Virus record (IMG/VR): IMGVR_UViG_2675903366_000018
Source of the DNA: a virus
Taxonomy: Duplodnaviria; Heunggongvirae; Uroviricota; Caudoviricetes
Strand: one strand, 5' to 3'
Length of the DNA: 15,292 nucleotides
In this document: piece after piece, positions 1 to 15,292 of the stretch
Numbering within the stretch: position 1 is the first letter of the stretch
Layout: each line of letters begins with the position of its first letter
The notes under the pieces: generated by a model
Told to the model about the DNA's origin: nothing
Database searches by the model: none
What the model saw: the letters and a program-made list of their open reading frames with translations, nothing else
Made by a program: the position numbers and the translations under genes

Positions 1-200
1 TGTCAGTTATCATCTTCGGTTACGGTTATCGGCAGAACGCCCTGCCGCTGACAAGAGCTTATTTGCCTGACCAATCTACTCCACATGATAGATAACTATC
101 ATTTATAGCATTTGGCTTATTATCCTTTATTTTTCATTGCGTTACAAACAATAAGCTCGTCAAAAACAGTAAAATTAACTACACCATTAACTACACCGTT

Positions 201-231
201 CCACGAACAATATCGAACAACCACGAACAAA
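201..231. repeat. Three direct 10-bp repeats (CCACGAACAA / TATCGAACAA / CCACGAACAA); near-identical second copy at 8429-8460
   Basis: Read directly from sequence: heptamer CGAACAA recurs three times at exactly 10-bp spacing; about 26 of 28 bases match the array upstream of the capsid gene. Confidence 0.8.
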
Positions 232-293
232 GATCAACACGCTTTAATCGTTATCGTTTTCCGGCTATCCGTTATCAAGCTGGTTGATGTGGT

Positions 294-325
294 GCCACTT
301 TTCCACCAATGGTGGAAAAGCCCAC
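294..325. repeat. 32-bp element GCCACTTTTCCACCAATGGTGGAAAAGCCCAC with internal palindrome (9-10 bp arms); exact second copy at 1005-1036
   Basis: Exact 32/32 match between 294-325 and 1005-1036; TTTTCCACCA / TGGTGGAAAA are reverse complements around a central A. Confidence 0.85.
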
Positions 326-455
326 CAGCGCAACGCATTTTTTAATTTCGCGGGTATAAAAATTTGACGGGGCGGATAGTTCCATAAGTAATGGATTGCA
401 GGAATTTCGATCCCCCTCCTGAATGCAATTTTTCGTATATATATATACAAAACAG

Positions 456-613
456 TGCGGGTTATGCGGGTTAGCGGGTTATCTTCGCGTGCTAAGTATT
501 TTTTATTCTTTAATATCAATACGTTAAAAAATGACGTGTTTAAATATTAGCCAAAACGTAACCCGCAAGACATTCAAAATAACCCGCAACCCCCCCCCAA
601 ATAACCCGCAAAC
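456..613. repeat. Origin-like iteron cluster: 3 tandem GCGGGTTAT-type repeats (456-483), ~75 bp AT-rich spacer, 3 inverted ATAACCCGCAA repeats at ~21-bp spacing (558-611)
   Basis: Same iteron sequence and same direct / AT-rich / inverted layout as the cluster at 9596-9722 downstream of the replication gene. Includes a (TA)6 run at 436-448 nearby and a C9 homopolymer at 590-598. Confidence 0.6.
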
Positions 614-1004
614 GCATCAGGAAAGTGGGTCCAGTGATGCCATCGAACGGCTGAATCGGGTAACGTTCTGTTGCCGGGTTGTTGTTTGCGGGTCAGCAAT
701 ACTGACGCGCAAAGTTAGTTGTATGTGGCTGTGCGTCCACCAGCTACGCCGGAATCGGGTATTCCGTTTCAACGGAACAGGTATGACGAACATGATCGCA
801 CCTTCTCCCGAAAACGGGTTTTCCTGTTTCGGGAAAATGGACACATGAAGCTGCATAGCGATTTTCACTATTCAGGGTCTGGCGGGTGAGTTTCTCAATT
901 TCCGCAGTTGGTGGAAATTAAACGAATACAGCGAGTTAGAACAAGGTGACTAATGGTCACTCTGTTGCTGCGTCACCATATTGATGATCCAGCCCTGTAG
1001 TCGC

Positions 1005-1036
1005 GCCACTTTTCCACCAATGGTGGAAAAGCCCAC
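1005..1036. repeat. Second copy of the 32-bp palindrome-containing repeat (see 294-325)
   Basis: Exact match to 294-325; followed at 1053-1067 by a second small hairpin (TCCCCC AAT GGGGGA) with the same AAT loop. Confidence 0.85.
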
Positions 1037-1581
1037 AGCAGGCCGCCCAGCCTCCCCCAATGGGGGATTCTGGAAGAATCAACGGGTTAGGCTGGTTTCC
1101 CCGATGTTCGCCGCTGGCGAATTTCGAAAATATCAACCAGTTACGTTAACGGCTATGGTCTGACAAGACAAACCACCGGGTAAATCAGATAATTACAGCA
1201 CCAGAATGTAAATTTATACTCTGCTTTAATATCAGTGGGTTAGGCCAAAGCCCGAAAAAGTGCTTTGTAAAAACTGAATACTGTAACTTTAACTTACGGT
1301 AATTGTTCTGCCTCGGTGCGCTCTCTTCCGTGGTCATTTCGACCATGCACCACACGAAAAGGGGGAGTGTTTATCACCTCCCCTTCGTGGTGATTTCCAC
1401 CATGCAGCCATCGCACCGCCACGCAAAAGGGATTTACCACTACCAGCTATATCCCTCAAATCCACCAGCGCAACACAGAACGCATAAAACCATTACGATG
1501 ACTCAGGACGCAAAACCACGTTTAACGTTGTTTTGCACTGAACCAGAATACTGTTCGTCTTTGTCTCGATGTCCGTACGCA

Positions 1582-1875
1582 TTACGTACGCAGCCGCTCC
1601 GGTTTCTTCCACTGGTAAGTCTTTTTCTCGCTCTCCCGATACATCTCCACGCGGCGACGATATGACAACAACTCCAGAACTCTGATCCGTATGTCGCGCA
1701 TATCCACGCCGTTAAGCTCAATACCATCACGGCGCATCACCTCAGCCACCACACGCGCGTAATTTTCAGCGGTGACAGTTTCCGGCTGCGTGGCCTCACG
1801 TTTGCCTGCTGCCGGGCTGATTCCGGTAACGCGGCGGATTATTTTTAGTAGTTCGGTTTCGCTCATTCTCGTCAT
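1582..1875 (-). CDS. Hypothetical protein (97 aa), translationally coupled to terL
   Basis: ATG at 1873-1875 overlaps the terL TGA stop (1872-1874) as ATGA; charged, non-repetitive composition. No recognisable family by eye. Confidence 0.45.
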   Translation of the reverse strand: MTRMSETELLKIIRRVTGISPAAGKREATQPETVTAENYARVVAEVMRRDGIELNGVDMRDIRIRVLELLSYRRRVEMYRESEKKTYQWKKPERLRT

Positions 1876-3533
1876 ACCCCATCAAACGCCGCAAGCCGCT
1901 CTTTGTGGCTGTCGCTTATATCAAAGGCAAAATCTTCATGCTCTGCCTGGAATGTGCCAAACGCCATCAGCGCCGCAACGCTCGGGTCTATCTTGTTGGA
2001 TGATTTTTTCTTGTTCGGCTTGATATTGGCGTTCGCGTCACTCTGCATCACAACATTACTCATTGACCAGGCCAGCACCGGATCACCACGATGCACAATC
2101 ACCTTCCGGTTAACAAAAACTTCGAACGATTTCGCCGCCGGACTGAAACGAAGGTATGTTTGCGGGAACGGCTCCACCTCAAATCCCGCGCCCTGTAGCT
2201 GCGTCCTCAGGTGCGTGGCGTTCCATGTATCGAAACCCACCAGCCTGATATTGAAATTCTCTGCATCCGCCATGATGTCATCACGGATACGGTCATAATC
2301 AATGCAGTCACCCGGTGTTGTGCGTATCCAGCCCGCCTTTGCCCACTGGCGATAGATGGCGCGGTTTTTATTGGCAGGGTTCTGTAGCTGAAATTCCGGC
2401 AGATAGTGACGGGAAACCAGCATAATCTTTTTACCGACCGGGAAGGCATAGCACACGCTGGAAATATCGCTGGTTGATGATAAGTCCAGCCCCGCGTAGC
2501 ACTCCTGCCCGTATAAATCCGCCTCCGCGAACGTTCCGGCGCACTCCGCCCATGCACCGTTACCCATCCATGGCGTAGCCCCCTGACACCAGATGTTAAA
2601 TCGCTTAGTAAGCATCTCCACCCACTGCGACGGAATACCCCGCGCTTTCTGGATGGTTGAGGCCAGTTTTTCACGATCGACGGAAACATCGATATTGGGA
2701 TTCGCCTTTATCCACATCGCCGGATCGTCAACCTCGCTTTCATCATCCAGCTCGTAAATCAGCACGAACATGGATTCATTCACCTCTTCACCATCCAGTA
2801 TCTGGCAGCAATAGTCATAGTGTTGTTTACAGGCTGAAACAACGTTGCTCCCCGATGTGGTGATGGCAAATAACAGCCCCTCCGGGCGTGCCCCCATTCC
2901 CAGTTCAAGCGCGGAATAAACCCCGTTGTCAGGGTGCAGGTGATATTCATCCACAATGGCGAGACTCGGGTTTGTCCCCTCAATGGTTGCCGCTTTTGCT
3001 GCCAGTGGCTTTAACAGGCTGTTGGTTTTCGGGTGTATCACCTTGTGCGCCTGAATATTTACCCGCTTTCGTAACGGTCGGGATAAAAGGCACATCTGAC
3101 GCGCATCATCAAACACGATCCGCGCCTGATCACGACTCACGGCGGCGGTGTAAATATCCTGCTGCCCGTTTTCCATAACCAGAAACCAGTTAGCCAGGAT
3201 AGCCGCGACCGTGGATTTGGCATTTTTTCGCGGTACTTCAATGAATGCGCTGGTGTATTTGCGCCGTCCGGTGGCCTTAACCTTAAAGCCCAGGATGCAG
3301 GCAAAGGCGAACTGCTGCCACGGCTCCAGCTCAATGGGGCTACCGCGCATTGCGCCTTTTACGTGCGGACACACCCTGGAAAAGGCAATAAACCGCTCCA
3401 CGACCTCCGGATCGAACGTGTAAAGGGGGTTTTCAAGGTCAGAAAAATACCGTTTAACGGCCTGTTTCAGTCGTTTACAGGCCGTAATTTTGCCGTTTTT
3501 TACGCCTTCTGCGTACTCATGCCAGGTGGTCAA
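1872..3533 (-). CDS. terL: Phage terminase large subunit
   Basis: 553-aa ORF; conserved terminase N-terminus (EYAEGVKNGKITACKRLKQAVKRYF), P-loop-like VPRKNAKST and Walker-B-like LAIVDEYH. No ATG near the 5' end; most upstream start is TTG at 3531-3533 behind a purine-rich AGAGGAAGAGGA stretch, overlapping terS by 17 nt. Confidence 0.9.
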   Translation of the reverse strand: MTTWHEYAEGVKNGKITACKRLKQAVKRYFSDLENPLYTFDPEVVERFIAFSRVCPHVKGAMRGSPIELEPWQQFAFACILGFKVKATGRRKYTSAFIEVPRKNAKSTVAAILANWFLVMENGQQDIYTAAVSRDQARIVFDDARQMCLLSRPLRKRVNIQAHKVIHPKTNSLLKPLAAKAATIEGTNPSLAIVDEYHLHPDNGVYSALELGMGARPEGLLFAITTSGSNVVSACKQHYDYCCQILDGEEVNESMFVLIYELDDESEVDDPAMWIKANPNIDVSVDREKLASTIQKARGIPSQWVEMLTKRFNIWCQGATPWMGNGAWAECAGTFAEADLYGQECYAGLDLSSTSDISSVCYAFPVGKKIMLVSRHYLPEFQLQNPANKNRAIYRQWAKAGWIRTTPGDCIDYDRIRDDIMADAENFNIRLVGFDTWNATHLRTQLQGAGFEVEPFPQTYLRFSPAAKSFEVFVNRKVIVHRGDPVLAWSMSNVVMQSDANANIKPNKKKSSNKIDPSVAALMAFGTFQAEHEDFAFDISDSHKERLAAFDGV

Positions 3534-3873
3534 GCTCGTCCTCTTCCTCTGTTTCCGGTGGATTTCTGCGGCGGCTTACCGGGTCAAAACCCAGCAAAGA
3601 AGCCATTTTGATCATTATTCTTTCTGCGTCAGCCTTTGCGCTCAGTGCGGGGTTTCTGCTCTCGCTGCCCTGACTGTTAACAATGCTGAAGCCGCGTGTC
3701 GCAAGGTCTTCGACGGCTTTGCGGTATAGGGAGTAGTTAACGCAATACAGTTCCAGATTGCTCCAGTCGGCGGGGGTAAGGTCTTCCCGCCCGGATAGCT
3801 GGCGCGATTTTTCCTTCCACTGCCTGACCGCGATTTCATCCAGGTAAGCGGGGGCTTTTGGTGGTCTTGCCAT
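3517..3873 (-). CDS. terS: Phage terminase small subunit (P27-family-like)
   Basis: Start taken at internal ATG 3871-3873 (MARPPKAP...), not the 165-aa ORF start. C-terminal GSESRNPALSAKADAERIMIKMASLLGFDPVSRRR matches the P27-family pattern; sits immediately upstream of and overlapping terL. Confidence 0.7.
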   Translation of the reverse strand: MARPPKAPAYLDEIAVRQWKEKSRQLSGREDLTPADWSNLELYCVNYSLYRKAVEDLATRGFSIVNSQGSESRNPALSAKADAERIMIKMASLLGFDPVSRRRNPPETEEEDELDHLA

Positions 3874-4161
3874 GTTCTTTTTTCGCCCAATTATTTTCAA
3901 AAAAATTCCCGTGCACAAAAATTTGAGGAGGCGGTCGGTGTCCGGCATGGACGGTTTCGTCCTGAAAACCTCCCCCACCCCCTCTGACGGCCTCACCAGC
4001 GATTGCGAAAACATTCCATGACCTCGCGGTCACGGTCGGTTAATCGCTTCGCTGTGGTGCGTTCTGTGCGCCCTGTCCTGTTGGCTTTGTGCTCTGTCTC
4101 CTGTGTCTTCCATGTGTCACGCTGCCTTATCAGTCCACGTATCAGCCTGTTTTGCTCCTGT

Positions 4162-4602
4162 TCAGTCATCATCGCCATACATCCAGTCGTTACGGTGTGC
4201 TGCCCGTTCTTCCTGATCGCGATACATGCCCGCCTTACGGTTCGCTTTCGTGGCTGGATCTTCCCGTGTCGTCTTACGGTTGTGGCACGTCTGACACAAT
4301 GCCTGGTGATTCCACTCAGGCCAGAAGAGAACATCACCGCCGCCATTGATGGGGATAATGTGATCCACCACAAAGGCTGGCGTATAAATACCCTCAGCCA
4401 GACAACGCACACATAACGGATTTTTTTTCAGGTACATGGCGCGGTATTTGTCCCACTGTCGGGAATACCCGCGCGCGCGGCGGTGTCCCCGTCTGGCATC
4501 CTCTGCACGCCATGCAGCCCGCCTGTGCTCTTCACACTTGCCGGACTTCACGCGCTTATTACAGCCCGGCTCAGTGCATCGCCTTAATGGTTGCCATGGC
4601 AT
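4162..4602 (-). CDS. HNH endonuclease (phage packaging-associated)
   Basis: N-terminal Cys cluster (CTEPGCNKRVKSGKCEEH) and HNH core (VVDHIIPINGGGD...NHQALCQTCHNRKT). ATG at 4600-4602 overlaps the upstream gene's stop as ATGA. Sits next to terS/terL as in cos-type HK97-like packaging modules. Confidence 0.85.
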   Translation of the reverse strand: MPWQPLRRCTEPGCNKRVKSGKCEEHRRAAWRAEDARRGHRRARGYSRQWDKYRAMYLKKNPLCVRCLAEGIYTPAFVVDHIIPINGGGDVLFWPEWNHQALCQTCHNRKTTREDPATKANRKAGMYRDQEERAAHRNDWMYGDDD

Positions 4603-4898
4603 CAGTACACCCCCACATCACGATAAACCGACCAGAGCGCGGAAATCGTCAGGGGAATTTCTTTTGTATCGGTATCGCCAAGCGTTGTCCGGTACTCGTA
4701 CAGTTGCGAGATGTACATCAGGCAACCAATTTTTATTGCAGGGGTAAATTCCAGGCCGTCATCAAAACGCCTGCCAATATGCTTCTGGCATACCTCCAGC
4801 GCCGCACTTATGTATGCCTGAATCAGTGTGTCTTCTGTGTTACCATCTATGCGGCAGTGAAGTTTGGCCTCTTCCAGGGTTATTTTTTCTGCTGTCAT
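4602..4898 (-). CDS. Phage head-tail connector protein (gp6-like)
   Basis: 98 aa; N-terminus ITLEEAKLHCRIDGNTEDTLIQ is typical of gp6-like connector proteins; ATGA overlaps at both ends. Confidence 0.7.
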   Translation of the reverse strand: MTAEKITLEEAKLHCRIDGNTEDTLIQAYISAALEVCQKHIGRRFDDGLEFTPAIKIGCLMYISQLYEYRTTLGDTDTKEIPLTISALWSVYRDVGVY

Positions 4899-5233
4899 TT
4901 TTCTGTACCCACCTTTGCCAGAATTTCCAGCCGGGTTCTTTTCGCATCAGGTAAGGGGATCCCGATGATATTAAGCGTGCTCCCGGCAAAAGCGCCGGTA
5001 AGCACTTTCAGGCGACTGGCGGCGGATATGTCGCCACGATAGCGAACCCATACCCGAATCGTTGCAGGTGCGGTTTCTGCGCCTGCGGTCAGTAATTCCC
5101 GTCCGCTGATCCCCTTGACCTCTGCCCAGATGGTTTCCCCTTCCGTCCATATCTGCTGGATCGCACCTGACGGCAGGCGCTGTGTGGTAAATGTCATAAT
5201 CGTCACCCGGTCCCGCATCTTTCCGGCTATCAT
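4895..5233 (-). CDS. Phage head-tail adaptor / head closure protein
   Basis: 112 aa; starts MRDRVTI...; size, position between portal and connector and overall similarity to head-tail joining proteins; ATGA coupling with neighbours. Confidence 0.65.
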   Translation of the reverse strand: MIAGKMRDRVTIMTFTTQRLPSGAIQQIWTEGETIWAEVKGISGRELLTAGAETAPATIRVWVRYRGDISAASRLKVLTGAFAGSTLNIIGIPLPDAKRTRLEILAKVGTEK

Positions 5234-6453
5234 TCGTCACCGCCCTTACTGTTCTTGCTGATTGTCACTTCCTGCTTCCATGCCTGGCTGAACTCGTCGC
5301 CACCTTCACGCGGCGGCATTCCCTCACGCTCACGGGCTTCGTTCGGATTCATGATCCCGTTCTTAATCCCTTTCTCATACGTGGCGTAACGTTCGGTAGG
5401 GGTGGCGCGTAATAAATCGGCTGAATCAAACTCAACCAGATAACGGGTACCAGGTACGGGAGAAGCCACCAGCAAAGCGGCCTTGATTTGCTGTTCGAAG
5501 TTCGCCAGCCACGGGCGCATTGTCATGGTCAGAAACGCACGGCTTGCCTCGCTGAAATTGCTGTAGGTGCTGTTGCTGTATTCCTGCAGAAAAATAGGCG
5601 ATACGTTGAACATGCGGGCGATGTCTTCAATGGAGAAGCGACGGGAGGCCAGCCATTCCGCATCCTGGTTACTCATTCCCAGTTGCTTGTAATCCATGCC
5701 CCCTTCAAGAATTGGCGTTTTTCCGGCATTTTTCGCCCCCTTGTAGCGTTCCAGAGCATCTAATGCCTGTTTACCTTTCACGCCGTCCAGCCATTCACCT
5801 GACGTGATAATCCCTGCCGCCATCATGCCATCTTTCATAATGCTGGCTCCGTGGCGCTGTTGAGCAAGACCAAGCCCCAGCGCCTCACGGCAAATCGTGA
5901 CAGGGGAGCGCCCCAGAAAGCCATCATCCGAGGCATAGCGGAGATGCAGAACTTCTTCCTGTAAATACGTGCGCACCGTTCCTGTATAGGGTTCGGTGAT
6001 GGTATAGCGGTATTTGTGTGCGCCTGTGCGTTCCGGTACAACACACCCCGGCGCATAAGGATGAAGTGATTTTGGCTGTCCGTCCCGCCCCCACTCAATA
6101 ACCGCATAGGCGTTACCGTTCAGCAGGCAGTGACGCATCATTGTGCGTTTAAACTGGTAAGGTGTCTGGCATGAATTAGGCTGCTCATTCAGCAGAATAT
6201 CTACCGGGTGACTGTCCAGCCATTCCCGCGCCTCTCTGCCCTTATCATTGCGTACAAGATACAGGTAACACGGCATCGTGGCCACCGCCTCAGAGATAAC
6301 AGAAACCGCGTTCATCACAGCAGGCAATGATTCAGCCGTCCCGGCAGAAACATATTCTCCAGATCCGGTATTTGGTACGCCGGACAGCGCCAGAAAATCA
6401 TCAATGGACAGGTTACGCTGCTCGCTTTTTTTACGACTAAAAGGCCACCACAT
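5230..6453 (-). CDS. Phage portal protein (HK97 family)
   Basis: About 407 aa from ATG at 6451-6453, which lies 1 nt after the protease stop (TGA at 6455-6457). The longer ORF to 6543 starts with TTG and overlaps the protease by 89 nt, so is judged an artefact. Length and position fit HK97-type portals. Confidence 0.8.
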   Translation of the reverse strand: MWWPFSRKKSEQRNLSIDDFLALSGVPNTGSGEYVSAGTAESLPAVMNAVSVISEAVATMPCYLYLVRNDKGREAREWLDSHPVDILLNEQPNSCQTPYQFKRTMMRHCLLNGNAYAVIEWGRDGQPKSLHPYAPGCVVPERTGAHKYRYTITEPYTGTVRTYLQEEVLHLRYASDDGFLGRSPVTICREALGLGLAQQRHGASIMKDGMMAAGIITSGEWLDGVKGKQALDALERYKGAKNAGKTPILEGGMDYKQLGMSNQDAEWLASRRFSIEDIARMFNVSPIFLQEYSNSTYSNFSEASRAFLTMTMRPWLANFEQQIKAALLVASPVPGTRYLVEFDSADLLRATPTERYATYEKGIKNGIMNPNEAREREGMPPREGGDEFSQAWKQEVTISKNSKGGDE

Positions 6454-6454
6454 A

Positions 6455-7015
6455 TCACAACCCCGCCAGCTCAGCCCAGCGATGACGATTATTTCCTGTC
6501 GGACGTAATTCGGGGTGCTGTGCAAACAACGAACGGTGGGCAATCTCCACGCCAGATTCTGGATAAGCAGGCATCGACGTTATTGTGATTTCTCGGAGTT
6601 CAGCGGCGGTTACGGTACGCAGATACGGTTTTTGCGCGATACTCCACTCCTCGCATAATGCGCGAAAACCAAAGCTCATTCCTGTAATGTCGCCACGCTC
6701 CACCAGCGTAAGCACATCTTTTCCAAGCTGGGTATCCGGCGGTGTCAGCTCAAAACGTAACCCGGTGTTATCCTCAGTCAGTACCAGAGTGCCGGATTTG
6801 GTGCGCCCCAGCAGTTGGGTATAGTCATGCTCATACAGGCAGCGCACATCATTACCCGCCGCCAGATAGTCAGCAAAAGCCCCCGGCGTGAACTGTTCGC
6901 GGAATTCGTCCCAGATAATTTCTGAAAGGCTGTTCCAGCGAACGGCATAACCCACCAGCTTTTTATTGCTGGCGGTCAGTTCAGATGTGCGGATTTCAAA
7001 ATCGGTGTTTTTCAT
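6455..7015 (-). CDS. Prohead (maturation) protease, HK97 family
   Basis: 186 aa; overall similarity to HK97-family prohead proteases by eye; ATG at 7013-7015 preceded by GGAG about 7 nt upstream. Confidence 0.8.
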   Translation of the reverse strand: MKNTDFEIRTSELTASNKKLVGYAVRWNSLSEIIWDEFREQFTPGAFADYLAAGNDVRCLYEHDYTQLLGRTKSGTLVLTEDNTGLRFELTPPDTQLGKDVLTLVERGDITGMSFGFRALCEEWSIAQKPYLRTVTAAELREITITSMPAYPESGVEIAHRSLFAQHPELRPTGNNRHRWAELAGL

Positions 7016-7035
7016 CGGTGTACTCCATAAAGCTG

Positions 7036-7056
7036 AAAAAGGAGGCCGCAGCCTCC
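7036..7056 (-). terminator. Putative intrinsic terminator/attenuator between capsid and protease genes
   Basis: On the minus strand: GGAGGC-TGCG-GCCTCC hairpin (6-bp GC-rich stem, 4-nt loop) followed by TTTTT, 14 nt after the capsid stop codon. Confidence 0.4.
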
Positions 7057-7069
7057 TCCTTACTCATGA

Positions 7070-8239
7070 CTAGCCAGCTTTCATTTCCAGAATTTTGATG
7101 GCGTTTGAATCCACCACACCACCGCCCAGATATTTATCCGTGTGGACCTTGTAGAATCCGGGTTCAGTAATGTTGTCCGGTCGGGTGCGAATCCCTGTTA
7201 CATGATCAACGATGAAATAACCACGACTGAAATCGCCAACCGCCAGCGGTGCTTTTCCTGCGCCGATGTCCGGCATGGACTCCAGGCAGTAAACAGGACG
7301 ACCAAGCAACATATCCGGCGCACCTTCTTTAAGGCTGTCGCGCCAGATATAATCGCCGTTCTCATTTTTCAGCTTCTGTAGTGTCCCTGCCGTGCCCGAG
7401 TTCATCACCCAGACGGCATTTTTGCGGTATTTCGCTTTCAGCCTGTAGAGAATGTCGATCAGTTCGTCCGCTGTAATGGCGGTTCCACTTGCCGCTATCA
7501 TTTTTTCAATGGTGCCAAAAGCGCGGGTTTTGTCACTGGTCGCTGCACGGGTGTAAGCCATGAAGCCTTTCGGCTTGCCGTTACCGTCGCCATTAACAAA
7601 ATCATCCTCTTCGGTGCTGGCGAACGTGTCGGCAATTTCGGAGGATAACCAGCCCAGAATATCCACCTCTGAAAAATCCAGAATTTCCTGCGTGGTTTTC
7701 GGGTAGGCGTAGATCGGATTCAGCTTGATGGTTACGCGTTCAATTTTCGGGGTGTTGGTTTCGCTGCGCGCGCTGCCTTCTGTGCCTCTTCCTACAGTTG
7801 CGCCGCCAGTGGAAACCAGTTTCTGAAACTCATTTGATTTTGCGGTCTTCACGGTCGCGATCACGCGCATAACACTGTCATCCTGTAGCTGGCGCATGAC
7901 TTCGCGATCAAGCTCAGGAATTACGGTATATCCGCCATCCCTGCCGCTGTCAGTGCTGGTGGATAGTGATCGCACATCTCCGGTTACGATGTAGTTACGC
8001 AATTCATCAGATGATAATTTCCGGATGCCCGTTCCTGGCTTGCTGCGTTCTTCATCAGCCACAGACTCGAGGCGGGAAATTTCTGTGCCGAGGGAATCGG
8101 CTTTTGCACGCAGTTCATCAAACTGTTTGCCCTCGTCATCGTTCAGGCTACGGTTTTCACTGTCGGCTTTTTCCAGCAGGGATCGCATCTGGTTTTTCAG
8201 GGCGTTTTTTTGCTGGCGGAGTTCGATTAATTTCTTCAT
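7070..8239 (-). CDS. Major capsid protein, HK97 fold, with N-terminal coiled-coil (scaffold/delta-like) region
   Basis: 389 aa; the first ~100 residues are heptad-like and rich in E/K/R/L, followed by a capsid-like domain; ATG at 8237-8239. Followed directly by protease and portal genes. Confidence 0.85.
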   Translation of the reverse strand: MKKLIELRQQKNALKNQMRSLLEKADSENRSLNDDEGKQFDELRAKADSLGTEISRLESVADEERSKPGTGIRKLSSDELRNYIVTGDVRSLSTSTDSGRDGGYTVIPELDREVMRQLQDDSVMRVIATVKTAKSNEFQKLVSTGGATVGRGTEGSARSETNTPKIERVTIKLNPIYAYPKTTQEILDFSEVDILGWLSSEIADTFASTEEDDFVNGDGNGKPKGFMAYTRAATSDKTRAFGTIEKMIAASGTAITADELIDILYRLKAKYRKNAVWVMNSGTAGTLQKLKNENGDYIWRDSLKEGAPDMLLGRPVYCLESMPDIGAGKAPLAVGDFSRGYFIVDHVTGIRTRPDNITEPGFYKVHTDKYLGGGVVDSNAIKILEMKAG

Positions 8240-8428
8240 GAAGGTTTTCTCGTATTGGTTAAGATTCAGGACGTGAAACCAACACGGAGGGAGCGCCGCC
8301 CGACACTCTCGGCATCTCGCAGATCAACCCGGCATCGCGCAGGGGTCAGGCGGCATTGTGGCGGCTCACGTCTGAGTGCCACACGCCAACATATACATAA
8401 AAATCAGTATGTAAACATCAGCCAGAAT

Positions 8429-8460
8429 CACCGAACAATCTGGAACAACCACGAACAAAT
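8429..8460. promoter_or_regulatory. CGAACAA direct-repeat array (3 copies, 10-bp phase) ~190-220 bp upstream of the capsid gene; putative regulator binding site for the head/packaging operon
   Basis: CACCGAACAATCTGGAACAACCACGAACAAAT; near-identical to 201-231. Lies in a 275-bp non-coding region upstream of the capsid ATG, flanked by A-tract repeats ACCTGAAAAAAA x2 at 8471-8497. Confidence 0.4.
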
Positions 8461-8513
8461 AATTTACAAAACCTGAAAAAAAGACCTGAAAAAAAATCCA
8501 GGCCTTTATCGCT

Positions 8514-8762
8514 TTATTGTTTCACTGGATCCCGCATTCTGCGTCTTATTTTCCACAGATATTCGATCATCGCTTCCACCTGCTCACGGTTGGTTGCGAA
8601 AATTTCCCCGGTCAGTGAGCTGCGCAGAAAATCATGATGATCCACAACAAACAACGCATCGGAAGAAAGCAGACGGCGATATTTTTTTGCTGTCGTGGTT
8701 TCCAGATCATCAAAACCATGAAACTTTTTATGTTGCTGAACTTCTTCAAATGTCACAGGCAT
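8514..8762 (-). CDS. Hypothetical protein (82 aa)
   Basis: ATG at 8760-8762 preceded by a perfect AGGAGG; the ORF-track start at 8780 is GTG and lacks an RBS. No recognisable family by eye. Confidence 0.5.
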   Translation of the reverse strand: MPVTFEEVQQHKKFHGFDDLETTTAKKYRRLLSSDALFVVDHHDFLRSSLTGEIFATNREQVEAMIEYLWKIRRRMRDPVKQ

Positions 8763-8794
8763 GTTTCCTCCTGCTACCACGATACCAGAAACAG

Positions 8795-9091
8795 TTAATA
8801 ACCGTTATCAATTATCCCTTTTTTTTTCGGGTAGTTCCTGAACATCTCACCGCCAGGTTTCTGTAAGCCCATCCCGGTATGTGTGCGGTTTATGGCCTCT
8901 TTCAGTATTCCGAAATTATCCGGCATGACTGGTGGGCGCGCTGCCTTACGGATACATTCCTCGCGACGCTTTGCCACCTGTTCGCGCTCCTTGTCAGTGC
9001 TCACCAGCCACATAACATCAGCCCAACGTGCCGCCGCTCTCCGGTACAGCCCTTTAGCCTCCAGTTCTTCCGCTTTGCTGTCTTTAATCAT
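8795..9091 (-). CDS. Small transcriptional regulator, PerC/ANR-like (tentative)
   Basis: 98 aa from ATG 9089-9091 (GAGG 6 nt upstream); N-terminal motif AEELEAKGLYRRAAARWADVM resembles PerC/ANR-family small regulators found in enterobacterial prophages. From memory only. Confidence 0.4.
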   Translation of the reverse strand: MIKDSKAEELEAKGLYRRAAARWADVMWLVSTDKEREQVAKRREECIRKAARPPVMPDNFGILKEAINRTHTGMGLQKPGGEMFRNYPKKKGIIDNGY

Positions 9092-9106
9092 GCTGTACCT
9101 CACTGC

Positions 9107-9532
9107 TTAAAACGGTATCCCGTCCCCGTACGGATCATCGTGCTGGCCTGTCTGTTGTTTTGCCCTGTTCAGTGCGTCAGTGGCCTGGCCCTGTTGACCT
9201 TTTTTGCCGCCCGGTCGCGCCGTTCGCGCACTGATTACGCTGTCTGCAATAACCTGCCAGCCCTGCCGCGTTTCGCCGTTCTGCCCTGTCCACTGGCTTA
9301 CCTGCATGTTACCCGCCACGCTCACCAGTTCGCCTTTGCGGTGTTTTGCCAGTGCGTCGGCCTGTCTGCCAAACGCCAGGACGGATAACCACATCGTCGC
9401 CGTTCCGTCATCTGCCTGGCTGCATGGAAGGGGAACCGCCATACTCACCATCGCCATTTGTGTCCCCTTGCTGGTGGTCTTTAACTGCGGGTCAGCCACC
9501 AGCCGACCGTAAGCCGCTATCTGTGCTGTCAT
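9107..9532 (-). CDS. ssb: Single-stranded DNA-binding protein
   Basis: 141 aa; Gly/Gln-rich linker and acidic C-terminal tail ...DDPYGDGIPF, the SSB protein-interaction tip; ATG at 9530-9532 with GGAGAG upstream. Confidence 0.75.
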   Translation of the reverse strand: MTAQIAAYGRLVADPQLKTTSKGTQMAMVSMAVPLPCSQADDGTATMWLSVLAFGRQADALAKHRKGELVSVAGNMQVSQWTGQNGETRQGWQVIADSVISARTARPGGKKGQQGQATDALNRAKQQTGQHDDPYGDGIPF

Positions 9533-9595
9533 GCTTTCTGCTCTCCGGTTTTAACGTTGATAGTTACGCTTGTTTAAACCCTTACTGTGAAATTC

Positions 9596-9722
9596 TGCGG
9601 GTTATAATCGCACTTTTGCGGGTTATAACTGCCGTTTTGCGGGTTACGTGCGGGTTATTGATTTCCTTTTTATTCATACAGTTAATGCACTTATACACAG
9701 GATAACCCGCATAACCCGCAAC
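9596..9722. repeat. Putative replication origin: 4 direct TGCGGGTTAT iterons (starts 9596, 9617, 9638, 9649), 40-bp AT-rich spacer, 2 inverted ATAACCCGC copies (9702, 9711)
   Basis: Read directly from sequence; 21-bp spacing of the first three iterons; ends 20 bp before the replication gene's stop codon (9743-9745), the usual place for the ori in PICI/SaPI-type satellites. Confidence 0.6.
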
Positions 9723-9742
9723 TTTTCACCTCACACAGGGGG

Positions 9743-11875
9743 TTAATCTTCTGCCTCAGGCTGGAACATCAGCACGTAAAAAACATGCTGCTTCCCCCCA
9801 ATTTTGCCGAGCGCCTTTTTCTTGTAACGGCGATCGTTACCCGCTTCCAGCATTCCGGCAGCACTCAACGCGCGGGCAAAGTGAGACGGATTAAATCCCT
9901 GTGCTATCTCACCCTCAAACACATGCGGGAACGTGTAAAAACGGAACTCGTCATCTTCGTTTCTGATACTCCCCTTTCTGTATCCGGCAAGCTCTTTAAT
10001 CGGTAAATCACGCTCGTCAGAGTTGGGCCAAGGAAGGTATCTGCTGAATCCGAACGACGCTAAAAAAGCCTCTGCCTGTTCAACCATCTGTTTAAACTCC
10101 CTGTTCCCCGTGCCGAACTCCTTCACCCAGGCATTAAAATTATGCTGAATGGCATCGCGGCATTCCTGCTCATCCCAGCCAGTAACATGACCGGAAAGTA
10201 CAAGCGCGGCCTCCAGTATGGCGAATCGTTCCCCCACACGGTGAACCTGTTCGCCGTAGCTCTCCGGTATCAGGTTGCGCCACCGCTCGCGACATGCCCT
10301 TACCGCGTCCTTTGCCTCCTGCTGGTGTTCTGCCAGCCATTTAACCCACTCACGACCTGCCGCCCCGTGATTTTCTGTCCAGGCATCTTTTAACGCGTCT
10401 GCGTGCGCCTTTCCGGTGCTGTATTCGTGAAACTGCGAGGCCTTTTCCATCGGCACGTTAAGCAGACGGACAAGCTGCCCCGCTTTAATTTTTATCCCTT
10501 CCGTTTTGAGGAATGTTTCAACGTCCATTTCTCCGGTGCTGATTGCCACCGTGCGCCAGTGTTTTATCTCCCTGTTGCCGCCGTCCTTCGCCCCCTGTAA
10601 TTTCCCCGAACCGTTAAACAGCGTATAGGCTGACGTGGACACCTCCCGCGCGTTTCCGGCCTGGCCTATTTCATCCAGGGGTAACAGCCCGTCATTATGT
10701 GCTTCGGCCTCGTTGGCGATACCTAACGCCGTTCCGTACCAGGTCAGCCGTTGCGCGTCCGGCTCTCCCCATAAACTGGATGCGATGTTCTGTGTGGTGG
10801 TTTTCCCTGCTGATGACTGTTCGAAAAGATGTACCCCGAAGCCGTCAGCACCCACCAGCCCGATTAATGGTGCTGATAACGATACCGCCACACCCAGCAT
10901 CATGGACGGATTACCACCAGCCAACCGCGCAACGGTATCGCGCCAGCCCTCCGCCGTTCCTGCCTCGGAATAACCATTAACAGCGGCAGTTTTTCCGGTA
11001 AACAGGACTGGCTTTTCGCAATCACCAATGACCGAACCGTCCGGCATGATGTACGCGCCAAAATGCCAGCCCGTTGTTGTGCTTAACTGCCATTCCTCAT
11101 GGTTTCCGCTTAACTGCATCCAGTCAGCCAGGATAGCCCTGTATTTACCGTTGGTTGTCACATTCAGTCCGTGGTCTTTCAGCAGCCGCCAGCCGTCACG
11201 GTCGCCAATGCCCCCACACGGGATCGCCATTGTGATGACTTCATGGTTTGCTGGTTTTTTCCAGCGCATCACGCGGTAATGCTCTTTGCCGATTGTCCCC
11301 GTTCCCAGTAGTTCAAGCGGGGAACATAACCACGTCTCAGGCCGGATAATTTCGCCTGACTGCTTATCCACTTTTGGCGTTACCCAGAAAACACCATCGG
11401 CACGGCTTTCAACGCGGGGCTTTAATTCATCATCACCCGGGCTTGTGGTGGTTTTTTTCTTTACCGGAAGCTTAATTACCAGATCTGCAGAAAGATTCTG
11501 ACGCTCAACGTTCAGATAGCGCCGCCAGTTCTCACATTTCTGACCGTGCATTCCTTCAGGGTAAAAATTCGCATCCTGAATATCTGCCGCCGCCAGCTTC
11601 TGACCGATCTTTTTGGTCTCCACTAAATCCAGTTCTCCGGCCTGGTACAGCCTTACGCGTTTTTTCCCATCCGGAACAATTTTCAGCGCATCAAGTTCGG
11701 CAAGCTGATTTGGCCCAAGCCACACAGGCGGCACATCATCGCCAGATGCGGGGCCGTCCTGCTCCTGCCACTGTTTTGCATGTGCCCACGCATCACTACC
11801 CGCGAAAATAATTACCTCTGTGTCTTTGTGTTTTATTCCGCGTGGTTGTTTTTTTACGTTCGGTGCCAGTTTCAT
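9743..11875 (-). CDS. Replication initiator, primase/helicase-type (Pri-Rep-like), with central P-loop NTPase
   Basis: 710 aa; Walker A GVHLFEQSSAGKTTT and Walker B GLLPLDEIG in the central region; resembles DUF927/primase-associated replication proteins of satellites; ATG at 11873-11875 overlaps the upstream ORF's stop (ATGA). Confidence 0.75.
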   Translation of the reverse strand: MKLAPNVKKQPRGIKHKDTEVIIFAGSDAWAHAKQWQEQDGPASGDDVPPVWLGPNQLAELDALKIVPDGKKRVRLYQAGELDLVETKKIGQKLAAADIQDANFYPEGMHGQKCENWRRYLNVERQNLSADLVIKLPVKKKTTTSPGDDELKPRVESRADGVFWVTPKVDKQSGEIIRPETWLCSPLELLGTGTIGKEHYRVMRWKKPANHEVITMAIPCGGIGDRDGWRLLKDHGLNVTTNGKYRAILADWMQLSGNHEEWQLSTTTGWHFGAYIMPDGSVIGDCEKPVLFTGKTAAVNGYSEAGTAEGWRDTVARLAGGNPSMMLGVAVSLSAPLIGLVGADGFGVHLFEQSSAGKTTTQNIASSLWGEPDAQRLTWYGTALGIANEAEAHNDGLLPLDEIGQAGNAREVSTSAYTLFNGSGKLQGAKDGGNREIKHWRTVAISTGEMDVETFLKTEGIKIKAGQLVRLLNVPMEKASQFHEYSTGKAHADALKDAWTENHGAAGREWVKWLAEHQQEAKDAVRACRERWRNLIPESYGEQVHRVGERFAILEAALVLSGHVTGWDEQECRDAIQHNFNAWVKEFGTGNREFKQMVEQAEAFLASFGFSRYLPWPNSDERDLPIKELAGYRKGSIRNEDDEFRFYTFPHVFEGEIAQGFNPSHFARALSAAGMLEAGNDRRYKKKALGKIGGKQHVFYVLMFQPEAED

Positions 11876-12159
11876 TTCTTACCCCCTGCGACCAGCATTT
11901 CACGGATTTTGCGGATATAGCTTGCTGCACGTTTCTGATTTACGGCTTTACGATGGCCCACCAGCGTGAAATCACGCCGGAACTGATAAACAGGCATCAC
12001 GCAGTCATATTCGTAGCCATCACGGCGGTAAGTGATGCGCCGTTCTGCCACGCCTTTAATCGTTACCATGCCGCCATATTTATCGCGGTAAATATCGCCG
12101 TTCATAAATTCAGGACGAGCGGGGCCGCTGGCGGTAAAGCCAGAATTTTTATTTTTCAT
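11872..12159 (-). CDS. Hypothetical protein (95 aa), translationally coupled to the replication gene
   Basis: ATG at 12157-12159; stop overlaps the pri-rep start; basic, non-repetitive composition. Confidence 0.5.
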   Translation of the reverse strand: MKNKNSGFTASGPARPEFMNGDIYRDKYGGMVTIKGVAERRITYRRDGYEYDCVMPVYQFRRDFTLVGHRKAVNQKRAASYIRKIREMLVAGGKK

Positions 12160-12164
12160 GGTTT

Positions 12165-12392
12165 TTATTCCGCGTTTATTTTTTTATCGTGAATTTCGAT
12201 CGCTTTATTTAATTCGACGATTACCGTATCGAGTAATGAAATAAACGCACCAGCAAGATTAGATTCACGCTCATCTTCCGGCGCATCACTTAAACCATCA
12301 AGCCAGATAAGAAATATTTGCCTCAAACATTCACTGTTAGTCAGTGCGTTTTCTGCATGGCTCATTGATTTAAAATAACGGTCATCATGCAT
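12165..12392 (-). CDS. Hypothetical acidic protein (75 aa)
   Basis: ATG at 12390-12392 preceded by AGGGGG; overlaps the upstream gene's stop by 8 nt (ATGCATGA). Confidence 0.45.
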   Translation of the reverse strand: MHDDRYFKSMSHAENALTNSECLRQIFLIWLDGLSDAPEDERESNLAGAFISLLDTVIVELNKAIEIHDKKINAE

Positions 12393-12588
12393 GGCGCACC
12401 CCCTGACGAATACGGGCAGTAAATACCATCACGCAGCCATCAGGAGATTGCTGGCGAGCTTCCTGTTCGCTGGTGGCCTCGATGGTAATCACGCGCGGTT
12501 GTGTCGTGCTCAGAGCGATAAAACGCCAGATGTATTTATTCAGGTTGTGCGAGTCCCGCCCTTGCGGGTGTGTGGTATGATTTCTCAT
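12385..12588 (-). CDS. Small protein (67 aa), possibly Icd-like (host cell-division inhibitor family) - tentative
   Basis: Start taken at ATG 12586-12588 (GAGG 5 nt upstream); the 97-aa ORF-track version starts at TTG and runs through the operator-like inverted repeat. C-terminal region (QQSPDGCVMVFTARIRQGVRHA) resembles Icd-like proteins of P4-type elements, from memory only. Confidence 0.35.
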   Translation of the reverse strand: MRNHTTHPQGRDSHNLNKYIWRFIALSTTQPRVITIEATSEQEARQQSPDGCVMVFTARIRQGVRHA

Positions 12589-12686
12589 AGCTGCCTCGAT
12601 ACTCTCGTTATCGTTGGTGGTTAGACGCCCCGTATGTGTTTCCGGCACTGCGGGGCGTTGCTCTTTGTATTTCAACAATCCTTTCG

Positions 12687-12766
12687 GTGTGTTTCATGTT
12701 ATGAGCGCATGAAACACACGTCAAGGCTTTTTGTATTTCTTTTTTTGTGTATACTGAAACACACCG
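12687..12766. promoter_or_regulatory. Divergent control region: perfect 12-bp inverted repeat GTGTGTTTCATG-N9-CATGAAACACAC (12687-12719), third half-site TGAAACACACCG (12755-12766) overlapping a -10-like TATACT (12750-12755)
   Basis: Read directly from sequence; lies between the minus-strand small-gene operon and the plus-strand gene starting at 12786 (AGGAG RBS at 12773-12777). Confidence 0.45.
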
Positions 12767-12785
12767 ATGATTAGGAGTTTCAGAA

Positions 12786-13091
12786 ATGGCAACGGCTAAC
12801 AAAAACGCAAAATCACAACTGACAACTGTCAGAGTCCCACTAGATGTTATGCAAGGGATGGAATCCGTTAAGCTGGACGGCGAAAGCAATGCCGGATTTA
12901 TCGTAACCGCCATGCGCGGAGAAATAGCCCGCCGCCAAGCAGAAGGCAGCGGAGAAAATCCCCTTGTGTCGTCACTGGATGCCCTGGCTAAGGTCGAACA
13001 AATCGGCATCAAAGCAGCGGAAGAAATCGGGCAGCTTGTCACCGTTGCACGCGAAGAACTCCAGCGTCGCAAGACCAAAGAACCAGAGTAA
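12786..13091 (+). CDS. Putative DNA-binding regulator (possible ribbon-helix-helix), 101 aa
   Basis: ATG 12786 with AGGAG 8 nt upstream and promoter-like TTGTAT...TATACT; N-terminal TTVRVPLDVMQGMESV fits a beta-strand-then-helix RHH-like start. The antisense 271-aa ORF here is Ser/Cys-rich and judged spurious. Confidence 0.45.
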   Translation: MATANKNAKSQLTTVRVPLDVMQGMESVKLDGESNAGFIVTAMRGEIARRQAEGSGENPLVSSLDALAKVEQIGIKAAEEIGQLVTVAREELQRRKTKEPE

Positions 13092-13133
13092 TCACCATCA
13101 GCGCCGTGGTGTAAGGTATTACGGCGCATTGCT

Positions 13134-13322
13134 ATGCAGGACAACACAATGACCGATAAAGAATTGACCAAAACATTATCACCGGCACGGAAAAGACGGC
13201 GCAGAAAGATAGAGCATGAATCAGAAAGATTCGCGCCATGTGCTTTTGCTCTTGAGAAATTCCTTAAGGAGCACAAGAAAAAGCTATCATTGCAAACCTG
13301 GGAGCTAACCGAATCTGACTGA
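13134..13322 (+). CDS. Hypothetical small basic protein (57-62 aa; RKRRRRK motif)
   Basis: Same strand and 42 nt downstream of the preceding gene; alternative ATG at 13149 has AGGA 8 nt upstream; followed by a strong terminator. Confidence 0.35.
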   Translation: MQDNTMTDKELTKTLSPARKRRRRKIEHESERFAPCAFALEKFLKEHKKKLSLQTWELTESD

Positions 13323-13386
13323 TCACATTGCCCACCAGCCAGCAAATCGCTATGATGTTCGGGCTTATGTTTAGTGTTTTCCCATT

Positions 13387-13415
13387 GGCGACCGCCCCCG
13401 GTCGCCTTTGTTTTA
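13387..13415 (+). terminator. Rho-independent terminator closing the plus-strand two-gene module
   Basis: GGCGACCG-CCCC-CGGTCGCC (8-bp GC-rich stem) followed by TTTGTTTTA; located between the plus module and the convergent alpA 3' end. Confidence 0.55.
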
Positions 13416-13434
13416 TGTGCCATATACTCCCCCT

Positions 13435-13644
13435 TTACGCTGCCTTACCTGAATTAATGCGATCCCGGCTTTTAACCCATTCCATAACCTCGGACAGCAG
13501 CCAACCAACAGAACGACCGCCCAGATTAAGACGTGACGGAAAGCATCCTTTTTTCTCCAGTTCGTAGCGTGTAGTGCGACACACTCCAGTTAACTTACGA
13601 CATTCATCCTCACGGATTACGCGATCTTCATTTATTTCACGCAT
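13435..13644 (-). CDS. alpA: AlpA-family phage transcriptional regulator / excisionase-like HTH protein
   Basis: 69 aa from ATG 13642-13644: MREINEDRVIREDECRKLTGVCRTTRYELEKKGCFPSRLNLGGRSVGWLLSEVMEWVKSR, the AlpA-type HTH pattern. The ORF-track version starts with GTG at 13731 (98 aa) and could be the true start; the HTH position favours the shorter form. Confidence 0.75.
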   Translation of the reverse strand: MREINEDRVIREDECRKLTGVCRTTRYELEKKGCFPSRLNLGGRSVGWLLSEVMEWVKSRDRINSGKAA

Positions 13645-14053
13645 ACAAAAACCTACATAAAAATTACGTATATAAACTTTTCTCTTAGCTGTAGATATAT
13701 GAGATCGGATATTACTTAGATTCTTTTTCACCTCTTAAATTAAAAACACAACCTTGCTAAAGGCTTTGTTCGCTAAGGTTCGTAGAAGCTCGTTAGTGTT
13801 TAAAATCGTGTCACGAGTTTTTAAGCGACGCAACAAAAAATGTCGTCATTTGGCATTACGCTTGAATTATCTCATTAAAAACAAATAGATAAACCATCAG
13901 GTATTGGAACAATCAAGAAATAGCTAATAAGGGTTTAGTAGGGTGCATTTCAATTTTTTCGATGGTTGACAAATAAAAAATTAACGAACTTGACCGATAT
14001 TTAGCGTTTTATTCACGGCTGTAATCTCTTAAAGAAAAAACAGCCGTAATTTG

Positions 14054-15292
14054 TCAAGAATTTTGGGTGTAAATTCGCGGGGTCATAACAACGATTTTTT
14101 CATCATTGTTCTGGAGAAGCTCGAGACGGTCTACCCATAGATTAAGAGCATCACGTTTTGCATCAAGATAACGGGAGTGGTTATAGACTCGCTGCATCCC
14201 TGGCATCTGGTGGGCTGTAAGCTGCTCGACAATATGCGGATCCACGCCTAAATCGTTCAGCATGGTTGTAAATGTGTGCCGGATGTCATGCAACGACCAG
14301 GGGGCTTGATTAATGCGTCTGTGTGCCGTTCTTCCGTACTCTGATACGGATGATTGCCCTTTCAGTTCTCCAAGCAATAAGCCCGTGTGCCTGTTCTTCT
14401 GCACCAGCTTCGTGACGAACGGCAAAATGCTTTCCGGTATTGGCCTGAATATGGCGACCTTCGTTTTGCTGTGCTCCTTCGGTACTGTCCAGAGCATTTC
14501 TTTAAAATCCCACTCCTGCACCTCAGAGCGCCTTAGCTCAGTGGTACGGCATCCAAAAACAATCAGGAGGCGAATTAGGGCGCTGTAGTATGGCGGGAAT
14601 ATTTTGTCATCCAGGGCGCGGAGTAATTCCCCAAGCTCCTTATTTGTTAGTACGCGCTCGCTCACTTCTGCTTTTTTTCCCACATCACCGACAACCATAT
14701 CATCAAGAACGTTGCTGATTGCGTATCGTCGTTTTCGGCAGTACTTAAGCGCCTGTTTGCATACCTGTAGCAAAAATCCGGCTGATACCGGATTACGCTT
14801 AGCAAGCTGGTCAAAACAGGCCAGCCAGTGGCGTAGCTCGCATTTTTCCAGTGGCATAGCGCCAATCTGGCTAATTATGTGTTTATTGATCCGGCTTTTC
14901 AGTGATTCGTAGTCAGTGCGCTTTTCCTTTGCGTACGATTCAAGCCAGTAAGTGAGCGCTTCCTTAACCGTCACGGGGGCTAACGCATCCTGTACAGCAT
15001 GATTAAGTTCATAGCGCGGATTTTTCCCCTCAGCCAGCCAGGCGCGACACTGTGCCGCTTTTTCCCTGGCAGCTTTCAGGCTCAGATCGGGATAATTGCC
15101 CAGCCTCAGACGTTCCGGTGATATCTGCCTACCAGTTCCGGCCCTGTAAGTGAAATACCAGGTTAACAGGCCATTGATTGAATGCCTTACGCTAAGGTTG
15201 CCACCATCATTAAAAAAGGTGCTTTTTGTGGTTGGTGATCCGCTTAATTTTCGTAAAAGAGTGTCGCTAAGTCTATGAATTGCCCTGCTCAT
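14054..15292 (-). CDS. int: Tyrosine site-specific integrase (P4-like family)
   Basis: 412 aa; catalytic-domain motifs GCRTTELRR, HDIRHTF (H-x-x-R) and YNHSRY (catalytic Tyr region); ATG is the last three bases of the window, so upstream attachment site and promoter are not visible. Confidence 0.9.
   Translation of the reverse strand: MSRAIHRLSDTLLRKLSGSPTTKSTFFNDGGNLSVRHSINGLLTWYFTYRAGTGRQISPERLRLGNYPDLSLKAAREKAAQCRAWLAEGKNPRYELNHAVQDALAPVTVKEALTYWLESYAKEKRTDYESLKSRINKHIISQIGAMPLEKCELRHWLACFDQLAKRNPVSAGFLLQVCKQALKYCRKRRYAISNVLDDMVVGDVGKKAEVSERVLTNKELGELLRALDDKIFPPYYSALIRLLIVFGCRTTELRRSEVQEWDFKEMLWTVPKEHSKTKVAIFRPIPESILPFVTKLVQKNRHTGLLLGELKGQSSVSEYGRTAHRRINQAPWSLHDIRHTFTTMLNDLGVDPHIVEQLTAHQMPGMQRVYNHSRYLDAKRDALNLWVDRLELLQNNDEKIVVMTPRIYTQNS

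Follow-up and report, generated by a model that had tools for sequence, protein, structure and literature searches.

A putative two-unit iteron origin in DUF927-initiator satellites and its split form in a capsid-forming phage-inducible chromosomal island of E. coli

Initiator repeats placed away from the main origin are familiar from iteron plasmids, among them P1 with its incA locus and R6K, in which the gamma origin is accompanied by distant alpha and beta origins. Extra iteron clusters of this kind outside plasmid origins, P1 incA being one example, are copy-number controls. In the P' arm of phage lambda, three adjacent integrase sites, P'1-P'3, form a different kind of repeat array. The satellite P4 also has two separated elements, ori and the distant crr, both of which are needed by its alpha protein, and the requirement in cis is proven. 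Origins of the staphylococcal pathogenicity islands (SaPIs) consist of opposed iterons around an AT-rich region, with at least two iterons on each side (PMC9371898), and loading of their self-loading Rep helicase is presumed to take place on either side of it (PMC9371898, PMC6092414). Phage-inducible chromosomal islands of the capsid-forming type (cf-PICIs), the class to which the present locus belongs, are defined here as in bioRxiv 10.1101/2022.09.08.507074.

Satellite origins are usually annotated as a single iteron block after rep. The present analysis concerns a stretch of 15,292 nucleotides (IMG/VR record IMGVR_UViG_2675903366_000018), referred to below as the window, and predicts that in satellites with a DUF927 initiator the origin consists of two units, the second of which can sit 9 kb away beside the attachment site. 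The SaPI/PICI type of origin is itself known; what appears from sequence comparison to be new is a satellite origin of two units with the packaging module lodged between them, and a literature search found no description of a two-unit or split PICI origin.

Boundary and gene content of the island

The window contains a cf-PICI inserted between clpS and cspD of E. coli. It carries int, alpA, rep and genes for capsid, protease, portal, connectors, HNH, TerS and TerL, called by Pfam and from the RefSeq annotation of proteins 97-100% identical in SM107 and PEC148; it has no tail genes and is about 15 kb long, as the definition of these islands asks. All large open reading frames lie on the minus strand. 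From right to left they encode the integrase, AlpA, a DUF4222 protein, a 710-aa DUF927 initiator (Rep), SSB, PerC and a packaging block, which proceeds from capsid through protease, portal, connectors, HNH and small terminase to large terminase. Coordinates of the features discussed are collected in Table 1.

Table 1. Features of the window, in order of position
Feature	Position	Strand	Remarks
Chromosomal DNA directly upstream of clpS	1-102		Terminates with a copy of the att core, GATAGATAACTATCAT, at 87-102
Doubled arm-type motif AACTACACC-ATT-AACTACACC	177-197	+	Int-distal attP arm; probably a site for the integrase arm domain
CGAACAA heptamers x3	204-230	+	Phased at 10 bp, immediately inside the doubled arm motif; probable AlpA (excisionase/regulator) sites
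Perfect 23-bp palindrome CTTTTCCACCAATGGTGGAAAAG	298-320		Second copy at 1009-1031
Conserved non-coding segment, ~100 nt	321-424	-	Always follows distal unit B
GTTTTG(TA)6C-GAAAAATTG element	425-453	-	Abuts the tight iterons of unit B
Putative origin unit B	456-613		Tight iterons x3, 457-481; AT-rich core, 482-558; inverted iterons x3, 559-609, spacing 21-22 bp
Non-coding tail	614-1581		Train of different short palindromes between unit B and the last gene (1582-1875)
CGAACAA/GGAACAA/CGAACAA array	8432-8458	+	17-43 bp upstream of the -35 hexamer of a capsid-operon promoter-like site (8415-8388, minus)
Junction scar	9533-9596	-	Last unit A iteron joined to the final ~28 nt of orf85, then ssb start
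Putative origin unit A	9597-9719		Spaced iterons x4, 9597-9657; AT-rich core, 9658-9702; tight inverted iterons x2, 9703-9719
Rep, replication initiator-helicase, DUF927	9743-11875	-	Pfam DUF927, E=7e-46
AlpA	13435-13731	-	PF05930, E=1e-15; candidate binder of the CGAACAA arrays
Tyrosine integrase with N-terminal arm-DNA-binding domain	14054-15292	-	PF00589 and PF13356 (E=8e-16)

Of 5426 complete E. coli genomes, 5425 have a match to bases 1-106, at 99% identity. At the empty site of an island-free K-12 strain, ...GATAGATAACTATCAT is joined to CTATCGTTGG (beginning CTATCG), and in F11, where a different satellite occupies the same chromosomal site, the 16-bp core stands at both of its ends. 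On these three grounds the island begins at about base 103, and positions 103-1580, which the initial annotation had treated as a left flank, are the att-distal end of the cf-PICI. Only bases 1-102 are chromosomal, so the possibility that all of 1-1580 is conserved chromosomal sequence does not hold. The core copy at 87-102 is the sole one in the window, even with three mismatches allowed. Besides correcting the boundary, this placement identifies candidate arm sites for excision. Over positions 1-1144 the window is 98.8% identical to the tail of the F11 satellite, showing that the end module was exchanged recently.

Two mirror-image iteron units

The iteron word GCGGGTTA has 12 exact matches on the two strands of the whole window, where shuffled sequences gave a mean of 0.56 and a maximum of 3. 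All 12 are confined to two clusters, 457-609 and 9597-9719. In the distal cluster the matches start at 457, 466 and 474 (plus strand) and at 559, 580 and 602 (minus strand); in the cluster beside rep they start at 9597, 9618, 9639 and 9650 (plus) and at 9703 and 9712 (minus). The second iteron cluster first noticed at 456-613 is therefore real, and short chance matches do not explain the resemblance, as the iterons and the heptamer triplet described below are both far above chance. The two clusters had also been said to share the same layout. This is correct in so far as plus-strand iterons, AT-rich DNA and inverted iterons follow one another in both, but the fine layout is a mirror image: read on the plus strand, the distal cluster has three tight iterons, AT-rich DNA and three spaced iterons, whereas the rep-adjacent cluster has four spaced iterons, AT-rich DNA and two tight ones, and positions 456-473 form an 18-nt perfect inverted match with 9703-9720. 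Within the core of the distal unit (77 bp, 73% A+T), at about position 493, lies the 40-bp stretch with the highest A+T content anywhere in the window (35/40).

Both clusters resemble SaPI/PICI origins in having at least two opposed iterons on each side of an AT-rich core, with 3 + 3 exact copies of GCGGGTTA in the distal unit, and in having iterons that match the C-terminal domain of the initiator. Unit A lies 24 bp 3' of rep. Unit B does not stand immediately 3' of the initiator gene, being 9.1 kb from the rep stop at 9743; its iterons are nonetheless those of this initiator, identical to the iterons of unit A. The SaPI/PICI origin is a single unit, whereas two mirror-image units are found in the DUF927 family, the second of them 9 kb from rep in the window. 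The initiators are also alike. The DUF927 Rep is a self-contained helicase, and its match to PDB 8tch ('Pathogenicity island protein', E=2e-15) relates it to a staphylococcal island protein whose structure is known.

To place the two clusters in their family, 80 viral-contig loci with the same initiator (Rep 59-91% identity) were compared. In about 50 of the 80, units A and B are adjacent, at +26 to +340 from the rep stop. The prototype EcCIEDL933 has this adjacent form, with GCGGGTT iterons in a 371-bp interval between rep and the next gene. Unit A of the relatives consists of two tight iterons, AT-rich DNA and four spaced iterons, and their unit B of 2-3 spaced iterons, about 80-95 bp of AT-rich DNA and 2-3 opposed tight iterons. 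Six iteron words define as many classes (GCGGGTT, GTGGGTT, TGAACCAAC, TGAACCACG, GGGACAA and GGGATAA), and within each class the same word is found in both units. Positions 456-613 align with the unit B of adjacent-type relatives through the spaced iterons, the AT-rich core and the tight iterons and on through the GAAAAATTG element. By this alignment 456-613 is a homologue of the family unit B, the predicted second half of a two-part origin.

Across the six classes the iteron word follows the C-terminal ~110 aa of Rep. The Rep of locus L017 is 96% identical to that of the window over the first 600 residues and 44% identical in the C-terminal part, and GGGACAA is the word in both L017 units. 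This pattern suggests that the C-terminal ~110 aa set iteron specificity. The DUF4222 protein was considered as an iteron binder and rejected because its similarity does not follow the iteron class.

The split form is found in the window, in SM107 and in 15-16 viral-contig loci, in one of which the contig end truncates unit B. In all of these unit B follows terL, 7.7-9.2 kb from rep. Absent from beside unit A of the window are unit B and the greater part of orf85, the small gene that normally comes after unit B, and the last unit A iteron is joined to the remaining end of this gene. The same scar is present in every split-type island examined (window, SM107, L020 and L023) and likewise in L009, a contig that ends short of any visible distal unit, whereas adjacent-type islands and islands with other Rep proteins have a full orf85. 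This one shared junction between unit A and ssb implies that the split arose once. Nowhere among the loci compared do an adjacent and a distal unit B occur together. In some relatives (L029, L030, L032-34, L038 and L077) unit A stands alone or unit B has collapsed, and unit B is thus not universally required. EcCIEDL933 itself has the initiator family, the GCGGGTT iterons and the overall gene order of the window, and differs in having unit B next to unit A, with a small gene and then ssb after it, and no unit B in its tail.

Among systems with a distant second element, P4 offers the closest likeness in arrangement. In both satellites two separated clusters carry the same iterons, one directly 3' of the initiator gene and the other kilobases away; one cluster lies near attP, and crr comprises two iteron/AT-rich units. 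Unit B is, like crr, a second and distant cluster of origin iterons. The initiators differ: that of the window matches DUF927 only and is not a member of the alpha primase-helicase family, P4 alpha having Zn_Ribbon_Prim, Toprim, D5_N, DUF5906 and Pox_D5 matches. In P4, moreover, it is the rep-adjacent cluster that lies near attP, and the crr units are direct repeats rather than mirror images. The dependence on both elements proven for P4 may have a counterpart here. Iteron plasmids provide a looser parallel, in which distant initiator repeats could communicate with the origin by protein-mediated looping. Their RepA/pi-type initiators recruit the host helicase, whereas the DUF927 Rep is itself a helicase, and the distal cluster of the window differs further in having a full AT-rich core of its own.

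Heptamer repeats on the integration-site arm

A CGAACAA triple repeat had been noted near 201-231 and again near 8429-8460. Both copies were confirmed: the pattern CGAACAA-N3-SGAACAA-N3-CGAACAA matches at only two places in the window, 204-230 and 8432-8458, where 0.00 were expected, and the two blocks are identical at 26 of 28 positions. The proposal that the first is a second copy of the capsid-promoter repeat was not borne out. The likeness ends at the 28-nt block; the promoter-like hexamers found at 8415-8388 and the conserved leader are absent from the island end, and the block there is an element of the attP arm. Upstream of the capsid operon, the heptamer array is kept in E. coli cf-PICIs whatever their integrase type.

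At the island end the heptamers lie 7 bp internal to the doubled arm motif, which is unique in the window and separated from the centre of the core by about 92 bp. F11 has an integrase 97-98% identical to that of the window and two co-oriented doubled motifs, at 18177-18197 and 28776-28796, with cores at 18087 and 28918. The int-side motif of F11 adjoins int, about 140 bp from the core, and is followed by four related heptamers; the corresponding arm of the window island lies outside the window. An integrase with an arm-DNA-binding domain (PF13356) and co-oriented repeats on both sides of the core, the latter shown in F11, are the features expected of the attP arms of a P4-like tyrosine integrase. 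In F11, SM107 and PEC148 related phased heptamers stand beside the doubled motif of either arm, SM107 and PEC148 having motif variants of their own; in EDL933 they do so on the int-distal arm. Islands at the fis site have a related doubled-motif/heptamer version on both arms, and across four integrase types related repeat blocks adjoin the doubled motif at both island ends. The geometry is similar to that of the doubled arm motif described for helper-embedded PICIs (HE-PICIs; PMC10111431), in which the asymmetry of arm spacing also resembles that of window-type arms. Lambda- and P4-type attP arms likewise have arm repeats on both sides of the core, phased short repeats beside them and an arm-binding integrase, but differ in that here heptamer arrays are found on both arms, with another one upstream of the capsid operon. 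Judged by this placement, the CGAACAA triplet is part of the integration-site arm and not a second promoter.

The sequence of the doubled motif varies with the N-terminal domain of the integrase, reading CTGACCACAC in SM107, where that domain is 62% identical to the window's. The first base of the heptamer (C or G) instead tracks the AlpA type and not the integrase type in the five islands compared: the window, F11 and SM107 form one group and PEC148 and EDL933 the other, with AlpA identities of 95-100% vs ~60%. P4, which has doubled repeats on both attP arms, also has an AlpA-family excisionase-regulator; its ORF88/Vis matches PF05930 (E=2e-20) and is annotated 'excisionase and transcriptional regulator'. 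The heptamer arrays are probably arrays of AlpA (Vis/Xis-like) sites. For L065 and L069, of the lineage at the fis site, the matches to int and alpA stand at the same positions and are nearly equal in their identity to the window's proteins, but the capsid-promoter repeats differ; because this pair contradicts the AlpA assignment and because the grouping draws on five islands, the assignment is kept provisional. Binding of the heptamers by the arm-binding domain of the integrase, or by a host factor, is a possible but doubtful alternative. It would agree with the L065/L069 pair, in which the repeats differ though both genes are alike, with the presence of the arm-binding domain and with the resemblance of three phased direct repeats on the int-distal arm to lambda P'1-P'3. 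Yet the heptamer variants group by AlpA identity and not by the identity of the integrase N-terminus, it is the doubled motif and not the heptamer that follows the integrase, and an array of integrase sites upstream of the capsid promoter has no obvious role. The P4 type-2 repeats were considered as a counterpart of the heptamers and set aside, their sequences being unrelated.

Conservation and possible role of the distal unit

In an alignment of 14 distinct distal unit B copies, 1 of 48 iteron columns is variable against 41 of 121 other columns (Fisher p=2.5e-6, counting alignment columns of related sequences and not independent events). By this comparison the distal iterons are under purifying selection. 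Among complete E. coli genomes 300 have unit B, 252 have unit A, 301 have one or both and 141 have the two side by side. Unit A thus hardly ever occurs without unit B, a co-occurrence that in the split lineage is partly shared descent, since the split arose once. In the 252 genomes unit A lies under or beside DUF927 genes. About 49 E. coli genomes have unit B without unit A. Distal copies are found in islands at clpS/cspD, thiM/rcnR, yifB, tRNA-Ile and tRNA-Pro, and also in islands flanked on both sides by prophage-type genes. Intact orphan copies accompany unrelated initiators in F11 (GTAGACA iterons), in PEC148 and ETEC1747 (a RepA helicase) and in EC12 (P4-like, TGTTCACC), so that a cognate Rep in cis is not in every case needed for the unit to persist. 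The lowest-identity orphans recorded, at 77-78% identity to the EDL933 A+B query, have 5-7 perfect iterons. Frequent exchange of the tail module, use in trans and competition between islands are possible causes of perfect iterons in orphans.

Taken together, these data favour, with a probability of roughly 0.7, a reading in which unit B is the split second half of the origin and a platform for the cognate Rep, the heptamers being a separate element of the arm. DUF927-initiator satellites would normally carry a mirror-image A+B origin 3' of rep, each unit being a full SaPI/PICI-type origin. One ancestral rearrangement would then have taken unit B and the small gene behind it away from their place next to unit A, and the sole unit B would now stand 9 kb off, on the far side of the ssb-perC-capsid-packaging block, with about 350 bp between it and the att core. 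The island boundaries, the homology and arrangement, the covariation and the conservation are shown by the comparisons; we infer that Rep binds unit B, that the unit has a role in replication and which protein binds the heptamers, AlpA being the candidate. Binding by Rep, most likely through its C-terminal domain, is suggested because unit B combines six exact unit A iterons with the most AT-rich DNA of the island; the idea of a second initiator-binding platform at the island end, raised in the initial annotation, thereby gains support from homology to the family unit B. Together with unit A, the distal unit would probably serve as a second site of helicase loading and melting or as a partner in cis through DNA looping, a cooperation modelled on the need of P4 for ori and crr. 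AlpA would probably bind the arm heptamers for excision, and AlpA on the capsid-promoter array would switch on the packaging operon.

That unit B is an inert leftover, carried to the tail by recombination and hitch-hiking with a conserved end module, is unlikely. The orphan copies beside three other initiator families at five or more att sites, the ~49 genomes with B and without A, the existence of A-only relatives and the recent exchange indicated by the F11 tail would all be compatible with such passive carriage. Against it, the distal iterons are perfect while 34% of the other columns vary, even the most diverged orphans keep theirs, the AT-rich core is retained, no island has two B units, and A without B is almost absent in E. 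coli. A use in trans is a distinctly unlikely alternative: the tail unit B might be a handle between satellites, by which the Rep of a co-resident or incoming cf-PICI replicates the orphan island or is soaked up to exclude a rival, and the cognate split origin would provide two loading sites on opposite sides of the circle. It is improbable that unit B acts as a negative control or incompatibility element, limiting its own or related islands by titration of Rep or by handcuffing with unit A in the manner of iteron plasmids. Such a function would suit origin iterons at a site far from the origin and has a precedent in the copy-number controls of plasmids, and DUF927 islands could be countered by the orphan copies that unrelated islands carry; in most relatives, however, unit B is part of the origin and directly beside unit A, a pure titration site has no need of a full AT-rich core, and satellites, which amplify in a burst after induction, would have little reason for restraint of copy number.

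The (TA)n element beside unit B raises the question of a promoter. In adjacent-type relatives it stands directly before the ribosome binding site and start of the next gene. It is kept in all six iteron classes, the homology with adjacent-type relatives stopping after GAAAAATTG, and persists in L033 and L038 despite the collapse of their unit B. These observations, with the GTTTTG(TA)nC-GAAAAATTGAGG element preceding a gene start and all island genes and clpS lying on the strand along which it points, would fit a unit B that works chiefly as a promoter or operator under the control of Rep, with the (TA)n element driving the next gene in adjacent-type islands and, in the window island, transcription across att into clpS, or into int once the island is circular. 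We give this a low probability, as a simple sigma-70 promoter scan does not call the 425-453 element, no gene follows it in split-type islands, where the 100 nt downstream contain indels that break the frame and show weak covariation for RNA structure, and the spaced iterons and 77-bp AT-rich core would be left unexplained. The suggestion that the segment is a collapsed remnant of a related satellite integrated in tandem, here 103-1580, is rejected as very improbable. An origin-like cluster and a capsid-promoter repeat do lie close together with no genes between them. Nevertheless, own att cores, a tie to this site and decay of functional sites, each expected of such a remnant, are all lacking: one att core and one arm motif are present in the window, the segment occurs inside islands at several unrelated chromosomal sites, its iterons are conserved, the mirror layout fits a unit B and neither a collapsed unit A nor a shortened version of the stretch from ori to promoter, and heptamers are arm structures found at both ends of single islands.

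If unit B is a split half of the origin, trimming the 'empty' end of the island in deletions, minimal replicons or cf-PICI delivery vehicles would remove a predicted Rep target. Islands with adjacent units, split units, unit A only or an orphan unit B constitute a natural experiment on the second unit of a self-loading helicase, and the orphan copies found with other initiators raise the possibility that satellites residing together engage in cross-talk or conflict. Unit B was also considered as a mimic of a helper-phage origin and rejected, as no phage record of the collection searched, with two exceptions, contains unit B or the Rep C-terminal domain. One exception is a 2.2-kb record whose host is O157:H7 and which probably derives from an island; the other is a Klebsiella phage, at 56% identity.

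Several other readings of the island tail were also discarded. Protein-coding potential was discounted, as the open reading frames at 265-519 (minus) and 531-848 (plus) have no Pfam match and differ from the copies of relatives by frame-breaking indels. For a lambda-type cos, ACGGGGCGG at 366-374 is cosN-like, but GGGCGGCGACCT has at least three mismatches throughout 1-1600. In L005 a cosN-like sequence of the classical-PICI kind is present, but upstream of the last gene and not in the tail. A tRNA fragment or fossil att in 320-424 was not indicated by ARAGORN, which called none, or by Rfam, with none at E<=1, and a structured small RNA downstream of unit B was not favoured by RNAalifold, which gave a covariation term of -0.22 kcal/mol for nine diverse copies. 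The 321-424 segment itself occurs in 272 E. coli genomes at 74-96% identity, with indels that break any reading frame. In alignments of related islands, the palindrome slot at 298-320 is occupied by a different palindrome between constant flanks, and the tail of the EDL933 island contains a palindrome array analogous to that of the window.

Initiator specificity and origin units

Over the first ~600 residues, the initiators of the comparison loci L017 and L040-L045 are 83-96% identical to the window's DUF927 initiator (9743-11875, minus strand); over the C-terminal ~110 residues, identity falls to only ~44%. In the same loci the iteron differs from that of the window in both origin units. Specificity domain and origin thus behave as a single module and are swapped jointly.

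In unit B, the origin unit at 456-613, two of the spaced iterons are separated by a stretch that includes a run of nine C (589-598; G9 on the minus strand). Related copies of unit B have GGGGGGTGT at this place, and the homopolymer is therefore specific to the window island; its length could change through slippage.

Capsid-operon leader, early region and island end

The leader of the capsid operon is strongly conserved even among distant cf-PICIs. Across those compared, the repeat word depends on lineage, being TTGTTCG, TGTTT(T/G)CG or TTACCC-like, and the remainder of the leader is nearly invariant. The inverted repeat of the early region may act as an operator. At the island end, the promoter-like site faces clpS across the att core, and clpS lies immediately downstream of the island. 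The island may supplant the clpS promoter or supplement it.

Sequence features of the window
Feature	Position	Strand	Description
Promoter-like site	119-147	-	TTGTAA-17-GATAAT; just inside island end
Perfect 23-bp palindrome CTTTTCCACCAATGGTGGAAAAG	298-320, 1009-1031		two copies
Tail palindromes	762-777, 810-837, 899-917, 946-960, 1009-1031, 1047-1073, 1102-1126
Capsid-operon leader	8340-8480	-	TTTTGTAAATTAT, followed in order by three phased repeats, TTTACA-16-TATGTT and GTGGCACTCAGACGTGAGCCGCCAC
Inverted repeat	12673-12733		26 nt, 9-nt gap, 81% complementary; near start of 271-aa ORF

Palindromes of the island tail

The gene-free tail (614-1581, ~970 bp) contains a series of short palindromes, each different, and several are preceded by iteron-like words, GTAAC(C/T)NG(C/T)TGAT. 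A similar array is present in the tail of the prototype cf-PICI EcCIEDL933 (L085 1260-2100), where a word that stays constant is paired with a palindrome that varies, ~7 times over. Most of the array is absent from the related island SM107. Each copy of CTTTTCCACCAATGGTGGAAAAG forms part of a longer repeat of 37 nt, with 95% identity between the two. Related islands have another palindrome, with constant flanks (...GCTGGTGGGC / CCACCAGC...), at the position that separates unit B from the att arm.

P4-like origins and a cosN-like sequence in other satellites

One PICI of E. coli has a primase like that of P4 and uses the P4 type-1 iteron TGTTCACC; its origin, 3' of the primase gene, resembles the two-unit crr of satellite phage P4 (L088 2225-2525; L086 4291-4590). 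Two-unit iteron regions 3' of the initiator gene may be general among these satellites. L005, a PICI that does not form capsids and has the same initiator as the window, carries a lambda-like cosN sequence, GCGACCTCGCGGTTTTTCGCTATTTATGAG, just upstream of its last gene (about 9940-9990), which agrees with the presence of a helper-type cos site in classical PICIs.

Follow-up and report, generated by a model that had tools for sequence, protein, structure and literature searches.

A repeated 32-base palindromic element brackets an origin-like cassette at the non-coding end of a capsid-forming phage satellite

The window discussed here, the whole 15,292-nucleotide stretch of IMG/VR record IMGVR_UViG_2675903366_000018, carries near one end the same 32 bases twice, 711 bp apart and on either side of a segment that resembles a replication origin. 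What is such a pair for? An earlier note, made from the sequence alone, offered att-site duplicates, recognition hairpins for a recombinase or a terminase, or a small repeat element as candidates. We tentatively favour a form of the last of these, a stem-loop cassette of about 35 bp that serves as a structure-forming recombination joint or survives as a mosaic scar, and not as the target of a recombinase or terminase. The features on which the argument rests are as follows.

1-106: host flank, upstream clpS / yljB region, 99% match to empty-site E. coli genomes
87-106: att core GATAGATAACTATCATTTAT, coinciding with the end of host homology
174-232, plus strand: putative integrase arm-type repeats, ATTAACTACACC twice and CGAACAA three times
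279-286, plus strand: Chi with one mismatch, GCTGGTTG, left arm of a Chi bracket
294-325, plus strand: 32-mer copy 1, a cassette of about 35 nt within the Chi bracket, both edges being mosaic junctions
322-329, minus strand: Chi (GCTGGTGG read on the minus strand), overlapping the last four bases of copy 1, start of the shared module
426-664: putative auxiliary (distal) iteron origin cassette, three direct GCGGGTTA at 457-481 and three inverted at 559-609
514-526, plus strand: IHF consensus TATCAATACGTTA inside the AT-rich spacer of the distal origin
737-744, minus strand: Chi, right of the distal origin
897-919 and 926-938, plus strand: degenerate stem-loop AATTTCCGCAGTTGGTGGAAATT and degenerate box ATACAGCGAGTTA, a canonical unit
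1005-1036, plus strand: 32-mer copy 2, the resident copy, with native left flank TTGATGATCCAG
1008-1051, plus strand: 44-nt patch in common with the Rha/Ant gene of SSU5-like phage-plasmids, where it encodes TFPPMVEKPTAGRPA
1053-1067 and 1077-1089, plus strand: stem-loop TCCCCCAATGGGGGA, 10-nt spacer, IHF-consensus box AATCAACGGGTTA
1107-1121 and 1131-1143, plus strand: stem-loop TTCGCCGCTGGCGAA, 10-nt spacer, IHF-consensus box TATCAACCAGTTA
1145-1590: 446-nt segment absent from F11 and CFT073, present in the cf-PICI PEC148
1582-1875, minus strand: last gene of the packaging operon, 97 aa, phrog_1561
9470-9503: invariant convergent (Chi> ... <Chi) bracket GCTGGTGGTCTTTAACTGCGGGTCAGCCACCAGC
9597-9719: rep-proximal iteron cluster, four direct and two inverted GCGGGTTA

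The window represents a phage satellite, a phage-inducible chromosomal island of the capsid-forming type (cf-PICI), which has integrated between clpS and cspD. The gene set of this island comprises integrase, a DUF927 pri-rep, capsid, portal, HNH, TerS and TerL. At the F11 locus clpS ends just left of the position equivalent to base 1, and empty-site E. coli genomes diverge from the window beyond base 106, which places the island boundary at about that base and bears out the view that the repeats lie at an island end. The att core at this boundary has a counterpart, GATAAATAACTATCATCTAT (20 nt, two mismatches), beyond int in the sister island L001. The neighbouring arm-type repeats also adjoin int, at the opposite island side in L001, and are found in PICIs at other att sites. 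An end-to-end repeat search returned GATAGATAACTATCATTTAT, not the 32-mer, as the sequence common to both island ends. Copies 1 and 2 are 188 nt and 899 nt inward from the boundary, at one and the same end of the island, and the 32-mer is missing from 5,362 of 5,426 E. coli genomes, whereas an att site requires its core in the unoccupied locus.

The terminase proposal finds no support either. The 32-mers are unlikely to be terminase sites because they also occur in PICIs with other, unrelated packaging modules: the F11 island, with a protease-capsid fusion and DUF1441, carries the same 32-mer, and the CFT073 island, with a lambda-type cos, has a near-identical copy. The cosN sites of CFT073 (L004 9605 and 10344) are internal to that island and away from the 32-mer, cf-PICIs have a conserved cos-like non-coding stretch upstream of terS, and the terminal region of the window holds no lambda-like cosN. 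The likeness to lambda attP and cos is real in so far as IHF-consensus sites and dyad elements lie near an integrase-associated end; however, the att core and arm repeats of the window are elsewhere (87-232), as are the cosN or cos-like stretches of related islands. Direct repeats close to an island end, able to form hairpins with dyad symmetry, made att duplicates or cos/pac hairpins a natural guess, but elements that sit on one island side and are shared by PICIs differing in integrase, att site and packaging system make it scarcely credible. With the boundary now fixed at 87-106, the att and terminase reading of the 32-mers can go.

The element itself is well defined. The exact repeat GCCACTTTTCCACCAATGGTGGAAAAGCCCAC is present at both positions on the plus strand, has no further match in the window with up to three mismatches allowed, and in 200 shuffles the number of such pairs expected by chance was 0; at 95% identity the likeness of the copies reaches 37 nt (289-325 versus 1000-1036). 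Its core, CTTTTCCACCA-A-TGGTGGAAAAG, is a perfect 23-bp palindrome (298-320 in copy 1, 1009-1031 in copy 2) for which a hairpin with a 10-bp stem and a 3-nt loop was computed, as the earlier note had supposed, with fold energies of -9.7 kcal/mol as DNA (z -4.6) and -13.8 kcal/mol as RNA (z -4.3). The second hairpin that the note had pointed out, TCCCCCAATGGGGGA at 1053-1067, proves to be one compensated pair (A>C with T>G) away from the 32-mer core, and a third, degenerate relative at 897-919 had escaped it; at the latter position L013 has a perfect palindrome. The recurrence of CCACCAGCGCAAC at 322-334 and 1462-1474 is also as described, and its first eight bases are the reverse complement of Chi, GCTGGTGG. 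The degenerate TTCCACCATG-type motifs do exist, as a 29-nt repeat (1321-1349 and 1378-1406, 83%), but they are part of another unit, in which a small hydrophobic ORF segment is copied in degenerate form.

Scans for a conventional role of the hairpin in RNA returned little. On both strands a T-run precedes and an A-run follows the stem, the reverse of an intrinsic terminator. A terminator scan called neither copy and gave three terminator-like sites against 2.3 expected. Promoter-like sites were neither enriched nor found near either copy, and an Rfam scan of window 1-1900 at E<=1 yielded no covariance-model match. Across the family the stems vary from CCACC/GGTGG to CCCCC/GGGGG or CACAG/CTGTG, and the O157 copies have a paired A/T deletion; together with the folding z of about -4, this variation indicates that structure is kept rather than sequence, which we count in favour of a joint or scar. 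Against selection on structure, uncompensated variants (TGGCGG, TGGAGG, F11 copy 1 and 897-919) are about as many as compensated ones in what is a plain tabulation of few independent variants with indels among them, and palindromes can persist through templated mutation without selection.

The search for other genomic copies that the note had proposed, run on 5,426 E. coli genomes, gave 91 places in 64 of them, all of which are PICI ends or the Rha gene of a phage-plasmid. The 32-mer is also present in 21 viral contigs and, among about 185,000 species representatives, in two. A common genome-wide repeat unrelated to the island, the result that would have spoken against the note's view, is therefore not what was found. 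Apart from the one phage-plasmid gene, the family is confined to the att-proximal non-coding end of enterobacterial PICIs, and there it occurs across islands differing in integrase, att site and packaging system. The idea of a small repeat element thus stands, in the form of a PICI-restricted stem-loop family.

The non-coding end as a whole, about 1.5 kb long, contains stem-loop units that each have an IHF-consensus box at fixed spacing. All 37 PICI loci in which such arrays were found have them in the interval from att to the last gene, and each PICI type examined has the phrog_1561 gene beside the array. In 23 of 56 unique units the box comes 9-11 nt after the end of a perfect stem of 6 bp or more, against 0.9% of random positions. 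All three exact matches to the IHF consensus WATCAANNNNTTR fall within 514-1143, with 0.63 expected in the whole window. The arrays are absent from 50,697 phage genomes; plasmids have no arrays and only the Rha patch in common. The 446-nt segment next to the packaging operon holds a degenerate leader and small hydrophobic ORF unit (about 1245-1420) and the Chi at 1462-1469. The arrays recall the REP/BIME elements, whose RIP/RIB forms have palindromes flanking an IHF site, in being short, intergenic, mosaic assemblies of variable-stem palindromes and IHF-consensus boxes. Unlike REP, which occurs genome-wide in hundreds of copies, the 32-mer is limited to those 64 genomes, in PICIs and a phage-plasmid gene; the PICI sequences are unrelated to the REP consensus, and their units are fixed in order (stem-loop, about 10 nt, box) and in place (att to last gene). 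The PICI literature searched does not discuss the non-coding end of cf-PICIs or of classical E. coli PICIs.

What the two copies enclose also turned out to be much as suggested. Six GCGGGTTA iterons, three direct and three inverted, surround an AT-rich spacer (486-555, 70 bp) with the IHF consensus, and 438-589 matches L046 14001-14152 at 81% identity, a stretch that immediately follows the DUF927 rep gene of an O157:H7 cf-PICI. Judged by its iteron-origin layout and this homology, the bracketed segment appears to be a true origin homologue of mosaic descent, corresponding by homology to half of the rep-adjacent origin in an EcCIEDL933-type island, where the two iteron clusters are adjacent. 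The window has 12 GCGGGTTA against 0.56 expected, all within two clusters, of which the rep-proximal one (9597-9719) lies directly downstream of pri-rep (9743-11875, minus strand). A recent duplication of this rep-proximal origin was considered as the source of the distal one and rejected, the iterons alone being in common. F11 and PEC148 carry the distal cassette though their own rep-proximal iterons differ, and CFT073 lacks the distal module. The N-terminal part of Rep (about 160 aa) was likewise rejected as the domain of iteron specificity: F11 is 84% alike there, yet has different rep-proximal iterons.

Two known systems offer themselves for comparison. In the P4 satellite two separated iteron regions, ori and crr, are bound by the alpha primase-helicase. 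The window island has P4-like integrase and primase-helicase genes and two clusters of one iteron about 9 kb apart (9597-9719 and 457-609); it differs from P4 in iteron sequence and in Rep type (DUF927), and in that its clusters are adjacent in the EcCIEDL933-type island and that the distal one also occurs in islands with other iterons. The SaPI-type origin, with two iteron sets round an AT-rich region 3' of rep, has the same layout as both window clusters, except that here one unit is displaced to the att-proximal end and bracketed by 32-mers. The literature searched, including the cf-PICI preprint, contained no experimental origin mapping for these E. coli islands, and a search for PICI origins with iterons or IHF found nothing specific.

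The surroundings of the origin clusters are rich in Chi. Exact octamers number 15 in the window, where 0.47 would be expected; the minus strand has 12 of these, and the non-coding end accounts for three (CCACCAGC at 322-329, 737-744 and 1462-1469); in 23 PICI contigs the density is 0.94/kb, compared with 0.24/kb in the host flanks. The phage-plasmid P1 is Chi-rich as well. With exact octamers that are strand-biased and about four times as dense as in the flanking chromosome, these islands resemble such cases; the difference is that here convergent Chi pairs bracket a palindrome next to each origin cluster. The layout is GCTGGTGG...palindrome...(CATCAT)GCCCACCAGC, the two sites faced each other wherever the bracket was seen across the 23 contigs, and in the PICIs compared the bracket beside the origin module always contains a palindrome. 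The mismatched left Chi of the window (279-286) is an intact GCTGGTGG in F11 and other PICIs. Searching the literature for Chi or RecBCD in phage satellites brought up one unrelated review and nothing specific.

It is in this bracket that copy 1 lies, and the two copies differ in how settled they look. The context of copy 2 is identical in F11, PEC148, L013 and L026, and its left flank is homologous in CFT073 and in class B units. At the position of copy 1, F11 and L065 have a diverged version, and the same bracket in L013, L048, L066, L065 and PEC148 is occupied by another palindrome, one of TATGGGAATTCCCATA type. Over 1-1144 the window agrees with F11 at 98.8% identity, but in the left arm of copy 1 three substitutions and one indel are clustered, and only the window version equals copy 2. 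This has the look of a conversion signature, and copy 1 is probably a patch of about 35 nt recently converted to the exact sequence of copy 2. Among the 60 E. coli matches listed, themselves a sample out of 627 genomes, 16 begin at 320-322, at the Chi on the edge of copy 1, and further matches among those listed have a boundary at a hairpin edge (973, 1047/1053, 1072/1078 or 1092); the breakpoints at 320 may merely mark the end of an integrase-specific arm and the start of the common module.

Taken together, the restricted family, the discrete cassette, the apparent conversion, the breakpoints and the Chi excess point to a recombination joint or its scar, a reading we put forward tentatively. 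Copy 1, probably converted from copy 2, occupies the conserved Chi-palindrome-Chi bracket at the left edge of the auxiliary origin cassette. We infer that the palindrome can extrude as a hairpin or cruciform. Since the Chi site on each flank points towards it, a break or stalled fork there would put RecBCD into recombinogenic mode no further than about 30 bp away in each direction. PICIs would thereby swap end modules, the origin cassette included, at this joint, and the two copies would bracket the origin because of how the mosaic end was assembled. Two considerations weigh against this. A 23-bp palindrome is far shorter than those that SbcCD cleaves efficiently, which counts against breakage, and the constant presence of a palindrome in the bracket, like the arrays, could instead be due to a positive cis-acting role in replication or in building a nucleoprotein complex.

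Such a function is the strongest rival, though unlikely. The palindromes, the phased IHF-type boxes and the second iteron cluster might form a nucleoprotein region for replication or copy control, perhaps analogous to P4 crr or the inc iterons of plasmids, in which the stem-loops would be structural elements, for instance cruciforms, or single-strand hairpins used in priming or helicase loading. The 37 array loci with their constant position, the stem-to-box phasing, the confinement of the exact IHF matches to 514-1143, the shared iteron of two clusters that lie side by side in the EcCIEDL933-type island, and a bracket that is never without its palindrome beside the origin module all argue for it. 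Yet copy 1 has no box, copy 2 is parted from the next box by the 44-nt patch and a hairpin, the distal origin occurs in islands with other iterons (F11 and PEC148) and is missing in CFT073, and the palindrome sequences are interchangeable. A further rival takes the element as the operator of a dimeric DNA-binding protein from the island or its helper, and the two copies as paired sites that would loop out or insulate the origin. Helix-turn-helix dimers typically have operators of this kind, a perfect dyad of 23 bp; the copies 711 bp apart are identical, and the rha/ant gene of SSU5-like phage-plasmids contains this dyad too. Close relatives nevertheless tolerate broken symmetry (F11 copy 1, class B TGGCGG), other PICIs have unrelated palindromes at the copy 1 position, part of the stem variation is compensatory, for which a base-specific operator would have no use, and no candidate regulator co-varies in the few islands compared, so that we give an operator only a slim chance.

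The remaining readings turn on small ORFs. Relics of leader hairpins, stranded as neutral copies by the loss of their ORF and now without function, are a doubtful explanation, though one that overlaps our preferred joint or scar rather than excluding it. In L005, L018, L046 and class B contigs a native unit, ATGATGATCCAG-hairpin-GCTCCAACCGTAACG-ATG and ORF, has 13 nt between the hairpin and a small hydrophobic ORF downstream of it (MFVVVALMVCVVIMTIQ...), whose product may be a toxin-like membrane peptide; copy 1 and its flanks align to this unit, the window has only the degenerate ORF copy at about 1245-1420, and neither copy has a promoter-like site close by. The ORF is itself unproven, however, its peptide having only four unnamed matches in 5.8 billion proteins and no known family, and 32-nt exact identity with a perfect palindrome speaks against long neutral decay. 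Very improbable is a coding or antisense role, with ORF 981-1163 (plus strand) giving a Rha-wing-like peptide or read-through of the minus-strand late operon running antisense to the rha/ant mRNA of SSU5-like phage-plasmids. The 44-nt patch differs from the Rha/Ant gene at third codon positions, and only there for AGRPA, and, a 9-nt indel notwithstanding, no stop interrupts the frame from (A/T)TGATGATCCAG to FPPMVEKPTAGRPASPNGG in the window, CFT073 or L041-L042. But a stop lies two codons upstream in copy 1, the hairpin falls in other frames in class B and O157 units, no Shine-Dalgarno-like sequence was seen upstream of the 981-1163 start, RefSeq has no gene there in F11 or PEC148, FPPxVEK appears on both strands merely from the palindrome, and nothing links these islands to SSU5-like helpers. 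The match to Rha/Ant covers 44 nt (15 codons) with no Phage_pRha-type domain, and neither ORF 981-1163 nor the hydrophobic peptide belongs to a Pfam, PHROG or NCBIfam family. Nucleotide-level selection on the palindrome within Rha genes was also considered and found no support, the homologue L035 being degenerate and uncompensated in a pattern search biased towards exact matches.

The non-coding end of PICIs is thus highly organised, with what appears to be a relocated second origin unit, stem-loop and IHF-box arrays and Chi in four-fold excess. Should these elements have a function, they would be relevant to how satellites without a RecBCD inhibitor replicate and survive as linear DNA, and to the cause of the marked mosaicism of PICI ends; should they be no more than scars, they would still document Chi-adjacent short-patch conversion in a mobile element. 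A bolder view, which we consider rather improbable, is that the PICI end is an undescribed cis region, a RecBCD-proof centre of replication and processing and a P4 crr analogue, built from the phased stem-loop and IHF-box array, the Chi-bracketed palindromes at the iteron clusters and the second origin unit, in which the 32-mer pair would be active and not a scar. Were that so, it would protect the rolling-circle tails or injected linear DNA of a satellite that has no RecBCD inhibitor, and would drive rapid exchange of modules between co-resident satellites.

The exact direct repeat described in the earlier note was borne out by a repeat search of the window: the 32-mer GCCACTTTTCCACCAATGGTGGAAAAGCCCAC stands at 294-325 (copy 1) and at 1005-1036 (copy 2), with no further match at up to three mismatches in the window and none in 200 shuffles, and the similarity between the copies reaches 37 nt. 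Its core is a perfect 23-bp palindrome that folds into a hairpin, its stem 10 bp long and its loop 3 nt (-9.7 kcal/mol as DNA, -13.8 kcal/mol as RNA, z about -4.5). The second AAT-loop hairpin at 1053-1067 was likewise confirmed and lies one compensated pair apart from this core, while a third, degenerate family member occupies 897-919. The CCACCAGCGCAAC repeat is real, its bases 1-8 being the complement of Chi; at about 1336-1406 the TTCCACCATG motifs are present too, but as a separate 29-nt repeat that forms part of a degenerate copy of another unit.

The large ORFs, all on the minus strand, encode an integrase, a DUF927 primase-helicase, an HK97-type capsid protein, a portal, an HNH protein, TerS and TerL, and the island is a capsid-forming phage-inducible chromosomal island (cf-PICI), a satellite family described in a preprint. 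The E. coli F11 island at the same clpS/cspD site carries another packaging module and has window 1-1144 in common, and the PEC148 cf-PICI at yifB has 320-1600; since each matches a different stretch, the region is mosaic. Island-free genomes align with the window up to base 106 only, and a 20-nt core (87-106) is found again beyond int in F11, which places the island end at about 106. Integrase arm-type repeats lie at 174-232, with a second set adjoining int. The 32-mers, 188 and 899 nt inside the island and both on the same side, cannot be the att duplicates once proposed. In unoccupied genomes an annotated small gene, yljB, covers the att site (window 1-106), and an island with the same arm is found there in 366 of 5,426 E. 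coli genomes.

Features of the window
457-609: distal iteron cluster, GCGGGTTA iterons
9597-9719: rep-proximal iteron cluster, GCGGGTTA iterons, immediately downstream of pri-rep
322-329, 737-744, 1462-1469, 9470-9477, 9496-9503: examples of Chi sites
897-938, 1053-1089, 1107-1143: canonical stem-loop and box units
about 1303-1420: degenerate copy of the candidate small hydrophobic ORF
4014, minus strand: start of terS
9743-11875, minus strand: initiator gene

The segment between the copies had been called ori-like, and rightly: it holds iterons and an AT-rich spacer and is homologous to the origin downstream of the DUF927 rep. The 8-mer GCGGGTTA occurs 12 times (0.56 expected) and is confined to two clusters, each with direct iterons on one side of an AT-rich spacer and inverted ones on the other, a layout that matches the SaPI-type origin; an exact IHF consensus lies inside the distal spacer. 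In the EcCIEDL933-type cf-PICI of O157:H7 (L046), homologues of both clusters are adjacent, downstream of the DUF927 rep (14000-14340), and the core of the window's distal cluster (438-589) matches one of the two at 81% identity. Because both homologues lie side by side there, the bracketed segment appears to be one half of a bipartite origin, here ~9 kb from rep, a separation resembling that of P4 ori and crr. The distal segment is a mobile cassette; absent from CFT073, it is present in F11 and PEC148 despite rep-proximal iterons of GGTAGACAG and TCCCCACTT type respectively, and since these islands' own iterons differ, it would be an orphan origin in both. The three initiator types (DUF927, P4-family primase and RepA-like helicase; compared in the window and at L001 21675-23429, L002 25665-27071 and L004 13918-15672) have only an N-terminal domain of ~120-160 aa in common, which is 84%, 67% and 41% identical to that of the window and does not follow iteron type among the islands compared.

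Copy 2 has the same sequence in the window, F11, PEC148 and two further loci (L013, L026). Copy 1 is a ~35-nt cassette with a mosaic junction at each edge. It is enclosed, at the origin module's left edge, by a conserved bracket, GCTGGTGG...palindrome...CCACCAGC, which another palindrome fills in L013, L048, L066, L065 and PEC148; a diverged copy 1 occurs in F11 and L065. Between the window and F11, three substitutions and one indel cluster in the left arm of copy 1 against a background of 98.8% identity, so that the exact identity of the copies can be read as probable recent short-patch conversion from copy 2. In the E. coli element L065 (2740-2810) a copy-1-type cassette with both Chi sites lies upstream of a 94-aa last-gene homologue, which indicates that the cassette moves between element types; at 3598-3650 two lambda-like cos variants (GGGGCGGCAGACGCGC) precede a small terminase gene.

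Chi (GCTGGTGG) occurs 15 times in the 15.3-kb window, 12 times on the gene strand, against 0.47 expected by shuffling, and its density averages 0.94 per kb in 23 PICI contigs compared with 0.24 per kb in host flanks. Such richness may protect a satellite without a RecBCD inhibitor. Chi pairs in these contigs are exclusively convergent (Chi>..<Chi), the reverse never being seen. One bracket encloses copy 1, its left Chi carrying one mismatch in the window; a second, invariant and beside the rep-proximal origin (9470-9503), is a 34-nt convergent pair, GCTGGTGGTCTTTAACTGCGGGTCAGCCACCAGC, within the N-terminal part of an SSB-like gene and about 90 nt from the iterons (elsewhere at L001 21070-21103, L002 25153-25186, L013 9513-9546, L018 8570-8603 and L057 8520-8553). 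RecBCD must meet Chi in the correct orientation, and by this polarity both sites of a bracket suit an enzyme travelling outward from a break between them. By inference, the palindrome would extrude as a hairpin, breakage would occur at it, and Chi would drive exchange at the bracket. Among 60 matches listed of 627 matching genomes, 16 start at 320-322 and other breakpoints coincide with hairpin edges.

PICI ends are arrays of a variable palindrome, about 10 nt and a ATCAACnnGTTA box, and many boxes fit the IHF consensus WATCAANNNNTTR by sequence match. In 23 of 56 unique units a perfectly paired stem of 6 bp or more ends 9-11 nt before the box, compared with 0.9% of random positions. Stem changes include compensated ones (CCACC/GGTGG to CCCCC/GGGGG and to CACAG/CTGTG, and a paired deletion in O157 copies); since uncompensated variants are about as frequent, the evidence for putative selection on stem structure is only moderate. 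No such array was found in 50,697 phage genomes. The palindrome and IHF combination resembles the RIP elements of REP/BIME, but the PICI arrays are not genome-wide and are fixed in position and order. In 37 PICI loci, arrays that reach about 8 units with a GAAAATATCAACCAGTTACCGC-type box fill the att-to-last-gene space (L046 5330-5790; L004 9040-9260; L005 2780-3080; window 897-1143), the final box overlapping the stop codon of a 93-97-aa gene. The cf-PICIs (window, PEC148) carry a 446-nt non-coding segment (1145-1590) that F11 and CFT073 lack; in these two islands the last box directly abuts the last gene.

The 32-mer itself is rare, being found in 2 of about 185,000 species representatives, 21 viral contigs and, among complete E. 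coli genomes, 64 of 5,426; the last count speaks against the genome-wide repeat once considered. Its contexts are of three kinds: within Rha/Ant of SSU5-like phage-plasmids, coding for FPPMVEK (class A); in a PICI unit, ATGATGATCCAG...hairpin...GCTCCAACCGTAACG-ATG, that leads into a candidate small hydrophobic ORF (class B); or, as in the window, with the left flank of class B and, to its right, 44 nt that resemble Rha (class C). A 44-47-nt patch (window 1008-1051; SSU5 4001-4047, gene SSU5_093) is shared with Rha/Ant of such phage-plasmids from Salmonella, E. coli, Klebsiella, Enterobacter and Citrobacter, with changes confined to third codon positions, and gives FPP(M/L)VEK on either strand because of the palindrome. 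The candidate hydrophobic ORF (MFVVVALMVCVVIMTIQ... / MIAMVASMVCVVIMTIQPVTLIRIFR) begins 13 nt past the family hairpin (L005 2696-2812 and 3233-3313; L046 from 5266; L018 362-443). Its substitutions are mainly synonymous or conserve hydrophobicity. Unannotated and matching no family, it has four unnamed database matches and may be a toxin-like membrane peptide.

Our leading reading, held at somewhat under even odds, takes the 32-mers as paralogous members of a stem-loop cassette family specific to PICIs; their arrangement around the origin cassette would record the assembly of a mosaic end, and copy 1 would occupy a recombination joint bracketed by Chi. A possible but weaker contender is that the stem-loop, IHF and iteron region acts positively in cis in replication; neither 32-mer copy is in phase with a box. 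The class B context would suit neutral, orphaned leader hairpins of the small ORF, which we consider unlikely, and the palindrome would suit an operator bound by a dimeric protein, less likely still.

A coding or antisense role tied to rha is quite improbable next to the cassette reading. Att or terminase sites are hardly credible: terminase recognition is disfavoured because the 32-mers occur with unrelated packaging systems and the CFT073 cosN sites are located elsewhere, and a conserved cos-like stretch lies upstream of terS in cf-PICIs. This G-rich, conserved non-coding stretch (GACGGGGTGGGGGGCGTTTTCAGG...), between an HNH-adjacent small ORF and terS (L046 about 8064-8190), is most likely the cos region of these cf-PICIs, a mapping not found in the cf-PICI literature examined.

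The specific finding is a variant of a kind already known: a mosaic junction occupied by a small palindromic repeat. The arrays, split origin and Chi brackets found no mention in the PICI literature examined, and this broader end architecture is a more interesting lead than the 32-mer itself.

Follow-up and report, generated by a model that had tools for sequence, protein, structure and literature searches.

We conclude, with high confidence, that the window analysed here (the whole stretch of 15,292 nucleotides) holds all but the last 184 bp of an intact, integrated capsid-forming PICI (cf-PICI) of E. coli, a 'cfPICI Type A' in SatelliteFinder terms, which sits at the cspD/yljB-clpS attB and would build its own heads and take its tails from a helper phage. 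The capsid-forming class had been proposed in a sequence-only reading of the same DNA, and it is borne out by profile matches to 11 of the 11 SatelliteFinder cfPICI core components, a gene order that fits that of proteobacterial cf-PICIs, collinearity with the prototype EcCIEDL933, a capsid whose top PDB match is 9gyi_B (E = 3e-153; the aligned sequence fits the EcCIEDL933 capsid translation), and the absence of tail genes.

The element runs from approximately window position 103 to 184 bp past the window end, 15,374 bp (~15.4 kb) in total, and is bounded by a 17-bp att core, TGATAGATAACTATCAT. One copy of this core lies at 86-102, at the junction distal to int, and a second, with one mismatch, lies 168-184 bp past window base 15292 in two public E. 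coli assemblies in which the whole window is 100% identical (loci L014 and L015), and also in L007. The earlier reading had placed the element at 1582-15292 (~13.7 kb) and advised looking for an att site or tRNA beyond 15292; its start has to be moved to ~103, while its end holds apart from the 184 bp past the window, where the att core copy was found. There is no tRNA. Positions 1-102 are E. coli chromosome, namely the clpS upstream region, and 1-106 match the empty site of K-12 at 99% identity; attB is intergenic between cspD/yljB and clpS and overlaps the yljB stop codon. In both identical assemblies the element passes into ordinary chromosome at each end, into clpS at one and cspD-macBA-ybjX-ybjD at the other, which excludes a full prophage that continues past the window. 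Two tandem ATTAACTACACC repeats (174-197, plus strand; direct repeat D10) are found again as a pair 25-47 bp past the start of int, at the opposite element end, and are presumed, from the arm domain of the integrase (PF13356), to be arm-type integrase binding sites.

The complete head and packaging set that had been read from the sequence is supported by profile matches for every member, all on the minus strand. The major capsid protein has the HK97 fold (7070-8239; PF05065, 2e-71) and aligns to 9gyi_B across the prototype's 227-248 'connector loop' region with a one-residue gap only, and its N-terminal maturation motif reads STSTDSGRDGG as compared to STGVPADGG in the prototype. Its identity to real phage capsids does not exceed 37%; the sole closer 'phage' capsid records, at 61-77%, include genomes of 15-16.5 kb, which is about cf-PICI size. 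The capsid gene is accompanied by genes for an S78 prohead serine protease of the HK97 family (6455-7015; PF04586, 7e-46), a portal (PF04860, 1e-92; likely start giving 5230-6453 and 407 aa, as annotated in L014, with the longest ORF reaching 6543) that also has PDB portal matches, a head-tail adaptor or head closure protein (Phage_HCP, 4895-5233; PF05521, 1e-18) whose identity to proteins from real siphophages of Klebsiella and E. coli is 63-69%, a gp6-like head-tail connector (4602-4898; PF05135, 8e-12) and an HNH endonuclease, the packaging accessory nuclease (4162-4602; PF01844, 2e-9). TerS is of the P27 family (PF05119, 8e-23), probably from an ATG at 3873 (3517-3873; 118 aa, as annotated in L014 and L015; longest ORF to 4014), and TerL (1872-3533) has both ATPase and nuclease domains (PF03354, 4e-26; PF20441, 3e-52). 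The packaging operon ends in a conserved 97-aa gene (1582-1875; phrog_1561, 2e-47) whose homologues also end classical PICIs.

Between HNH and terS lies a 61-aa gene (3993-4178; phrog_3173, 3e-28) that is 80% identical to a 60-aa gene of EDL933, and by counting genes from the capsid (1786) we infer it to be the counterpart of EcCIEDL933 'gene 1792', a mutant of which was severely reduced in transfer (10.1101/2022.09.08.507074). The putative cos region is the conserved, G-rich intergenic segment upstream of terS (3874-3992, minus strand), which has a mean column identity of 92% with EcCIEDL933 and L001 and is 87-92% conserved; its position between HNH and TerS would follow that in HK97-type, HNH-dependent cos phages, and cohesive ends have been reported for cf-PICIs (10.1101/2025.02.11.637232). 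The operon structure is putative, since a promoter scan returned 6 sigma-70-like sites as compared to 13.9 in shuffled sequence.

The replication genes are likewise as first read: profile matches identify a DUF927 primase-helicase-type initiator, Rep (9743-11875, minus; PF06048, 7e-46; phrog_1139 'DNA primase', 6e-178), and a single-strand DNA-binding protein, SSB (9107-9532, minus; PF00436, 1e-16), and the iteron ATAACCCGCAA, allowing one mismatch, has 11 copies in the window as compared to 0.32 expected. Six of these copies, at 9595-9721, form an origin-like module that adjoins the rep stop codon (module A: four iterons, a 43-bp AT-rich spacer and two inverted iterons) and is collinear with the first iteron sub-cluster of EcCIEDL933. 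The gene-free distal end also holds a second origin-like module with Rep iterons (module B, 425-611), which the earlier reading lacked. It consists of an AT-rich palindrome (425-458), two to three inverted iterons (455-482), an AT-rich spacer of ~75 bp and three direct ATAACCCGCAA iterons 21-22 bp apart (558-611); it matches the second, rep-adjacent iteron sub-cluster of EcCIEDL933 at 81% over 153 nt in inverted orientation, and it is also at the distal end in L001, L004, L012 and L013. In L012 the C-terminal ~110 aa of Rep and the iterons are altered jointly.

At the opposite end from module B, the tyrosine integrase (int, 14054-15292, minus; PF00589 + PF13356) has its start codon at the window's last base. 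The AlpA regulator or excisionase-type protein (13435-13731, minus; PF05930, 1e-15) is probably the 69-aa form annotated in L014 (13435-13644). Both had been named from the sequence, as had the Icd-like gene (12385-12678, minus; NF033153, 7e-19) and the PerC-family regulator (8795-9103, minus; 2e-35), and each is backed by profile matches. The gene first called RHH-like is present, and it belongs instead to the YlcI/YnfO family, on the plus strand (12786-13091; NF041551, 2e-17; phrog_6522, 1e-63). Together with a 62-aa gene (13134-13322, plus; phrog_21027, 3e-15) it is transcribed divergently from the rest, and a strong hairpin follows at 13387-13406 as a terminator-like site. Profile searches also identified, on the minus strand, a DUF4222 protein (11872-12159), a 75-aa gene listed between it and the Icd-like gene (phrog_2196, within 11872-12678) and, beside PerC, an 88-aa gene (phrog_1957, within 8514-9103).

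As had been claimed, profile searches found no tail or lysis genes, including holin, inside the element or flanking it, and ORFs of at least 40 aa outside the listed genes, including those of 103-1581 and a 271-aa antisense ORF, had no Pfam or PHROG match. The ~1.5-kb distal stretch at 103-1581 is gene-free. It contains a 37-nt repeat that includes a near-perfect palindrome of 23 nt, CTTTTCCACCAATGGTGGAAAAG, at 289-325 and 1000-1036, with degenerate copies at 899-917 and 1387-1403 (repeat families D1/D2, inverted repeats I1-I3); an Rfam search of 289-1036 gave no match at E <= 1.

The closest comparison is with EcCIEDL933 of E. coli O157:H7 EDL933 (NZ_CP008957.1, 1,680,329 to ~1,695,600; L003:20329-35600; capsid structure 9gyi), the prototype cf-PICI and experimentally mobile (Alqurainy et al., 10.1101/2022.09.08.507074). 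The two elements are equal in size (15.4 kb), have the same iteron sequence and share the order int-alpA-(Icd-like)-DUF4222-DUF927 rep-ori-SSB-PerC followed by capsid-protease-portal-adaptor-connector-HNH-60aa-TerS-TerL-94aa and a gene-free tail. Amino acid identities of 54-94% (TerL 94%, Rep 90%, HNH 83%, TerS 80%, portal 79%, Int 77%, connector 68%, capsid 63%, protease 63%, adaptor 54%) fall within or above the 50-90% published for family members by Alqurainy et al. (10.1101/2022.09.08.507074); the 97-aa terminal gene is 70% identical, PerC 61% and the 88-aa gene 43%. Syntenic homologues also exist for the Icd-like, DUF4222, SSB, 62-aa and 61-aa genes, and nearly all of the small genes are found in EcCIEDL933 or classical PICIs, so the suggestion that they define an uncharacterised variant does not stand. 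The two elements differ in attB (roxA-phoQ in EcCIEDL933), in the YlcI/YnfO and 75-aa genes of the regulatory block, which EDL933 lacks, and in the second iteron module, which is distal here and rep-adjacent there. Given the identities of capsid, protease and adaptor, the tail partner is likely other than that of EcCIEDL933.

The head and packaging genes could be taken for those of a decayed, cryptic and immobile HK97-like prophage, stripped of its tail and lysis modules, and the prototype was presumably itself first annotated as one (CP-933C). The families of the whole set (capsid, S78 protease, portal, gp6 connector, head closure, HNH, P27 TerS and TerL) are indeed those of HK97-type temperate siphophages with HNH-dependent cos packaging, tail and lysis genes are absent, and the element has no known helper. 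The element nevertheless has a genome one third as large as theirs, lacks their immunity and lambdoid replication modules along with tail and lysis, and has a capsid distant from real phage capsids; its int-alpA-rep part is PICI-type, every gene is full length against profiles, and the syntenic prototype is mobile. The same ~15.4-kb architecture, moreover, recurs across hundreds of genomes at differing att sites, which is unexpected under random decay, and we regard this explanation as very improbable. Somewhat less improbable, though still unlikely, is a cf-PICI by descent that is now inactive, for instance through a defective cos, a mismatched adaptor or want of a compatible natural helper. 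Its adaptor and capsid have moved away from the prototype's, and the maturation motif has diverged. However, frameshifts and truncations are absent, the putative cos region is conserved, and the adaptor resembles proteins of living siphophages. At least two independent assemblies carry 100%-identical copies, and many more carry near-identical ones. Strain SM107 has a packaging module that is 98.7% identical in a match that ends before the integrase, which suggests recent mobility.

That the element remodels helper capsids, as a P4-like satellite or a classical (non-capsid-forming) PICI would, has a negligible probability and is rejected on gene content. Classical E. coli PICIs of the EcCICFT073 type were reportedly described by Fillol-Salom et al. 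in 2018/2019. Those at the same attB (L006, L008-L010) encode a 100% identical integrase, as do cf-PICIs at this site, have an int-alpA-YlcI-Icd block (12384-15292) 99.4% identical to that here, and share SSB and the terminal 94-98-aa gene; they carry, however, a Phage_cap_E/HDPD/second AlpA/Nu1-type module and a D5-type primase and rely on helper capsids. That module (Phage_cap_E/HDPD/Nu1-Rpp) is missing here, and the element has the portal, protease, adaptor, connector, HNH and TerL that they lack; the SatelliteFinder PICI model forbids portal, adaptor, connector and TerL, which are diagnostic for cfPICI (PMC10085698). AlpA and a primase-helicase initiator, here with predicted iteron binding, are P4-like traits too, as are two separate iteron clusters on one small satellite. 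The P4 origin is bipartite (ori/crr). P4, however, makes no capsid protein, and in the element we found nothing homologous to P4 genes, no Sid, Psu or Delta-type domains in profile searches and no lambda-type cosN.

For the cf-PICI that we favor, against which no feature of the sequence speaks, a life cycle can be sketched from what experiments have shown for EcCIEDL933 and other, related cf-PICIs (10.1101/2022.09.08.507074; PMC10085698; 10.1101/2025.02.11.637232). A helper prophage would switch on alpA, leading to excision by the integrase, and Rep would bind the ATAACCCGCAA iterons and, with SSB, replicate the element. The capsid-protease-portal-adaptor-connector-HNH-61aa-TerS-TerL operon would yield small (T=4) HK97-type heads, into which the element's own HNH-TerS-TerL terminase would load unit-length, cos-ended DNA. 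Filled, tail-less heads would then join helper siphophage tails, with the adaptor/connector pair deciding which tails fit, and after injection the integrase would re-insert the element at the 17-bp core. Induction, small capsids and tail capture are thus carried over from a prototype whose capsid is 63% and adaptor 54% identical.

The cf-PICI family was described in 2022-23, and a catalogue places it in 13% of Enterobacteriaceae genomes (PMC10085698). Of 5,426 complete E. coli genomes, 393 cover at least 80% of the packaging module found here, with copies at several attB sites. The element thus belongs to an already described family, with relatives that are common in E. coli, rather than being a new kind of element.

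We place this element among the capsid-forming PICIs (cf-PICIs), satellites that build their own small head and borrow only the tails of a helper, as the sequence-only reading had proposed; it carries 11 of the 11 core components of the SatelliteFinder cfPICI model, and its gene order matches that of the prototype, EcCIEDL933, gene for gene. The defining member of the family is EcCIEDL933, an E. coli EDL933 island 15.4 kb long (10.1101/2022.09.08.507074); we located it in NZ_CP008957.1 between roxA and phoQ. The SatelliteFinder model counts 11 core components and forbids tails and holins, and Type A elements, those with all 11, have been reported in Proteobacteria only (PMC10085698). Here a terminal integrase, an AlpA-type regulator and a primase-replicase are joined by the element's own major capsid protein and prohead protease and by an HNH-TerS-TerL packaging set, and the portal, adaptor and connector, the components that separate cfPICI from PICI, are all present. 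Our ORF map, set beside the published description and the EcCIEDL933 map, follows the proteobacterial cf-PICI order, with the morphogenesis genes and then hnh-terS-terL. Pfam and PHROG scans of the ORFs found no tail or holin/lysis genes within the element, and none stand in its flanks as read from two assemblies identical to the window.

The borders of the element could be fixed at both ends. Positions 1-106 match, at 99% identity, the sequence that directly precedes clpS in almost all complete E. coli genomes, and comparison of the empty K-12 site with occupied sites identifies a 17-bp att core, TGATAGATAACTATCAT, at positions 86-102. At the other end the last base of the window is that of the int start codon. 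Exact-protein look-ups led to GCA_016998655.1 and GCA_005041385.1, both 100% identical to the window over all 15,292 bases; in these a second copy of the core ends 184 bp past the window end, with yljB, cspD, macB, macA, ybjX and ybjD beyond it and clpS on the opposite flank. Because of the position of this second core, the element measures 15,374 bp between att cores and not the roughly 13.7 kb (1582-15292) first proposed; that reading recognized a real element, but its size and borders were wrong and the left 1.48 kb (103-1581) had been missed. The integrase gene is the outermost one, with the att core 184 bp away, and paired ATTAACTACACC repeats near both ends of the element are probably integrase arm sites. 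A tRNA scan of the window returned none, and the attB is therefore not a tRNA. The core shares bases with the stop codon of yljB, a gene of 25 aa (86-106); the clpS start codon is some 100 bp downstream of the insertion point, and duplication of the core restores yljB at the int-proximal junction.

A classical PICI, which would make its capsids from helper proteins, is rejected since portal, adaptor, connector, capsid and TerL, all forbidden in the PICI model, are present. A complete HK97-like prophage, which would extend into tail, lysis and immunity modules next to the head genes, is likewise rejected, as only 15,374 bp lie between the att cores and chromosomal genes follow on both sides; this, or a failure of the profile searches to support the head and terminase assignments, is what the sequence-only reading had said would count against it, and the profile searches succeeded. 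A P4-like satellite, which would bring Sid/Psu/Delta genes for capsid size and transactivation and a helper P2-type cos, is rejected at the level of protein domains, since Pfam and PHROG scans gave no Sid, Psu or Delta domain.

The minus strand holds all the substantial genes, and the interval from alpA to the Icd-like gene contains two plus-strand ones. Every gene assignment that had been made from the sequence was borne out by searches of Pfam, PHROG and NCBIfam. From the int end (percentages are amino acid identities to EcCIEDL933), the minus-strand genes encode a tyrosine integrase (14054-15292; PF00589 and PF13356; 77%), AlpA (13435-13731; PF05930, 1e-15), an Icd-like protein (12385-12678), an unknown 75-aa product listed between the Icd-like protein and DUF4222, a DUF4222 protein (11872-12159; 60%), a 710-aa Rep of the DUF927 primase-helicase type (9743-11875; DUF927, 7e-46; phrog_1139, 6e-178; 90%), SSB (9107-9532; 69%), PerC (8795-9103; 61%) and an unknown 88-aa product listed between PerC and the capsid. 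They continue with an HK97-family capsid (7070-8239; PF05065, 2e-71; 63%), an S78 prohead protease (6455-7015; PF04586, 7e-46; 63%), the portal (5230-6543; PF04860, 1e-92; 79%), a Phage_HCP adaptor (4895-5233; PF05521, 1e-18), a gp6-like connector (4602-4898; PF05135, 8e-12; 68%), HNH (4162-4602; PF01844; 83%), a 61-aa product (3993-4178; phrog_3173; 80%), a P27-type TerS (3517-4014; PF05119; 80%), TerL (1872-3533; PF03354 and PF20441; 94%) and a terminal 97-aa product (1582-1875; phrog_1561; 70%). The plus-strand pair consists of a 62-aa gene (13134-13322) and a YlcI/YnfO-family gene (12786-13091), the latter previously described as RHH-like.

The remaining ORFs of at least 40 aa inside the element had zero family matches in Pfam and PHROG, among them nine ORFs in or overlapping 103-1581 and a 271-aa minus-strand ORF (12608-13423) antisense to the YlcI/YnfO and 62-aa genes. 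The last is rich in Ser, Cys and Leu and matches no family, so it is probably spurious; some assemblies do call it a gene, and EDL933 has an annotated 247-aa ORF that is partly homologous to it. A promoter scan found consensus sites to be rarer than in shuffled sequence and is given no weight here.

The packaging-module proteins are 54-94% identical to those of EcCIEDL933 and the capsid is distant from those of true phages, as expected of the family, for which the authors of EcCIEDL933 gave a within-family range of 50-90% (10.1101/2022.09.08.507074). The suggestion that its small genes might define an uncharacterised variant is not supported, since nearly all have syntenic homologues in EcCIEDL933 and the two exceptions, the YlcI/YnfO and 75-aa genes, belong to a block nearly identical to that of classical PICIs.

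The best solved-structure match of the capsid in the PDB is 9gyi_B (E = 3e-153), whose aligned sequence agrees with the EcCIEDL933 capsid translation, and the next best are Rhodobacter gene transfer agent capsids. Among 50,697 phage records only four hold a capsid 61-77% identical, including two genomes of 15-16.5 kb, about the size of a cf-PICI, and true phage capsids reach at most 37%. At capsid residues ~90-102 (7940-7975), where the maturation-cleavage motif of the prototype aligns, we note STSTDSGRDGG in place of STGVPADGG, a stretch with a 2-residue insertion that departs from the published SxGxxAD motif. The adaptor, at 54% the least prototype-like protein, reaches 63-69% identity with the head-closure proteins of real siphophages (Klebsiella prophage-derived phages and Escherichia phage Fraca). 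The adaptor/connector pair determines tail compatibility (He et al., 10.1101/2025.02.11.637232), and because the adaptor is so far from the prototype yet this close to siphophages, the tail donors of the present element likely differ from HK106. We also observe that the adaptor is far closer to siphophages than the capsid is, which fits adaptor exchange to match helper tails.

The cspD-clpS attB is also occupied by classical PICIs, which form no capsid (L006 and L008-L010); their integrase is 100% identical in amino acid sequence to that of the window, and the whole int-alpA-YlcI-Icd block (12384-15292) is 99.4% identical in L006 and L009. Among close relatives, locus L001 lacks homologues of both the Phage_HCP adaptor and PerC (L001:12542-14051), and L016, 96-99% identical elsewhere, falls to only 74% in its portal-protease-capsid block (equivalent to window 5257-7432). 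Module sharing between PICIs and cf-PICIs was already described in the founding papers of the latter.

The iteron ATAACCCGCAA occurs in 11 copies in the window against 0.32 expected, and the copies fall into two modules. Module A (9595-9721), between rep and ssb, is the iteron origin recognized from the sequence at the outset. Module B occupies 425-611, within the gene-free distal region, and combines inverted sets of iterons on either side of an AT-rich spacer with an AT-rich palindrome, by its layout a classic origin-like arrangement. Read in the inverted orientation, it shares 81% identity with the second iteron sub-cluster of EcCIEDL933 (region L003:26192-26509), which adjoins the first by rep. 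Because its prototype homologue thus stands in tandem with the rep-adjacent cluster, the putative origin, as read from these alignments, has its parts side by side in the prototype and separated in the lineage of the window. Module B is also found at the distal end of L001, L012, L013 and L004, the last an element at the yifB site.

In the classical PICI L012 the Rep (L012:16440-18584) is ~97% identical to that of the window over residues 1-600, but its last ~110 aa, at the C-terminus, are unrelated, and the iterons next to rep read TGTTGTCCCAC, unlike the ATAACCCGCAA of the window; that the Rep C-terminus and these iterons both differ supports control of iteron specificity by the C-terminus. 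The iteron regions of L012 lie at L012:16050-16470 and L012:9136-9292. Its distal module B carries ATAACCCGCAA iterons, which do not match the resident Rep.

The distal region itself (103-1581; 1.48 kb) has a GC content of 45% compared to 50.5%. It is 98% conserved in L004; homologues that span its full length are at least 98% identical, while the remainder are mosaic fragments, short and common to many other PICIs. Rfam gave no match in the whole window at the gathering threshold or in positions 1-1900 at E <= 1, and hence no known RNA accounts for the gene-free end. A 37-nt repeat holding a 23-nt near-perfect palindrome, CTTTTCCACCAATGGTGGAAAAG, occurs at 289-325 and 1000-1036, with degenerate copies at 899-917 and 1387-1403, and its copies flank module B on both sides; some regulator might bind the palindromes. 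A tandem duplication of 289-999 and 1000-1700 was considered and rejected, as only the 37-nt repeat is shared.

Module B may be a second functional site, a relic or a cross-satellite device. P4 ori/crr is a bipartite origin, and by analogy modules A and B would form a split origin, with two sites, separated on the circle by ~6 kb one way and ~9 kb the other, that would both be needed or used by Rep. Alternatively, module B may move together with the terminal region of PICIs and serve the Rep of a co-resident satellite as an origin or as a decoy. That the distal 1.5 kb is something other than junk, whether through a split origin or a cross-satellite origin or decoy, strikes us as rather improbable.

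Just upstream of terS, 120 bp (3874-3992) show 87-92% conservation against EcCIEDL933 and L001, and by analogy with HK97-type phages this stretch is a candidate cos. A lambda-type cos in the distal end, like that of classical E. coli PICIs, was rejected, since GGGCGGCGACCT is absent throughout the window at up to 2 mismatches. Induction of alpA by a helper, T=4 island-only capsids and dependence on the helper for tails only have been demonstrated only for EcCIEDL933 and a few other cf-PICIs. The integration site, the intact gene set and the iterons are parts observed directly, and from EcCIEDL933 and its relatives we infer the functional steps: a helper phage would induce alpA, the integrase would excise the element, and Rep and SSB would carry out its replication, starting at the iteron origin. 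The element would then build its own T=4 heads, the HNH-TerS-TerL terminase would load cos-ended monomers into them, and helper tails would complete the tail-less heads.

The element is ordinary and common: 393 of 5,426 complete E. coli genomes (~7%) cover at least 80% of its packaging module (1582-8239) at the DNA level, and cfPICIs overall occur in 13% of Enterobacteriaceae genomes (PMC10085698). It is a fresh allele combination of a kind that is known and well populated, and as a discovery carries little weight; the description of cf-PICIs dates from 2022-23, ~1,000 are already in the SatelliteFinder catalogue, and the prototype is a syntenic E. coli element. What it offers is a clean, fully delimited example of a Type A cf-PICI at the cspD-clpS attB, in which modular exchange is on view, with one integrase block in classical and capsid-forming PICIs, a head module swapped in one relative and an adaptor absent from another. 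It also raises a small question of how cf-PICI origins are organised, and, if the adaptor/connector sets the choice of tail, the resemblance of its adaptor to siphophage proteins suggests testable helper candidates.

Follow-up and report, generated by a model that had tools for sequence, protein, structure and literature searches.

The 15,292-nt window (the entire stretch of viral DNA analyzed) very probably bears, at positions 1582 to 8415 on the minus strand, a single capsid-and-packaging operon of a Proteobacterial, EcCIEDL933-like cf-PICI (capsid-forming phage-inducible chromosomal island, a phage satellite). This high confidence covers the explanation as a whole, including the layout and mechanism discussed below, with the function of the island assigned by homology. 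The full order is capsid, protease, portal, head-completion protein, gp6-like connector, HNH, a 61-aa ORF, the probable cos site, terS, terL, and a 97-aa ORF. The initial annotation had reported a capsid-first, noncanonical arrangement of head and packaging genes, and the gene identities and coordinates confirm that it is real. The gene-order finding is thus correct but already known, since two earlier studies state that capsid-first is the conserved organization of Proteobacterial cf-PICIs (Alqurainy et al., 10.1101/2022.09.08.507074; He et al., 10.1101/2025.02.11.637232), and the latter uses this order in its cf-PICI search definition.

The limits first given for the operon are exact (capsid ATG at 8239 and terL stop at 1872, with all genes on the minus strand), and each of the genes named within them has a strong Pfam or PHROG match. 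The 389-aa protein (7070 to 8239) is the HK97-fold major capsid protein, as proposed (Phage_capsid PF05065, E = 2e-71; phrog_10). It is followed by a 186-aa prohead serine protease (6455 to 7015; Peptidase_S78, E = 7e-46) and a 407-aa portal (5230 to 6453; Phage_portal, E = 1e-92), for which a start at the upstream TTG 6543 was rejected in favor of the ATG at 6453. Next come a 112-aa head-completion protein (4895 to 5233; Phage_HCP PF05521, E = 1e-18; phrog_25), called head-tail adaptor by NCBI and head closure Hc1 by PHROG, and a 98-aa gp6-like head-tail connector (4602 to 4898; PF05135, E = 8e-12; phrog_40), which is adaptor Ad1 in PHROG. The former is the most divergent component of the system, with 22 to 74% identity, and is absent from one sublineage. 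The packaging genes comprise a 146-aa HNH endonuclease acting as a packaging accessory (4162 to 4602; PF01844; phrog_144, E = 1e-44), a 118-aa small terminase of the P27 family (3517 to 3873; Terminase_4 PF05119, E = 8e-23; phrog_83), and a 553-aa large terminase with a TTG start and both ATPase and nuclease domains (1872 to 3533; PF03354, PF20441, and phrog_9, E = 2e-180). A 165-aa ORF considered for terS was rejected, as the ATG at 3873 gives the 118-aa product that matches the RefSeq annotation of relatives. The conserved 61-aa ORF (3993 to 4178) overlaps the 3' end of the HNH gene by 17 nt; it recovered no family match, tblastn searches place it at the same site in 60 or more related loci, and RefSeq relatives annotate a hypothetical protein there. 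The 97-aa ORF (1582 to 1875; phrog_1561, unknown function) has equivalents annotated after terL in relatives. The initial list of genes lacked both of these ORFs and the 119-nt cos-like gap before terS.

Almost all of these genes had been described as joined by ATGA or 1-nt junctions. This is overstated, as it holds for four of the seven junctions between named genes: protease/portal (1-nt gap), portal/Hc1 and Hc1/Ad1 (ATGA each), and Ad1/HNH (1-nt overlap, TGATG). The remaining three are the capsid/protease junction, a 54-nt gap with a hairpin; HNH/terS, where 288 nt hold the 61-aa ORF and the 119-nt noncoding gap; and terS/terL, a 17-nt overlap. An additional ATGA joins terL to the 97-aa ORF, and the operon probably continues to 1582. 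A terminator-like hairpin with a T run on the same strand (1357 to 1385; region z score, −3.7), about 200 nt past the last ORF, is probably its end. The conserved noncoding region directly upstream of terS (3874 to 3992) is the probable cos site: the motifs GGGGTGGGGGAG, TTTCAGGAC, CCTCAAATTTTT, and TTTTTTTGAAAATAA are kept throughout the family, and phage phiP27 has an annotated cos site in the equivalent HNH-terS interval. Both ends of the linear record LR881103 fall inside the equivalent region; they were rejected as exact cos ends and give a rough location only, because about 60 nt conserved in all relatives are missing from the record.

Several lines of evidence place this operon in a satellite. 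All eight head and packaging genes of the cf-PICI set are present and intact, with no inactivating mutations seen in the copy in the window, and they stand beside the integrase, AlpA-type regulator, and replication module expected of such an element. The backbone includes an integrase (14054 to 15292; Phage_integrase and Arm-DNA-bind_3 domains), Phage_AlpA (13435 to 13731), an Icd-like protein, DUF4222, a DUF927 primase (9743 to 11875), SSB (9107 to 9532), and PerC. The possibility of PerC being an essential activator is ruled out by a relative, otherwise 95 to 98% identical, that lacks it, and a 271-aa ORF at 12608 to 13423 is spurious, being antisense to a YlcI/YnfO gene and unannotated in relatives. 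The att core ATTAACTACACCATT (174 to 188) marks the boundary of the element on the clpS side, and no convincing ORF was found between 174 and 1582. In the E. coli relative L001, this 15-mer is found 24 nt upstream from the start of int; taking the second copy from that relative, as the other copy is outside the window, gives an element of about 15.1 kb, within the approximately 10 to 18 kb expected between the att sites of a cf-PICI. The classical PICIs of E. coli (EcCICFT073 and EcCIED1a) and P4-like satellites share or exchange the integrase-AlpA-primase half with cf-PICIs, and the Icd-like and DUF927 alpha-type primase genes of P4 also occur in the window. However, those elements lack their own capsid, portal, and TerL and instead remodel or redirect helper capsids, whereas the window encodes all three, and its ORFs had no matches to the P4-type sid, psu, and delta families in Pfam or PHROG.

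A complete or cryptic HK97-like prophage would present the canonical gene order, with tail and lysis genes after it; the window has the capsid-first order, and none of the 19 ORFs scanned against PHROG and Pfam matched a tail or lysis family. That absence could also be read as decay, with the odd order being the mark of a degraded, rearranged cryptic prophage; the O157:H7 counterpart was labeled a degraded prophage in 2012. We consider this highly improbable, in that the eight genes are intact, the same order recurs among 160 relatives in three orders of Gammaproteobacteria wherever the locus is long enough, the IMG/VR contigs carrying these genes are mostly 14 to 18 kb among the best 80 matches, and a 16.5-kb linear record (LR881103) comes from an induced lysate. 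It is further contradicted by the published demonstration that EcCIEDL933 forms its own capsids and is transferred, and mutation of each of its packaging genes abolished transfer (Alqurainy et al., 10.1101/2022.09.08.507074). The choice of a satellite over a degraded prophage, already made in the initial annotation, is upheld by the int/AlpA/DUF927 backbone, the lack of tail and lysis genes, and the constancy of the order in relatives. A small, head-only gene set lodged in a chromosome could call to mind a gene transfer agent or another domesticated tailless-capsid system of the host. This we regard as scarcely credible: such systems are expected to have a fixed position and vertical inheritance, and the opposite is observed here, with an integrase, AlpA, a primase, an att repeat, a strain-variable insertion site, and detection at 80% coverage or more in just 160 of the 5,426 complete E. 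coli genomes. To our knowledge, known gene transfer agents retain canonical gene order and carry tail genes.

The closest characterized counterpart is the island of E. coli O157:H7, which we equate with EcCIEDL933 (CP-933C, O-island 51, or Sp7) by serotype, size, and content; its sequence was taken from strain OK1 and was not aligned to strain EDL933 itself. It is gene-for-gene collinear with the window, both running int, alpA, Icd-like gene, DUF4222, DUF927 primase, SSB, PerC, small ORF, and capsid and then protease, portal, head-completion protein, connector, HNH, 61-aa ORF, terS, terL, and trailing ORF. The two differ in insertion site: the E. coli island of the window sits between clpS and cspD, and the O157:H7 island sits between phoQ and roxA. 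Identity is high for TerL (94%), primase (90%), TerS (87%), HNH (83%), and portal (82%) and lower for the capsid and protease (63% each), connector (68%), and head-completion protein (54%). Adaptor and connector determine tail specificity (He et al., 10.1101/2025.02.11.637232). With these lower identities, tail specificity may differ between the islands.

Comparison of synteny between cf-PICIs and HK97-like phages bore out the contrast originally drawn, with capsid-first order in the former and canonical order in all sampled true phages. The best 80 matches of an alignment scan of IMG/VR were close cf-PICI relatives and served to assess conservation of the order, and so the phages were sampled from an annotated phage collection. 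Canonical order was established from the annotation of ST64B, phiP27, VW-6S, D14E, and BiPBO1 and from capsid and portal coordinates in SfII, SfIV, As1, 689R6, S.Typ Adana, Javan100, and two NatCom phages. Capsid-first order, in turn, was invariant in the 160 related loci (Enterobacterales, Orbales, and Pasteurellales) wherever the contig was long enough, and four "phage" records, of 10 to 16 kb or fragmentary, proved to be cf-PICIs that are also capsid first. The capsid and TerL are 61 to 94% identical to those of cf-PICI records and the O157:H7 island (61 to 83% for cf-PICI-like records of 10 to 16 kb), versus no more than 37% among 50,697 phage records, a separation that is an identity gap and not a phylogenetic tree. 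The HK97-like cos/HNH phages with a P27-type TerS (phiP27, ST64B, SfII/SfIV, Pseudomonas phages VW-6S and D14E, and Brucella phage BiPBO1) encode the same families for all eight genes, with at most 37 to 40% identity to the window, and have the HNH-cos-terS-terL suborder in common with it. In these phages, portal, protease, capsid, Ad1, and Hc1 follow terL and precede the tail genes, whereas in the window the head genes lie upstream of HNH; the connectors are also swapped (Hc1-Ad1 in the window and Ad1-Hc1 in phages), which the initial annotation did not point out.

The noncanonical order might be only apparent, a product of opening the circular map at att instead of cos. Relative to cos, the HNH/cos/terS-terL arrangement is that of canonical phages, and LR881103 begins with terS-terL and ends with capsid through HNH, so that part of the "rearrangement" is indeed map opening. 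Yet permutation can neither make portal-protease-capsid into capsid-protease-portal with gene orientations kept nor turn Ad1-Hc1 into Hc1-Ad1. Because the head genes are reversed within two blocks, circular permutation is excluded as the source of their order; the map-opening reading, very unlikely as a full account, is refuted for the head genes and holds only for the terminase block. A true relocation thus concerns only the head genes, which were moved upstream of HNH and reversed within two blocks. The order had also been put forward as a signature of the satellite lineage. This stands for the Proteobacterial cf-PICI clade but not for cf-PICIs generally: the two groups of Firmicutes cf-PICIs share the content and strategy (own capsid and terminase, stolen tails) and are of independent origin, with either portal-protease-capsid or hnh-terS-terL first (Alqurainy et al., 10.1101/2022.09.08.507074).

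The initial annotation further placed the capsid gene first after the promoter, which would follow from a conserved promoter-like site and leader. The site (TTTACA-16 nt-TATGTT, 8388 to 8415, minus strand) ends 5 nt before the first leader hairpin; its 9 of 12 consensus matches are alone no better than chance, and its geometry recurs in relatives, including the O157:H7 island (TTTACC-16-TATTCT). Between it and the capsid gene lies a structured leader (5' untranslated region) of about 145 nt (8240 to 8382), comprising, on the minus strand, hairpin 1 (8358 to 8382), hairpin 2 (8293 to 8356), a C-rich TCCCTCC (8286 to 8292), and the box TTGGTTTCACGTCC (8269 to 8282). Its structure is supported by pairing in 95% of cells, versus 83% in shuffles, and by compensatory changes in 12 of 19 pairs. 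In all 112 evaluable IMG/VR matches, the exact 25-mer of hairpin 1 precedes a cf-PICI capsid gene by 128 to 146 nt; among phage records, the leader matches only cf-PICI-like ones, and it recovered no Rfam family at gathering or permissive thresholds. The near-invariant 25-nt 5' hairpin, with the same GACG loop in EcCIEDL933 and the window, shows complementarity to a box that closely precedes the start codon of the capsid gene. This box forms, in the EcCIEDL933-type leader, the 5' arm of a clear intrinsic terminator that ends at the capsid ATG, a terminator lacking from the type in the window, and the layout may represent an anti-antiterminator/antiterminator/terminator switch. The long-range pairing in the O157-type leaders is invariant and the leaders are too uniform for covariation, the only compensated variant being in the terminator stem (locus L330). 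An 88-aa ORF that immediately precedes the operon (8514 to 8780) was considered as a candidate regulator and set aside; a homolog search retrieved close homologs only, and PDB, Pfam, and NCBIfam gave no match.

On the other side of the capsid gene, the 54-nt spacer before the protease contains a terminator-like hairpin (GGAGGC-TGCG-GCCTCC plus TTTTT; 7036 to 7061, minus strand; −23.1 kcal/mol; z score, −2.5). Relatives provide 104 distinct spacers, of which 98 contain a GC hairpin (91 with a T-rich tail), versus 4.5% of shuffles; these counts use a redefined criterion, as the first, a hairpin plus T run, undercounted owing to base pairing between the T's and A's that precede them. Covariation support is thin because the stem is mostly identical in sequence (GGGGC/GCCCC). 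The HK97-like phages likewise carry a GC-rich hairpin directly 3' of the capsid gene, and it is therefore an inheritance, not a feature specially adapted to having the capsid first. Together, the leader and 3' hairpin suggest that expression favors the capsid and that control may operate at the RNA level.

By homology with EcCIEDL933, for which alone these steps have been demonstrated in the literature, a helper phage would trigger AlpA-dependent excision and replication of the island, whose capsid, protease, and portal would assemble small T=4 heads; HNH, TerS, and TerL would cut the island cos and load the 15-kb genome into the heads, and the two connector proteins would dock helper tails. 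The capsid is present in 240 copies in such heads (He et al., 10.1101/2025.02.11.637232). From the anatomy of the operon, transcription would begin at the conserved promoter-like site and run through the structured leader, and because the leader and terminator-like 3' hairpin bracket the capsid gene, capsid mRNA would exceed downstream read-through mRNA; the downstream genes, tightly coupled, would be required at far lower copy number. We infer from this a stoichiometric rationale for the order, and historical accident fits the data equally well. The order, although real, would then be neutral in function, an accident frozen since the clade's founder was assembled from phage modules and devoid of expression logic, and this we hold to be quite plausible, if short of probable. 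It accords with the published view of three cf-PICI origins, each with its own layout (Alqurainy et al., 10.1101/2022.09.08.507074), with the presence of the capsid 3' hairpin in phages, and with hints of mixed sources: TerL is nearest to BiPBO1-like phages and the capsid and portal to ST64B/P27/Pseudomonas phages, whereas no match to the protease could be detected in the phages compared from these groups. Against it stand the layout, unchanged across three bacterial orders while flanking modules, integrase, and connectors were freely exchanged, and the conserved, dedicated leader at the start of the operon, although both are compatible with accident too.

The order itself, a published hallmark, offers nothing new beyond its practical use as a quick annotation diagnostic for telling satellites from degraded prophages. 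The potential importance lies in what activates the operon and sets its dose. Alqurainy et al. and He et al. make no mention of a promoter, transcript, or antitermination, and neither a structured capsid leader nor a capsid 3' hairpin was found in them. We tentatively propose that an undescribed cis-acting leader controls the cf-PICI capsid operon at the RNA level, timing and dosing the capsid together with the 3' hairpin; both are testable elements with defined coordinates. If true, such control would explain why the capsid gene comes first.

Every long open reading frame (ORF) of the window lies on the minus strand, and the head and packaging genes run along it from 8239 to 1872, exactly the coordinates given by the initial annotation. 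In this direction they encode the major capsid protein (ATG side at 8239; PF05065, E = 2e-71), an S78 prohead protease (E = 7e-46), the portal protein (E = 1e-92), a Phage_HCP head-completion protein, a gp6-like head-tail connector, an HNH endonuclease, a P27-family small terminase (TerS; 118 aa), and a large terminase with ATPase and nuclease domains (TerL), whose stop codon ends at 1872. PHROGs assignments were concordant for all eight genes and agreed with Pfam; the names previously assigned are right by NCBI usage, in which the Phage_HCP protein is the adaptor and the gp6-like protein the connector, with the wording for these two swapped in PHROGs (Hc1 and Ad1, respectively). The portal and terS ORFs had been read too long, the starts in RefSeq relatives being ATG 6453 and ATG 3873, and the gene list had omitted a 61-aa ORF (3993 to 4178, minus strand), a 119-nt gap, and a trailing 97-aa ORF (1582 to 1875). 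Capsid and protease genes are separated by 54 nt and protease and portal by 1 nt; portal/Hc1 and Hc1/Ad1 are ATGA junctions, Ad1 and HNH overlap by 1 nt, HNH and the 61-aa ORF by 17 nt, the noncoding 119-nt gap precedes terS, terS and terL overlap by 17 nt, and terL meets the 97-aa ORF in another ATGA. The genes from protease through HNH are tightly coupled; the earlier description of almost all genes as joined by ATGA or 1-nt junctions applies to four of the seven named-gene junctions, those of this core, and is overstated.

Capsid-based searches supplied the loci for comparing the gene order, 80 in species-representative genomes (Enterobacterales, Orbales, and Pasteurellales) and the best 80 in IMG/VR. 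In tblastn searches with the window proteins, every locus long enough showed the arrangement capsid-protease-portal-(Hc1)-Ad1-HNH-(61-aa ORF)-terS-terL, the shorter gene patterns being contig truncations; in about 24 related loci the space is too short for Hc1, which is a known variant type. Matches to the capsid protein and TerL in the phage collection split sharply into those with 61 to 83% identity and those with ≤37%. The former, comprising one 3.8-kb fragment, records of 10 to 16 kb, and one 106-kb record, are all capsid first (vB_KppS-Ant, Pmp7, Pmp8, S.Kent 1-2-1, and P12620-1). True phages show ≤37% identity without exception, and all those sampled, which are close relatives and not a census of all phages, have the canonical order HNH-cos-terS-terL-portal-protease-capsid-Ad1-Hc1-tails, as judged by annotation (ST64B, phiP27, VW-6S, D14E, and BiPBO1) or by capsid and portal coordinates (SfII, SfIV, As1, 689R6, S.Typ Adana, Javan100, and two NatCom phages). 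The island of Escherichia coli O157:H7 at phoQ-roxA matches the window in gene order throughout, down to the PerC gene, the 61-aa ORF, and the ORF after terL (identities of 94% for TerL, 90% for the primase, 82% for the portal, and 63% for the capsid protein). On the basis of serotype, size, and content, we take it to be EcCIEDL933 (CP-933C, OI-51), the prototype capsid-forming phage-inducible chromosomal island (cf-PICI).

These comparisons confirm the observation of a noncanonical order and support its interpretation as one fixed in the satellite lineage. The capsid-first order is already known as the published layout: Alqurainy et al. (10.1101/2022.09.08.507074) described this order, with hnh-terS-terL after the head genes, as conserved in proteobacterial cf-PICIs, and reported two other layouts in Firmicutes cf-PICIs and the abolition of transfer by mutation of each packaging gene; He et al. 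(10.1101/2025.02.11.637232) used the same ordered gene list as a search criterion; and De Sousa et al. found the organisation very conserved among 969 cfPICIs. The head-tail interface (4602 to 5233) is a hotspot of gene swaps, as seen in an E. coli relative (L001:7542-7844) without the head-completion gene and with a connector only 56% identical, between packaging genes that are 96 to 98% identical; this fits the evidence of He et al. that tail specificity depends on the adaptor and the connector.

Relative to the phages, the head genes of the window lie upstream of HNH and are reversed in two blocks, capsid-protease-portal and Hc1-Ad1, with every gene retaining its orientation. Neither circular permutation nor one inversion yields two reversed blocks with orientation kept. 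The terminase block is canonical relative to cos: the 119-nt noncoding stretch between HNH and terS is strongly conserved, phiP27 has its annotated cos at the same position, and LR881103, a linear 16.5-kb cf-PICI-like record, opens in the HNH-terS stretch. The 61-aa ORF, which keeps its position in many relatives, is labeled hypothetical in RefSeq, and had no match in family searches, may be a packaging accessory, since it directly precedes this cos-like region. The closest phage counterparts of TerL are in BiPBO1-like phages and those of capsid and portal in ST64B, P27, and Pseudomonas phages, and no match to the protease was detected in either group, a weak hint that the operon might have been assembled from different sources.

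The remainder of the window has the backbone of a PICI, with a tyrosine integrase (14054 to 15292), AlpA (13435 to 13731), a divergent YlcI/YnfO gene, an Icd-like protein, a DUF4222 protein (11872 to 12159), a DUF927 primase (9743 to 11875), an SSB, and, upstream of the capsid operon, a PerC-family regulator (8795 to 9103) and, directly upstream, an 88-aa ORF (8514 to 8780; phrog_1957) for which searches gave no family or PDB match. Among 19 scanned window ORFs, none matched tail or lysis families. PerC was rejected as a required gene, being missing from an otherwise near-identical relative and hence dispensable. The DUF4222 protein is probably a homolog of RgdR (ECs1581), which is encoded on CP-933C, has 99 aa, and regulates the LEE type III secretion system, because the DUF4222 gene of the O157 island matches in 99-aa length and position; the RGD motif of RgdR is reported to be important for activity, and the window protein has NGD at residues 20 to 22. 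A 15-nt att core lies at 174 to 188, and an E. coli relative has an identical 15-mer 24 nt past its integrase start; the predicted island therefore measures about 15.1 kb, with its insertion placed between clpS and cspD. Of 5,426 complete E. coli genomes, 160 carry the packaging module at ≥80% coverage (top match, 98.7%).

After the operon, the island has about 1.4 kb of noncoding DNA (200 to 1582). Here, CCACGAACAA occurs twice adjoining att (201 to 230), the perfect 23-nt palindrome CTTTTCCACCAATGGTGGAAAAG occurs twice (298 to 320 and 1009 to 1031) along with degenerate copies, and ATAACCCGCAA iterons, three inverted (456 to 482) and three direct (556 to 611), lie on either side of an AT-rich stretch, a layout resembling an ori. 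Close relatives from IMG/VR with a different integrase (42 to 45% identity; L090, L091, L094, L096, L154, L131, and L136) are inserted in an HK97-like prophage of canonical order, where they interrupt the large-terminase gene near residue 310 or residue 200.

Upstream of the capsid gene, a 274-nt gap contains a promoter-like TTTACA-16-TATGTT (8415 to 8388, minus strand), a match that alone is no better than chance and whose geometry is retained in relatives and the O157 island. The roughly 145 nt between this site and the capsid ATG (within 8240 to 8415, minus strand) form a conserved structured leader, in which 95% of cells are paired overall versus 83% in shuffles and for which Rfam has no family. 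Hairpin 1, the 25-nt GTGGCACTCAGACGTGAGCCGCCAC (8382 to 8358), has a GACG loop, begins 5 nt after the −10 element, and is near-invariant. It was found in 76 of the 142 distinct upstream regions; its sole variant in a 24-sequence alignment has two compensatory pair changes. At least 120 IMG/VR contigs contain the exact 25-mer, which precedes a cf-PICI capsid gene by 128 to 146 nt in all 112 evaluable cases, and the phage records that match it are exclusively cf-PICI-like. In tblastn searches, most of the loci in which the 88-aa ORF was detected have the hairpin 1 leader. Hairpin 2 (8356 to 8293) retains its stem through wholly different sequences, with all 10 basal pairs covarying. About 30 nt upstream of the ATG, the box TCACGTC (8271 to 8277, within 8269 to 8282) is complementary to the loop and 3′ arm of hairpin 1 (GACGTGA); this pairing is kept in 168 of 168 cells with one compensatory pair only, and 7-mer matches like this one are not unusual by chance. 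The leader of the O157 type differs in sequence and has the same logic: its GACG-loop hairpin contains CCAGGACGC, complementary to GCGTCCTGG, which is the 5′ arm of a stem and T8 terminator ending directly at the capsid ATG (GTCCTGG-N16-CCAGGAC-T7/8; L283:15631-15830, the O157:H7 island, and related loci L284 to L323). As far as sequence can indicate, this layout looks like an attenuator.

A terminator-like GC hairpin followed by a T run (7061 to 7036, minus strand) lies between the capsid and protease genes. It is found in 98 of the 104 distinct spacers from relatives, 91 with a T-rich tail, as against 4.5% of shuffles, and is inherited, because the related phages, too, carry a hairpin there, mostly without the T run. 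The leader and this hairpin are the only parts for which no description was found in the cf-PICI literature searched. We infer that promoter, leader, and hairpin may control the operon: capsid mRNA, bracketed by the 5′ hairpin and a leaky 3′ terminator, would accumulate, and a read-through transcript would supply the coupled genes, needed at ≤12 copies per particle; the T=4 capsid has 240 copies of its protein (He et al.). A frozen accident would explain the gene order equally well. Control by promoter, leader, and hairpin would give an expression logic that matches the falling copy requirement along the operon.

Follow-up and report, generated by a model that had tools for sequence, protein, structure and literature searches.

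PICIs are major vehicles for the transfer of virulence, defence and chromosomal genes in Enterobacterales, and EcCICFT073 and EcCIEDL933 are experimental models among them. Both islands carry, as their last backbone gene before attR, a member of the family described here: c1505 in EcCICFT073 and the ORF after terL in EcCIEDL933 (WP_000133425.1; NZ_CP008957 1694479-1694760), whose products are 69% and 72% identical to the protein of our locus. That locus occupies the same place in a stretch of 15,292 nucleotides, referred to below as the window. Rpp (RppA = c1503) resembles the family in being small and PICI-specific, and in Rpp-type PICIs its gene lies directly upstream of the family gene; however, Rpp blocks lambda and is needed for transfer, while c1505 does not block lambda and is not needed. 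We found no paper that discusses the family, and none on c1504 or gene 1795.

We identified the EcCICFT073 homologue by mapping primers listed in the supplement to the Rpp study (PMC6739421). Those named 'c1505' match 18317-18337 and 18670-18690 of the EcCICFT073 locus (NC_004431, our L007) and bracket the homologue at 18374-18655, which aligns over its full length with the window protein; the homologue is c1505. In that study c1499 to c1507 were all cloned in pBAD18, and lambda plaques were reduced by c1503 only (PMC6739421). Over-expression of c1505 does not block lambda, a result obtained with the homologue and not with the window allele.

The homology arms of the c1504-07::cat construct end at L007 18103 and resume at 19002, so that cos2, c1505 and some 350 nt of right-arm sequence are missing from the construct. 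Its lambda and phi80 lysogens (JP13413 and JP13891) are listed beside c1503* derivatives (PMC6739421), from which we infer that c1504-07::cat is the 'WT' reference island of the transfer assays. Since this reference island is transferable without c1504-07, c1505 is dispensable in K-12 for induction, excision, replication, packaging, transfer and establishment. RppA supplied in trans also raised lambda-mediated transfer of a plasmid with only the EcCICFT073 cos1 (PMC6739421). Thus, c1505 is neither an essential packaging factor nor a lambda interference factor. With its identity known, the unassigned ORF becomes a question, namely what selective advantage maintains a gene that is superfluous for transfer in the laboratory, and a caution follows, as the widely used c1504-07::cat 'wild-type' island is without a conserved backbone gene.

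These data bear directly on one of the two roles that the sequence-only reading had offered for the window gene, that of a helper-interference factor blocking a step of helper reproduction. The family is confined to satellites, a search of 50,697 phage records having yielded no credible homologue, and interference genes sit in this part of Gram-positive PICIs (PMC6739421). However, pBAD18-c1505 was among the clones that left lambda plaques unreduced, mutations in cf-PICI genes leave helper titres unchanged (bioRxiv 2022.09.08.507074), and the protein is highly conserved over islands that use very different helpers. For lambda, interference is already largely refuted, and as a general role we consider it very unlikely.

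In the cf-PICI work every gene of the 'packaging module' was mutated, and the sole 'hypothetical' mentioned is gene 1792, whose mutation severely cuts cf-PICI transfer (bioRxiv 2022.09.08.507074). We rejected the equation of the small gene with EcCIEDL933 gene 1792: the capsid gene is 1786, and consecutive numbering would place 1792 at the ORF between HNH and terS. The window has a 61-aa ORF there (3993-4178, minus strand), which overlaps the end of the HNH gene upstream of terS and is 80% identical to an EcCIEDL933 ORF (L005 12159-12341). By gene numbering, this ORF is probably 'hypothetical gene 1792'.

All long ORFs of the window are on the minus strand, and its main genes are the following.

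14054-15292, minus strand: integrase (Pfam Phage_integrase and Arm-DNA-bind_3)
9743-11875, minus strand: DUF927 primase-type replication protein (Pfam)
7070-8239, minus strand: HK97-type major capsid protein (Pfam)
After the capsid gene in transcription order, minus strand: S78 prohead protease, portal, head-completion protein and gp6-like connector (Pfam)
Then, minus strand: HNH endonuclease, P27-family small terminase and large terminase, the last at 1872-3533 (Pfam)

The island has no tail or lysis genes, measures 15.3 kb from clpS to int and has the same gene order as the prototype capsid-forming PICI EcCIEDL933. An island of E. coli PEC148 is 97% identical to it and shares this gene order, with an annotated terminase large subunit and AlpA-type HTH regulator. 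By gene content, gene order and size, the window island is a capsid-forming PICI (cf-PICI). The sequence-only reading had put the small gene at the distal end of the island, next to terL, and both placements hold. Position 1 adjoins clpS, the integrase lies at the opposite end, and positions 1-1581 contain no long ORF, leaving only non-coding DNA between the small gene and clpS; the upstream gene matches TerL_ATPase (E 4e-26) and TerL_nuclease (E 3e-52). The clpS-cspD site is occupied by a different PICI in strain F11.

The small gene and its junction with terL can be read as follows.

1872-3533, minus strand: terL, upstream in the same transcription unit (Pfam TerL_ATPase and TerL_nuclease)
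1582-1875, minus strand: ORF of 97 codons from the first ATG (ORF list; translation free of stops)
1582-1866, minus strand: coding sequence from the conserved start, 94 aa plus stop (start invariance, dN/dS and phrog_1561 match)
1867-1875, minus strand: optional three-codon N-terminal extension MTR (read from the sequence; absent in most homologues)
1867-1871, minus strand: 5-nt spacer CGAGA, if the start is at 1866 (sequence)

The ORF had been described as a 97-aa gene joined to terL by an ATGA overlap. The gene is real and the overlap is physically present, with the ATG at 1875-1873 overlapping the terL TGA at 1874-1872 to give ATGA at 1872-1875 (minus strand GGGGTATGACGAGAATGAGC), but neither the length nor the overlap is conserved. 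A second ATG at 1866-1864, residue M4 of the 97-aa reading, is invariant in the homologue alignment, and the MTR extension is missing from most homologues. Among 93 related loci, the upstream ATG is restricted to the sub-group of the window island, and even there it is lost in two of 15 members (L020 and L022), where the terL stop is TAA. In the other locus groups a GGAGG, GGGGG or GAGG Shine-Dalgarno sequence is positioned for the M4-equivalent ATG, and the 100% identical copy in strain PEC148 is annotated as 94 aa in RefSeq. Taken together, the invariance of M4, the rarity of MTR, the Shine-Dalgarno placement and the RefSeq length indicate that the true start is very probably the ATG at 1866 and not the upstream one. 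The earlier observation is confirmed with its start codon corrected, and its interpretation as a whole is partly supported.

From the start at 1866 the gene begins 5 nt past the terL stop, a spacing that would still permit coupled translation; between the two genes no terminator-like site was found. The window gene is thus read most simply as the last cistron of the capsid/HNH/terS/terL block, which would be co-expressed with the late genes through coupled translation. The arrangement differs from that of c1505, which lies 279 nt after rppA, behind the inverted cos2, while the window allele follows terL closely and has the upstream in-frame ATG.

Coding evidence comes from 62 distinct alleles, in which there are no internal stops and this is the sole frame open in all. 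Variable sites show a third-position excess in the allele sets (27/24/60 and 32/30/61 by codon position), and mean dN/dS over the 62 alleles is 0.20. The single open frame, the low dN/dS and the third-position bias show that the ORF is a bona fide protein-coding gene under purifying selection. The alternative of a spurious or decaying ORF without function could point to the many truncated and frameshifted family variants in databases and to the lack of any reported phenotype, yet these allele data, together with motifs invariant across genera and a conserved position, make it extremely improbable.

A lack of conservation in related islands, named by the sequence-only reading as a refuting result, was not observed: the gene is present across the 93 loci and, by blastn, in 1566 of 5426 complete E. 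coli genomes (29%), with up to six copies in a genome. The protein matches phrog_1561 over its full length (E 2.4e-47, residues 4-96 of the 97-aa reading against profile positions 1-92 of 93) and phrog_7271 over its core, the C-terminal two thirds (E 1e-6). In a large protein collection the family forms 920 clusters at 90% identity, which come from Escherichia, Shigella and Salmonella and are without exception unnamed or labelled 'prophage protein'. When 1.84 billion representatives were searched exhaustively with a profile, just 41 clusters were returned, mainly fragments of the same family, which marks the long form as a narrow family; one match of that search, the 2175-aa P0146, is a eukaryotic SEA-repeat protein and was rejected as a repeat-inflated false positive. 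A weak tblastn match in a 'Klebsiella phage' record revealed a short form of 62-65 aa, which corresponds to phrog_7271 and comprises 113 clusters from Enterobacter, Klebsiella, Citrobacter, Raoultella, Pluralibacter, Buttiauxella, Rahnella and E. coli. Since that record itself holds a PICI segment and gave the single weak match among the phage records, the family is satellite-specific. A contig scan with back-translated patterns gave a single locus, the patterns being too narrow.

Searches of Pfam (E up to 10), NCBIfam and the PADLOC defence-protein families (0 at E up to 10) gave no match for the protein, and a PDB sequence search gave chance matches only, though Rpp structures are deposited there. 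As a member of an already catalogued PICI family the gene is unexceptional, and a new mechanism is not indicated so far. The family is nevertheless among the few backbone genes common to capsid-forming, Rpp-type and other PICI architectures.

The 94-aa protein, of 11 kDa, is basic, with a pI of 9.98 and a net charge of +5.5. Alignment of the long and short forms delimits two segments.

1585-1770, minus strand: core common to the short subfamily, residues 33-94 (alignment of long and short forms)
1585-1620, minus strand: C-terminal tail T-Y-Q-W-K-K-P-E-R-L-R-T (most conserved segment of the family)

In the core, a first helix leads through a G-x-x-L-N turn into a long helix rich in Arg (IR.R ... 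RRR). Residues G48, L51, N52, R60, W86 and P89 are invariant in both forms and all present in the window protein, and K88 is near-invariant in the family alignment. The tail consensus P-Y-x-W-K-K-P-x-x-x-R-R is kept in the short forms and even in the divergent members P0149, P0128 and P0132. The tail codons vary synonymously, which indicates that conservation of the tail acts on the protein level.

Structure prediction and profile comparison had been proposed as checks; the first gave a layout, but neither gave a relative. Two AlphaFold2 runs, with 25 and 45 sequences, predict the same arrangement. An N-terminal helix (3-14) is followed by a variable linker without order (15-32) and a second helix (33-46); a short turn or hairpin then leads into a helix of about 30 residues (53/56-83/86), which ends in a less confident basic tail. 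Model confidence is moderate, with an overall pLDDT of 74 and 72, values of 77-87 over residues 31-80 and low values in the tail. The predicted protein is thus a basic three-helix one with a flexible N-terminal helix and linker. We found no fold match for it and detected no DNA- or RNA-binding fold or motif.

In lambda and similar phages the gene right after terL encodes gpW, a small basic head completion protein that the helix/short hairpin/helix topology of our first model superficially resembles. Pfam gpW is unmatched at E up to 10, however, and the hhalign probability is 0.3%. The profiles compared by hhalign (gpW, RppA, 180-aa TerS, DUF1441, L008 type, Nu1-like and P27 TerS) all gave probabilities below 1%, and the probability against every Rpp/TerS-like class is at most 0.7%. 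Because of these values, we dismissed weak BLASTP matches to Rpp-like N-termini (E 0.1-1.5 against nine sequences). The sequence-only reading saw no resemblance to any head or packaging component, and the Pfam and hhalign results agree with it.

SaPI CpmB and Ppi (the latter cited in bioRxiv 2022.09.08.507074) are satellite-encoded short helical proteins of the late/packaging operon. The small protein has no sequence relation to either, and conservation of the family over unrelated capsids (HK97-type, lambda gpE-type and a ClpP-capsid fusion) argues against a capsid-size scaffold. No recognisable relation links the protein to known families of head, terminase, Rpp, gpW, excisionase or defence proteins.

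Lambda N is an arginine-rich-motif RNA binder in which an arginine run on a helix is followed by Q-W-K. By analogy, the small protein also has an Arg run on a helix followed by Q-W-K, and its gene lies beside hairpin-rich sequence. The two differ in that the spacing from RRR to Trp is 14 residues in the small protein and 10 in lambda N, the motif is C-terminal in the former and N-terminal in the latter, and no nut/boxB-like element was identified. It is the charge and composition of the protein that suggest nucleic-acid binding.

The gene upstream of the small gene varies among the 93 loci as follows.

TerL: 35 of the 93 loci, gap 5 or 13-14 nt
RppA-type protein: 6 loci, gap 214-294 nt
180-aa 'terminase small subunit' type and Nu1-like type (one scoring reference): 32 loci, gap mostly 11, 73 or 251-265 nt
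DUF1441 type: 4 loci, gap 2 nt in three
L008 type: 5 loci, gap 245 nt in four
No recognisable packaging gene directly upstream, but PerC, an accessory gene or a long non-coding stretch: several loci, gap varies
Lambda gpI-like protein: Enterobacter and Rahnella islands, capsid-forming and DUF1441-type, gap 8-19 nt

The five TerS/Rpp-like classes (RppA, 180-aa TerS, DUF1441, L008 type and Nu1-like) account for about 48 loci together. What stays constant across at least seven island architectures is that the backbone ends with the small gene and the attachment-site arm follows; this attR-side place is also found in EDL933, CFT073, EC4115, P27_L1, F11, L008, L012, L096 and L099. The chromosomal flank begins only about 200 nt beyond the stop codon in compact islands (L096), and in two records with the excised order, L095 and L100, 340-400 nt lie between the small gene and int. 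In the excised circle the small gene is therefore placed just upstream of attP and int, all in the same orientation.

This distribution bears on the other role proposed earlier, that of a packaging accessory. An essential factor is excluded by the transfer of the c1504-07::cat island, and what we keep is a non-essential accessory, a small basic cofactor that would aid the terminase or Rpp-TerS at cos or stabilise packaged DNA, affecting efficiency and not specificity. Such a protein would fit a gene that is late-expressed, encodes a basic product and has a packaging-specificity gene directly upstream in most loci (with a gap of at most 14 nt in about 45 of 93). In about 25 lambda-cos (Rpp-type) islands, including EcCICFT073, an inverted exact lambda cosN also lies exactly 76 nt upstream of the start. 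However, RppA in trans with the cos1 plasmid sufficed and no other island gene was needed (PMC6739421), the reference island that is transferred has no homologue, and the protein has no profile similarity to TerS, Rpp or gpW. The gene also persists without a packaging gene just upstream, and in other genera it follows a tail-assembly homologue. We regard a packaging accessory as rather unlikely.

EcCICFT073 (L007) has the exact lambda cosN at 17559-17570 (+) and 18298-18309 (-), an inverted pair flanking rppA. The notion that cos always adjoins the small gene was rejected, being true only for part of the Rpp-type islands (at -76) and not for cf-PICIs.

The constant neighbour of the gene in the window is its non-coding flank.

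1-1581, no strand: right arm, from the small gene to clpS, with hairpin blocks, ori-like iterons and putative integrase arm sites

The hairpin-rich blocks of this arm are common to other PICIs. The sense (minus-strand) transcript of 700-1150 folds into a row of stable hairpins with z = -5.9, and none of 100 shuffles was as good; no Rfam match was found in the window at E up to 1. In EcCICFT073 and EcCIEDL933 the first hairpins come directly after the stop of the homologous gene. The roughly 440 nt that separate the stop codon from the hairpin block in the window (1145-1581) are absent in these two islands; ACGTAA occurs at both junctions of the stretch and the last codon is changed from R to T. 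The stretch may represent a short segment inserted at the stop codon.

Near att, the block at 162-240 contains tandem ATTAACTACACC twice (174-197) and three CGAACAA repeats, and it is conserved in PICIs at clpS, yifB, phoQ and smrA. These repeats are probably arm-type sites of the P4-like integrases. A second ori-like element (456-485 and 556-611) has TGCGGGTTAT-type iterons and inverted copies ATAACCCGCA on either side of an AT-rich stretch, and it matches the iteron set near the primase gene (9596-9730) in motif and layout; PEC148 has the same ori-like flank despite a different replicase. A 21-bp perfect palindrome, TTTTCCACCAATGGTGGAAAA, occurs twice (298-320 and 1009-1031), with half-sites at 908, 1337 and 1394. 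When ATGGTGGAAA is searched at up to one mismatch, seven of the eight matches in the 15.3-kb window fall inside 300-1403; the palindrome is also present in EcCICFT073, and the clustering is not general in other islands. We rejected the ATGGTGGAAA half-sites as a binding array of the protein: they are enriched in the window flank and inconsistent in other islands.

A gene that always adjoins the attR arm could encode a recombination directionality factor or Int cofactor, which would bind the attP/attR arm and steer excision against integration. The protein is small and basic (pI about 10), as is typical of such factors, the adjoining arm keeps its direct repeats (tandem ATTAACTACACC and CGAACAA) despite different att sites, and besides AlpA a dedicated xis has not been described for these PICIs (PMC6092414). 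However, the protein has no winged-helix or HTH signature and no match to Pfam Phage_AlpA, HTH_17 or Xis, and the homologue-deleted island still excises, transfers and establishes. AlpA over-expression, moreover, induces excision and replication, requiring int and pri (PMC6092414). Nor does the protein co-vary with the att or Int type: in PEC148 the identical protein accompanies a yifB-specific integrase (a different att site) and a different replication module, and F11, at the same clpS site, has a protein that is 71% identical. A directionality factor is an improbable reading.

We are confident in the descriptive part of our own reading, that of a conserved satellite backbone gene encoding a basic protein of the phrog_1561 family. 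Its mechanistic part, a non-essential nucleic-acid-binding accessory at the late-operon/attP/int junction, is tentative. The Arg-rich helix and the Trp/Lys tail would act on the neighbouring arm, whether in the form of DNA or of the late transcript reading through it, and this action would tune the junction, through read-through into int or through Int-att transactions. Capsid building, the choice of DNA for packaging and helper blocking would lie outside such a role. A modulator of the right arm is the most economical proposal, because the attachment arm is the only constant context of the gene and the protein looks like a nucleic-acid binder. The structured arm (z = -5.9), the blocks common to PICIs, the pI of 9.98 and the invariant R60, W86 and P89 argue for it. 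The role also fits the dispensability of the gene, since c1504-07::cat still transfers without the homologue and most of the right arm. Against a right-arm modulator stand the absence of co-variation with Int, the accessory genes that sometimes intervene between the small gene and attR (L097, L021), and the fact that the c1504-07 deletion costs nothing essential for excision, transfer or establishment.

The contrast between purifying selection in nature (dN/dS 0.2) and dispensability in K-12 to K-12 transfer would also suit a conditional factor not seen in laboratory crosses, one that works against host defences or competitors, whether delivered with the DNA or made to act in the donor at a late stage. 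A small, basic, late-expressed and satellite-specific protein whose gene borders a hot spot for the insertion of accessory and defence genes is consistent with this. It has, however, no similarity to known anti-defence proteins, and the mass spectrometry reported for EcCIEDL933 particles covers the major capsid protein only. We judge a conditional factor unlikely.

Equally unlikely, in our estimate, is a broader reading in which the family forms a satellite-specific class of small nucleic-acid binders with an Arg/Trp tail, linked either to regulation of int in the circle only or to delivery with the DNA. In the first variant, the late transcript would be coupled to the attP-int junction, and read-through into int or retro-regulation of it would take place in the circular form only. 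In the second, the protein would ride with the packaged DNA, protecting or establishing it in wild recipients. Either variant, if true, would be invisible in the K-12 crosses carried out to date.

Several loci show rearrangements around the small gene. L039 has two copies of it (8760-9041 and 10001-10285) with a truncated Nu1-like gene between them, and L021, L023 and L025 have an extra perC-like gene in the hot spot downstream. L095 (PQ569648.1) is the 106-kb record 'Klebsiella phage P12620-1', of which 1310-4733 is a cf-PICI segment in the excised order of terL, small gene, about 340 nt and integrase; the ENA contig L100 has the same circular order. The L095 record may have been assembled from more than one source, or satellite DNA that had been packaged may be part of it.

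A full-length gpI homologue (phrog_32, E 2e-70; Pfam Lambda_tail_I) precedes the short-form gene at these positions.

L096: 8378-8992, gpI homologue
L097: 8378-8992, gpI homologue
L099: 8364-8981, gpI homologue
L100: 7954-8571, gpI homologue

The carriers are Enterobacter-type cf-PICIs and Rahnella DUF1441-type PICIs, and the homologue is thus a tail-assembly gene in satellites that are said to borrow only tails. Two chimeric ORFs complete the set. P0155 joins a TerS N-terminus to the last 27 residues of the small protein, which implies a deletion from terS' through terL. In P0270 the N-terminus of Fis is joined at a shared L-N-G-Q-D to the C-terminus of the short form, and the Rahnella islands of this kind adjoin fis.

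Follow-up and report, generated by a model that had tools for sequence, protein, structure and literature searches.

The systems closest to the locus studied here are phages with mapped cohesive ends and a group of satellites that build their own capsids. The termini of phage SfI were determined by run-off sequencing, which revealed a 10-nt gap, TGCCCGCCCC (PMC3636060), and the cos of SfIV is identical to that of SfI (PMC3851460). We infer the polarity of the SfI overhang from the 'gap' result; the paper itself does not state it. In the mycobacteriophages of cluster E, Quink ends in a 9-nt 3' extension, CGCTTGTCA (PMC4472888). HNH nickases encoded next to cos have a CG/GT specificity, as measured on isolated enzymes (PMC3592412).

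Capsid-forming PICIs (cf-PICIs) are islands of ~10-18 kb with an integrase, a replication module, their own capsid, protease, portal and connectors, and HNH-terS-terL, without tail or lysis genes (bioRxiv 10.1101/2025.02.11.637232). Transfer of EcCIEDL933 depends strictly on HNH, TerS and TerL, and the hypothetical gene 1792 is important for it (bioRxiv 10.1101/2022.09.08.507074). The DNA of the Klebsiella island KpCIDSM30104 forms concatemers via cohesive ends (bioRxiv 10.1101/2025.02.11.637232). The accessible portions of the two preprint texts (Alqurainy et al. 2022; He et al. 2025) contain neither a cos map nor a role for the small gene described below.

The island and its packaging genes

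Genome comparison revealed 100% identity between the window, that is the whole stretch of 15,292 nucleotides that was analysed, and a 15-kb island of E. coli SM107. PGAP annotation of SM107 gives the gene order int ... capsid, protease, portal, connectors, HNH, hypothetical, terS, terL, which is the layout described for cf-PICIs (bioRxiv 10.1101/2022.09.08.507074), and the identical locus displays the full set of cf-PICI features listed above. Judged by its sequence, the window is an E. coli cf-PICI of the EcCIEDL933 kind. All window genes are encoded on the minus strand; the packaging genes are:

4162..4602, minus strand: HNH endonuclease with an N-terminal zinc ribbon (PF01844, E 1.9e-9)
3993..4178, minus strand: small accessory gene (phrog_3173; PGAP start 4178, 61 aa; stop TGA 3995-3993)
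3517..3873, minus strand: terS, P27-family small terminase (PF05119, E 3.2e-23)
1872..3533, minus strand: terL, large terminase with ATPase and nuclease domains (PF03354, PF20441; start 3533 according to PGAP)

HNH, terS and terL, each with its Pfam match, are thus arranged around the gap. The HNH protein shares 39% identity with the HNH protein orf54 of SfIV (E 3e-19) and 36% with HK97 gp74 (E 3e-17), and window TerS is 36% identical to SfIV TerS (E 6e-21). By homology, the HNH protein is the packaging nuclease partner.

A preliminary description of this DNA had placed the HNH stop at 4162 and the terS start at 3873. Both coordinates are right, and the distance between them is 288 nt. However, what was described as a separating stretch of ~290 bp is not one intergenic region, for ~177-186 nt of it belong to a conserved gene overlapping the HNH stop. 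Only 119 nt between HNH and terS (3874-3992) are truly non-coding. Of the packaging region proposed at 3874-4161, the 3'-proximal 119 nt stand, mainly ~3889-3987, while the remainder is the small gene. A cos site and a real small gene had been offered as alternatives, with translation of the ORF taken to speak against a cos. This framing was wrong: both readings hold, as the small gene is conserved and under purifying selection and coexists with the cos.

Conserved blocks in the gap and the predicted cohesive end

We analysed conservation of the gap in 49 non-redundant relatives (<93% identity) from four bacterial orders. Read on the coding strand, the gap contains:

3959..3987, minus strand: block A (G-box), TCAGAGGGGGTGGGGGAGGTTTTCAGGAC, putative upstream cos element on the right-end side
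3943..3958, minus strand: variable spacer, column identity 0.64, conserved in length and free in sequence
3908..3942, minus strand: block B, predicted cosN region, GACAC/CGACCGCCTC/CTCAAATTTTTGTGCACGGG, column identity 0.87
3928..3937 (read 3937-3928), minus strand: predicted cohesive end 5'-CGACCGCCTC, 10 nt, from three concordant rulers
3889..3907, minus strand: block C, A/T tract AATTTTTTTGAAAATAATT, column identity 0.89
3874..3888, minus strand: variable leader and ribosome-binding region of terS, column identity 0.66

Blocks B and C are about as conserved as codon positions 1-2 of terS and far more than position 3 (0.62); conservation of this non-coding DNA lies above the neutral expectation, as would be expected of an HNH-dependent cos. 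The blocks were conserved in Enterobacterales, Aeromonas, Orbales and Pasteurellaceae, and they were retained in relatives without the small gene. Within block A, GGGGTGGGGG was nearly invariant among the 49 relatives. The G-run that the preliminary description had pointed out on the coding strand (GAGGGGGTGGGGGAGG, 3984-3969) is part of this block. By itself it is not beyond chance, since in one window a 10-mer with one mismatch appeared in 133 of 200 shuffles, but its conservation across relatives is far beyond chance.

Block C switches its sequence in lineages whose TerS is at most 68% identical, whereas block B does not. By analogy, block C is predicted to be the TerS-binding (cosB-like) site; its T7 run lies at +23..+29 from the predicted top-strand nick. 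One variant of block C, which has its own cognate TerS, is CTTTTTTCAATAGCAG. An IHF-like TCAANNNNTTR core in CTCAAATTTTTG was considered and set aside; in the Xenorhabdus relatives it falls out of register.

In 31 of 41 relatives, the G-box anchor and the AC/C boundary lie 39 nt apart, and some relatives depart from this spacing by 1-4 nt. The boundary itself reads AC/CG in 27 and AC/CA in 13 of the 41, and the 10 nt between AC/ and /CTCAAATTTTT are constant in most lineages. Two overlapping ACCG motifs are present in the window, 39 and 43 nt from the anchor. We placed the predicted end at 3937-3928 because three rulers concur: the G-box spacing of 31-32 nt, the alignment to the SfI overhang, and the AC/CG boundary as in HK97 and Quink, which is the CG/GT specificity of cos-adjacent HNH nickases. 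The shared anatomy comprises a G-run, 31-32 nt, AC/C(G/T), a C-rich overhang of ~10 nt and a downstream A-tract.

By homology with these systems, we infer the following mechanism. On the coding strand, the cos would begin with the G-box TCAGAGGGGGTGGGGGAGG, followed by a 31-nt spacer of free sequence and fixed length, then AC/CG, the C-rich 10-nt CGACCGCCTC and CTCAAATTTTT, with the A-tract block T7-GAAAATAA ~23 nt downstream. After excision and replication, TerS would bind the A-tract block on the first-packaged side, towards terS. TerL and HNH would then make two nicks 10 nt apart, which are predicted between 3937 and 3938 on the plus strand (CG/GT) and between 3928 and 3927 on the minus strand; HNH plausibly cuts the former and TerL the latter. 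The CGACCGCCTC end is, by analogy, probably a 3' overhang. Linear DNA with 10-nt 3' cohesive ends would result, its left end beginning with CTCAAATTTTT-terS and its right end closing with HNH, the small gene and the G-box.

For the physical ends, we turned to the GenBank entry LR881103 (vB_KppS-Ant), a SPAdes assembly of particle DNA sequenced with Nextera XT (PMC8006926). This linear contig, whose reads are public as PRJEB40148, is 100% collinear with the island of K. pneumoniae ATCC 13883 in NZ_KN046818, where the site lies at about 3,123,700-3,123,850, and represents the Klebsiella relative KpCIDSM30104. Its sequence breaks off 21 nt short of the predicted 10-nt end and resumes 38 nt beyond it. 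With 69 nt missing, the break places the ends to within 69 nt only, and does so in a Klebsiella relative, not in the E. coli island. Loci related by terS in IMG/VR, mostly proviruses of isolate genomes, displayed no pile-up of contig ends at cos, and the metagenomic contigs run through it. Likewise, none of the >190 loci from scans of IMG/VR and of metagenome data with block C and with blocks B and C ended at the predicted nick. The closest contig end in these scans, a start 25 nt upstream of TCAAATTTTT in locus L349, was judged a coincidence.

The earlier proposal of a cos belonging to the satellite itself between HNH and terS is supported by a layout equal to that of the mapped SfI/SfIV, HK97 and cluster E cos, and by the linear contig assembled from particle DNA of a closely related Klebsiella island, which breaks exactly in this gap. 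We consider it very likely that the gap 3874-3992 (mainly ~3889-3987) is the island's own cos, next to a separate small translated gene.

There is an appreciable, though smaller, chance that the cos lies in the gap but is cleaved at another point: in the spacer 3943-3958, at the second ACCG (3934/3933) or at CTCAAA/TTTTT. The wide bracket left by the Ant contig and the presence of two ACCG motifs leave room for this, phage overhangs range from 9 to 11 nt, and gapped alignments with HK97 and Quink set the top-strand ends opposite CTCA/AA/TTTT. However, the G-box spacing, the SfI overhang alignment and the invariant AC/C boundary at 39 nt all point to 3937/3938, and the constant 10 nt up to /CTCAAATTTTT argue in the same direction.

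It is improbable that the conserved blocks control transcription or translation of terS-terL (as promoter, UP element or mRNA structure) instead of being a cleavage site. Block C is indeed A/T-rich and directly upstream of terS, and five G of block A could pair with five C of block B (G5:C5). Yet a promoter scan detected no sigma-70-like promoter on the coding strand, its sole match being on the opposite strand, and a -35 at TTGAAA would leave no space for a -10 plus ribosome-binding site before the ATG. RNAalifold gave a helix of 5 bp only (-3.2 kcal/mol), without supporting covariation. The same blocks with the same spacing occur at the physically mapped ends of SfI, HK97 and Quink. The search for an RNA element in the gap, by RNAalifold with a column-shuffle control and by Rfam (no match), gave nothing convincing, and the coding strand of the gap yielded no terminator.

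Headful packaging, in which the conserved region would serve for pac or TerS recognition and the ends would not be precise and cohesive, is highly improbable. TerS-directed pac packaging is used by many PICIs and SaPIs, but an HNH gene beside the terminase genes is what characterises HNH-dependent cos packaging (Kala 2014). Furthermore, particle DNA of Ant assembled into a linear contig broken at a defined place and not into a circularly permuted one, the DNA of KpCIDSM30104 forms its concatemers through cohesive ends, and the capsid is sized for one genome.

The small gene between HNH and terS

The 61-codon ORF 3993-4178 of the preliminary description is present, with a translation that begins MAMMTEQEQNRLIR... 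In the 100%-identical SM107 locus it corresponds to the PGAP entry WP_073999567.1 (hypothetical protein). The true start is likely ATG 4169 (58 aa, MTEQEQ...), which would overlap the HNH stop by 8 nt, and an ATGA-type overlap with HNH is conserved in relatives. The protein matched phrog_3173 over its full length (residues 1-57 of 57 profile positions, E 2.6e-28), and three further sequence types matched the family too. Among the four divergent types, the frame and the C-terminus R(D/E)RE(V/L/I)xE(C/A)FRNR are kept, and dN/dS is 0.07-0.4. Both PGAP and Prokka call the ORF. The small gene is probably gene 1792 of EcCIEDL933, the mutant of which has a transfer defect that was complemented (bioRxiv 10.1101/2022.09.08.507074). 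On this comparative evidence, the small ORF is a real gene under purifying selection.

We give practically no credence to the primary framing of the preliminary description, a cos/packaging region that is non-coding over all 288 nt and an ORF that is spurious, which could appeal to the weak RBS and to the missing Pfam and NCBIfam matches of the small protein, but is already refuted by comparison, that is by the phrog_3173 match, the frame preserved in four divergent types with synonymous-biased change, the conserved HNH overlap, the two concordant gene calls and the complemented transfer defect of the probable gene 1792 mutant.

Relatives in Xenorhabdus, Citrobacter and Aeromonas lack the small gene, and some of its E. 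coli copies are disrupted. It is facultative among the relatives, an accessory and not a core packaging factor. Every one of its homologues is annotated as 'hypothetical'. An AlphaFold2 model comprised two helices (residues 3-33 and 45-55, pLDDT 77), and a PDB fold search with this model gave no match. The gene would be translationally coupled to HNH, and its product is predicted to be a basic two-helix protein. A terminator-like hairpin inside the ORF was judged a chance occurrence.

Xu & Gupta 2013 (Table 2) listed small genes between HNH and terS for phi105 and for prophages of B. subtilis W23 and S. aureus Y74T, and proposed that their products might act as a subunit for specificity or regulation. 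The window gene has the same position. However, the listed proteins are zinc-ribbon proteins, whereas the window protein has a predicted two-helix shape and no zinc-ribbon motif (CxxC, CxxxC or HxxC); its one Cys and one His form no paired motif. We therefore rejected its identification as the zinc-ribbon partner of cos HNH nickases.

Implications and comparison with mapped cos sites

cf-PICIs fill the capsids that they make themselves with no DNA but their own and afterwards use borrowed tails, sometimes across species; cos is the cis-element that makes this packaging exclusive. A cos between HNH and terS is expected biology, now placed to within a few bases. With the site narrowed to ~100 bp and a 10-nt end predicted, packageable cosmids and cargo vectors for cf-PICI particles come within reach, and what sets a satellite cos apart from a helper cos can be tested. 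Packaged cf-PICI DNA becomes recognisable in virome data, the GenBank 'phage' vB_KppS-Ant being such a molecule. For annotation, the small ORF is worth keeping as an accessory packaging gene. The spacing rule across phyla and the CG/GT boundary lead to a concrete hypothesis on the division of labour between HNH and TerL.

More tentatively, and less likely than not in our view, HNH-dependent terminases of Actinobacteria, Firmicutes and Proteobacteria might share a common 'cos grammar'. Its members would be HK97, SfV-like phages, cluster E mycobacteriophages, Moineauvirus of S. thermophilus and cf-PICIs. It would consist of a G-box, three helical turns, a strand-specific nick at CG/GT, a second nick 9-10 nt off, and TerS on an A-tract about two turns further. 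If true, one strand would be assigned to HNH and the other to TerL, which would explain why such terminases need an HNH partner, and the phrog_3173 protein could serve as an optional adaptor for tuning how the G-box is recognised.

We compared the gap with mapped junctions by alignment against dinucleotide shuffles. Scores as high as the observed one were reached by 0 of 500 shuffles for Quink, 2 of 500 for HK97 and 4 of 500 for SfIV, much of the junction alignment score being the low-complexity G-run; the junction of the Gordonia phage Mcklovin was not significant (92/500). With harsher penalties HK97 was not significant either (427 of 1,000 shuffles), that is, its significance depends on scoring and appears only under milder gap and mismatch costs. 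We therefore rely on geometry, Quink and SfIV, and not on sequence similarity with HK97.

In HK97 (gp74 HNH, gp1 TerS, gp2 TerL; 10-nt 3' overhang), HNH is followed by a small ORF and a G-run, as in the window. The junction reads G9, 32 nt, GAC/CGCCGCCAAA/, so that the 32 nt, the GAC/CG... boundary and the 10-nt overhang recur. The T7 of HK97 starts at +24 (window +23) and occupies +24..+30, within the mapped minimal TerS site (+15..+29). Since no sequence homology was detectable between HK97 TerS (gp1) and the P27-family TerS of the window, the analogy between the two TerS sites is architectural only. The small ORF of HK97 (phrog_10282) is unrelated to the phrog_3173 gene of the window.

Cluster E phages (Quink, Mindy) have a G-box, TCAGAGGGGGTGGGGG(T/A)GG, that is virtually identical to that of the window, again 32 nt before GAC/CG; the Quink junction reads TCAGAGGGGGTGGGGGTGG, 32 nt, GAC/CGCTTGTCA. 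Quink TerS belongs to the same Pfam family as window TerS (PF05119). These phages differ from the window in their actinobacterial host, 76-kb genome and overhang sequence, and their terS is set 1.1 kb in from the left end, whereas that of the window adjoins cos. The cluster E gene before cos (gp151) had no Pfam HNH match at E <= 0.01.

In the serotype-converting Shigella phages SfI, SfII, SfIV and SfV (P27-family TerS, TerL, terminal HNH) the cos begins, as in the window, with HNH, a G-box (CAGAGGGG.GGGG.GG) and a 31-nt spacer, and continues in the same order with GGAC/, a C-rich 10-mer, a T-run, an A/T tract and terS. The SfIV junction (G-box, 31 nt, GGAC/TGCCCGCCCC/ATCGTTTTTTT) aligns with block B of the window. 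However, the Sf phages measure 38-40 kb, whereas the window element is a 15-kb tail-less satellite with an extra small gene between HNH and the G-box. Spacer and A/T-tract sequences differ too, and the ends are mapped in SfI and predicted in the window. The Klebsiella cf-PICI, which carries CACCCGCCCC at the SfIV overhang position, contains the core CCCGCCCC of the mapped Sf overhang TGCCCGCCCC, whereas the window has CGACCGCCTC. With the module of EcCIEDL933 and KpCIDSM30104 (Alqurainy et al. 2022; He et al. 2025), finally, the window shares family, gene order and size, and it represents a different allele, its TerS sharing ~84% identity with the types of EDL933 and Klebsiella.

The island and the small gene between HNH and terS

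Judged by gene content and order, the window is a capsid-forming PICI (cf-PICI). Such islands (prototype EcCIEDL933) make their own capsid and also the HNH, TerS and TerL that package their DNA, and depend on a helper for tails alone (bioRxiv 10.1101/2022.09.08.507074). Its main genes are as follows.

Genes of the island
14054-15292, minus strand: integrase
between integrase and capsid in gene order, minus strand: DUF927 primase-like gene
7070-8239, minus strand: capsid
in order between capsid and HNH, minus strand: protease, portal, two head-tail connectors
4162-4602, minus strand: HNH (stop at 4162-4164)
3993-4178 (PGAP), minus strand: small ORF between HNH and terS
3517-3873, minus strand: terS (ATG at 3873-3871)
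1872-3533, minus strand: terL

An island of ~15 kb adjoining thiM in E. coli SM107 is 100% identical to the region studied here, and 491 of 5,426 complete E. coli genomes have a similar region. The chromosome of E. coli Z1324SEC0014 (NZ_CM135183.1) carries five copies of the HNH-terS region, which implies several cf-PICI-like islands in that one genome. Directly after terL, overlapping its stop, lies a 97-codon ORF (1582-1875, minus strand; hypothetical according to PGAP) that matches phrog_1561 (E 2.4e-47, function unknown) and is possibly one more conserved gene of the packaging operon. A cf-PICI-sized gut metagenome contig (ERZ1023299.94, 15,632 nt) has a coverage of 454, possibly reflecting an induced or replicating island; its cos blocks are internal and its ends do not lie at cos.

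The preliminary description gave correct coordinates (288 nt lie between the HNH stop and the terS ATG), and its translation of ORF 3993-4178 was accurate. However, the ~290 bp are not all intergenic: part of the stretch is coding, and its non-coding remainder spans 119 nt (3874-3992). The alternative of either a cos site or a real gene does not hold either. By its sequence record the small ORF is a genuine gene, with a full-length match to PHROG family 3173 (E 2.6e-28) and a pairwise dN/dS of 0.07-0.4 at informative distances. Among 57 distinct IMG/VR relatives we found four sequence types, all open and 50-58 codons long, with the common motifs M(T/N)E(Q/K)(E/D) at the N-terminus and R(D/E)RE(V/L/I)xE(C/A)FRNR at the C-terminus. 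Three far more divergent versions from relatives also match PHROG 3173. PGAP starts the gene at 4178; translation probably begins at the ATG at 4169 (MTEQEQ...), so that the gene overlaps the HNH stop by 8 nt, an arrangement also annotated in the Klebsiella relative. An AlphaFold2 model of the protein has two helices (residues 3-33 and 45-55, mean pLDDT 77); a fold search with it against the PDB gave no match, and every database homologue is labelled 'hypothetical'.

Only 130-160 nt separate HNH from terS in the Xenorhabdus, Citrobacter and Aeromonas relatives, which have no small ORF; in E. coli, a few copies are broken by a premature stop (codon 42 CGA to TGA in loci L016, L027, L038) or an internal deletion (L072, L077, L078), with intact cos blocks. 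By this distribution the gene is facultative among relatives, and the broken copies suggest that it is dispensable in some backgrounds. Counting conserved order from the EcCIEDL933 capsid (gene 1786) through protease, portal, two connectors and HNH to the small ORF, it most probably corresponds to EcCIEDL933 gene 1792. We read the small protein as an accessory factor; adjacency of its gene to the G-box of the gap and the partial-defect phenotype of gene 1792 suggest that it might help recognition or cleavage.

Conserved blocks of the 119-nt gap

The gap was aligned across 49 non-redundant relatives (<93% identical) from Enterobacterales, Aeromonas, Orbales and Pasteurellaceae.

Blocks of the gap
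3987-3959, minus strand: block A (G-box), TCAGAGGGGGTGGGGGAGGTTTTCAGGAC
3958-3943, minus strand: spacer, 16 nt of free sequence
3942-3908, minus strand: block B (predicted cosN), GACACCGACCGCCTCCTCAAATTTTTGTGCACGGG; column identity 0.87
3907-3889, minus strand: block C (A/T tract), AATTTTTTTGAAAATAATT; column identity 0.89

The G-rich run noticed earlier is present on the coding strand (GAGGGGGTGGGGGAGG at 3984-3969), and the block A core, GGGGTGGGGG, is almost invariant in the 49 relatives. Column identities at terS codon positions 1, 2 and 3 in the same sequences are 0.88, 0.92 and 0.62; blocks B and C, near the first two and far above the third, are thus conserved like amino-acid-determining positions and unlike near-neutral ones. 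The blocks are also kept in relatives without the small gene. Scans of the gap found no sigma-70-like promoter on its coding strand and no terminator, an Rfam search gave no match, and RNAalifold returned only a 5-bp G:C helix without covariation, so that conservation lies in primary DNA sequence and spacing. This pattern is what would be expected for protein-binding and cleavage sites.

In lineages with TerS <=68% identical, block C reads CTTTTTTCAATAGCAG. In L292-L306, relatives of this kind aligned to 3889-3905 of the window, TTTTTTTGAAAATAAA is switched to CTTTTTTCAATAGCAGTAA with block B unchanged. Block C may therefore be the TerS-specific part, its switch recording co-variation of TerS with its binding site; shared ancestry could also have produced it. 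Xenorhabdus has many copies of the HNH-cos-terS module (six loci in X. innexi, five in X. kozodoii, three in X. mauleonii; within L236-L308, e.g. L245, L258, L269, L270, L274 (Xenorhabdus innexi)), all without the small ORF, and draft contigs often break at the module.

Physical ends in the Klebsiella relative

Record LR881103.1 derives from a lysate on K. pneumoniae DSM 30104 (Nextera XT, SPAdes assembly; PMC8006926). It is titled 'Escherichia phage vB_KppS-Ant' in GenBank, and its publication described it as a filamentous ssDNA prophage representing a new genus. Its gene order (terS, terL, ..., int, ..., capsid, ..., HNH, small ORF) is that of a cf-PICI in excised, circularised, cos-cut form; contrary to the published label, this sequence is KpCIDSM30104, the Klebsiella cf-PICI, as a packaged linear molecule. 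Directly after terL it has a 2.3-kb gene (2036-4333) named 'tail length tape measure protein', an odd label in a satellite without a tail.

Over 300 nt, the ends of the record match the island in the chromosome of the same strain (ATCC 13883) at 100% identity. The record breaks off at ...GGTTTTCAGGAC and resumes at ACGAAAAGG..., so that 69 nt are absent (GAACACGAGGGCGCCAGGCAC-CACCCGCCCC-CTCAAATTTTTTCGCACGGTGATTTTTTTGAAAATAAA), with ends 21 nt before and 38 nt after the predicted 10-mer. Tagmentation libraries typically lose a few tens of bases at true ends, and the chance of a random break inside the 119-nt gap is <1%. Concatemers via cohesive ends have been reported for this Klebsiella island. 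Contig-end pile-up searches in IMG/VR and metagenomes were uninformative on ends. Together with block conservation and a layout shared with mapped cos sites, this break in an assembly of particle DNA upholds the earlier proposal that the satellite has its own cos between HNH and terS.

We propose that, after induction, excision and replication, TerS would bind the A-tract block C on the terS side, and TerL and HNH would cut 10 nt apart inside block B. Three helical turns upstream, on the last-packaged side, the G-box would serve as a further recognition element. Packaging would start at CTCAAATTTTT-terS, cross the att junction and finish with HNH, the small gene and the G-box.

Predicted cut and comparison with mapped cos sites

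Vertical bars mark the boundary. The G-box interrupting base lies 39 nt from an invariant AC|C boundary in 31 of 41 relatives; the distance is 39 nt in SfIV and 40 nt in Quink. At the boundary, AC|CG is found in 27 relatives and AC|CA in 13, and the T-run starts 31-32 nt past it. Applied to the window, the relatives' 39-nt geometry predicts cos cleavage to within a few bases: a boundary at 3938/3937 and a second nick at 3928/3927, leaving a cohesive end of 10 nt (3937-3928, 5'-CGACCGCCTC). On the complementary strand AC|CG is CG|GT, the measured nicking specificity of several cos-adjacent phage HNH nickases (phage gamma, E2, phi105, Bth193, Lrm1; PMC3592412), and CG|GT is also exactly where the overhangs of HK97 and Quink imply a nick in the bottom strand. 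HNH has been suggested to cut one strand and TerL the other (PMC11331095), a hypothetical division that would fit the boundary in this island.

Shigella phages SfI, SfII, SfIV and SfV have a P27-family TerS, TerL and a terminal HNH. Direct sequencing of the SfI ends from particle DNA showed the 10-nt TGCCCGCCCC to be missing relative to the prophage (PMC3636060), and the SfIV cos is identical (PMC3851460). From the gap in run-off reads from both ends we, not the original authors, infer recessed 5' ends and hence 3' overhangs. The SfIV junction runs HNH stop, CCAGAGGGGAGGGGCGGG, 31 nt, GGAC|TGCCCGCCCC|ATCGTTTTTTTATACCCGCGAAAAATGAAATTTAA, terS; its window counterpart is TCAGAGGGGGTGGGGGAGG, 31 nt, GGACAC|CGACCGCCTC|CTCAAATTTTTGTGCACGGGAATTTTTTTGAAAATAA, terS, and the Klebsiella cf-PICI has CACCCGCCCC in place of the 10-mer. 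Between SfIV and the window, HNH is 39% (E 3e-19) and TerS 36% (E 6e-21) identical.

HK97 (10-nt 3' overhang) reads G9, 32 nt, GAC|CGCCGCCAAA|, then a T7 run at +24 to +30, inside the TerS minimal binding site mapped by EMSA and cryo-EM (+15 to +29); the window T7 run lies at +23 to +29 from the predicted nick. The two HNH proteins, gp74 of HK97 and that of the window, share 36% identity, but the TerS proteins have no detectable sequence relationship. An unannotated 67-codon HK97 ORF (39373-39576, positions 374-577 of our extract L085; phrog_10282, E 1e-47) overlaps the HNH stop between gp74 and the cos G-run, in the same position as the small gene but unrelated in sequence. Quink (cluster E mycobacteriophage, TerS also PF05119) reads TCAGAGGGGGTGGGGGTGG, 32 nt, GAC|CGCTTGTCA at the record end, and cluster E phages have 9-nt 3' extensions, 5'-CGCTTGTCA (PMC4472888). 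The S. thermophilus cos phage P7134 has GGGGTGG ... GAC|CCCCGCCCCC downstream of HNH.

In local alignments of the gap, dinucleotide shuffles matched the real score in 0/500 cases for Quink, 2/500 for HK97 and 4/500 for SfIV; the Gordonia phage Mcklovin junction was not significant (92/500), nor was HK97 under stricter penalties. Since the HK97 result depends on scoring, the sequence-level claim is best supported by Quink and SfIV; HK97 resembles the window mainly in architecture. Earlier work has established cf-PICIs, HNH-dependent cos packaging and the presence of cohesive ends; the cos site itself and the status of the small gene are new relative to the cf-PICI literature examined. Beyond this family, only the spacing rule shared across phyla and the CG|GT boundary may interest specialists.

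Follow-up and report, generated by a model that had tools for sequence, protein, structure and literature searches.

What switches on the capsid genes of capsid-forming PICIs (cf-PICIs), even without helper phage, is a question for which no explanation was found in the literature searched, and it is raised directly by the short spacer that precedes the capsid gene in the element described here. The window (the whole stretch of viral DNA that was analysed, 15,292 nucleotides) is a cf-PICI satellite in which every gene lies on the minus strand (Table 1). The spacer holds an array of short repeats which, all genes being on the minus strand, must be read on that strand as well. Lying there between the stop of the gene for an 88-aa protein and the capsid start, the array had been correctly placed by the original prediction upstream of the capsid operon.

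AlpA, the master switch of Gram-negative PICIs, is among the proteins encoded in the window. The alpA product matches the Pfam family Phage_AlpA (E 1.2e-15), has the PHROG annotation 'excisionase and transcriptional regulator' and is related to PDB entry 8c3t, described as 'AlpA family phage regulatory protein'. Directly upstream of alpA there is a hairpin with a GAAC-N6-GAAC loop followed by a T-run (around 13760-13800 in the window, and also in loci L006, L011, L013 and L019), which looks like a terminator or a regulatory hairpin before the master regulator gene. Near the far end of the element, at 438-589, iteron-like GCGGGTTA repeats are found around an AT-rich stretch. This segment is 82% identical to the EcCIEDL933 region located just 3' of the primase gene (L001 9383-9534), and it looks like a second ori-like region.

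Table 1. Features of the cf-PICI window, with positions counted from its first letter
Feature	Position	Strand	Remarks
Tandem 12-bp repeats, GGTGTAGTTAAT x2	174..197	minus	probable arm-type sites, att arm distal to int
Second array, GTGTTGATCT, TTGTTCGTGG, TTGTTCGATA, TTGTTCGTGG	201..240	minus	4 units at 10 bp
Major capsid gene, HK97 type	7070..8239	minus	Pfam Phage_capsid, E 2.4e-71; first in capsid/packaging operon
Rest of capsid operon		minus	after the capsid gene: protease, portal, head completion, connector, HNH, TerS, TerL
Structured 5' leader of capsid mRNA (predicted)	8240..8383	minus	predicted start to capsid AUG
Spacer, 274 bp	between 88-aa gene stop (8514) and capsid start codon (8239)		holds the capsid-promoter array
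Sigma-70-like promoter (predicted)	8388..8415	minus	TTTACA (8415-8410), 16 nt, TATGTT (8393-8388); 9/12 matches
Capsid-promoter array, TTGTTCGTGG, TTGTTCCAGA, TTGTTCGGTG	8429..8458	minus	three 10-bp units, exact 10-bp spacing
Distal box, TTTGTAAATTA	8460..8470	minus	TTGTAA centred at about -85.5
Intrinsic terminator of upstream (early/regulatory) operon	8472..8507	minus	from RNA fold; 5' arm 8507-8497, loop 8496-8491, 3' arm 8490-8480, U-run 8479-8476
Gene for 88-aa protein (PHROG 1957, phrog_1957)	8780-8514	minus
PerC-like gene	9103-8795	minus
SSB gene	9532-9107	minus
DUF927 primase gene	11875-9743	minus
DUF4222/RgdR-like gene	12159-11872	minus
alpA ORF	13435..13731	minus	probable true start, ATG at 13644
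int	15292-14054	minus	product with Arm-DNA-bind_3 domain

The spacer upstream of the capsid gene

The array reads TTGTTCG/TTGTTCC/TTGTTCG (8458-8429) on the gene strand. It had been described as three CGAACAA heptamers at 10-bp spacing, of which the spacing stands and the identity does not: the plus-strand copies are CGAACAA (8432-8438), GGAACAA (8442-8448) and CGAACAA (8452-8458), the middle heptamer being one base off, and the exact common unit is the hexamer GAACAA x3, that is TTGTTC on the gene strand. The exact 10-bp phasing supports the view that the sites lie on one face of the DNA for an oligomerising protein. Direct head-to-tail repeats about one helical turn apart are also what is expected of the operator of an RDF. 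The TTGTAA of the distal box lies 11 bp upstream of TTGTTC x3, and this box may count as a fourth unit, distal to the promoter, or as a site of its own. The order of elements along the gene strand is AAAGGCCTGGATTTTTTTTCAGGTCTTTTTTTCAGG TTTTGTAAATTA TTTGTTCGTGG TTGTTCCAGA TTGTTCGGTG ATTCTGGCTGATG TTTACA, 16 nt, TATGTT, GGCGT and GTGGCAC, so that a TTTGTAAAT box precedes the array. Readings of the TTTGTAAAT box and of GTGGCAC as IHF and sigma-54 sites were considered by eye and discarded, as the consensus spacing does not fit.

The pattern is uncommon in the window. TTGTTC-N4-TTGTTC with up to two mismatches occurs nine times against 1.9 expected, a number reached in none of 200 shuffles, and its four exact matches all fall within two arrays (8433-8458 and 205-230). 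Scanned de novo for words of at least five letters in three copies 10-11 bp apart, the 15.3 kb gave only two places, namely the capsid-promoter array and the second array near the window start. From its sequence, the array is a real and functional-looking row of candidate protein-binding sites spaced one turn apart.

Downstream, 17 nt separate the array from a weak sigma-70-like capsid promoter. The predicted start site lies near 8381, and from it the units are centred at about -74.5, -64.5 and -54.5. The counterpart of this promoter in EcCIEDL933 scores below the scan threshold; the capsid -10 (TATCTT/TATGTT) is conserved in related loci and a conserved leader RNA starts just after it.

Conservation singles out the array within the spacer. 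It is 100% conserved in EcCIEDL933 and UCPROB, the flanks having diverged, and a three-way alignment of the window, EcCIEDL933 and another E. coli element shows no change in TTTTGTAAATTATTTGTTCGTGGTTGTTCCA-NN-TTGTTC against divergence in the remaining spacer and also in the capsid gene. Of 5,426 E. coli genomes searched, several hundred (around 400) match only an array island of about 51 bp. The exact 28-mer occurs in 62 viral contigs, in 61 of which the capsid gene is just downstream. Among 80 loci fetched by capsid protein from Enterobacterales, Orbaceae and Pasteurellaceae, the TTTGTAAAT box is followed by degenerate TGTT(C/T)-type repeats and then by the conserved -10, the TTTGTAAAT(T/A)AT box keeping a fixed distance from the capsid ATG from Escherichia through Pasteurellaceae. 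Because the units are degenerate outside E. coli, a strict scan for exact triples found few arrays there, and a looser count of phased pairs was used in its place. Across 84 loci, TGTT[CT] pairs phased at 10 bp amount to 1.79 per kb upstream of the capsid gene, 1.76 upstream of int and 0.028 elsewhere, densities which are descriptive and carry no formal probability, as the loci are mutually related; upstream of capsid and int these pairs lie on the gene strand only, with none on the opposite strand. The earlier placement before the capsid/packaging operon thus holds, the strongly conserved repeats occupying about -88 to -52 relative to a weak promoter-like site.

The remaining part of the first prediction, intrinsic bending by phased A-tracts, has to be replaced. 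Bending of this kind calls for several A-tracts phased at 10-11 bp; here there are only two copies of ACCTGAAAAAAA (8471-8482 and 8484-8495) and, being 13 bp apart, they are out of phase with the helix. On the transcribed strand the tracts correspond to the loop and the U-tail of a terminator. In the fold of the RNA from 8507 to 8480 a U6 loop caps a stem of 11 bp and a U-run comes next (dG -14.3 kcal/mol, z -3.59), which is the stable stem-loop plus U-run at the end of a transcription unit that characterises intrinsic terminators. A simple terminator scan missed it because of its loop and T-run rules, and it was RNA folding that detected it. At the same place, close relatives among viral contigs have cleaner stems, GGCCCGGA-TTTTTT-CCGGGCC-TTTTTT and GGCCTGGA-TTTTC-TCCAGGTC-TTTTTTT, in which the stem is kept with differing arm sequences (GGCCCGG/CCGGGCC and GGCCTGGA/TCCAGGTC), and EcCIEDL933 has a canonical terminator (AGCCGGAGCAATCCGGCT-TTTT) directly upstream of the corresponding TTTTGTAAAT box. 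Judged from these folds, the predicted terminator ends the upstream operon and would keep read-through from reaching the capsid promoter. A terminator can in this way be told apart from apparently bent DNA.

The location of the terminator upstream of the box, common to the window and EcCIEDL933, is unlike that in many non-E. coli relatives, where a hairpin with a T-run lies between the phased repeats and the -10 and overlaps the -35 position. GC-rich hairpins with a T-run, 60-100 nt upstream of the capsid leader, are seen in L008, L009, L016-L018 and the Xenorhabdus loci.

The capsid mRNA would begin with a structured leader with two hairpins, P1 (loop GACG) and the long, variable P2, and with a long-range pairing beside the ribosome-binding region. 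In an alignment of 22 distinct versions from 13 genera, three of the nine pairs of P1 (GUGGCA CUCA GACG UGAG CC GCCAC) covary and none is broken, seven of the eight basal pairs of P2 covary, 97.3% of the cells in P1 and P2 are paired, and the observed covariation is reached in 0 of 500 shuffles. The long-range element is a 7-bp pairing of GACGUGA in P1 with an invariant UCACGUC about 100 nt downstream; it is kept in all 22 sequences, three of which have a U-A to G-C exchange. The exchanged base also covaries with its partner inside P1, and covariation of one base with two partners suggests alternative pairings. Besides, the downstream segment can pair with the region just before the AUG. The leader RNA may be a switch, as far as these pairings indicate. 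An Rfam search of the leader, at the gathering threshold and at E<=1, gave no match. In the E. coli relatives H3, H6 and H7 a gene for a ProQ/FinO-family RNA chaperone replaces the 88-aa gene directly upstream of the capsid gene, which is of interest given the structured leader RNA.

Arrays at the att ends and near alpA

The capsid-promoter array has a 17-mer, TTTGTTCGTGGTTGTTC, in common with the second array, located at the other end of the window from int. Three bp after this second array start the two tandem GGTGTAGTTAAT repeats, which EcCIEDL933 has at each of its two ends as well. On the att arm distal to int they are probably arm-type sites for the integrase, because their positions match those of the annotated arm repeats of P4 attP. 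The same composite is present in EcCIEDL933, PEC148 and UCPROB, with phased TTGTnn units followed by two tandem 12-mers, once directly before int and once at the opposite element end, and these three elements have a further array, in opposite orientation, between int and alpA. At the predicted att arms of the window, EcCIEDL933 and PEC148, the arrays therefore lie beside the arm-type sites of the integrase, as RDF sites would be expected to do. Upstream of its own alpA the window has no clear array, and the EDL933-type array found at that place is inverted; both facts count against AlpA as the protein that binds the arrays.

The classical PICI EcCICFT073 was absent among the matches listed from the E. 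coli collection, and the CFT073-type element of strain ZH063 (L148) was used. This element has the int-alpA module in common with the window, plus perC, and its TTGTTC arrays are found at int, between int and alpA (5-6 units) and at the opposite end. At 19119-19372, before its morphogenesis operon, there is no array and the upstream sequence is different, although perC lies directly upstream.

Candidates for the binding protein

Since the array recurs at the excision site of the satellite, it is most likely an AlpA binding site. The TTGTTC array, probably together with the TTTGTAAAT box, can on balance be regarded as an operator of three to four sites for an AlpA-type excisionase/transcription factor, a reading that we find somewhat more convincing than not. 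Published work offers precedents. RDFs recognise direct repeats with a spacing of one helix turn and can have a second role in regulating promoters (PMC7498355, PMC11963761): winged-helix proteins of this type bind head-to-tail, and 186 Apl, P2 Cox, P4 Vis and RdfS also regulate promoters. AlpA activates its own promoter in EcCICFT073 (PMC6092414), and it is needed for the induction of cf-PICIs. On the other hand, no effect of AlpA on Pint was observed in EcCICFT073 in spite of the arrays upstream of int (PMC6092414), which counts against AlpA.

Comparative evidence comes from three loci (L004, L007 and L010) with a divergent integrase. No AlpA homologue was found in them in an AlpA search, and L007, which is annotated, has an HTH_17 Xis-like protein in place of Phage_AlpA. 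Their capsid promoters keep the TTGTAAAT box, but the repeats that follow it are TACTC, and phased TACTC units also adjoin the tandem arm repeats (GGTATCCTAT x2) that these loci have before int; L010 has such units at the other element end too. Capsid-promoter and att-arm arrays thus switch as a pair, and this directs attention to a recombination-module protein. The sites co-vary with a cognate small winged-helix RDF encoded by the element, as expected of an RDF operator, but they co-vary just as well with the integrase, so that comparative data alone cannot separate AlpA from Int. It also counts against AlpA that, in the elements with TGTTC, the AlpA proteins are only 46-100% identical while the motif is unchanged; an alignment of AlpA proteins gave no clear specificity-determining pattern.

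The arrays could accordingly be additional sites for the arm-binding domain of the integrase, with Int rather than AlpA acting at the capsid promoter. The Arm-DNA-bind_3 domain of the window integrase, the presence of arrays on both att arms and their co-variation, just as close with integrase type as with excisionase type, are in line with this proposal. Nevertheless, the positions homologous to the P4 arm sites are occupied by the tandem 12-mers, which differ between integrase types, arrays are also present far from att (at the capsid promoter and alpA) without 12-mers, and head-to-tail phasing at 10 bp is the published signature of an RDF. An integrase operator is for these reasons unlikely, although it is the best placed of the alternatives.

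Slightly less likely is recognition by another protein, be it PerC, the 88-aa phrog_1957 protein or a host regulator of direct repeats. As to the last of these, we presume a resemblance between the array and the direct-repeat sites of OmpR/PhoB-type response regulators such as ArcA, TorR and PhoP. The constancy of the TTTGTAAAT box across modules is as expected of a host-factor site: the box is unchanged where the neighbouring repeats switch from TGTTC to TACTC and, being constant across recombination-module types, it may be a site for something else. A host factor does not, however, explain why the repeats switch to TACTC together with the att arm. PerC belongs to a family annotated as activators and is encoded just upstream, and homologues of the 88-aa protein are widespread in cf-PICIs, but the motif has a much wider distribution than either. 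perC is present in 4 of the 84 loci, all of them E. coli elements, and box and repeats persist in many genera that do not have it; the gene for the 88-aa protein is present in 17 of the 84, and UCPROB keeps the array without it. The site and perC do not co-occur as they would at a PerC-dependent promoter, L148 being a perC-bearing classical PICI that has no motif before its late operon. Both proteins were set aside as binders of the array because of this distribution over loci. The idea of a control point for a regulator of the satellite's own is consequently retained in the form that favours AlpA, PerC having become unlikely. PerC, usually listed as an accessory virulence regulator, would then not be the late-gene activator.

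It is improbable that box and array form the loading site of a processive antiterminator in the style of lambda Q or P. aeruginosa AlpA. The latter works by antitermination after loading onto a DNA element of the promoter (PMC9998450), and many relatives of the window have a hairpin with a T-run between the repeats and the capsid gene. Such a mechanism, which would have transcription start near the TTTGTAAAT box and require read-through of a downstream terminator, is in this form equally doubtful: no hairpin is seen downstream of the array in the window and EcCIEDL933, whose terminator is upstream of the box, there is no credible -35/-10 flanking the box, and the conserved -10 and the leader start lie downstream. 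Furthermore, in a PDB-wide search with the window AlpA (E cut-off 10), 8c3t was the only AlpA-named chain returned, from a library which may lack P. aeruginosa AlpA.

Hardly any weight is given to the arrays being replication-origin iterons like the sites of the P4 alpha protein (GGTGAACAG at ori and crr): P4 iterons do contain TGTTC and are spaced 10-11 bp, P4 ori/crr lie near a late promoter and attP, and some Pasteurellaceae relatives have GTGTTCAC iterons around an AT-rich stretch upstream of the capsid gene, but the window has separate ori-like regions with GCGGGTTA iterons and AT-rich DNA, and the arrays do not track the replication initiator as iterons of the P4 alpha type would. Identical TGTTC arrays accompany three replication modules (the DUF927 primase in the window, another primase in L002 and a RepA helicase in L003), whereas the homologous RepA-type helicase of L007, 56% identical, is accompanied by TACTC. 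With no co-variation between arrays and replication genes, the iteron reading was set aside. Related to this, the Pasteurellaceae relative L074 has at 9670-9790, before its capsid gene, an AT-rich stretch surrounded by GTGTTCAC iterons that point both ways. These seem ori-like and resemble P4 alpha iterons, a caution against calling every TGTTC repeat a regulator site.

A possible control circuit and its known counterparts

If AlpA is the binder, it would occupy cooperatively the head-to-tail, one-turn-spaced sites at the capsid promoter and also, at the att ends, the equivalent arrays next to the arm sites of the integrase, where it would direct excision. Its targets in EDL933-type elements would further include the alpA promoter region, for which autoactivation is published. 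An AlpA oligomer located on the array would activate the weak promoter, and the accumulation of AlpA would turn on the capsid and packaging genes together with excision, the terminator insulating them from the early operon. We infer activation rather than repression from the place of the array, as its position upstream of the -35 suggests. As for sensing of the helper phage at this point, a helper-encoded activator is not required according to published work: capsids form without helper phage, and those of EcCIEDL933 are made by overexpression of alpA.

We tentatively propose, as a possibility that is less secure than the operator itself, a two-tier control of the cf-PICI capsid operon not described before, in which the late promoter carries a copy of an excisionase-type operator of the att arm and a leader-RNA switch acts on capsid translation. 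If the first tier is true, one small protein couples excision to the expression of head and packaging genes with no factor from the helper phage. If the second is true, a 5' hairpin loop (GACG and its neighbours) pairing near the ribosome-binding region could control the translation of the capsid gene. The operator consensus offered here is TTGTTC every 10 bp in 3-4 units, with sites at the att arms, the alpA region and the capsid promoter, and it is predicted that alpA alone induces the capsid promoter through the TTGTTC units. In the literature searched, no definition of a DNA operator for AlpA in PICIs and no account of such an operator array for PICIs or cf-PICIs were found.

Among known systems, P4 offers the first comparison. 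Like the window satellite, it encodes a P4-type integrase and a small winged-helix protein of the AlpA/Vis family, its tandem 12-bp repeats, annotated as 'attP arm sequence repeats', adjoin the int start and recur on the far side of the core, and its regulator has sites at att and at a morphogenesis promoter (candidate sites in the case of the window); P4 Vis is published to bind attP and to regulate late promoters. However, Vis is only remotely related to PICI AlpA, and the P4 DNA between int and core contains no TTGTTC units, so that the P4 Vis boxes are unusable as sequence support. Moreover, the P4 late promoters (PLL/Psid) also need Delta/Ogr, of which no equivalent was seen in the window, and the operon controlled in the window is a complete HK97-type head and terminase set.

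The classical PICIs of the EcCICFT073 type (Fillol-Salom 2018) have the int-alpA module, and activation of PalpA by AlpA is experimental there, but their representative L148 differs in having no array before the morphogenesis operon. Lambda Q and P. aeruginosa AlpA are likewise small, element-encoded factors that act at a promoter-proximal DNA site to turn on late or lysis genes, and terminator-like hairpins occur in some relatives of the satellite. They differ in that the window has its terminator upstream, not downstream, of the sites, and the sites upstream of the predicted promoter. 186 Apl and P2 Cox have direct-repeat operators about one turn apart at att and in a promoter region, bound cooperatively and head-to-tail (PMC7498355), whereas they belong to different protein families and mainly repress face-to-face early promoters. 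Taken by its arrangement, the array of the window most likely belongs to this known kind, the dual-purpose operator of the RDF type.

What the first reader, a model, noticed from the sequence alone, without database searches (positions are those of the whole stretch)
8514..9091. PerC/ANR-like regulator and an unknown 82-aa protein between ssb and the head operon
PerC/ANR-family proteins are small regulators that can rewire host or phage transcription. Its position just upstream of the capsid-operon control region makes it a candidate activator of the head genes or an interferer with helper gene expression; the adjacent 82-aa protein with a perfect AGGAGG RBS is unassigned.
Basis: inference. 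Interest (0 to 1): 0.4.

Follow-up and report, generated by a model that had tools for sequence, protein, structure and literature searches.

The report
PchE-like regulator plus orphan satellite protein
The segment holds two real small genes of a capsid-forming phage satellite: a known type of PerC/PchE regulator that is optional cargo, and an uncharacterised 82-residue protein found only in such satellites; neither looks like the switch for the capsid genes.

Summary
On the minus strand, perC (9091-8795, 98 aa) matches Pfam PerC over its full length (E 1.6e-35). An 82-aa ORF (8762-8514) has an AGGAGG ribosome-binding site. The ANR label fails (12.9 bits against a cut-off of 32).

The window is a capsid-forming PICI of the EcCIEDL933/OI-51 type. 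That island has the same ssb-PerC-orf82-capsid order, and its PerC is the published PchE, 61% identical to this one.

Both genes end the early operon and are followed by an intrinsic terminator.

- **PerC** is optional: present in 8 of 32 related islands, replaced by ProQ/FinO in three, absent in most.
- **orf82** is a real, constrained gene (dN/dS 0-0.27; AlphaFold pLDDT 92). It occurs in 26 of 32 islands and in none of 50,697 phage genomes. It has no Pfam, PDB or BFVD relative.

The capsid operon has its own control module, conserved whether or not PerC and orf82 are present. It comprises an invariant box, 10-nt-phased TTGTTC repeats, a sigma70-like promoter and a covarying leader RNA. The same TTGTTC arrays sit at both att arms and in the int-alpA spacer. 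This points to AlpA (or integrase), not PerC, as the activator.

Ordinary for PerC; modestly interesting for orf82.

The parts
8795..9091 (-). perC: a 98-aa PerC-family (PchE-like, group 3) small regulator
   Evidence: PF06069 E 1.6e-35 over the full length. phrog_994 E 4e-42. 61% identical over 88 aa to the PerC of the O157:H7 OI-51/EcCIEDL933-type island. RefSeq annotates near-identical copies as 'PerC family transcriptional regulator'.
9092..9106 (-). ssb-perC spacer holding a GAGG Shine-Dalgarno sequence 6 nt before the ATG
   Evidence: Read from the sequence. The 15-nt gap leaves no room for a separate promoter.
8514..8762 (-). orf82: an 82-aa protein restricted to satellites (PHROG 1957), helix-helix-three strands-helix, function not established
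8767..8772 (-). AGGAGG ribosome-binding site of orf82, 4-nt spacer
   Evidence: Read from the sequence.
8476..8507 (-). Intrinsic terminator ending the early (ssb-perC-orf82) transcription unit
   Evidence: Hairpin AAAGGCCUGGA/UUCAGGUCUUU followed by a U run; dG -17.1 kcal/mol, z -4.1. The homologous hairpin in L001 has compensating changes (CCCGG/CCGGG). The simple pattern scan did not flag it.
8433..8469 (-). Context, not part of the two genes: invariant box TTGTAAATTATTTGT (8455-8469) overlapping three TTGTTC repeats phased at 10 nt (8433-8458), upstream of the capsid promoter
   Evidence: The box lies 204-252 nt upstream of the capsid ATG in all 32 loci. The TTGTTC arrays recur at the att arms and the int-alpA spacer.
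8388..8415 (-). Context: sigma70-like capsid-operon promoter TTTACA-16-TATGTT
   Evidence: The single match is not above chance on its own; its weight comes from conservation across genera.
8240..8383 (-). Context: structured 5' leader of the capsid mRNA (P0 8357-8383, P2 8295-8354, and an RBS-proximal helix)
   Evidence: 13 of 24 pairs have compensatory changes; 93.9% of cells are paired against 83% in shuffles (0/500) and 30-47% when partners are slid. An alternative long-range helix is also kept. No Rfam match.

Best explanation
The window is a capsid-forming phage-inducible chromosomal island (cf-PICI).

Shown from sequence and comparison:
- perC and orf82 are the last two cistrons of the island's early (replication) transcription unit, in the order pri/rep - ori - ssb - perC - orf82.
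- That unit ends at an intrinsic terminator at 8476-8507.
- perC is a PchE-like member of the PerC family and occupies an exchangeable accessory slot. In sister islands the slot holds a ProQ/FinO gene or nothing.
- orf82 is a constrained small protein restricted to satellites. It always occupies the last position of the early unit, in satellites that carry capsid genes.

Inferred from what is published for the family:
- perC acts in trans as a small modulator of H-NS-type silencing complexes on host or other horizontally acquired promoters. PchE affects curli and flagella. Pch displaces H-NS at LEE1.
- perC is not the dedicated switch of the capsid operon.

Inference, least certain step:
- orf82 is a non-essential modulator made together with the replication proteins. 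It probably works by binding a protein or nucleic-acid partner during the early-to-late transition.
- It is not an obligatory activator of the capsid promoter.

Inferred from the repeat pattern:
- The capsid operon is a separate unit with its own conserved promoter and leader.
- It is most likely switched on by the protein that also binds the att arms, which is AlpA or, less likely, integrase.
For: Island identity and gene order.

PerC:
- Family match.
- 61% identity to the PerC of the O157:H7 roxA/phoQ island. That island is OI-51/CP-933C, whose PerC homologue is PchE (PMC3378721).
- Tight spacing within the operon: 15 and 32 nt.
- Terminator after orf82. Terminators also follow the orf82 homologue in L010.
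- Slot variability: PerC in 8 of 32 loci, ProQ/FinO in 3, neither in most.

Capsid control module:
- It is invariant regardless of what sits upstream.
- TTGTTC-N4-TTGTTC arrays number 6-7 per complete island against 0.25 expected. All fall at attL, attR, the int-alpA spacer and the capsid promoter. The window has 9 against 1.9 expected.

orf82.

Literature:
- Pch relieves H-NS/StpA/Hha/YdgT silencing (PMC4764244).
- PchE represses csgD/curli and raises flagellar expression, and does not activate LEE (PMC6265319, PMC7369912).
- PICIs commonly carry PerC alleles (PMC6092414).
- An alpA mutation abolishes EcCIEDL933 induction and transfer, and the island does not depress its helper (bioRxiv 10.1101/2022.09.08.507074).
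Against: - There is no experiment on this PerC allele, and 39% divergence from PchE could change its targets.
- The capsid promoter region is AT-rich (GC 0.38-0.41). It could be H-NS bound, so an auxiliary anti-silencing effect of PerC on it is not excluded.
- Co-transcription of ssb-perC-orf82 is inferred from spacing, not shown.
- For orf82 there is no positive evidence for any particular partner. Its fixed position just upstream of the late module is also what a late-gene regulator would show.
- The sample of 32 loci is partly biased: L002-L009 were retrieved with orf82 itself. In the 22 loci retrieved by the box pattern alone, orf82 is present in 16 and PerC in 4.
- Assigning the TTGTTC repeats to AlpA rather than to the integrase arm-binding domain is an inference.
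Confidence: 0.55

Rival explanations
1. PerC is the activator, or anti-silencer, of the capsid-operon promoter immediately downstream.
For: - The gene lies about 300 nt upstream of the promoter.
- PerC/Pch proteins activate promoters by displacing H-NS (PMC4764244).
- The promoter region is AT-rich.
- In L014 and L078, PerC is the gene directly upstream of the box.
Against: - PerC is absent from 24 of 32 islands that have the same box, repeats, promoter and leader.
- It is replaced by an unrelated ProQ/FinO gene in the same slot.
- It is found in a PICI without recognisable capsid genes and in lambdoid phages.
- The upstream repeats match sites at the att arms, not anything specific to PerC.
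Confidence: 0.12
2. orf82 is the satellite's late-gene regulator. It is made last from the early operon and then promotes capsid-operon expression. It could do this by read-through of its own terminator, or by binding the structured leader and switching between its alternative helices.
For: - It is invariably the last early gene, directly before the terminator and the late module, in two different capsid-module types.
- It is restricted to satellites that carry capsid genes.
- The leader has mutually exclusive, covarying helices that call for a trans-acting factor or a kinetic switch.
- One relative is fused to a CxxC...CxxC segment.
Against: - Six of 32 islands with the same leader lack it.
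- L010 keeps orf82 but has a different downstream module without the box or leader.
- The nearly identical PEC148 island has orf82 frameshifted.
- The structural similarities are all below significance.
- The protein is near neutral, not strongly basic.
Confidence: 0.2
3. One or both proteins act on the helper phage by interfering with its gene expression, packaging or assembly. SaPI Pti/Ppi and PICI Rpp are precedents.
For: Small satellite-specific proteins often target helper proteins. orf82 has no phage homologue. Both genes would be expressed on induction.
Against: - EcCIEDL933 carries homologues of both genes. It did not reduce the titre or plating of helpers HK106 and HK446 (bioRxiv 10.1101/2022.09.08.507074).
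- Neither protein matches any defence family.
- cf-PICIs have their own terminase and capsid, so they do not need to redirect helper packaging.
Confidence: 0.1
4. orf82 is a morphogenetic accessory for satellite capsid assembly or head completion, not a regulator.
For: It co-occurs only with capsid-encoding satellites. It is adjacent to the morphogenesis module.
Against: - It is transcribed with the replication genes and separated from the capsid operon by a terminator, and often by opposite-strand cargo.
- The same orf82 allele is combined with capsid alleles only 68% identical to each other.
- It is absent from six otherwise complete islands.
Confidence: 0.1

Closest known systems
PchE, the group-3 PerC homologue of EHEC O157:H7 O-island 51 / CP-933C (the cf-PICI EcCIEDL933)
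   Same: - Same Pfam family.
- 61% identity over 88 aa.
- Same position in the same kind of island: ssb-PerC-orf82-capsid (PMC3378721).
   Different: - 39% sequence divergence and a different C-terminal tail.
- The PchE phenotypes (csgD/curli repression, flagellar up-regulation, no LEE activation; PMC6265319, PMC7369912) have not been tested for this allele.
PerC of the EPEC pEAF plasmid and PchA/B/C of EHEC lambdoid prophages
   Same: PF06069 family. Small size and the conserved N-terminal E-x-L-E-x-K-G-x-Y-R-R-A-A-x-R-W motif. The published mechanism is relief of H-NS/StpA/Hha/YdgT silencing (PMC4764244).
   Different: - Those are carried on a plasmid or on lambdoid prophages and activate LEE1.
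- The PICI-borne alleles of EcCIEDL933 and EcCICFT073 were reported not to activate LEE1 (as cited in PMC11773190, PMC6092414).
- Phage homologues match only residues 6-60 at about 42-45% identity.
EcCIMP1_025, the PerC-family gene of the PICI EcCIMP1
   Same: A PerC-family gene in the same part of a Gram-negative PICI (PMC11773190).
   Different: It represses LEE1 in Citrobacter rodentium. It is reported to be about 40% identical to the EcCIEDL933 and EcCICFT073 alleles. Its island has no capsid module.
ANR (AraC negative regulator) family, for example Aar
   Same: Weak similarity of residues 6-52 to the 54-position ANR profile. One 55%-identical relative is labelled ANR by NCBI (P0098).
   Different: The score of 12.9 bits is far below the 32-bit cut-off. 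The protein has 98 aa, and from my own knowledge ANR proteins are about 60-70 aa. It is not a member by the test run here.
PHROG 1957 and the 74-aa hypothetical protein of EcCIEDL933-type islands (WP_001132080), for orf82
   Same: Same family: PHROG E 1.6e-36; 43% identity. Same position in the island.
   Different: No member has a described function. There is no Pfam or NCBIfam model.
Late-gene regulators encoded at the end of phage early operons (lambda Q, staphylococcal RinA). Positional analogy only, recalled from general knowledge.
   Same: The gene is last in the early unit, directly upstream of the packaging and morphogenesis operon.
   Different: There is no sequence or fold similarity. 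orf82 is dispensable in a fifth of the related islands.

Membership tests
PerC family (Pfam PF06069) | Profile match above the gathering score over most of the profile | tested here: met
   121.6 bits against a cut-off of 22.6, E 1.6e-35, profile positions 1-89 of 90.
PerC family (Pfam PF06069) | Small protein of about 90 aa with the conserved N-terminal KG-x-YRRAA-x-RW motif | tested here: met
   98 aa. The motif reads EELEAKGLYRRAAARW and aligns with the O157:H7 island PerC and with 120 homologues.
PerC family (Pfam PF06069) | Activates or modulates H-NS-silenced promoters (LEE1/ler for PerC and PchABC) | not testable with these tools
   This needs reporter assays. The literature says the PICI-borne alleles do not activate LEE1 (PMC11773190, PMC6265319).
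ANR family (NCBIfam NF033650) | Profile match at or above the curated cut-off of 32 bits | tested here: not met
   12.9 bits, E 0.073.
ANR family (NCBIfam NF033650) | Binds and antagonises AraC-family activators | not testable with these tools
Capsid-forming PICI (EcCIEDL933 type), for the island that carries the two genes | int, alpA and pri/rep with ori, together with a full own capsid and packaging module (capsid, protease, portal, adaptors, HNH, TerS, TerL). No tail or lysis genes. Size 10-18 kb. | tested here: met
   The same order and 62-99% protein identity in E. coli islands, including the O157:H7 one.
PHROG 1957 (orf82 family) | Full-length profile match | tested here: met
   E 1.6e-36, positions 1-81 of 82. 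My own HMM built from alignment A1 finds it in 26 of 32 loci.
Winged-helix / excisionase-type DNA binders (considered for orf82) | Recognisable winged-helix fold | tested here: not met
Known anti-phage defence proteins (PADLOC) | Match to any PADLOC model | tested here: not met
   No hit for either protein at E <= 0.1.

The most novel reading that the evidence does not exclude
orf82 founds a satellite-only class of small regulators that couples the end of the early operon to capsid production. It could do this by letting RNA polymerase read through its own terminator. Alternatively it could bind the covarying capsid-mRNA leader and flip it between its two mutually exclusive helices. Together with the invariant box and the AlpA-type repeats, this would define a previously undescribed late-switch module of capsid-forming PICIs.
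Probability: 0.15. Interest if true: 0.6.

Novelty: new member of a known kind. Interest (0 to 1): 0.3.

Why it matters
**PerC.** The result is mostly a correction. It is a PchE-type accessory regulator already known from PICIs. It may matter for the behaviour of the host (curli, motility, virulence islands) rather than for the satellite's own capsid genes.

**orf82.** This is a compact, well-folded, satellite-restricted family with no described function. It marks capsid-forming satellites from Escherichia to Gilliamella, so a knockout in EcCIEDL933 would be a cheap and informative experiment.

**By-product of the analysis.** The conserved capsid control module, and a four-site TTGTTC pattern linking excision sites to the late promoter, give a concrete and testable model. 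The model says how these satellites time capsid production.

Tried and rejected
**PerC**
- Sequence search against solved structures gave only a chance-level hit.

**orf82**
- Sequence search against solved structures gave nothing.
- The single-sequence AlphaFold model was poor (pLDDT 48), so it was redone with the family alignment.
- Pfam scans of 32 family members gave only scattered chance hits such as TCAD9, DUF7002 and DHH.
- The apparent six-repeat relative P0171 is a low-complexity artefact.
- The PADLOC scan was negative.
- The first genome scan, with the full alignment, failed for lack of a conserved stretch and was repeated with a tighter alignment.

**Control region**
- Rfam searches of the window and of 8200-8560 found nothing.
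- The 15-mer box is common by chance in IMG/VR, so hits were kept only where tblastn confirmed cf-PICI genes.
- A sigma54 promoter reading of TGGCAC in the leader was rejected. The GC spacing does not fit, and L005 and L038 change the GG while keeping the hairpin.

**Literature and cargo**
- I could not map the 'hypothetical gene 1792' of the cf-PICI paper onto a gene. By position it is more likely the small ORF between HNH and terS, so orf82 probably remains untested.
- Porter et al. 2005 is not held.
- The cargo genes between orf82 and the box in related islands have no Pfam or PADLOC assignment.

Full report
**Observation**

The stated interval contains two minus-strand ORFs exactly as described.

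- perC runs from the ATG at 9091 to the TAA at 8795 (98 aa). GAGG lies 6 nt upstream of the ATG. The start is only 15 nt after the ssb stop.
- orf82 runs from 8762 to 8514 (82 aa). AGGAGG sits at 8772-8767 with a 4-nt spacer, 32 nt after the perC stop.
- perC matches Pfam PerC (PF06069) over the whole profile: E 1.6e-35, 121.6 bits against a cut-off of 22.6.
- The ANR profile scores only 12.9 bits against a cut-off of 32. 'PerC' is right. 'ANR-like' is at most a distant resemblance.
- orf82 has no Pfam or NCBIfam family but matches PHROG 1957, of unknown function, at E 1.6e-36.

**What the window is**

All genes but one lie on the minus strand. In order of transcription they are:

- integrase and AlpA;
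- the single plus-strand gene, ylcI/ynfO;
- an Icd-like gene and a DUF4222 gene;
- a DUF927 primase/helicase;
- an iteron origin with TGCGGGTTAT repeats at 9587-9729;
- ssb, perC and orf82;
- HK97-type capsid, protease, portal, two head-tail adaptors, HNH, TerS and TerL.

This is a capsid-forming PICI of the kind defined on EcCIEDL933 (bioRxiv 10.1101/2022.09.08.507074). Near-identical central blocks occur in E. coli chromosomes, where RefSeq names the genes the same way. No phage genome matches the DNA.

The O157:H7 island between roxA and phoQ has the same ssb-PerC-orf82-capsid order. That island is O-island 51 / CP-933C, and its PerC homologue is PchE (PMC3378721). The window's PerC is 61% identical to it, and orf82 is 43% identical to its 74-aa neighbour.

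**PerC**

The family is large in Enterobacterales. The N-terminal 50-60 residues also occur in lambdoid phage early regions.

Published facts about the family:
- PchE does not activate LEE, but represses csgD/curli and raises flagellar expression (PMC6265319, PMC7369912).
- PICIs commonly carry PerC alleles, some active on LEE and some not (PMC6092414).
- The EcCIMP1 allele represses LEE1 (PMC11773190).

So a PerC gene in a PICI is already known.

I collected 32 loci with this type of capsid gene and its upstream region. They came from species-representative genomes, from IMG/VR and from E. coli genomes. An HMM finds PerC in only 8 of them.

- In three E. coli islands, plus a fourth locus (L037) whose capsid gene is truncated, the same slot holds a ProQ/FinO gene instead.
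- In most non-E. coli islands the slot is empty.
- A PICI with no recognisable capsid or terminase genes carries ProQ/FinO followed by PerC.

PerC is therefore an exchangeable accessory gene, not a core part of capsid control.

**orf82**

The word-indexed search found only close relatives. The exhaustive search found 49 cluster representatives down to about 30% identity.

- The alignment shows a conserved core: Y28, D41-H-H, L46-R47, S-G-E53, A56-T57, E60-Q61, I66-E67-x-L69.
- Close E. coli copies give dN/dS of 0-0.27.
- With the alignment, AlphaFold2 gives pLDDT 92.4 and a helix-helix-strand-strand-strand-helix fold.
- The only sequence lead is a 37-residue profile match to a wing-like segment of N.BspD6I (E 6e-4).
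- There is no homologue in 50,697 phage genomes and no defence-family match.

In every locus where context is available, the gene is the last one of the early unit, directly before the morphogenesis module. This holds whatever the replication module is (DUF927, RepA helicase, or P4-alpha-like primase). It holds in Serratia, Gilliamella, Phytobacter, Leclercia, Enterobacter, Erwinia and Escherichia.

It is also kept in L010. That island sits at the same att site as OI-51, but its late module is lambda-like: capsid, decoration protein and TerS.

Counts and exceptions:
- It is present in 26 of 32 loci, and in 16 of the 22 loci retrieved without using orf82 as bait.
- Four of the six islands that lack it carry an unrelated acidic 111-aa protein in its place.
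- The almost identical PEC148 island has it frameshifted.

**What lies between orf82 and the capsid gene**

Directly after orf82 there is a strong hairpin followed by a U run (8476-8507; dG -17.1 kcal/mol, z -4.1). L001 has compensating changes in the same hairpin, and L010 has clear terminators at the equivalent place.

In L002, L004, L005 and L006, one to three low-GC genes of unknown function follow on the opposite strand. L021 and the related L060, L072 and L132 also carry opposite-strand genes here. In L067 and L104 a gap of about 550 bp at the same place suggests a similar insertion.

The capsid operon must therefore have its own promoter. Aligning the regions upstream of the capsid gene reveals a module conserved in all 32 loci:

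- an invariant box TTGTAAATTATTTGT, 204-252 nt before the ATG (window 8455-8469);
- three TTGTTC-like repeats phased at 10 nt (8433-8458);
- a sigma70-like promoter TTTACA-16-TATGTT (8415-8388);
- a leader of about 145 nt.

The leader has two hairpins and an RBS-proximal helix.
- 13 of 24 pairs show compensatory changes.
- 93.9% of cells are paired, against 83% in shuffles (0/500) and 30-47% with slid partners.
- An alternative long-range helix, GACGUGA with UCACGUC, is also kept. It shares a covarying column with the first hairpin.
- Rfam has no match.

The module is the same whether PerC, ProQ/FinO, orf82 or none of them lies upstream.

**Who switches on the capsid operon**

The pattern TTGTTC-N4-TTGTTC occurs 9 times in the window at up to two mismatches, against 1.9 expected (0 of 200 shuffles reach 9). 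The exact copies lie at the capsid promoter and at 205-230 near the left end.

In two complete islands with chromosomal flanks, all 6 and 7 matches (0.25 expected) fall in four places: the two att arms, the int-alpA spacer and the capsid promoter. None falls in the flanking chromosome.

That distribution is what one expects of an excisionase-type protein that doubles as a transcription factor. It fits AlpA:
- AlpA activates its own promoter (PMC10111431).
- It is required for induction and transfer of EcCIEDL933 (bioRxiv 10.1101/2022.09.08.507074).

The integrase arm-binding domain is the alternative. Assigning the repeats to AlpA is my inference.

**Verdict on the interpretation**

The family assignment stands. 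The proposed role as activator of the head genes or as an interferer with the helper is not supported:
- the control module does not depend on PerC or orf82;
- its upstream sites belong to a set of sites shared with the att arms;
- EcCIEDL933 carries both homologues and does not depress its helper phages.

My reading has three parts.
- PerC is a PchE-like accessory regulator. It probably acts in trans on silenced host or foreign promoters.
- orf82 is a constrained but dispensable, satellite-specific small protein made with the replication proteins. Its partner is unknown.
- The rival I rate highest is that orf82 modulates the early-to-late transition at the terminator or the leader.

**Limits**

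- No experiment bears directly on either protein of this island.
- Co-transcription and termination are inferred from spacing and folding.
- The locus sample is partly biased.
- The one 'hypothetical gene 1792' mutated in the cf-PICI paper could not be mapped.

Noticed in passing
window 8240-8469 (minus strand): A conserved capsid-operon control module is present in all 32 related islands. It has an invariant box TTGTAAATTATTTGT, a sigma70-like promoter, and a structured leader of about 145 nt. The leader has 13 of 24 covarying pairs and a mutually exclusive alternative helix. There is no Rfam family for it.
   Followed up: yes
window 205-240 and 8433-8458; L133 12940, 20525, 26783, 28178; L134 4686, 12920, 18213, 19589: TTGTTC-N4-TTGTTC arrays phased at 10 nt occur only at both att arms, in the int-alpA spacer and at the capsid promoter. 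There are 6-7 per island against 0.25 expected. This suggests that one protein, AlpA or integrase, links excision to late transcription.
   Followed up: yes
window about 172-200; L134 about 4650-4675 and about 19555-19580: A doubled motif ACTACACC-N3/4-ACTACACC lies next to the TTGTTC arrays at both island ends. It probably marks arm-type recombinase sites. It is analogous to, but different from, the doubled TGTATTGC motif reported for helper-embedded PICIs (PMC10111431).
   Followed up: partly
window 9587-9729: This is the origin of replication between pri/rep and ssb. It has four direct and two inverted copies of the iteron TGCGGGTTAT at 21-nt spacing.
   Followed up: partly
L002 6262-6852, L004 6241-7748, L005 6250-7294, L006 6262-7868, L021 6272-7404: The gap between the orf82 terminator and the box is a cargo hotspot. 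It holds one to three low-GC genes on the opposite strand with no Pfam or PADLOC assignment. One of them carries DUF3775.
   Followed up: partly
L011 8240-8782, L037, L071, L074; L012 8267-8797: A ProQ/FinO-family gene (RNA chaperone) replaces PerC in the same slot of otherwise near-identical islands, and overlaps orf82 by 10 nt. In one PICI, ProQ/FinO and PerC sit side by side.
   Followed up: partly
L010 (O157:H7 strain Gim1-1, roxA/phoQ site) compared with L133: Two O157:H7 strains carry islands at the same att site with the same early region, including PerC and orf82, but different late modules. One is the HK97-type full packaging set. The other is lambda-like (capsid, decoration protein, TerS) and lacks the box and leader.
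   Followed up: partly
L001 (E. coli TUM1881) 1-189 and 17069-18097: This cf-PICI is inserted inside the large-terminase gene of a prophage. That is the helper-embedded configuration already described in PMC10111431.
   Followed up: partly
window 11872-12159 (minus strand): The 95-aa DUF4222 protein is probably the RgdR-family regulator of OI-51 (99 aa, PMC3378721). The inference rests on size and position. It has N-G-D at residues 20-22, where active RgdR has R-G-D and the inactive ED1a variant has C-G-D.
   Followed up: no
window 298-320, 899-917, 1009-1031: The 23-nt palindrome CTTTTCCACCAATGGTGGAAAAG occurs twice, with a third degenerate copy. It lies in the ORF-poor 1.5 kb between the last packaging gene and the island end. 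Its function is unknown.
   Followed up: no
window 8682-8688 and 8819-8827: There are homopolymer runs inside orf82 (A7 on the coding strand) and at the 3' end of perC (A9). Relatives differ there by frameshifts: PerC has variable C-termini, and orf82 is frameshifted in PEC148 and scrambled in P0010. These could be sequencing errors or slippage.
   Followed up: partly

Follow-up and report, generated by a model that had tools for sequence, protein, structure and literature searches.

Our combined findings suggest that positions 9596-9720 of the DNA analysed here (a stretch of 15,292 nucleotides, hereafter the window) are probably the rep-proximal module, module A, of a two-module iteron origin that belongs to an island of the capsid-forming PICI (cf-PICI) type. 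The original prediction had placed an origin at 9596-9722, immediately downstream of the replication initiator gene. Comparison with related islands supports the origin reading, but that segment is only one of two mirror-image modules; the second (module B) is a cluster of the same iteron at 457-609 that was absent from the original prediction. The origin map is thereby corrected from a 127-bp unit to two modules 9 kb apart, which changes how cloning and deletion experiments should be designed: a clone of 9580-9740 alone could under-perform or fail as an origin even if the origin reading is right. The origin is of a known kind, and it is its arrangement that is split, in a layout that parallels the ori and crr of phage P4. 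We found no description in the searchable literature of a DUF927-type mirror-image double origin, of a split of such an origin over kilobases, or of a distal half that tracks Rep specificity, which does not amount to proof of novelty.

The island and its rep-proximal module

Judged by its sequence, the window represents a satellite island of E. coli of the capsid-forming PICI type. Approximately 80% of it aligns at ~93-94% nucleotide identity to E. coli clpS-cspD islands, in which an integrase, an HTH regulator, an Icd-like protein, DUF4222, DUF927 and SSB are annotated, together with late genes for a major capsid protein, HK97 protease, portal, connector, HNH, TerS (P27 family) and TerL. Pfam and PHROG assignments for the open reading frames of the window itself agree on AlpA, DUF4222, DUF927, SSB and PerC. 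The gene set of the island comprises int, alpA, DUF4222, rep, ssb, perC, major capsid protein, protease, portal, HNH, TerS and TerL, and its integration site lies between clpS and cspD. It thus combines an int/alpA/rep backbone with its own capsid and packaging genes, has no tail genes and measures ~15 kb; such gene content is that of a capsid-forming PICI (bioRxiv 10.1101/2022.09.08.507074). A 271-aa open reading frame at 12608-13423 (minus strand), between alpA and a repressor-like open reading frame, matched neither Pfam nor PHROG, and an Rfam search of the window found no RNA family.

Module A is situated between ssb (9107-9532, minus strand; Pfam SSB), whose start is 63 nt beyond it, and rep (9743-11875, minus strand), which encodes a 710-aa DUF927 initiator-helicase. 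Direct reading bore out the four direct iterons of the original prediction and their 21/21/11-bp spacing: copies of (T)GCGGGTTA(Y) start at 9596, 9617, 9638 and 9649 on the plus strand and together occupy 9596-9658. Three of these copies (9596-9605, 9617-9626 and 9649-9658) read TGCGGGTTAT, and the remaining one, third in order (9638-9647), is TGCGGGTTAC, with one mismatch. They are followed by an AT-rich block at 9659-9701, a candidate DNA-unwinding element, which is 43 bp long rather than the predicted 40, has 30% G+C versus 50.5% in the window, and ranks as the window's sixth least stable 41-mer. On its far side are two tight inverted iterons, again as predicted, on the minus strand at 9702-9711 and 9711-9720; they are spaced 9 bp apart and have one base in common. 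The last iteron adjoins rep, as had been claimed, although the gap between its end at 9720 and the stop codon (9743-9745) is 22 nt and not 20.

The repeat families of module A were also recovered by a repeat finder. When up to one mismatch was allowed, GCGGGTTAT was found 22 times in the window versus 3.3 expected, a number reached in none of 200 shuffles. The exact 8-mer GCGGGTTA is present in 12 copies, all within two clusters of ~150 bp, and this core is preceded by T in 11 of the 12 and followed by T in 9 of the 12. Across seven E. coli islands, 83% of the iteron columns of module A are invariant versus 44% of its other columns (Fisher p 3e-6).

SaPI origins are found immediately downstream of rep, and their AT region is flanked on either side by two or more iterons, the two sets pointing in opposite directions (PMC9371898). 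Module A begins immediately 3' of the rep open reading frame and has four and two opposed copies around its 43-bp AT block. The satellite-ori architecture that was originally recognised here, with iterons on both sides of an AT block directly 3' of rep, is therefore the published layout of SaPIs and Gram-negative PICIs (PMC9371898, PMC6092414). In this respect module A adds an unexceptional member to the SaPI/PICI origin class, known in E. coli PICIs from PMC6092414, and we consider it very likely that module A is an origin module.

The AT block of module A also contains a DnaA-box-like 9-mer, TTATACACA, at 9691-9699. The motif is kept in seven of seven E. coli islands, and in the island L004 a perfect TTATCCACA is found at this site although the module A spacer is otherwise unrelated; it was found neither in module B nor in relatives from other genera. 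Scans of module A for promoters and terminators yielded nothing.

Rep and its covariation with the iterons

The rep product consists of a variable N-terminal part of ~150 aa, an ATPase core like those of SaPI Rep and Cch, and a C-terminal domain (residues ~608-710, coded by 9746-10054) that is modelled as a winged helix. Its only Pfam match is DUF927 (residues 171-438, E 7e-46). Residues 220-604 align to the SaPIbov1 Rep helicase (PDB 8tch, E 2e-15), the match to the SCCmec helicase Cch (PDB 5dgk) is weaker (E 0.003), and the NCBIfam family Cch1 gives a weak, partial match of 38 bits, far under the cut-off of 700. By homology, the 710-aa protein would thus be a helicase of the Rep/Cch type (DUF927, MCM-like), and the earlier assignment of this gene as the replication initiator holds. 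Of the name ‘pri-rep’ under which the gene had been predicted, the Rep half agrees with the helicase core, but for the primase half the only backing found was PHROG names. No homology of Rep to the P4 alpha protein was detected (best BLASTP match E 0.068 over 51 aa), and the idea of such a relationship was rejected.

SaPI Reps recognise iterons via a C-terminal winged helix (PMC9371898). When the C-terminal 100 aa of Rep were modelled with AlphaFold2, a winged helix of moderate confidence was obtained, closest to that of SaPIbov1 Rep at Foldseek E-values that are not significant, and we take this domain as the predicted iteron reader. The model used covers residues 608-710 and was built with a broader alignment; a model of the last 170 aa had an unusable C-terminal part (pLDDT 59.7). 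For the C-terminal domain, Pfam HTH_56 stayed below threshold and was hit in just 3 of the 42 relatives; searching PDB sequences with a profile of the domain gave no match.

At the other end of the protein, the N-terminal 180 aa have no Pfam family even at E 10. The N-terminal ~150 aa are 40-78% identical among E. coli islands with cores that are at least 94% identical, and residues 1-150 (window 11426-11875) appear as a separately exchanged module. Some relatives have longer Rep N-termini, in proteins of 824-949 aa, and one aligned fragment (P0002) scores, somewhere along its length, on the Pfam primase zinc-ribbon domain.

We compared Rep and the iterons in 16 relatives from other Enterobacterales and nine E. 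coli islands. Iterons were found right after rep in every relative with downstream sequence, and their sequence varies by lineage: GCGGGTTAT, GTGGGTTA, CGTGGTTCA, GTTGGTTCA, GGGACAAG or GGGATAAG. The last ~88 aa of Rep sort into the same classes as the iterons, with a mean identity of the C-terminal domain of 78% for same-iteron pairs and 44% for different-iteron pairs. The contrast is strongest between the window and the E. albertii island L005: residues 300-450 in the Rep core are 98.7% identical and the C-terminal domain is 31.7% identical, and the iteron is GCGGGTTAT in the window versus GGGACAAG in L005. Another exchange is seen in the island of E. coli PEC148 (L002), where a RepA-family helicase and its own AGTGGGGA iterons replace the DUF927 rep and module A (window 9565-11850). 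The breakpoint coincides with the outer edge of module A (window 9565), and the flanks are 98% identical to the window, which indicates that this replacement is recent. The swaps in L005 and L002, together with the covariation across lineages, indicate that Rep and the iterons beside it act together as a single specificity cassette, as is required by the prediction that the initiator binds the iteron. The correspondence between C-terminal domains and iterons also yields candidates, ready to use, for orthogonal Rep/ori pairs and for incompatibility groups.

The distal module and its separation from module A

Module B is found ~9 kb from module A, at the far end of the island, and its iteron is identical, with the same 8-mer in six of six copies. 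Three tight iterons on the plus strand (456-482; starts at 457, 466 and 474) read TGCGGGTTAT, GCGGGTTAG and GCGGGTTAT, with spacings of 9 and 8 bp. They are followed by an AT-rich block of 75 bp with 27% G+C (483-557) and by three spaced inverted iterons on the minus strand (558-611; cores 558-566, 579-587 and 601-609) with spacings of 21/22 bp. The AT block contains the least stable 41-mer of the 15.3-kb window (492-532), with a nearest-neighbour dG of -40.7 versus a window mean of -57.2 (sd 4.2). When read on the rep strand, module A runs from tight (F,F) through AT to spaced (R x4), and module B from spaced (F x3) through AT to tight (R x3), so the two are mirror images. Module B thus also has the SaPI/PICI layout, with three and three copies around its 75-bp AT block. 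In seven E. coli islands, 85% of its iteron columns are invariant versus 45% of the other columns (Fisher p 7e-7), and the iterons are intact in every split island examined while the AT spacers have diverged. A run of C at 589-599, C9 in the window and C4-C6 in relatives, forms the spacer between two of the spaced iterons of module B and moves their spacing from 21 to 22 bp or back; at the corresponding site L005, whose iterons differ, has a C7 run.

The tight iterons of module B are abutted by a (TA)n near-palindrome at 425-455 (minus-strand core 437-453; GTTTTGTATATATATATACGAAAAATTGC on the rep strand), which occurs once in the window. Its consensus, GTTTTGT(W)TATATA(T)ACGAAAA, accompanies module B in all genera and iteron classes examined, including L005-L019 and L064-L100. 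The motif had no sigma-70 match, and promoter and terminator scans at the same motif in L009 yielded nothing; around module B in the window, the only hit of these scans was one terminator-like hairpin at 659-675. The motif might serve in unwinding or cruciform formation, in priming, or as a promoter element for the gene that follows in adjacent-type islands. The palindrome is at the edge of module B that faces the att junction, and it might couple replication to events at the circularised junction.

The two modules are adjacent in the majority of relatives. They follow rep contiguously in 53 of 80 IMG/VR relatives, in most of the 16 relatives from other species and in two of the nine E. coli islands; the pattern after rep in most other-genus relatives is ++-----++---, over about 270-290 bp in all. 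In 15 of the 80 IMG/VR relatives, module A follows rep and module B is found 7.6-9.3 kb downstream, and the other 12 have module A alone. Nine of these 12 A-only loci have too little downstream sequence; L029, for example, is cut at module B. Two more, L051 and L056, belong to the island type of L023, where module B is 10.5 kb from module A, beyond the flank that was fetched. In the last one, L099, no module B was found within 9.8 kb downstream.

Among the E. coli islands, the modules are contiguous in L022 (O157, EcCIEDL933-like) and L025, and split in the window, L001, L004, L023 and L024. Module B of the window shows sequence homology to the B half of the origin in the contiguous islands L025 and L022, and this homology takes in the outer flank CAATTTTTCGTATATATA. 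All split E. coli islands have the same A-side junction, with the start of ssb ~63 nt from module A; in the contiguous islands, module B and an open reading frame of ~83 aa are found between module A and ssb. This common junction points to a single ancestral split in the lineage of the window, followed by exchange of cargo. The ~9 kb between the modules in the window carry ssb, perC and the capsid and packaging genes. Capsid and packaging genes are also the cargo in L001, L004 and L024, three large unannotated genes take their place in L023, and L005 has only ssb, proQ and perC. In the Serratia island L013 the split is a separate one, with tail-like genes lying between the modules, and in L008 the modules are 170 bp apart. 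The possibility that the split form is a circular permutation of the adjacent form was ruled out. The tail-like proteins of L013 (Serratia sp. H1w; 12088-15271) are Dit-like, baseplate-hub-like and gpV-spike-like.

Module B stays with the island at four integration sites, namely clpS-cspD, yifB, tRNA-Gly and a prophage terL gene. Moreover, its iterons follow those of module A when Rep specificity changes. In L005, module B is 2.2 kb from module A and carries the lineage's own GGGACAAG-type iteron. In its rep core, in ssb and in the outer flank of module B, this island is still 89-92% identical to the window, and two patches, one comprising the C-terminal domain and module A and the other module B, are both unalignable to the window and both GGGACAAG-type. 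Whether these are two patches or one long tract, module B by sequence matches the specificity domain of Rep either way. The module B iteron of L013 also matches that of its own lineage, 6 kb from module A. Two observations count against a functional module B. In islands of other rep types (L003), the iterons form just one cluster, with no distal counterpart. Strict co-occurrence of module B and DUF927 rep was disproved by L002, which keeps an intact orphan GCGGGTTAT module B beside its non-cognate rep, indicating that module B can persist without its Rep, at least briefly. The island in the prophage terL gene is the closely related L024 (E. coli 042, NC_017626.1 2235724-2249000), and an island at this position is a helper-embedded PICI configuration (PMC10111431).

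A proposed two-module origin and its alternatives

We propose that the 710-aa DUF927 protein acts as a self-loading initiator-helicase of the SaPI Rep or SCCmec Cch type, with its C-terminal winged-helix domain recognising the iteron (T)GCGGGTTA(Y). The easily melted AT block would be bracketed by Rep on the spaced copies, which lie two turns of the helix apart, and on the tight inverted ones, and there the duplex would be opened and a Rep hexamer loaded. If the SaPI literature applies, Rep hexamers would bind the iterons by the winged helix, melt the AT block without ATP and load themselves. Adjacent modules, as in most relatives, would form one symmetric origin of ~280 bp with two AT blocks. 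In the split form, each half has the anatomy that defines a SaPI origin and could load Rep alone, or else the halves could loop together; excision as a circle would leave ~9 kb between them in one direction and ~6 kb in the other. Rep would bind both modules, and module B would be a second loading site or a cis-acting partner of module A in the manner of P4 crr and ori. The sequences themselves show the anatomy, the homology of Rep, the covariation of its C-terminal domain with the iterons of both modules, and the conservation and co-mobility of module B; binding, melting, the choice of the module that fires and any requirement for module B are what we infer. On balance we favour, with some reserve, a module B that would be a working Rep site, needed for replication or contributing to it.

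The origins of SaPIs (SaPIbov1, SaPI1 and SaPI5; PDB 8tch; PMC9371898) resemble that of the island in several ways: the helicase cores are homologous, the modelled C-terminal winged helix is most similar to that of SaPIbov1 Rep, the ori comes right after the rep stop codon, and opposed iterons flank an AT-rich block. They differ in that SaPI iterons are penta- or hexanucleotides versus 9-11-mers in the E. coli island, whose host is Gram-negative, whose two mirror modules are 9 kb apart and whose Rep has an N-terminal domain without a Pfam family. EcCICFT073 shares the island type and the gene order int, alpA, rep, ori, ssb/perC, late genes, whereas its rep allele, annotated ‘DNA primase family’, is 584 aa long and differs from the DUF927 type of the window; its pri-rep-ori is the only E. 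coli PICI origin tested so far (PMC6092414). The prototype cf-PICI EcCIEDL933, for which the O157 relative L022 was compared, has the same DUF927 rep, GCGGGTTA iterons and capsid/packaging module. L022 has the two modules side by side between rep and ssb, whereas they are split in the window. The paper on EcCIEDL933 (bioRxiv 10.1101/2022.09.08.507074) contains no description of the origin.

The split layout has its closest parallel in phage P4. In the P4 record, crr is 46 bp after the alpha gene and ori is 4.7 kb away, both with the same type-1 repeats. Experiments have established that P4 replication needs both ori and crr, with ori failing or under-performing without crr, and the alpha protein is known to loop the two together. 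Like P4, the window, also an E. coli satellite, has one repeat cluster directly downstream of the initiator gene (module A, 22 nt after rep) and a second one kilobases away (module B, at 9 kb). Unlike P4, it has an initiator unrelated in sequence to alpha, and its repeat sequences and internal layouts differ. By analogy, then, the window may at most work like P4; it is not a member of the P4 family. A second parallel concerns the contiguous form. SV40 large T antigen and papillomavirus E1 operate double-hexamer viral origins, and their origins share with the contiguous form the convergent central sites and the two meltable flanks. The central convergent array with its flanking AT blocks would suit two hexamers, and the analogy suggests that two helicase hexamers may be loaded there in opposite orientations. 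There is no homology between these systems, and the analogy breaks once the halves are 9 kb apart.

Module A alone could be a complete origin, with module B serving instead as a Rep-titrating or handcuffing site, a fork barrier, or a Rep operator at the end of the island. Titration or handcuffing would then provide copy-number or incompatibility control, and an operator would give Rep control over transcription leaving the island. A single module already satisfies the published definition of a SaPI origin (PMC9371898), and L002 tolerates a non-cognate module B. Furthermore, module B abuts a motif that is kept across iteron classes and, in adjacent-type islands, is just upstream of the ribosome-binding site of the next gene, which fits an operator or promoter. 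However, no sigma-70-like promoter was detected at the conserved (TA)n motif. In addition, module B has full origin anatomy, with spaced and tight inverted iterons around the most easily melted AT block of the window, and practically all relatives with sufficient sequence have it, whether beside module A or at a distance. We regard a self-sufficient module A as unlikely.

It is far less probable still that module B is a decaying relic, for instance of recombination between tandem or co-resident islands, with no present function. A relic would be in keeping with the patchwork nature of the distal non-coding end (290-1580), with its internal repeats: a 37-nt repeat at 289-325/1000-1036 and a weaker one with approximately the same offset, at 493-526 and 1209-1242, that takes in part of the AT block of module B. 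It would also fit the lack of ~620 nt of the distal non-coding region in L004 and the orphan module B of L002. Yet a relic would not track Rep, and in L005 and L013 the module B iteron matches the Rep C-terminal domain. Moreover, all six iterons are intact in the window and in every split island examined, between spacers that have diverged, and the split form is stable over four integration sites and with different cargo. Finally, we found no terminator between rep and ssb, so the module A region is probably transcribed, but it is scarcely credible that its repeats are no origin and represent an array of transcriptional operators or a chance or structural repetition between the two genes, given that their position, iteron/AT layout and Rep homology match experimentally defined SaPI/PICI origins (PMC9371898, PMC6092414), that the iteron is enriched far beyond chance (22 versus 3.3 expected), and that it covaries with the Rep C-terminal domain and is exchanged with Rep as one cassette.

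If the two-module reading is right, the DUF927 Rep family uses a symmetric double origin, the halves of which can be separated by kilobases yet are maintained, and both track the specificity domain of Rep. If, in addition, both modules work as one origin, the accessory and capsid genes of the satellite sit inside its own origin. More tentatively, both modules may be complete half-origins and the junction between them a permissive or preferred site for cargo, in which case this PICI lineage would be an independently evolved counterpart of P4 ori/crr with an MCM-like, SaPI-type initiator. The islands would offer a tractable system for studying a self-loading hexameric helicase with two loading sites and P4-like looping between distant sites, as well as the exchange of replication specificity modules (C-terminal domain plus iterons) between satellites.

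The distal end of the island carries repeats of other kinds. Short repeats at 172-231, ACTACACC(A/G)TTAACTACACCG and CCACGAACAA, are also found in L001 (16069-16128), L004 (804-863 and 15645-15673) and L022 (2789 and 18017). Repeats of this type are present at both ends of related islands, independent of the chromosomal integration site. From their sequence they look like arm-type sites of the integrase, which would place the end of the island to the left of ~172. An island end ~110 bp from module B was considered and dropped, since the arm-type repeats put the end further out. The 37-nt direct repeat (289-325 and 1000-1036) is centred on the palindrome CTTTTCCACCAATGGTGGAAAAG and has a degenerate third copy at 899-917. 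Repeats of the CTTTTCCACCAATGGTGGAAAAG type have five matches in the window versus 0.01 expected, all of them in the non-coding distal end of the island, and may represent a protein-binding site or a trace of past recombination.

Follow-up and report, generated by a model that had tools for sequence, protein, structure and literature searches.

Chained small genes and a predicted cis-antisense RNA at the head of the replication operon in a capsid-forming PICI satellite

Three small genes in a viral DNA stretch of 15,292 nucleotides (hereafter the window) are probably the leading cistrons in the early (replication) operon of a satellite; the full model, in which the first gene acts as a gate controlled by an antisense RNA, is one reading of this arrangement and is proposed with the same qualified confidence. 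By sequence, the first gene product (ORF1) is a genuine Icd/Kil-family protein. Comparison of related loci yields what seems a strong prediction: a cis-antisense RNA, with a promoter and a terminator of its own, lying over the icd ribosome-binding site. By analogy with known systems, the likely role of the chain is arrest of cell division combined with gating of the replication operon.

The satellite and its early operon

The window is an Escherichia coli capsid-forming PICI satellite. Along its roughly 15 kb, Pfam matches identify int (truncated by the window end), alpA, pri-rep, SSB, PerC, capsid, protease, portal, HNH, terS and terL. It shows the gene content of a capsid-forming PICI, in which int, alpA and pri-rep accompany capsid, protease, portal, head-completion, HNH, terS and terL genes belonging to the element, and tail genes are absent. 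EcCIEDL933 and other capsid-forming PICIs, together with EcCICFT073-type PICIs, have the same overall make-up (int, alpA, pri-rep, and capsid, portal, protease, HNH, terS and terL of their own), and helper-activated AlpA is their route of induction. An annotated E. coli relative of the element occupies a site between cspD and clpS. In the searchable texts of published descriptions of EcCIEDL933- and EcCICFT073-type PICIs, no Icd-like gene, DUF4222 protein or RNA regulator is mentioned, and no searchable paper assigns the Icd-like gene a role in PICIs.

The operon lies on the minus strand in the order alpA, long leader ORF, icd-like, orf75, DUF4222 and primase/helicase gene. The ORFs of 67, 75 and 95 aa that the original prediction had seen upstream of the replication gene are present exactly where it placed them: ORF1 (12588 to 12385), the first cistron, with GAGG before its ATG; ORF2 (12392 to 12165), with GGGGG before its ATG; and ORF3 (12159 to 11872). 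The replication gene itself (pri, 11875 to 9743, 710 aa) encodes a DUF927 primase/helicase (Pfam DUF927, 157.6 bits; phrog_1139 ‘DNA primase’, E 5.9e-178). The three small genes had been described as chained by overlapping stop and start codons into the initiator gene. True overlaps of this kind are found at two of the three junctions, namely ORF1/ORF2 (8 nt, ATGCATGA) and ORF3/pri (4 nt, ATGA), and the chain does run into the initiator gene; ORF2 and ORF3 do not overlap and are separated by a 5-nt gap (TAAAAACCATG).

These are not chance ORFs, as indicated by family matches, purifying selection and recurrence of the chained layout in relatives. Each product matches a protein family (ORF1, NF033153; ORF2, phrog_2196; ORF3, PF13973). 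The dN/dS ratios among relatives are 0.19 for ORF1, 0.14 for ORF2 and 0.36 for ORF3, and about 1 or more in the off-frames; the exception is the codon-aligned antisense frame (0.25 and 0.39), which is interrupted by stop codons. Among 157 distinct related loci, 137 carry a complete chain, with junctions that most commonly measure −4, −8, −11, −26, +5 and +6 nt. The Icd-like gene is always the first of the chain. The DUF4222 gene is usually the last of the small genes, and overlaps one of four types of replication gene. Between them lie one to five exchangeable small ORFs. The Icd-like gene never stands free in these relatives, and an overlap of 8 or 11 nt ties it to the replication operon. In every related satellite, the chain is located in the core regulatory and replication module and not in the accessory hotspots. 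A scan of a genome collection with a single protein recovered six loci only; sequence matching the leader is present in 1573 of 5426 complete E. coli genomes (about 29%), O157:H7 included, in up to six copies. The leader of O157:H7 PV15-279 is identical to that of the window.

Upstream of the chain, alpA (13435–13731, minus strand; Pfam Phage_AlpA, 57.6 bits) encodes the PICI activator, a function established for AlpA in EcCICFT073, where it is helper-induced (PMC6092414). The 271-codon leader ORF (12608–13423, minus strand) begins 11 nt past the alpA stop codon, where a strong Shine-Dalgarno sequence precedes it, and its end lies 19 nt short of the icd ATG. Its position is that of P4 eta, and its N-terminal part has no family match. 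In 114 of 146 related loci (78%), the equivalent ORF is open for at least 150 codons and continues in frame into the Icd-like domain. In the window it is frame-broken, its frame differing from that of icd, and hence eta-like read-through into Icd is impossible here. The long ORF is antisense to a divergent gene of the ylcI/ynfO family (12786–13091, plus strand; 101 aa; NF041551, 63.2 bits; phrog_6522; dN/dS 0.18), which is followed on the same strand by orf62 (13134–13322) and a terminator (13387–13406). As a frame antisense to ylcI, the long ORF is unusual only in its absence of stop codons. The use of dN/dS as a test of its translation was discarded as uninformative because the codon-aligned antisense frame of any gene scores low.

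A promoter scan detected a sigma-70-like promoter for the icd leader (TTGACG-17-TAACAT, 12696–12724, minus strand), embedded in a perfect 12-bp inverted repeat with arms at 12708–12719 and 12687–12698. Four copies of GAAACACA are found between 12635 and 12763 and none elsewhere in the window, for an expectation of 0.72. In related elements, this stretch of promoter and repeats is replaced by other element-specific repeats.

The proteins of the chain

The resemblance of ORF1 to Icd-type division inhibitors, proposed in the original prediction, withstood both a profile search and a proper alignment. ORF1, a basic protein (pI 10.7), scores 68.6 bits against the NCBIfam model NF033153 (phage_ICD_like, ‘host cell division inhibitor Icd-like’; cut-off 25) and covers model positions 1–48 of 48; P1 Icd and P4 Kil, which also pass, score 52.6 and 76.1 bits, respectively. 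Alignment with P1 Icd by BLASTP gives 18 identical residues out of 50 (36%; pairwise E 1e-8), spans the FtsZ-binding core (residues 12–51) and includes a 9-residue insertion in ORF1. That core has been defined experimentally in P1 Icd by FtsZ binding and filamentation (PMC11897509), and it coincides with the conserved domain of the family. The motifs IWRF, ExEAR and FTAR of ORF1 recur in P1 Icd, in P4 Kil and in four other genera; from Escherichia to Edwardsiella, Klebsiella, Morganella and Tenebrionibacter, the core motifs are retained at 41–70% identity.

P1 Icd binds FtsZ and blocks formation of the Z-ring, and its overexpression lowers viable counts about 1000-fold (PMC11897509); the FtsZ contact residues proposed for it come from an AlphaFold3 model only. 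The effect of P1 Icd is suppressed in ftsA*. Given its homology to FtsZ-binding P1 Icd and to P4 Kil, ORF1 should arrest host cell division or growth upon induction of the island. The protein-coding part of this finding is ordinary and was annotated before, as proteins 95–96% identical to ORF1 already carry an Icd-like name in NCBI/RefSeq. The label ‘transcriptional repressor’ that phrog_6196 and phrog_1743 attach to ORF1 was dismissed as an inherited mistake: in the P4 record, an obsolete 137-aa ‘cI gene product’ is still described as a repressor, and the ORF in question includes Kil.

The other two proteins had been called unknown, a description that no longer applies to ORF3: it is a DUF4222 protein, as is the EHEC regulator RgdR. 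ORF2 is acidic (pI 4.6) and is predicted to fold as a two-helix hairpin. Its slot is a variable cassette, and nearly half of the related chains lack ORF2, which means that the three genes do not form a fixed unit; ORF2 may best be viewed as an exchangeable accessory gene. ORF3 (pI 10.2) matches Pfam PF13973 with 87.4 bits (gathering score 27), and its predicted structure is a Tudor/SH3-like barrel; no solved structure related to DUF4222 by sequence was found. Its sole studied relative, RgdR, is encoded in O-island 51 of EHEC, activates the LEE type III secretion genes, and requires an RGD tripeptide for activity, which the R20C change abolishes (PMC10877973). Unlike RgdR, ORF3 lacks this tripeptide and has NGD at residues 20–22. 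Across the family, the first position is occupied by R, N, P, H, L, I or S and is followed by an almost invariant GD. The ATGA overlap of DUF4222 genes with four different replication genes suggests a replication-linked role, and ORF3 might be an accessory factor in either transcription or the initiation of replication.

A predicted antisense RNA over the icd start

On the plus strand, opposite the 5′ UTR and the Shine-Dalgarno sequence of icd, a cis-antisense RNA of about 80 nt is predicted (12587–12670). Its components would be a stem-loop (SL1, 12588–12623), a terminator hairpin (SL2, 12624–12659) and a U-rich tail that extends 3′ of SL2 to about 12670; the U-tract is interrupted (UUGCUCUUUGUAUUU). 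Transcription would start from an extended −10 promoter (TGGTATGAT, 12573–12581) located within icd codons 3–6, with no recognisable −35 element.

Several observations distinguish the two strands at this site. The folding energy is −37.1 kcal/mol (z −5.08) for the plus strand and −22.5 kcal/mol (z −2.46) for the minus strand, and in the alignment 98.3% of the paired cells are compatible with pairing on the plus strand, including 100 G·U pairs that can form on that strand alone, compared with 82.8% on the minus strand. Six pairs have changed on both sides, and the covariation score observed was reached in none of 500 shuffles; the terminator hairpin itself covaries. The variable loop, flanked by invariant stems, occurs in 27 versions. 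The −10 hexamer, whose spacing from the icd ATG is constant, is TATGAT in 117 of 131 distinct instances, TATAAT in 8, TATATT in 3 and another TA...T sequence in the remaining 3, and it is retained even where the N-terminal peptide of Icd has diverged completely. The TGn extension precedes the hexamer in 116 instances and is missing in 15.

The RNA model (R1) gave a single match per locus, always abutting the icd start and including four genera on which it had not been trained; it found no match in P1 or P4. The RNA matches no Rfam family, and no description of it was found in the searchable literature. A literal sequence search of papers returned only an unrelated CTX-M PCR primer.

Known systems, rival readings and significance

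Among the closest parallels are the immunity regions of P1 and P4. The immI region of P1 (c4 RNA, icd, ant1/2) also begins with an Icd-family gene that overlaps the next gene by a few nucleotides, and its operon is controlled by an RNA aimed at the icd ribosome-binding site, as is predicted for the satellite. However, the C4 RNA of P1 is trans-acting, processed and encoded upstream on the same strand, whereas the RNA of the satellite would be cis-antisense, and the downstream genes encode an antirepressor in P1 but replication functions in the satellite. A C4/CI-type RNA upstream of icd was also sought. The C4 model (Rfam RF01695, clan CL00128) detected the control RNAs upstream of icd in P1 (68.8 bits) and of kil in P4 (74.9 bits), but the window gave no match, whether at the gathering threshold or with E values of up to 1.

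The left operon of P4 (vis/orf88, eta/kil with the CI RNA, epsilon, orf151, orf106, alpha) resembles that of the satellite in its AlpA/Vis homologue, long ORF, small coupled genes and primase/helicase. The logic of eta/kil is reportedly that described by Forti et al. in 1999. A summary is available (PMC10111431), and an earlier PICI paper gave only Int, AlpA and Pri as common with P4 (PMC6092414). Differences are also evident. P4 Eta has an N-terminal Phage_ASH domain with the CI RNA embedded, while the long ORF of the satellite has neither a domain match nor CI/C4; Kil lies in frame at the end of eta, while the long ORF is frame-broken and stops short of icd; and the small genes and the type of helicase are unlike those of the satellite. 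The window thus has alpA but no long ORF with a Kil domain in frame, and its operon is not of the P4 left-operon type.

We envisage the following scenario, by analogy with both phages. The transcript from alpA to the primase gene would be covered by ribosomes throughout, as it contains no gap longer than about 20 nt. The icd-like gene would be a gate cistron, as in P1 (c4-icd-ant) and P4 (CI-eta/kil-alpha), whose translation determines whether the replication genes further down the operon are switched on. In a quiescent island, the antisense RNA would be transcribed from the −10 box within icd codons 3–6, pass over the icd Shine-Dalgarno sequence and stop at a terminator of its own; by blocking icd translation, it would silence the toxic protein and, with it, the coupled replication genes. 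The block could be overridden when a helper induces AlpA-driven transcription and the long upstream ORF is translated as well. ORF3, small, basic and Tudor-like, would always travel with the replication protein and be translated together with it, regardless of the type of helicase.

Other readings can be considered. One is that the module serves mainly in abortive infection or superinfection exclusion: a phage protein would trigger the operon, the Icd-like protein would arrest or kill the cell, and replication gating would be secondary. [quoted passage not shown] Together with the loss of viability upon P1 Icd overexpression, this result makes the idea possible, if doubtful: the ECOR61 result is equally compatible with a helper protein inducing a satellite in the usual way, PADLOC defence models gave no match among seven window proteins, and the chain sits in the core module of every related satellite, outside the accessory hotspots. 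We regard as unlikely that the Icd-like protein and the RNA form a type I toxin-antitoxin (addiction) pair that stabilises the island without regulating downstream genes. The predicted design is that of SymE/SymR of E. coli, where a cis-antisense RNA of about 77–80 nt, transcribed from a promoter within the 5′ end of the toxin ORF, covers the ribosome-binding site, and both Icd and Kil are toxic if overproduced. Moreover, SymR (RF01809) is the only Rfam model to score on the right strand and span, with 15.6 bits (E 0.79); as the gathering score is 61, this value falls far short, does not place the RNA in the SymR family and permits no claim of homology. SymE has no relationship to Icd, and its gene stands alone and is controlled by the SOS response, while the toxin gene of these islands is always chained to the replication operon, and post-segregational killing would bring little gain to an integrated island.

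The remaining alternatives concern individual genes. In P1 and P4, transcription continues through translation of icd or kil/eta, and the long upstream frame is open in most relatives without a recognisable protein domain; ORF1 might accordingly matter only by being translated, as a leader cistron against Rho termination, and its protein be functionless in the element. We consider this highly improbable, since conservation of the Icd core motifs across genera, along with the low dN/dS, indicates that ORF1 is more than a spacer ORF. That small proteins in such a position manipulate host or helper functions, as the original prediction suggested for satellites, is plausible. The stricter proposal that ORF2 and ORF3 target the helper phage or the host and not island replication (by helper derepression as with P4 epsilon, anti-defence, or virulence regulation as with RgdR) is improbable in our view. 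Epsilon does occupy the same slot after kil, the ORFs between the Icd-like and DUF4222 genes are exchanged in the style of an accessory region, and a DUF4222 protein activates LEE genes. However, epsilon has no sequence similarity to ORF2 or ORF3, the NGD of ORF3 departs from the tripeptide that RgdR needs, and the overlap with replication genes of four kinds points to replication.

The gated-operon model can be extended, tentatively and at somewhat less than even confidence, to enterobacterial PICIs at large, both classical and capsid-forming. An apparently undescribed family of cis-antisense RNAs of about 80 nt might silence the replication operon together with an FtsZ-directed Icd-like protein, functionally replacing C4/CI. 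Where a genome carries several copies (up to six), the variable loop might define their immunity or incompatibility groups, and the RNA might supply the negative regulator that Gram-negative PICIs have lacked so far. An activator (AlpA) but no repressor is known for these islands, and the founding paper describes a global repressor as unclear (PMC6092414). If the Icd-like cistron is antisense-gated, it would provide a concrete and testable answer to the question of PICI silence and a mechanistic link between PICIs and the immunity of P1 and P4. Furthermore, a predicted FtsZ-directed toxin in the core of many islands would bear on filamentation, on abortive infection phenotypes and on the toxicity of induction.

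The satellite and its three-gene chain

The window is a satellite of Escherichia coli and belongs to the capsid-forming PICI type; almost all of its genes are on the minus strand. Because one window end matches almost all E. coli genomes with at least 99% identity, the host is E. coli. The closest whole-element relatives are about 93% identical to the window over about 80% of its length, and an annotated relative in strain SaT040 lies between cspD and clpS. An int gene truncated by the window end (14054-15292) is followed by alpA (13435-13731, minus), a 271-codon ORF (12608-13423, minus), the three small genes and a DUF927 primase/helicase of 710 aa (9743-11875, minus). Beyond the latter lie, in order, genes for SSB, a PerC-family regulator, major capsid, prohead protease, portal, head completion, HNH, terS and terL.

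The small ORFs claimed upstream of the replication gene are present exactly where they had been placed, all on the minus strand: ORF1 (12588 to 12385, 67 aa), ORF2 (12392 to 12165, 75 aa) and ORF3 (12159 to 11872, 95 aa). The original prediction that they are chained by overlapping stop and start codons holds at two junctions, as an 8-nt overlap (ATGCATGA) joins ORF1 to ORF2 and ORF3 has an ATGA in common with the replication gene; ORF2 and ORF3, however, are separated by 5 nt. Family matches were obtained for each ORF, and purifying selection is detected among relatives (dN/dS of 0.19, 0.14 and 0.36 for ORF1, ORF2 and ORF3, respectively).

Conservation of the chain was surveyed in 157 distinct loci, retrieved through protein similarity and a DNA pattern, which included 137 complete chains. 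The Icd-like gene occupies the first position in every chain surveyed, and a DUF4222 gene is the final small gene in 124 of the 137. Between them lie one to five exchangeable small ORFs, a member of the ORF2 family being found in 76 of the 137 chains. The overlap into the replication gene is 4 nt in 102 chains and 19 nt in 28, and the replication gene itself is of four types: DUF927 (~710 aa), two types of primase (~582-614 aa) and a RepA-type helicase (~468 aa). The conserved unit is thus "Icd-like ... DUF4222-replication gene"; ORF2 occupies a cassette slot and is not a fixed part of the unit.

Products of the small genes

The originally noted resemblance of the first ORF to Icd was borne out by profile search: ORF1 scores 68.6 bits against NCBIfam NF033153 (cut-off 25), a model that gives 52.6 bits for P1 Icd and 76.1 bits for P4 Kil (65-aa ORF) as reference proteins from phage records. 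BLASTP aligns ORF1 with P1 Icd at 36% identity over 50 residues (pairwise E 1e-8). The alignment falls on the region of P1 Icd residues 12-51, which are experimentally sufficient for FtsZ binding and filamentation (PMC11897509). The motifs IWRF, ExEAR and FTAR are common to ORF1 and its relatives in Edwardsiella, Klebsiella, Morganella and Tenebrionibacter. Judged by these similarities, ORF1 is a real member of the Icd/Kil family. The annotation is not new, since NCBI already uses the name "host cell division inhibitor Icd-like protein" for proteins that share 95-96% identity with ORF1. Taken as a finding about protein-coding genes, it is ordinary: the family is known, it had been annotated before, and the satellite is of a known kind.

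The PHROG label "transcriptional repressor" for ORF1 was rejected as a relic of an obsolete P4 cI-region protein annotation, which contains Kil. PHROG families 6196 and 1743 (Icd/Kil-like) and 6928 (Eta-like) all carry this label; its source is apparently the annotation at 8168-8584 of the P4 record (L003), where the true cI product is an RNA. Some relatives have two Icd-like domains (loci L006, ~4850-5198, L039, L079 and L081), either as one fused ORF (the E. ruysiae locus) or as a second Icd-like ORF of 154-155 aa right behind the first.

The second and third ORFs had been called unknown. ORF2 is an acidic protein (pI 4.6) of a narrow family, predicted to form a two-helix hairpin (pLDDT 90.5) for which structure comparison gave no informative match. 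ORF3 is a DUF4222 protein (Pfam, 87.4 bits). Its AlphaFold2 model, built with 32 sequences, has a confident core (residues 20-70, pLDDT ~90), and the predicted fold comprises five strands and a short helix, with a basic helix at the C terminus. The one DUF4222 protein that has been studied, RgdR of EHEC, activates type III secretion genes and requires an RGD tripeptide (PMC10877973). ORF3 differs from RgdR in having NGD at the same position, and the first residue of the tripeptide is variable across the family. Regulators of the LEE virulence island occur in both the DUF4222 (RgdR) and PerC (PerC/Pch, EcCIMP1_025) families, and a PerC-family regulator (8795-9103, minus, 121.5 bits) is found on the same island as the DUF4222 protein.

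For ORF3 we favour a role linked to the replication protein, because the four replication genes to which DUF4222 is joined have in common an N-terminal stretch, MKLAPNVK.... This suggests a conserved module made of DUF4222 and the N-domain, with swappable helicase domains. Across all four types (DUF927, both primases and the RepA-helicase; the window at 9743-11875, minus, and loci L001, L004 and L005) the first 60 residues follow the pattern MKLAPNVK...IIFAG...PPVWLG, and this part overlaps the DUF4222 stop codon.

A predicted antisense RNA opposite the icd leader

About 85 nt upstream of the icd (ORF1) ATG are strikingly conserved among elements with differing promoter and operator segments. 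On the plus strand, this block has the predicted parts of a small gene: a promoter, stem-loop 1 and a terminator. The predicted −10 box (TGGTATGAT, 12573-12581, plus) lies inside icd codons 3-6. Its hexamer (TATGAT, TATAAT, TATATT, TATAGT, TATTAT or TATGCT) is found in all 131 distinct instances at a constant distance from the ATG, also in those with otherwise unrelated Icd N-termini such as MLNHTPTRFKF, MYKYTFLIGKG and MNKHITPVTGR. The 5' stem-loop 1 (12588-12623, plus) contains an anti-Shine-Dalgarno CCUC, and its stems are invariant while the 7-nt loop occurs in 27 variants. The terminator is a GC-rich hairpin (12624-12659, plus) followed by a U-rich tail. Within icd codons 8-12 (12553-12566) there is also a small GC hairpin, which reads CCCGC-AAGG-GCGGG in the sense direction. 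It falls in an insertion of 9 residues, QGRDSHNLN, which sets the Icd-like proteins of E. coli and Edwardsiella apart from those of P1, P4 and Klebsiella; on the plus strand the hairpin covers the −35 region of the predicted promoter.

Across 32 distinct aligned sequences, standard pairs fill 98.3% of pair cells on the plus strand versus 82.8% on the minus strand, and each of 100 plus-strand G·U pairs is an A·C mismatch on the other strand. Two-sided changes occur at six terminator pairs, and the covariation observed was reached by none of 500 shuffles. The plus strand has a folding energy of −37.1 kcal/mol (z −5.08), the minus strand one of −22.5 (z −2.46). A covariance model derived from this alignment has a single match in each PICI-type locus, on the opposite strand and always abutting the icd start, including matches of 35-56 bits in four genera outside the training set; it finds none in P1 or P4. 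When Rfam was scanned permissively, SymR, a type I antitoxin, was the sole model scoring on the strand and span of the RNA (12589-12662, plus). The match covers the full-length model and is far below threshold (15.6 bits, gathering score 61, E 0.79), a likeness that concerns design rather than descent. The RefSeq genomes examined have no ncRNA annotated at this position, and the searchable PICI literature makes no mention of one.

Proposed immunity-like control of the replication operon

In P1, C4 RNA lies directly upstream of icd and is aimed at its ribosome-binding site; in P4, CI RNA lies upstream of kil, within the longer eta ORF, which is coupled to an alpA homologue. Forti et al. reportedly found in 1999 that translation of eta in P4 lets transcription escape immunity. 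Rfam detects C4 RNA in both control loci, P1 and P4, and no C4-type RNA in the window up to E 1. The regulatory setting of the PICI is akin to that of P1 and P4, but with a different RNA.

A sigma-70-like promoter for the icd leader (TTGACG-17-TAACAT, 12724-12696, minus) lies within a perfect 12-bp inverted repeat made of two copies of GAAACACA. All four copies of this sequence in the 15 kb lie in 12635-12763, against 0.72 copies expected. The repeats look like immunity-type operators, to which the divergent YlcI/YnfO protein might bind. In relatives this place is taken by other direct or inverted repeats specific to each element, such as GCTGACACC, TTNAACACC, GTGCGCACA and GTGGATTCCA.

The 271-codon ORF (12608-13423, minus) starts 11 nt past alpA with a strong Shine-Dalgarno (AGGGGGAG) and is antisense to ylcI/ynfO (12786-13091, plus) and orf62 (13134-13322, plus). 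Of 146 related loci, 114 keep the equivalent frame open for 150-411 codons, in frame into the Icd-like domain. Stop codons in this antisense frame number about zero over ylcI and orf62, versus 2-6 when ORF1 and ORF3 are read in the corresponding frame; no domain match was obtained for the N-terminal part of the long ORF. The long ORF looks like either an analogue of P4 eta, whose translation lets transcription escape immunity (PMC10111431), held open for ribosome transit, or one partner of a true antisense-overlapping gene pair. Some 220 nt around orf62 (phrog_21027; 13134-13330, columns 300-520 of the alignment of related elements, A1) are almost invariant in four E. coli elements with differing sequence on both flanks, one of them having a different upstream region.

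We propose that, in the silent island, the sigma-70-like promoter would transcribe the icd leader, and the antisense RNA would pair with it over the Shine-Dalgarno, blocking translation of the first cistron. With the downstream genes all chained to that cistron and the C-rich untranslated leader exposed, the whole replication operon would be turned off, following the logic of P1 immI and P4 immunity. AlpA is induced upon helper infection and activates transcription (PMC6092414). Transcription activated in this manner would come from further upstream; ribosomes on the 271-codon ORF would come as close as 19 nt to the icd ATG and override the block, and the Icd-like protein might then halt division during island replication and packaging. 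In ECOR61, growth is arrested upon a phage trigger by an Icd-like protein together with linked genes, among them a primase (Silas et al., bioRxiv 2023). This result fits the proposed gating mechanism, and it lends equal support to the view of the module as an abortive-infection device.

Altogether, both the observation and the interpretation of the original prediction are supported. Beyond what was known, an Icd-like gene and DUF4222 bracket a variable cassette before any of four replication genes; PICI Icd-like genes are linked by homology to P4 Kil/Eta, a link not listed in an earlier comparison (PMC6092414); and a predicted antisense RNA would replace C4/CI.
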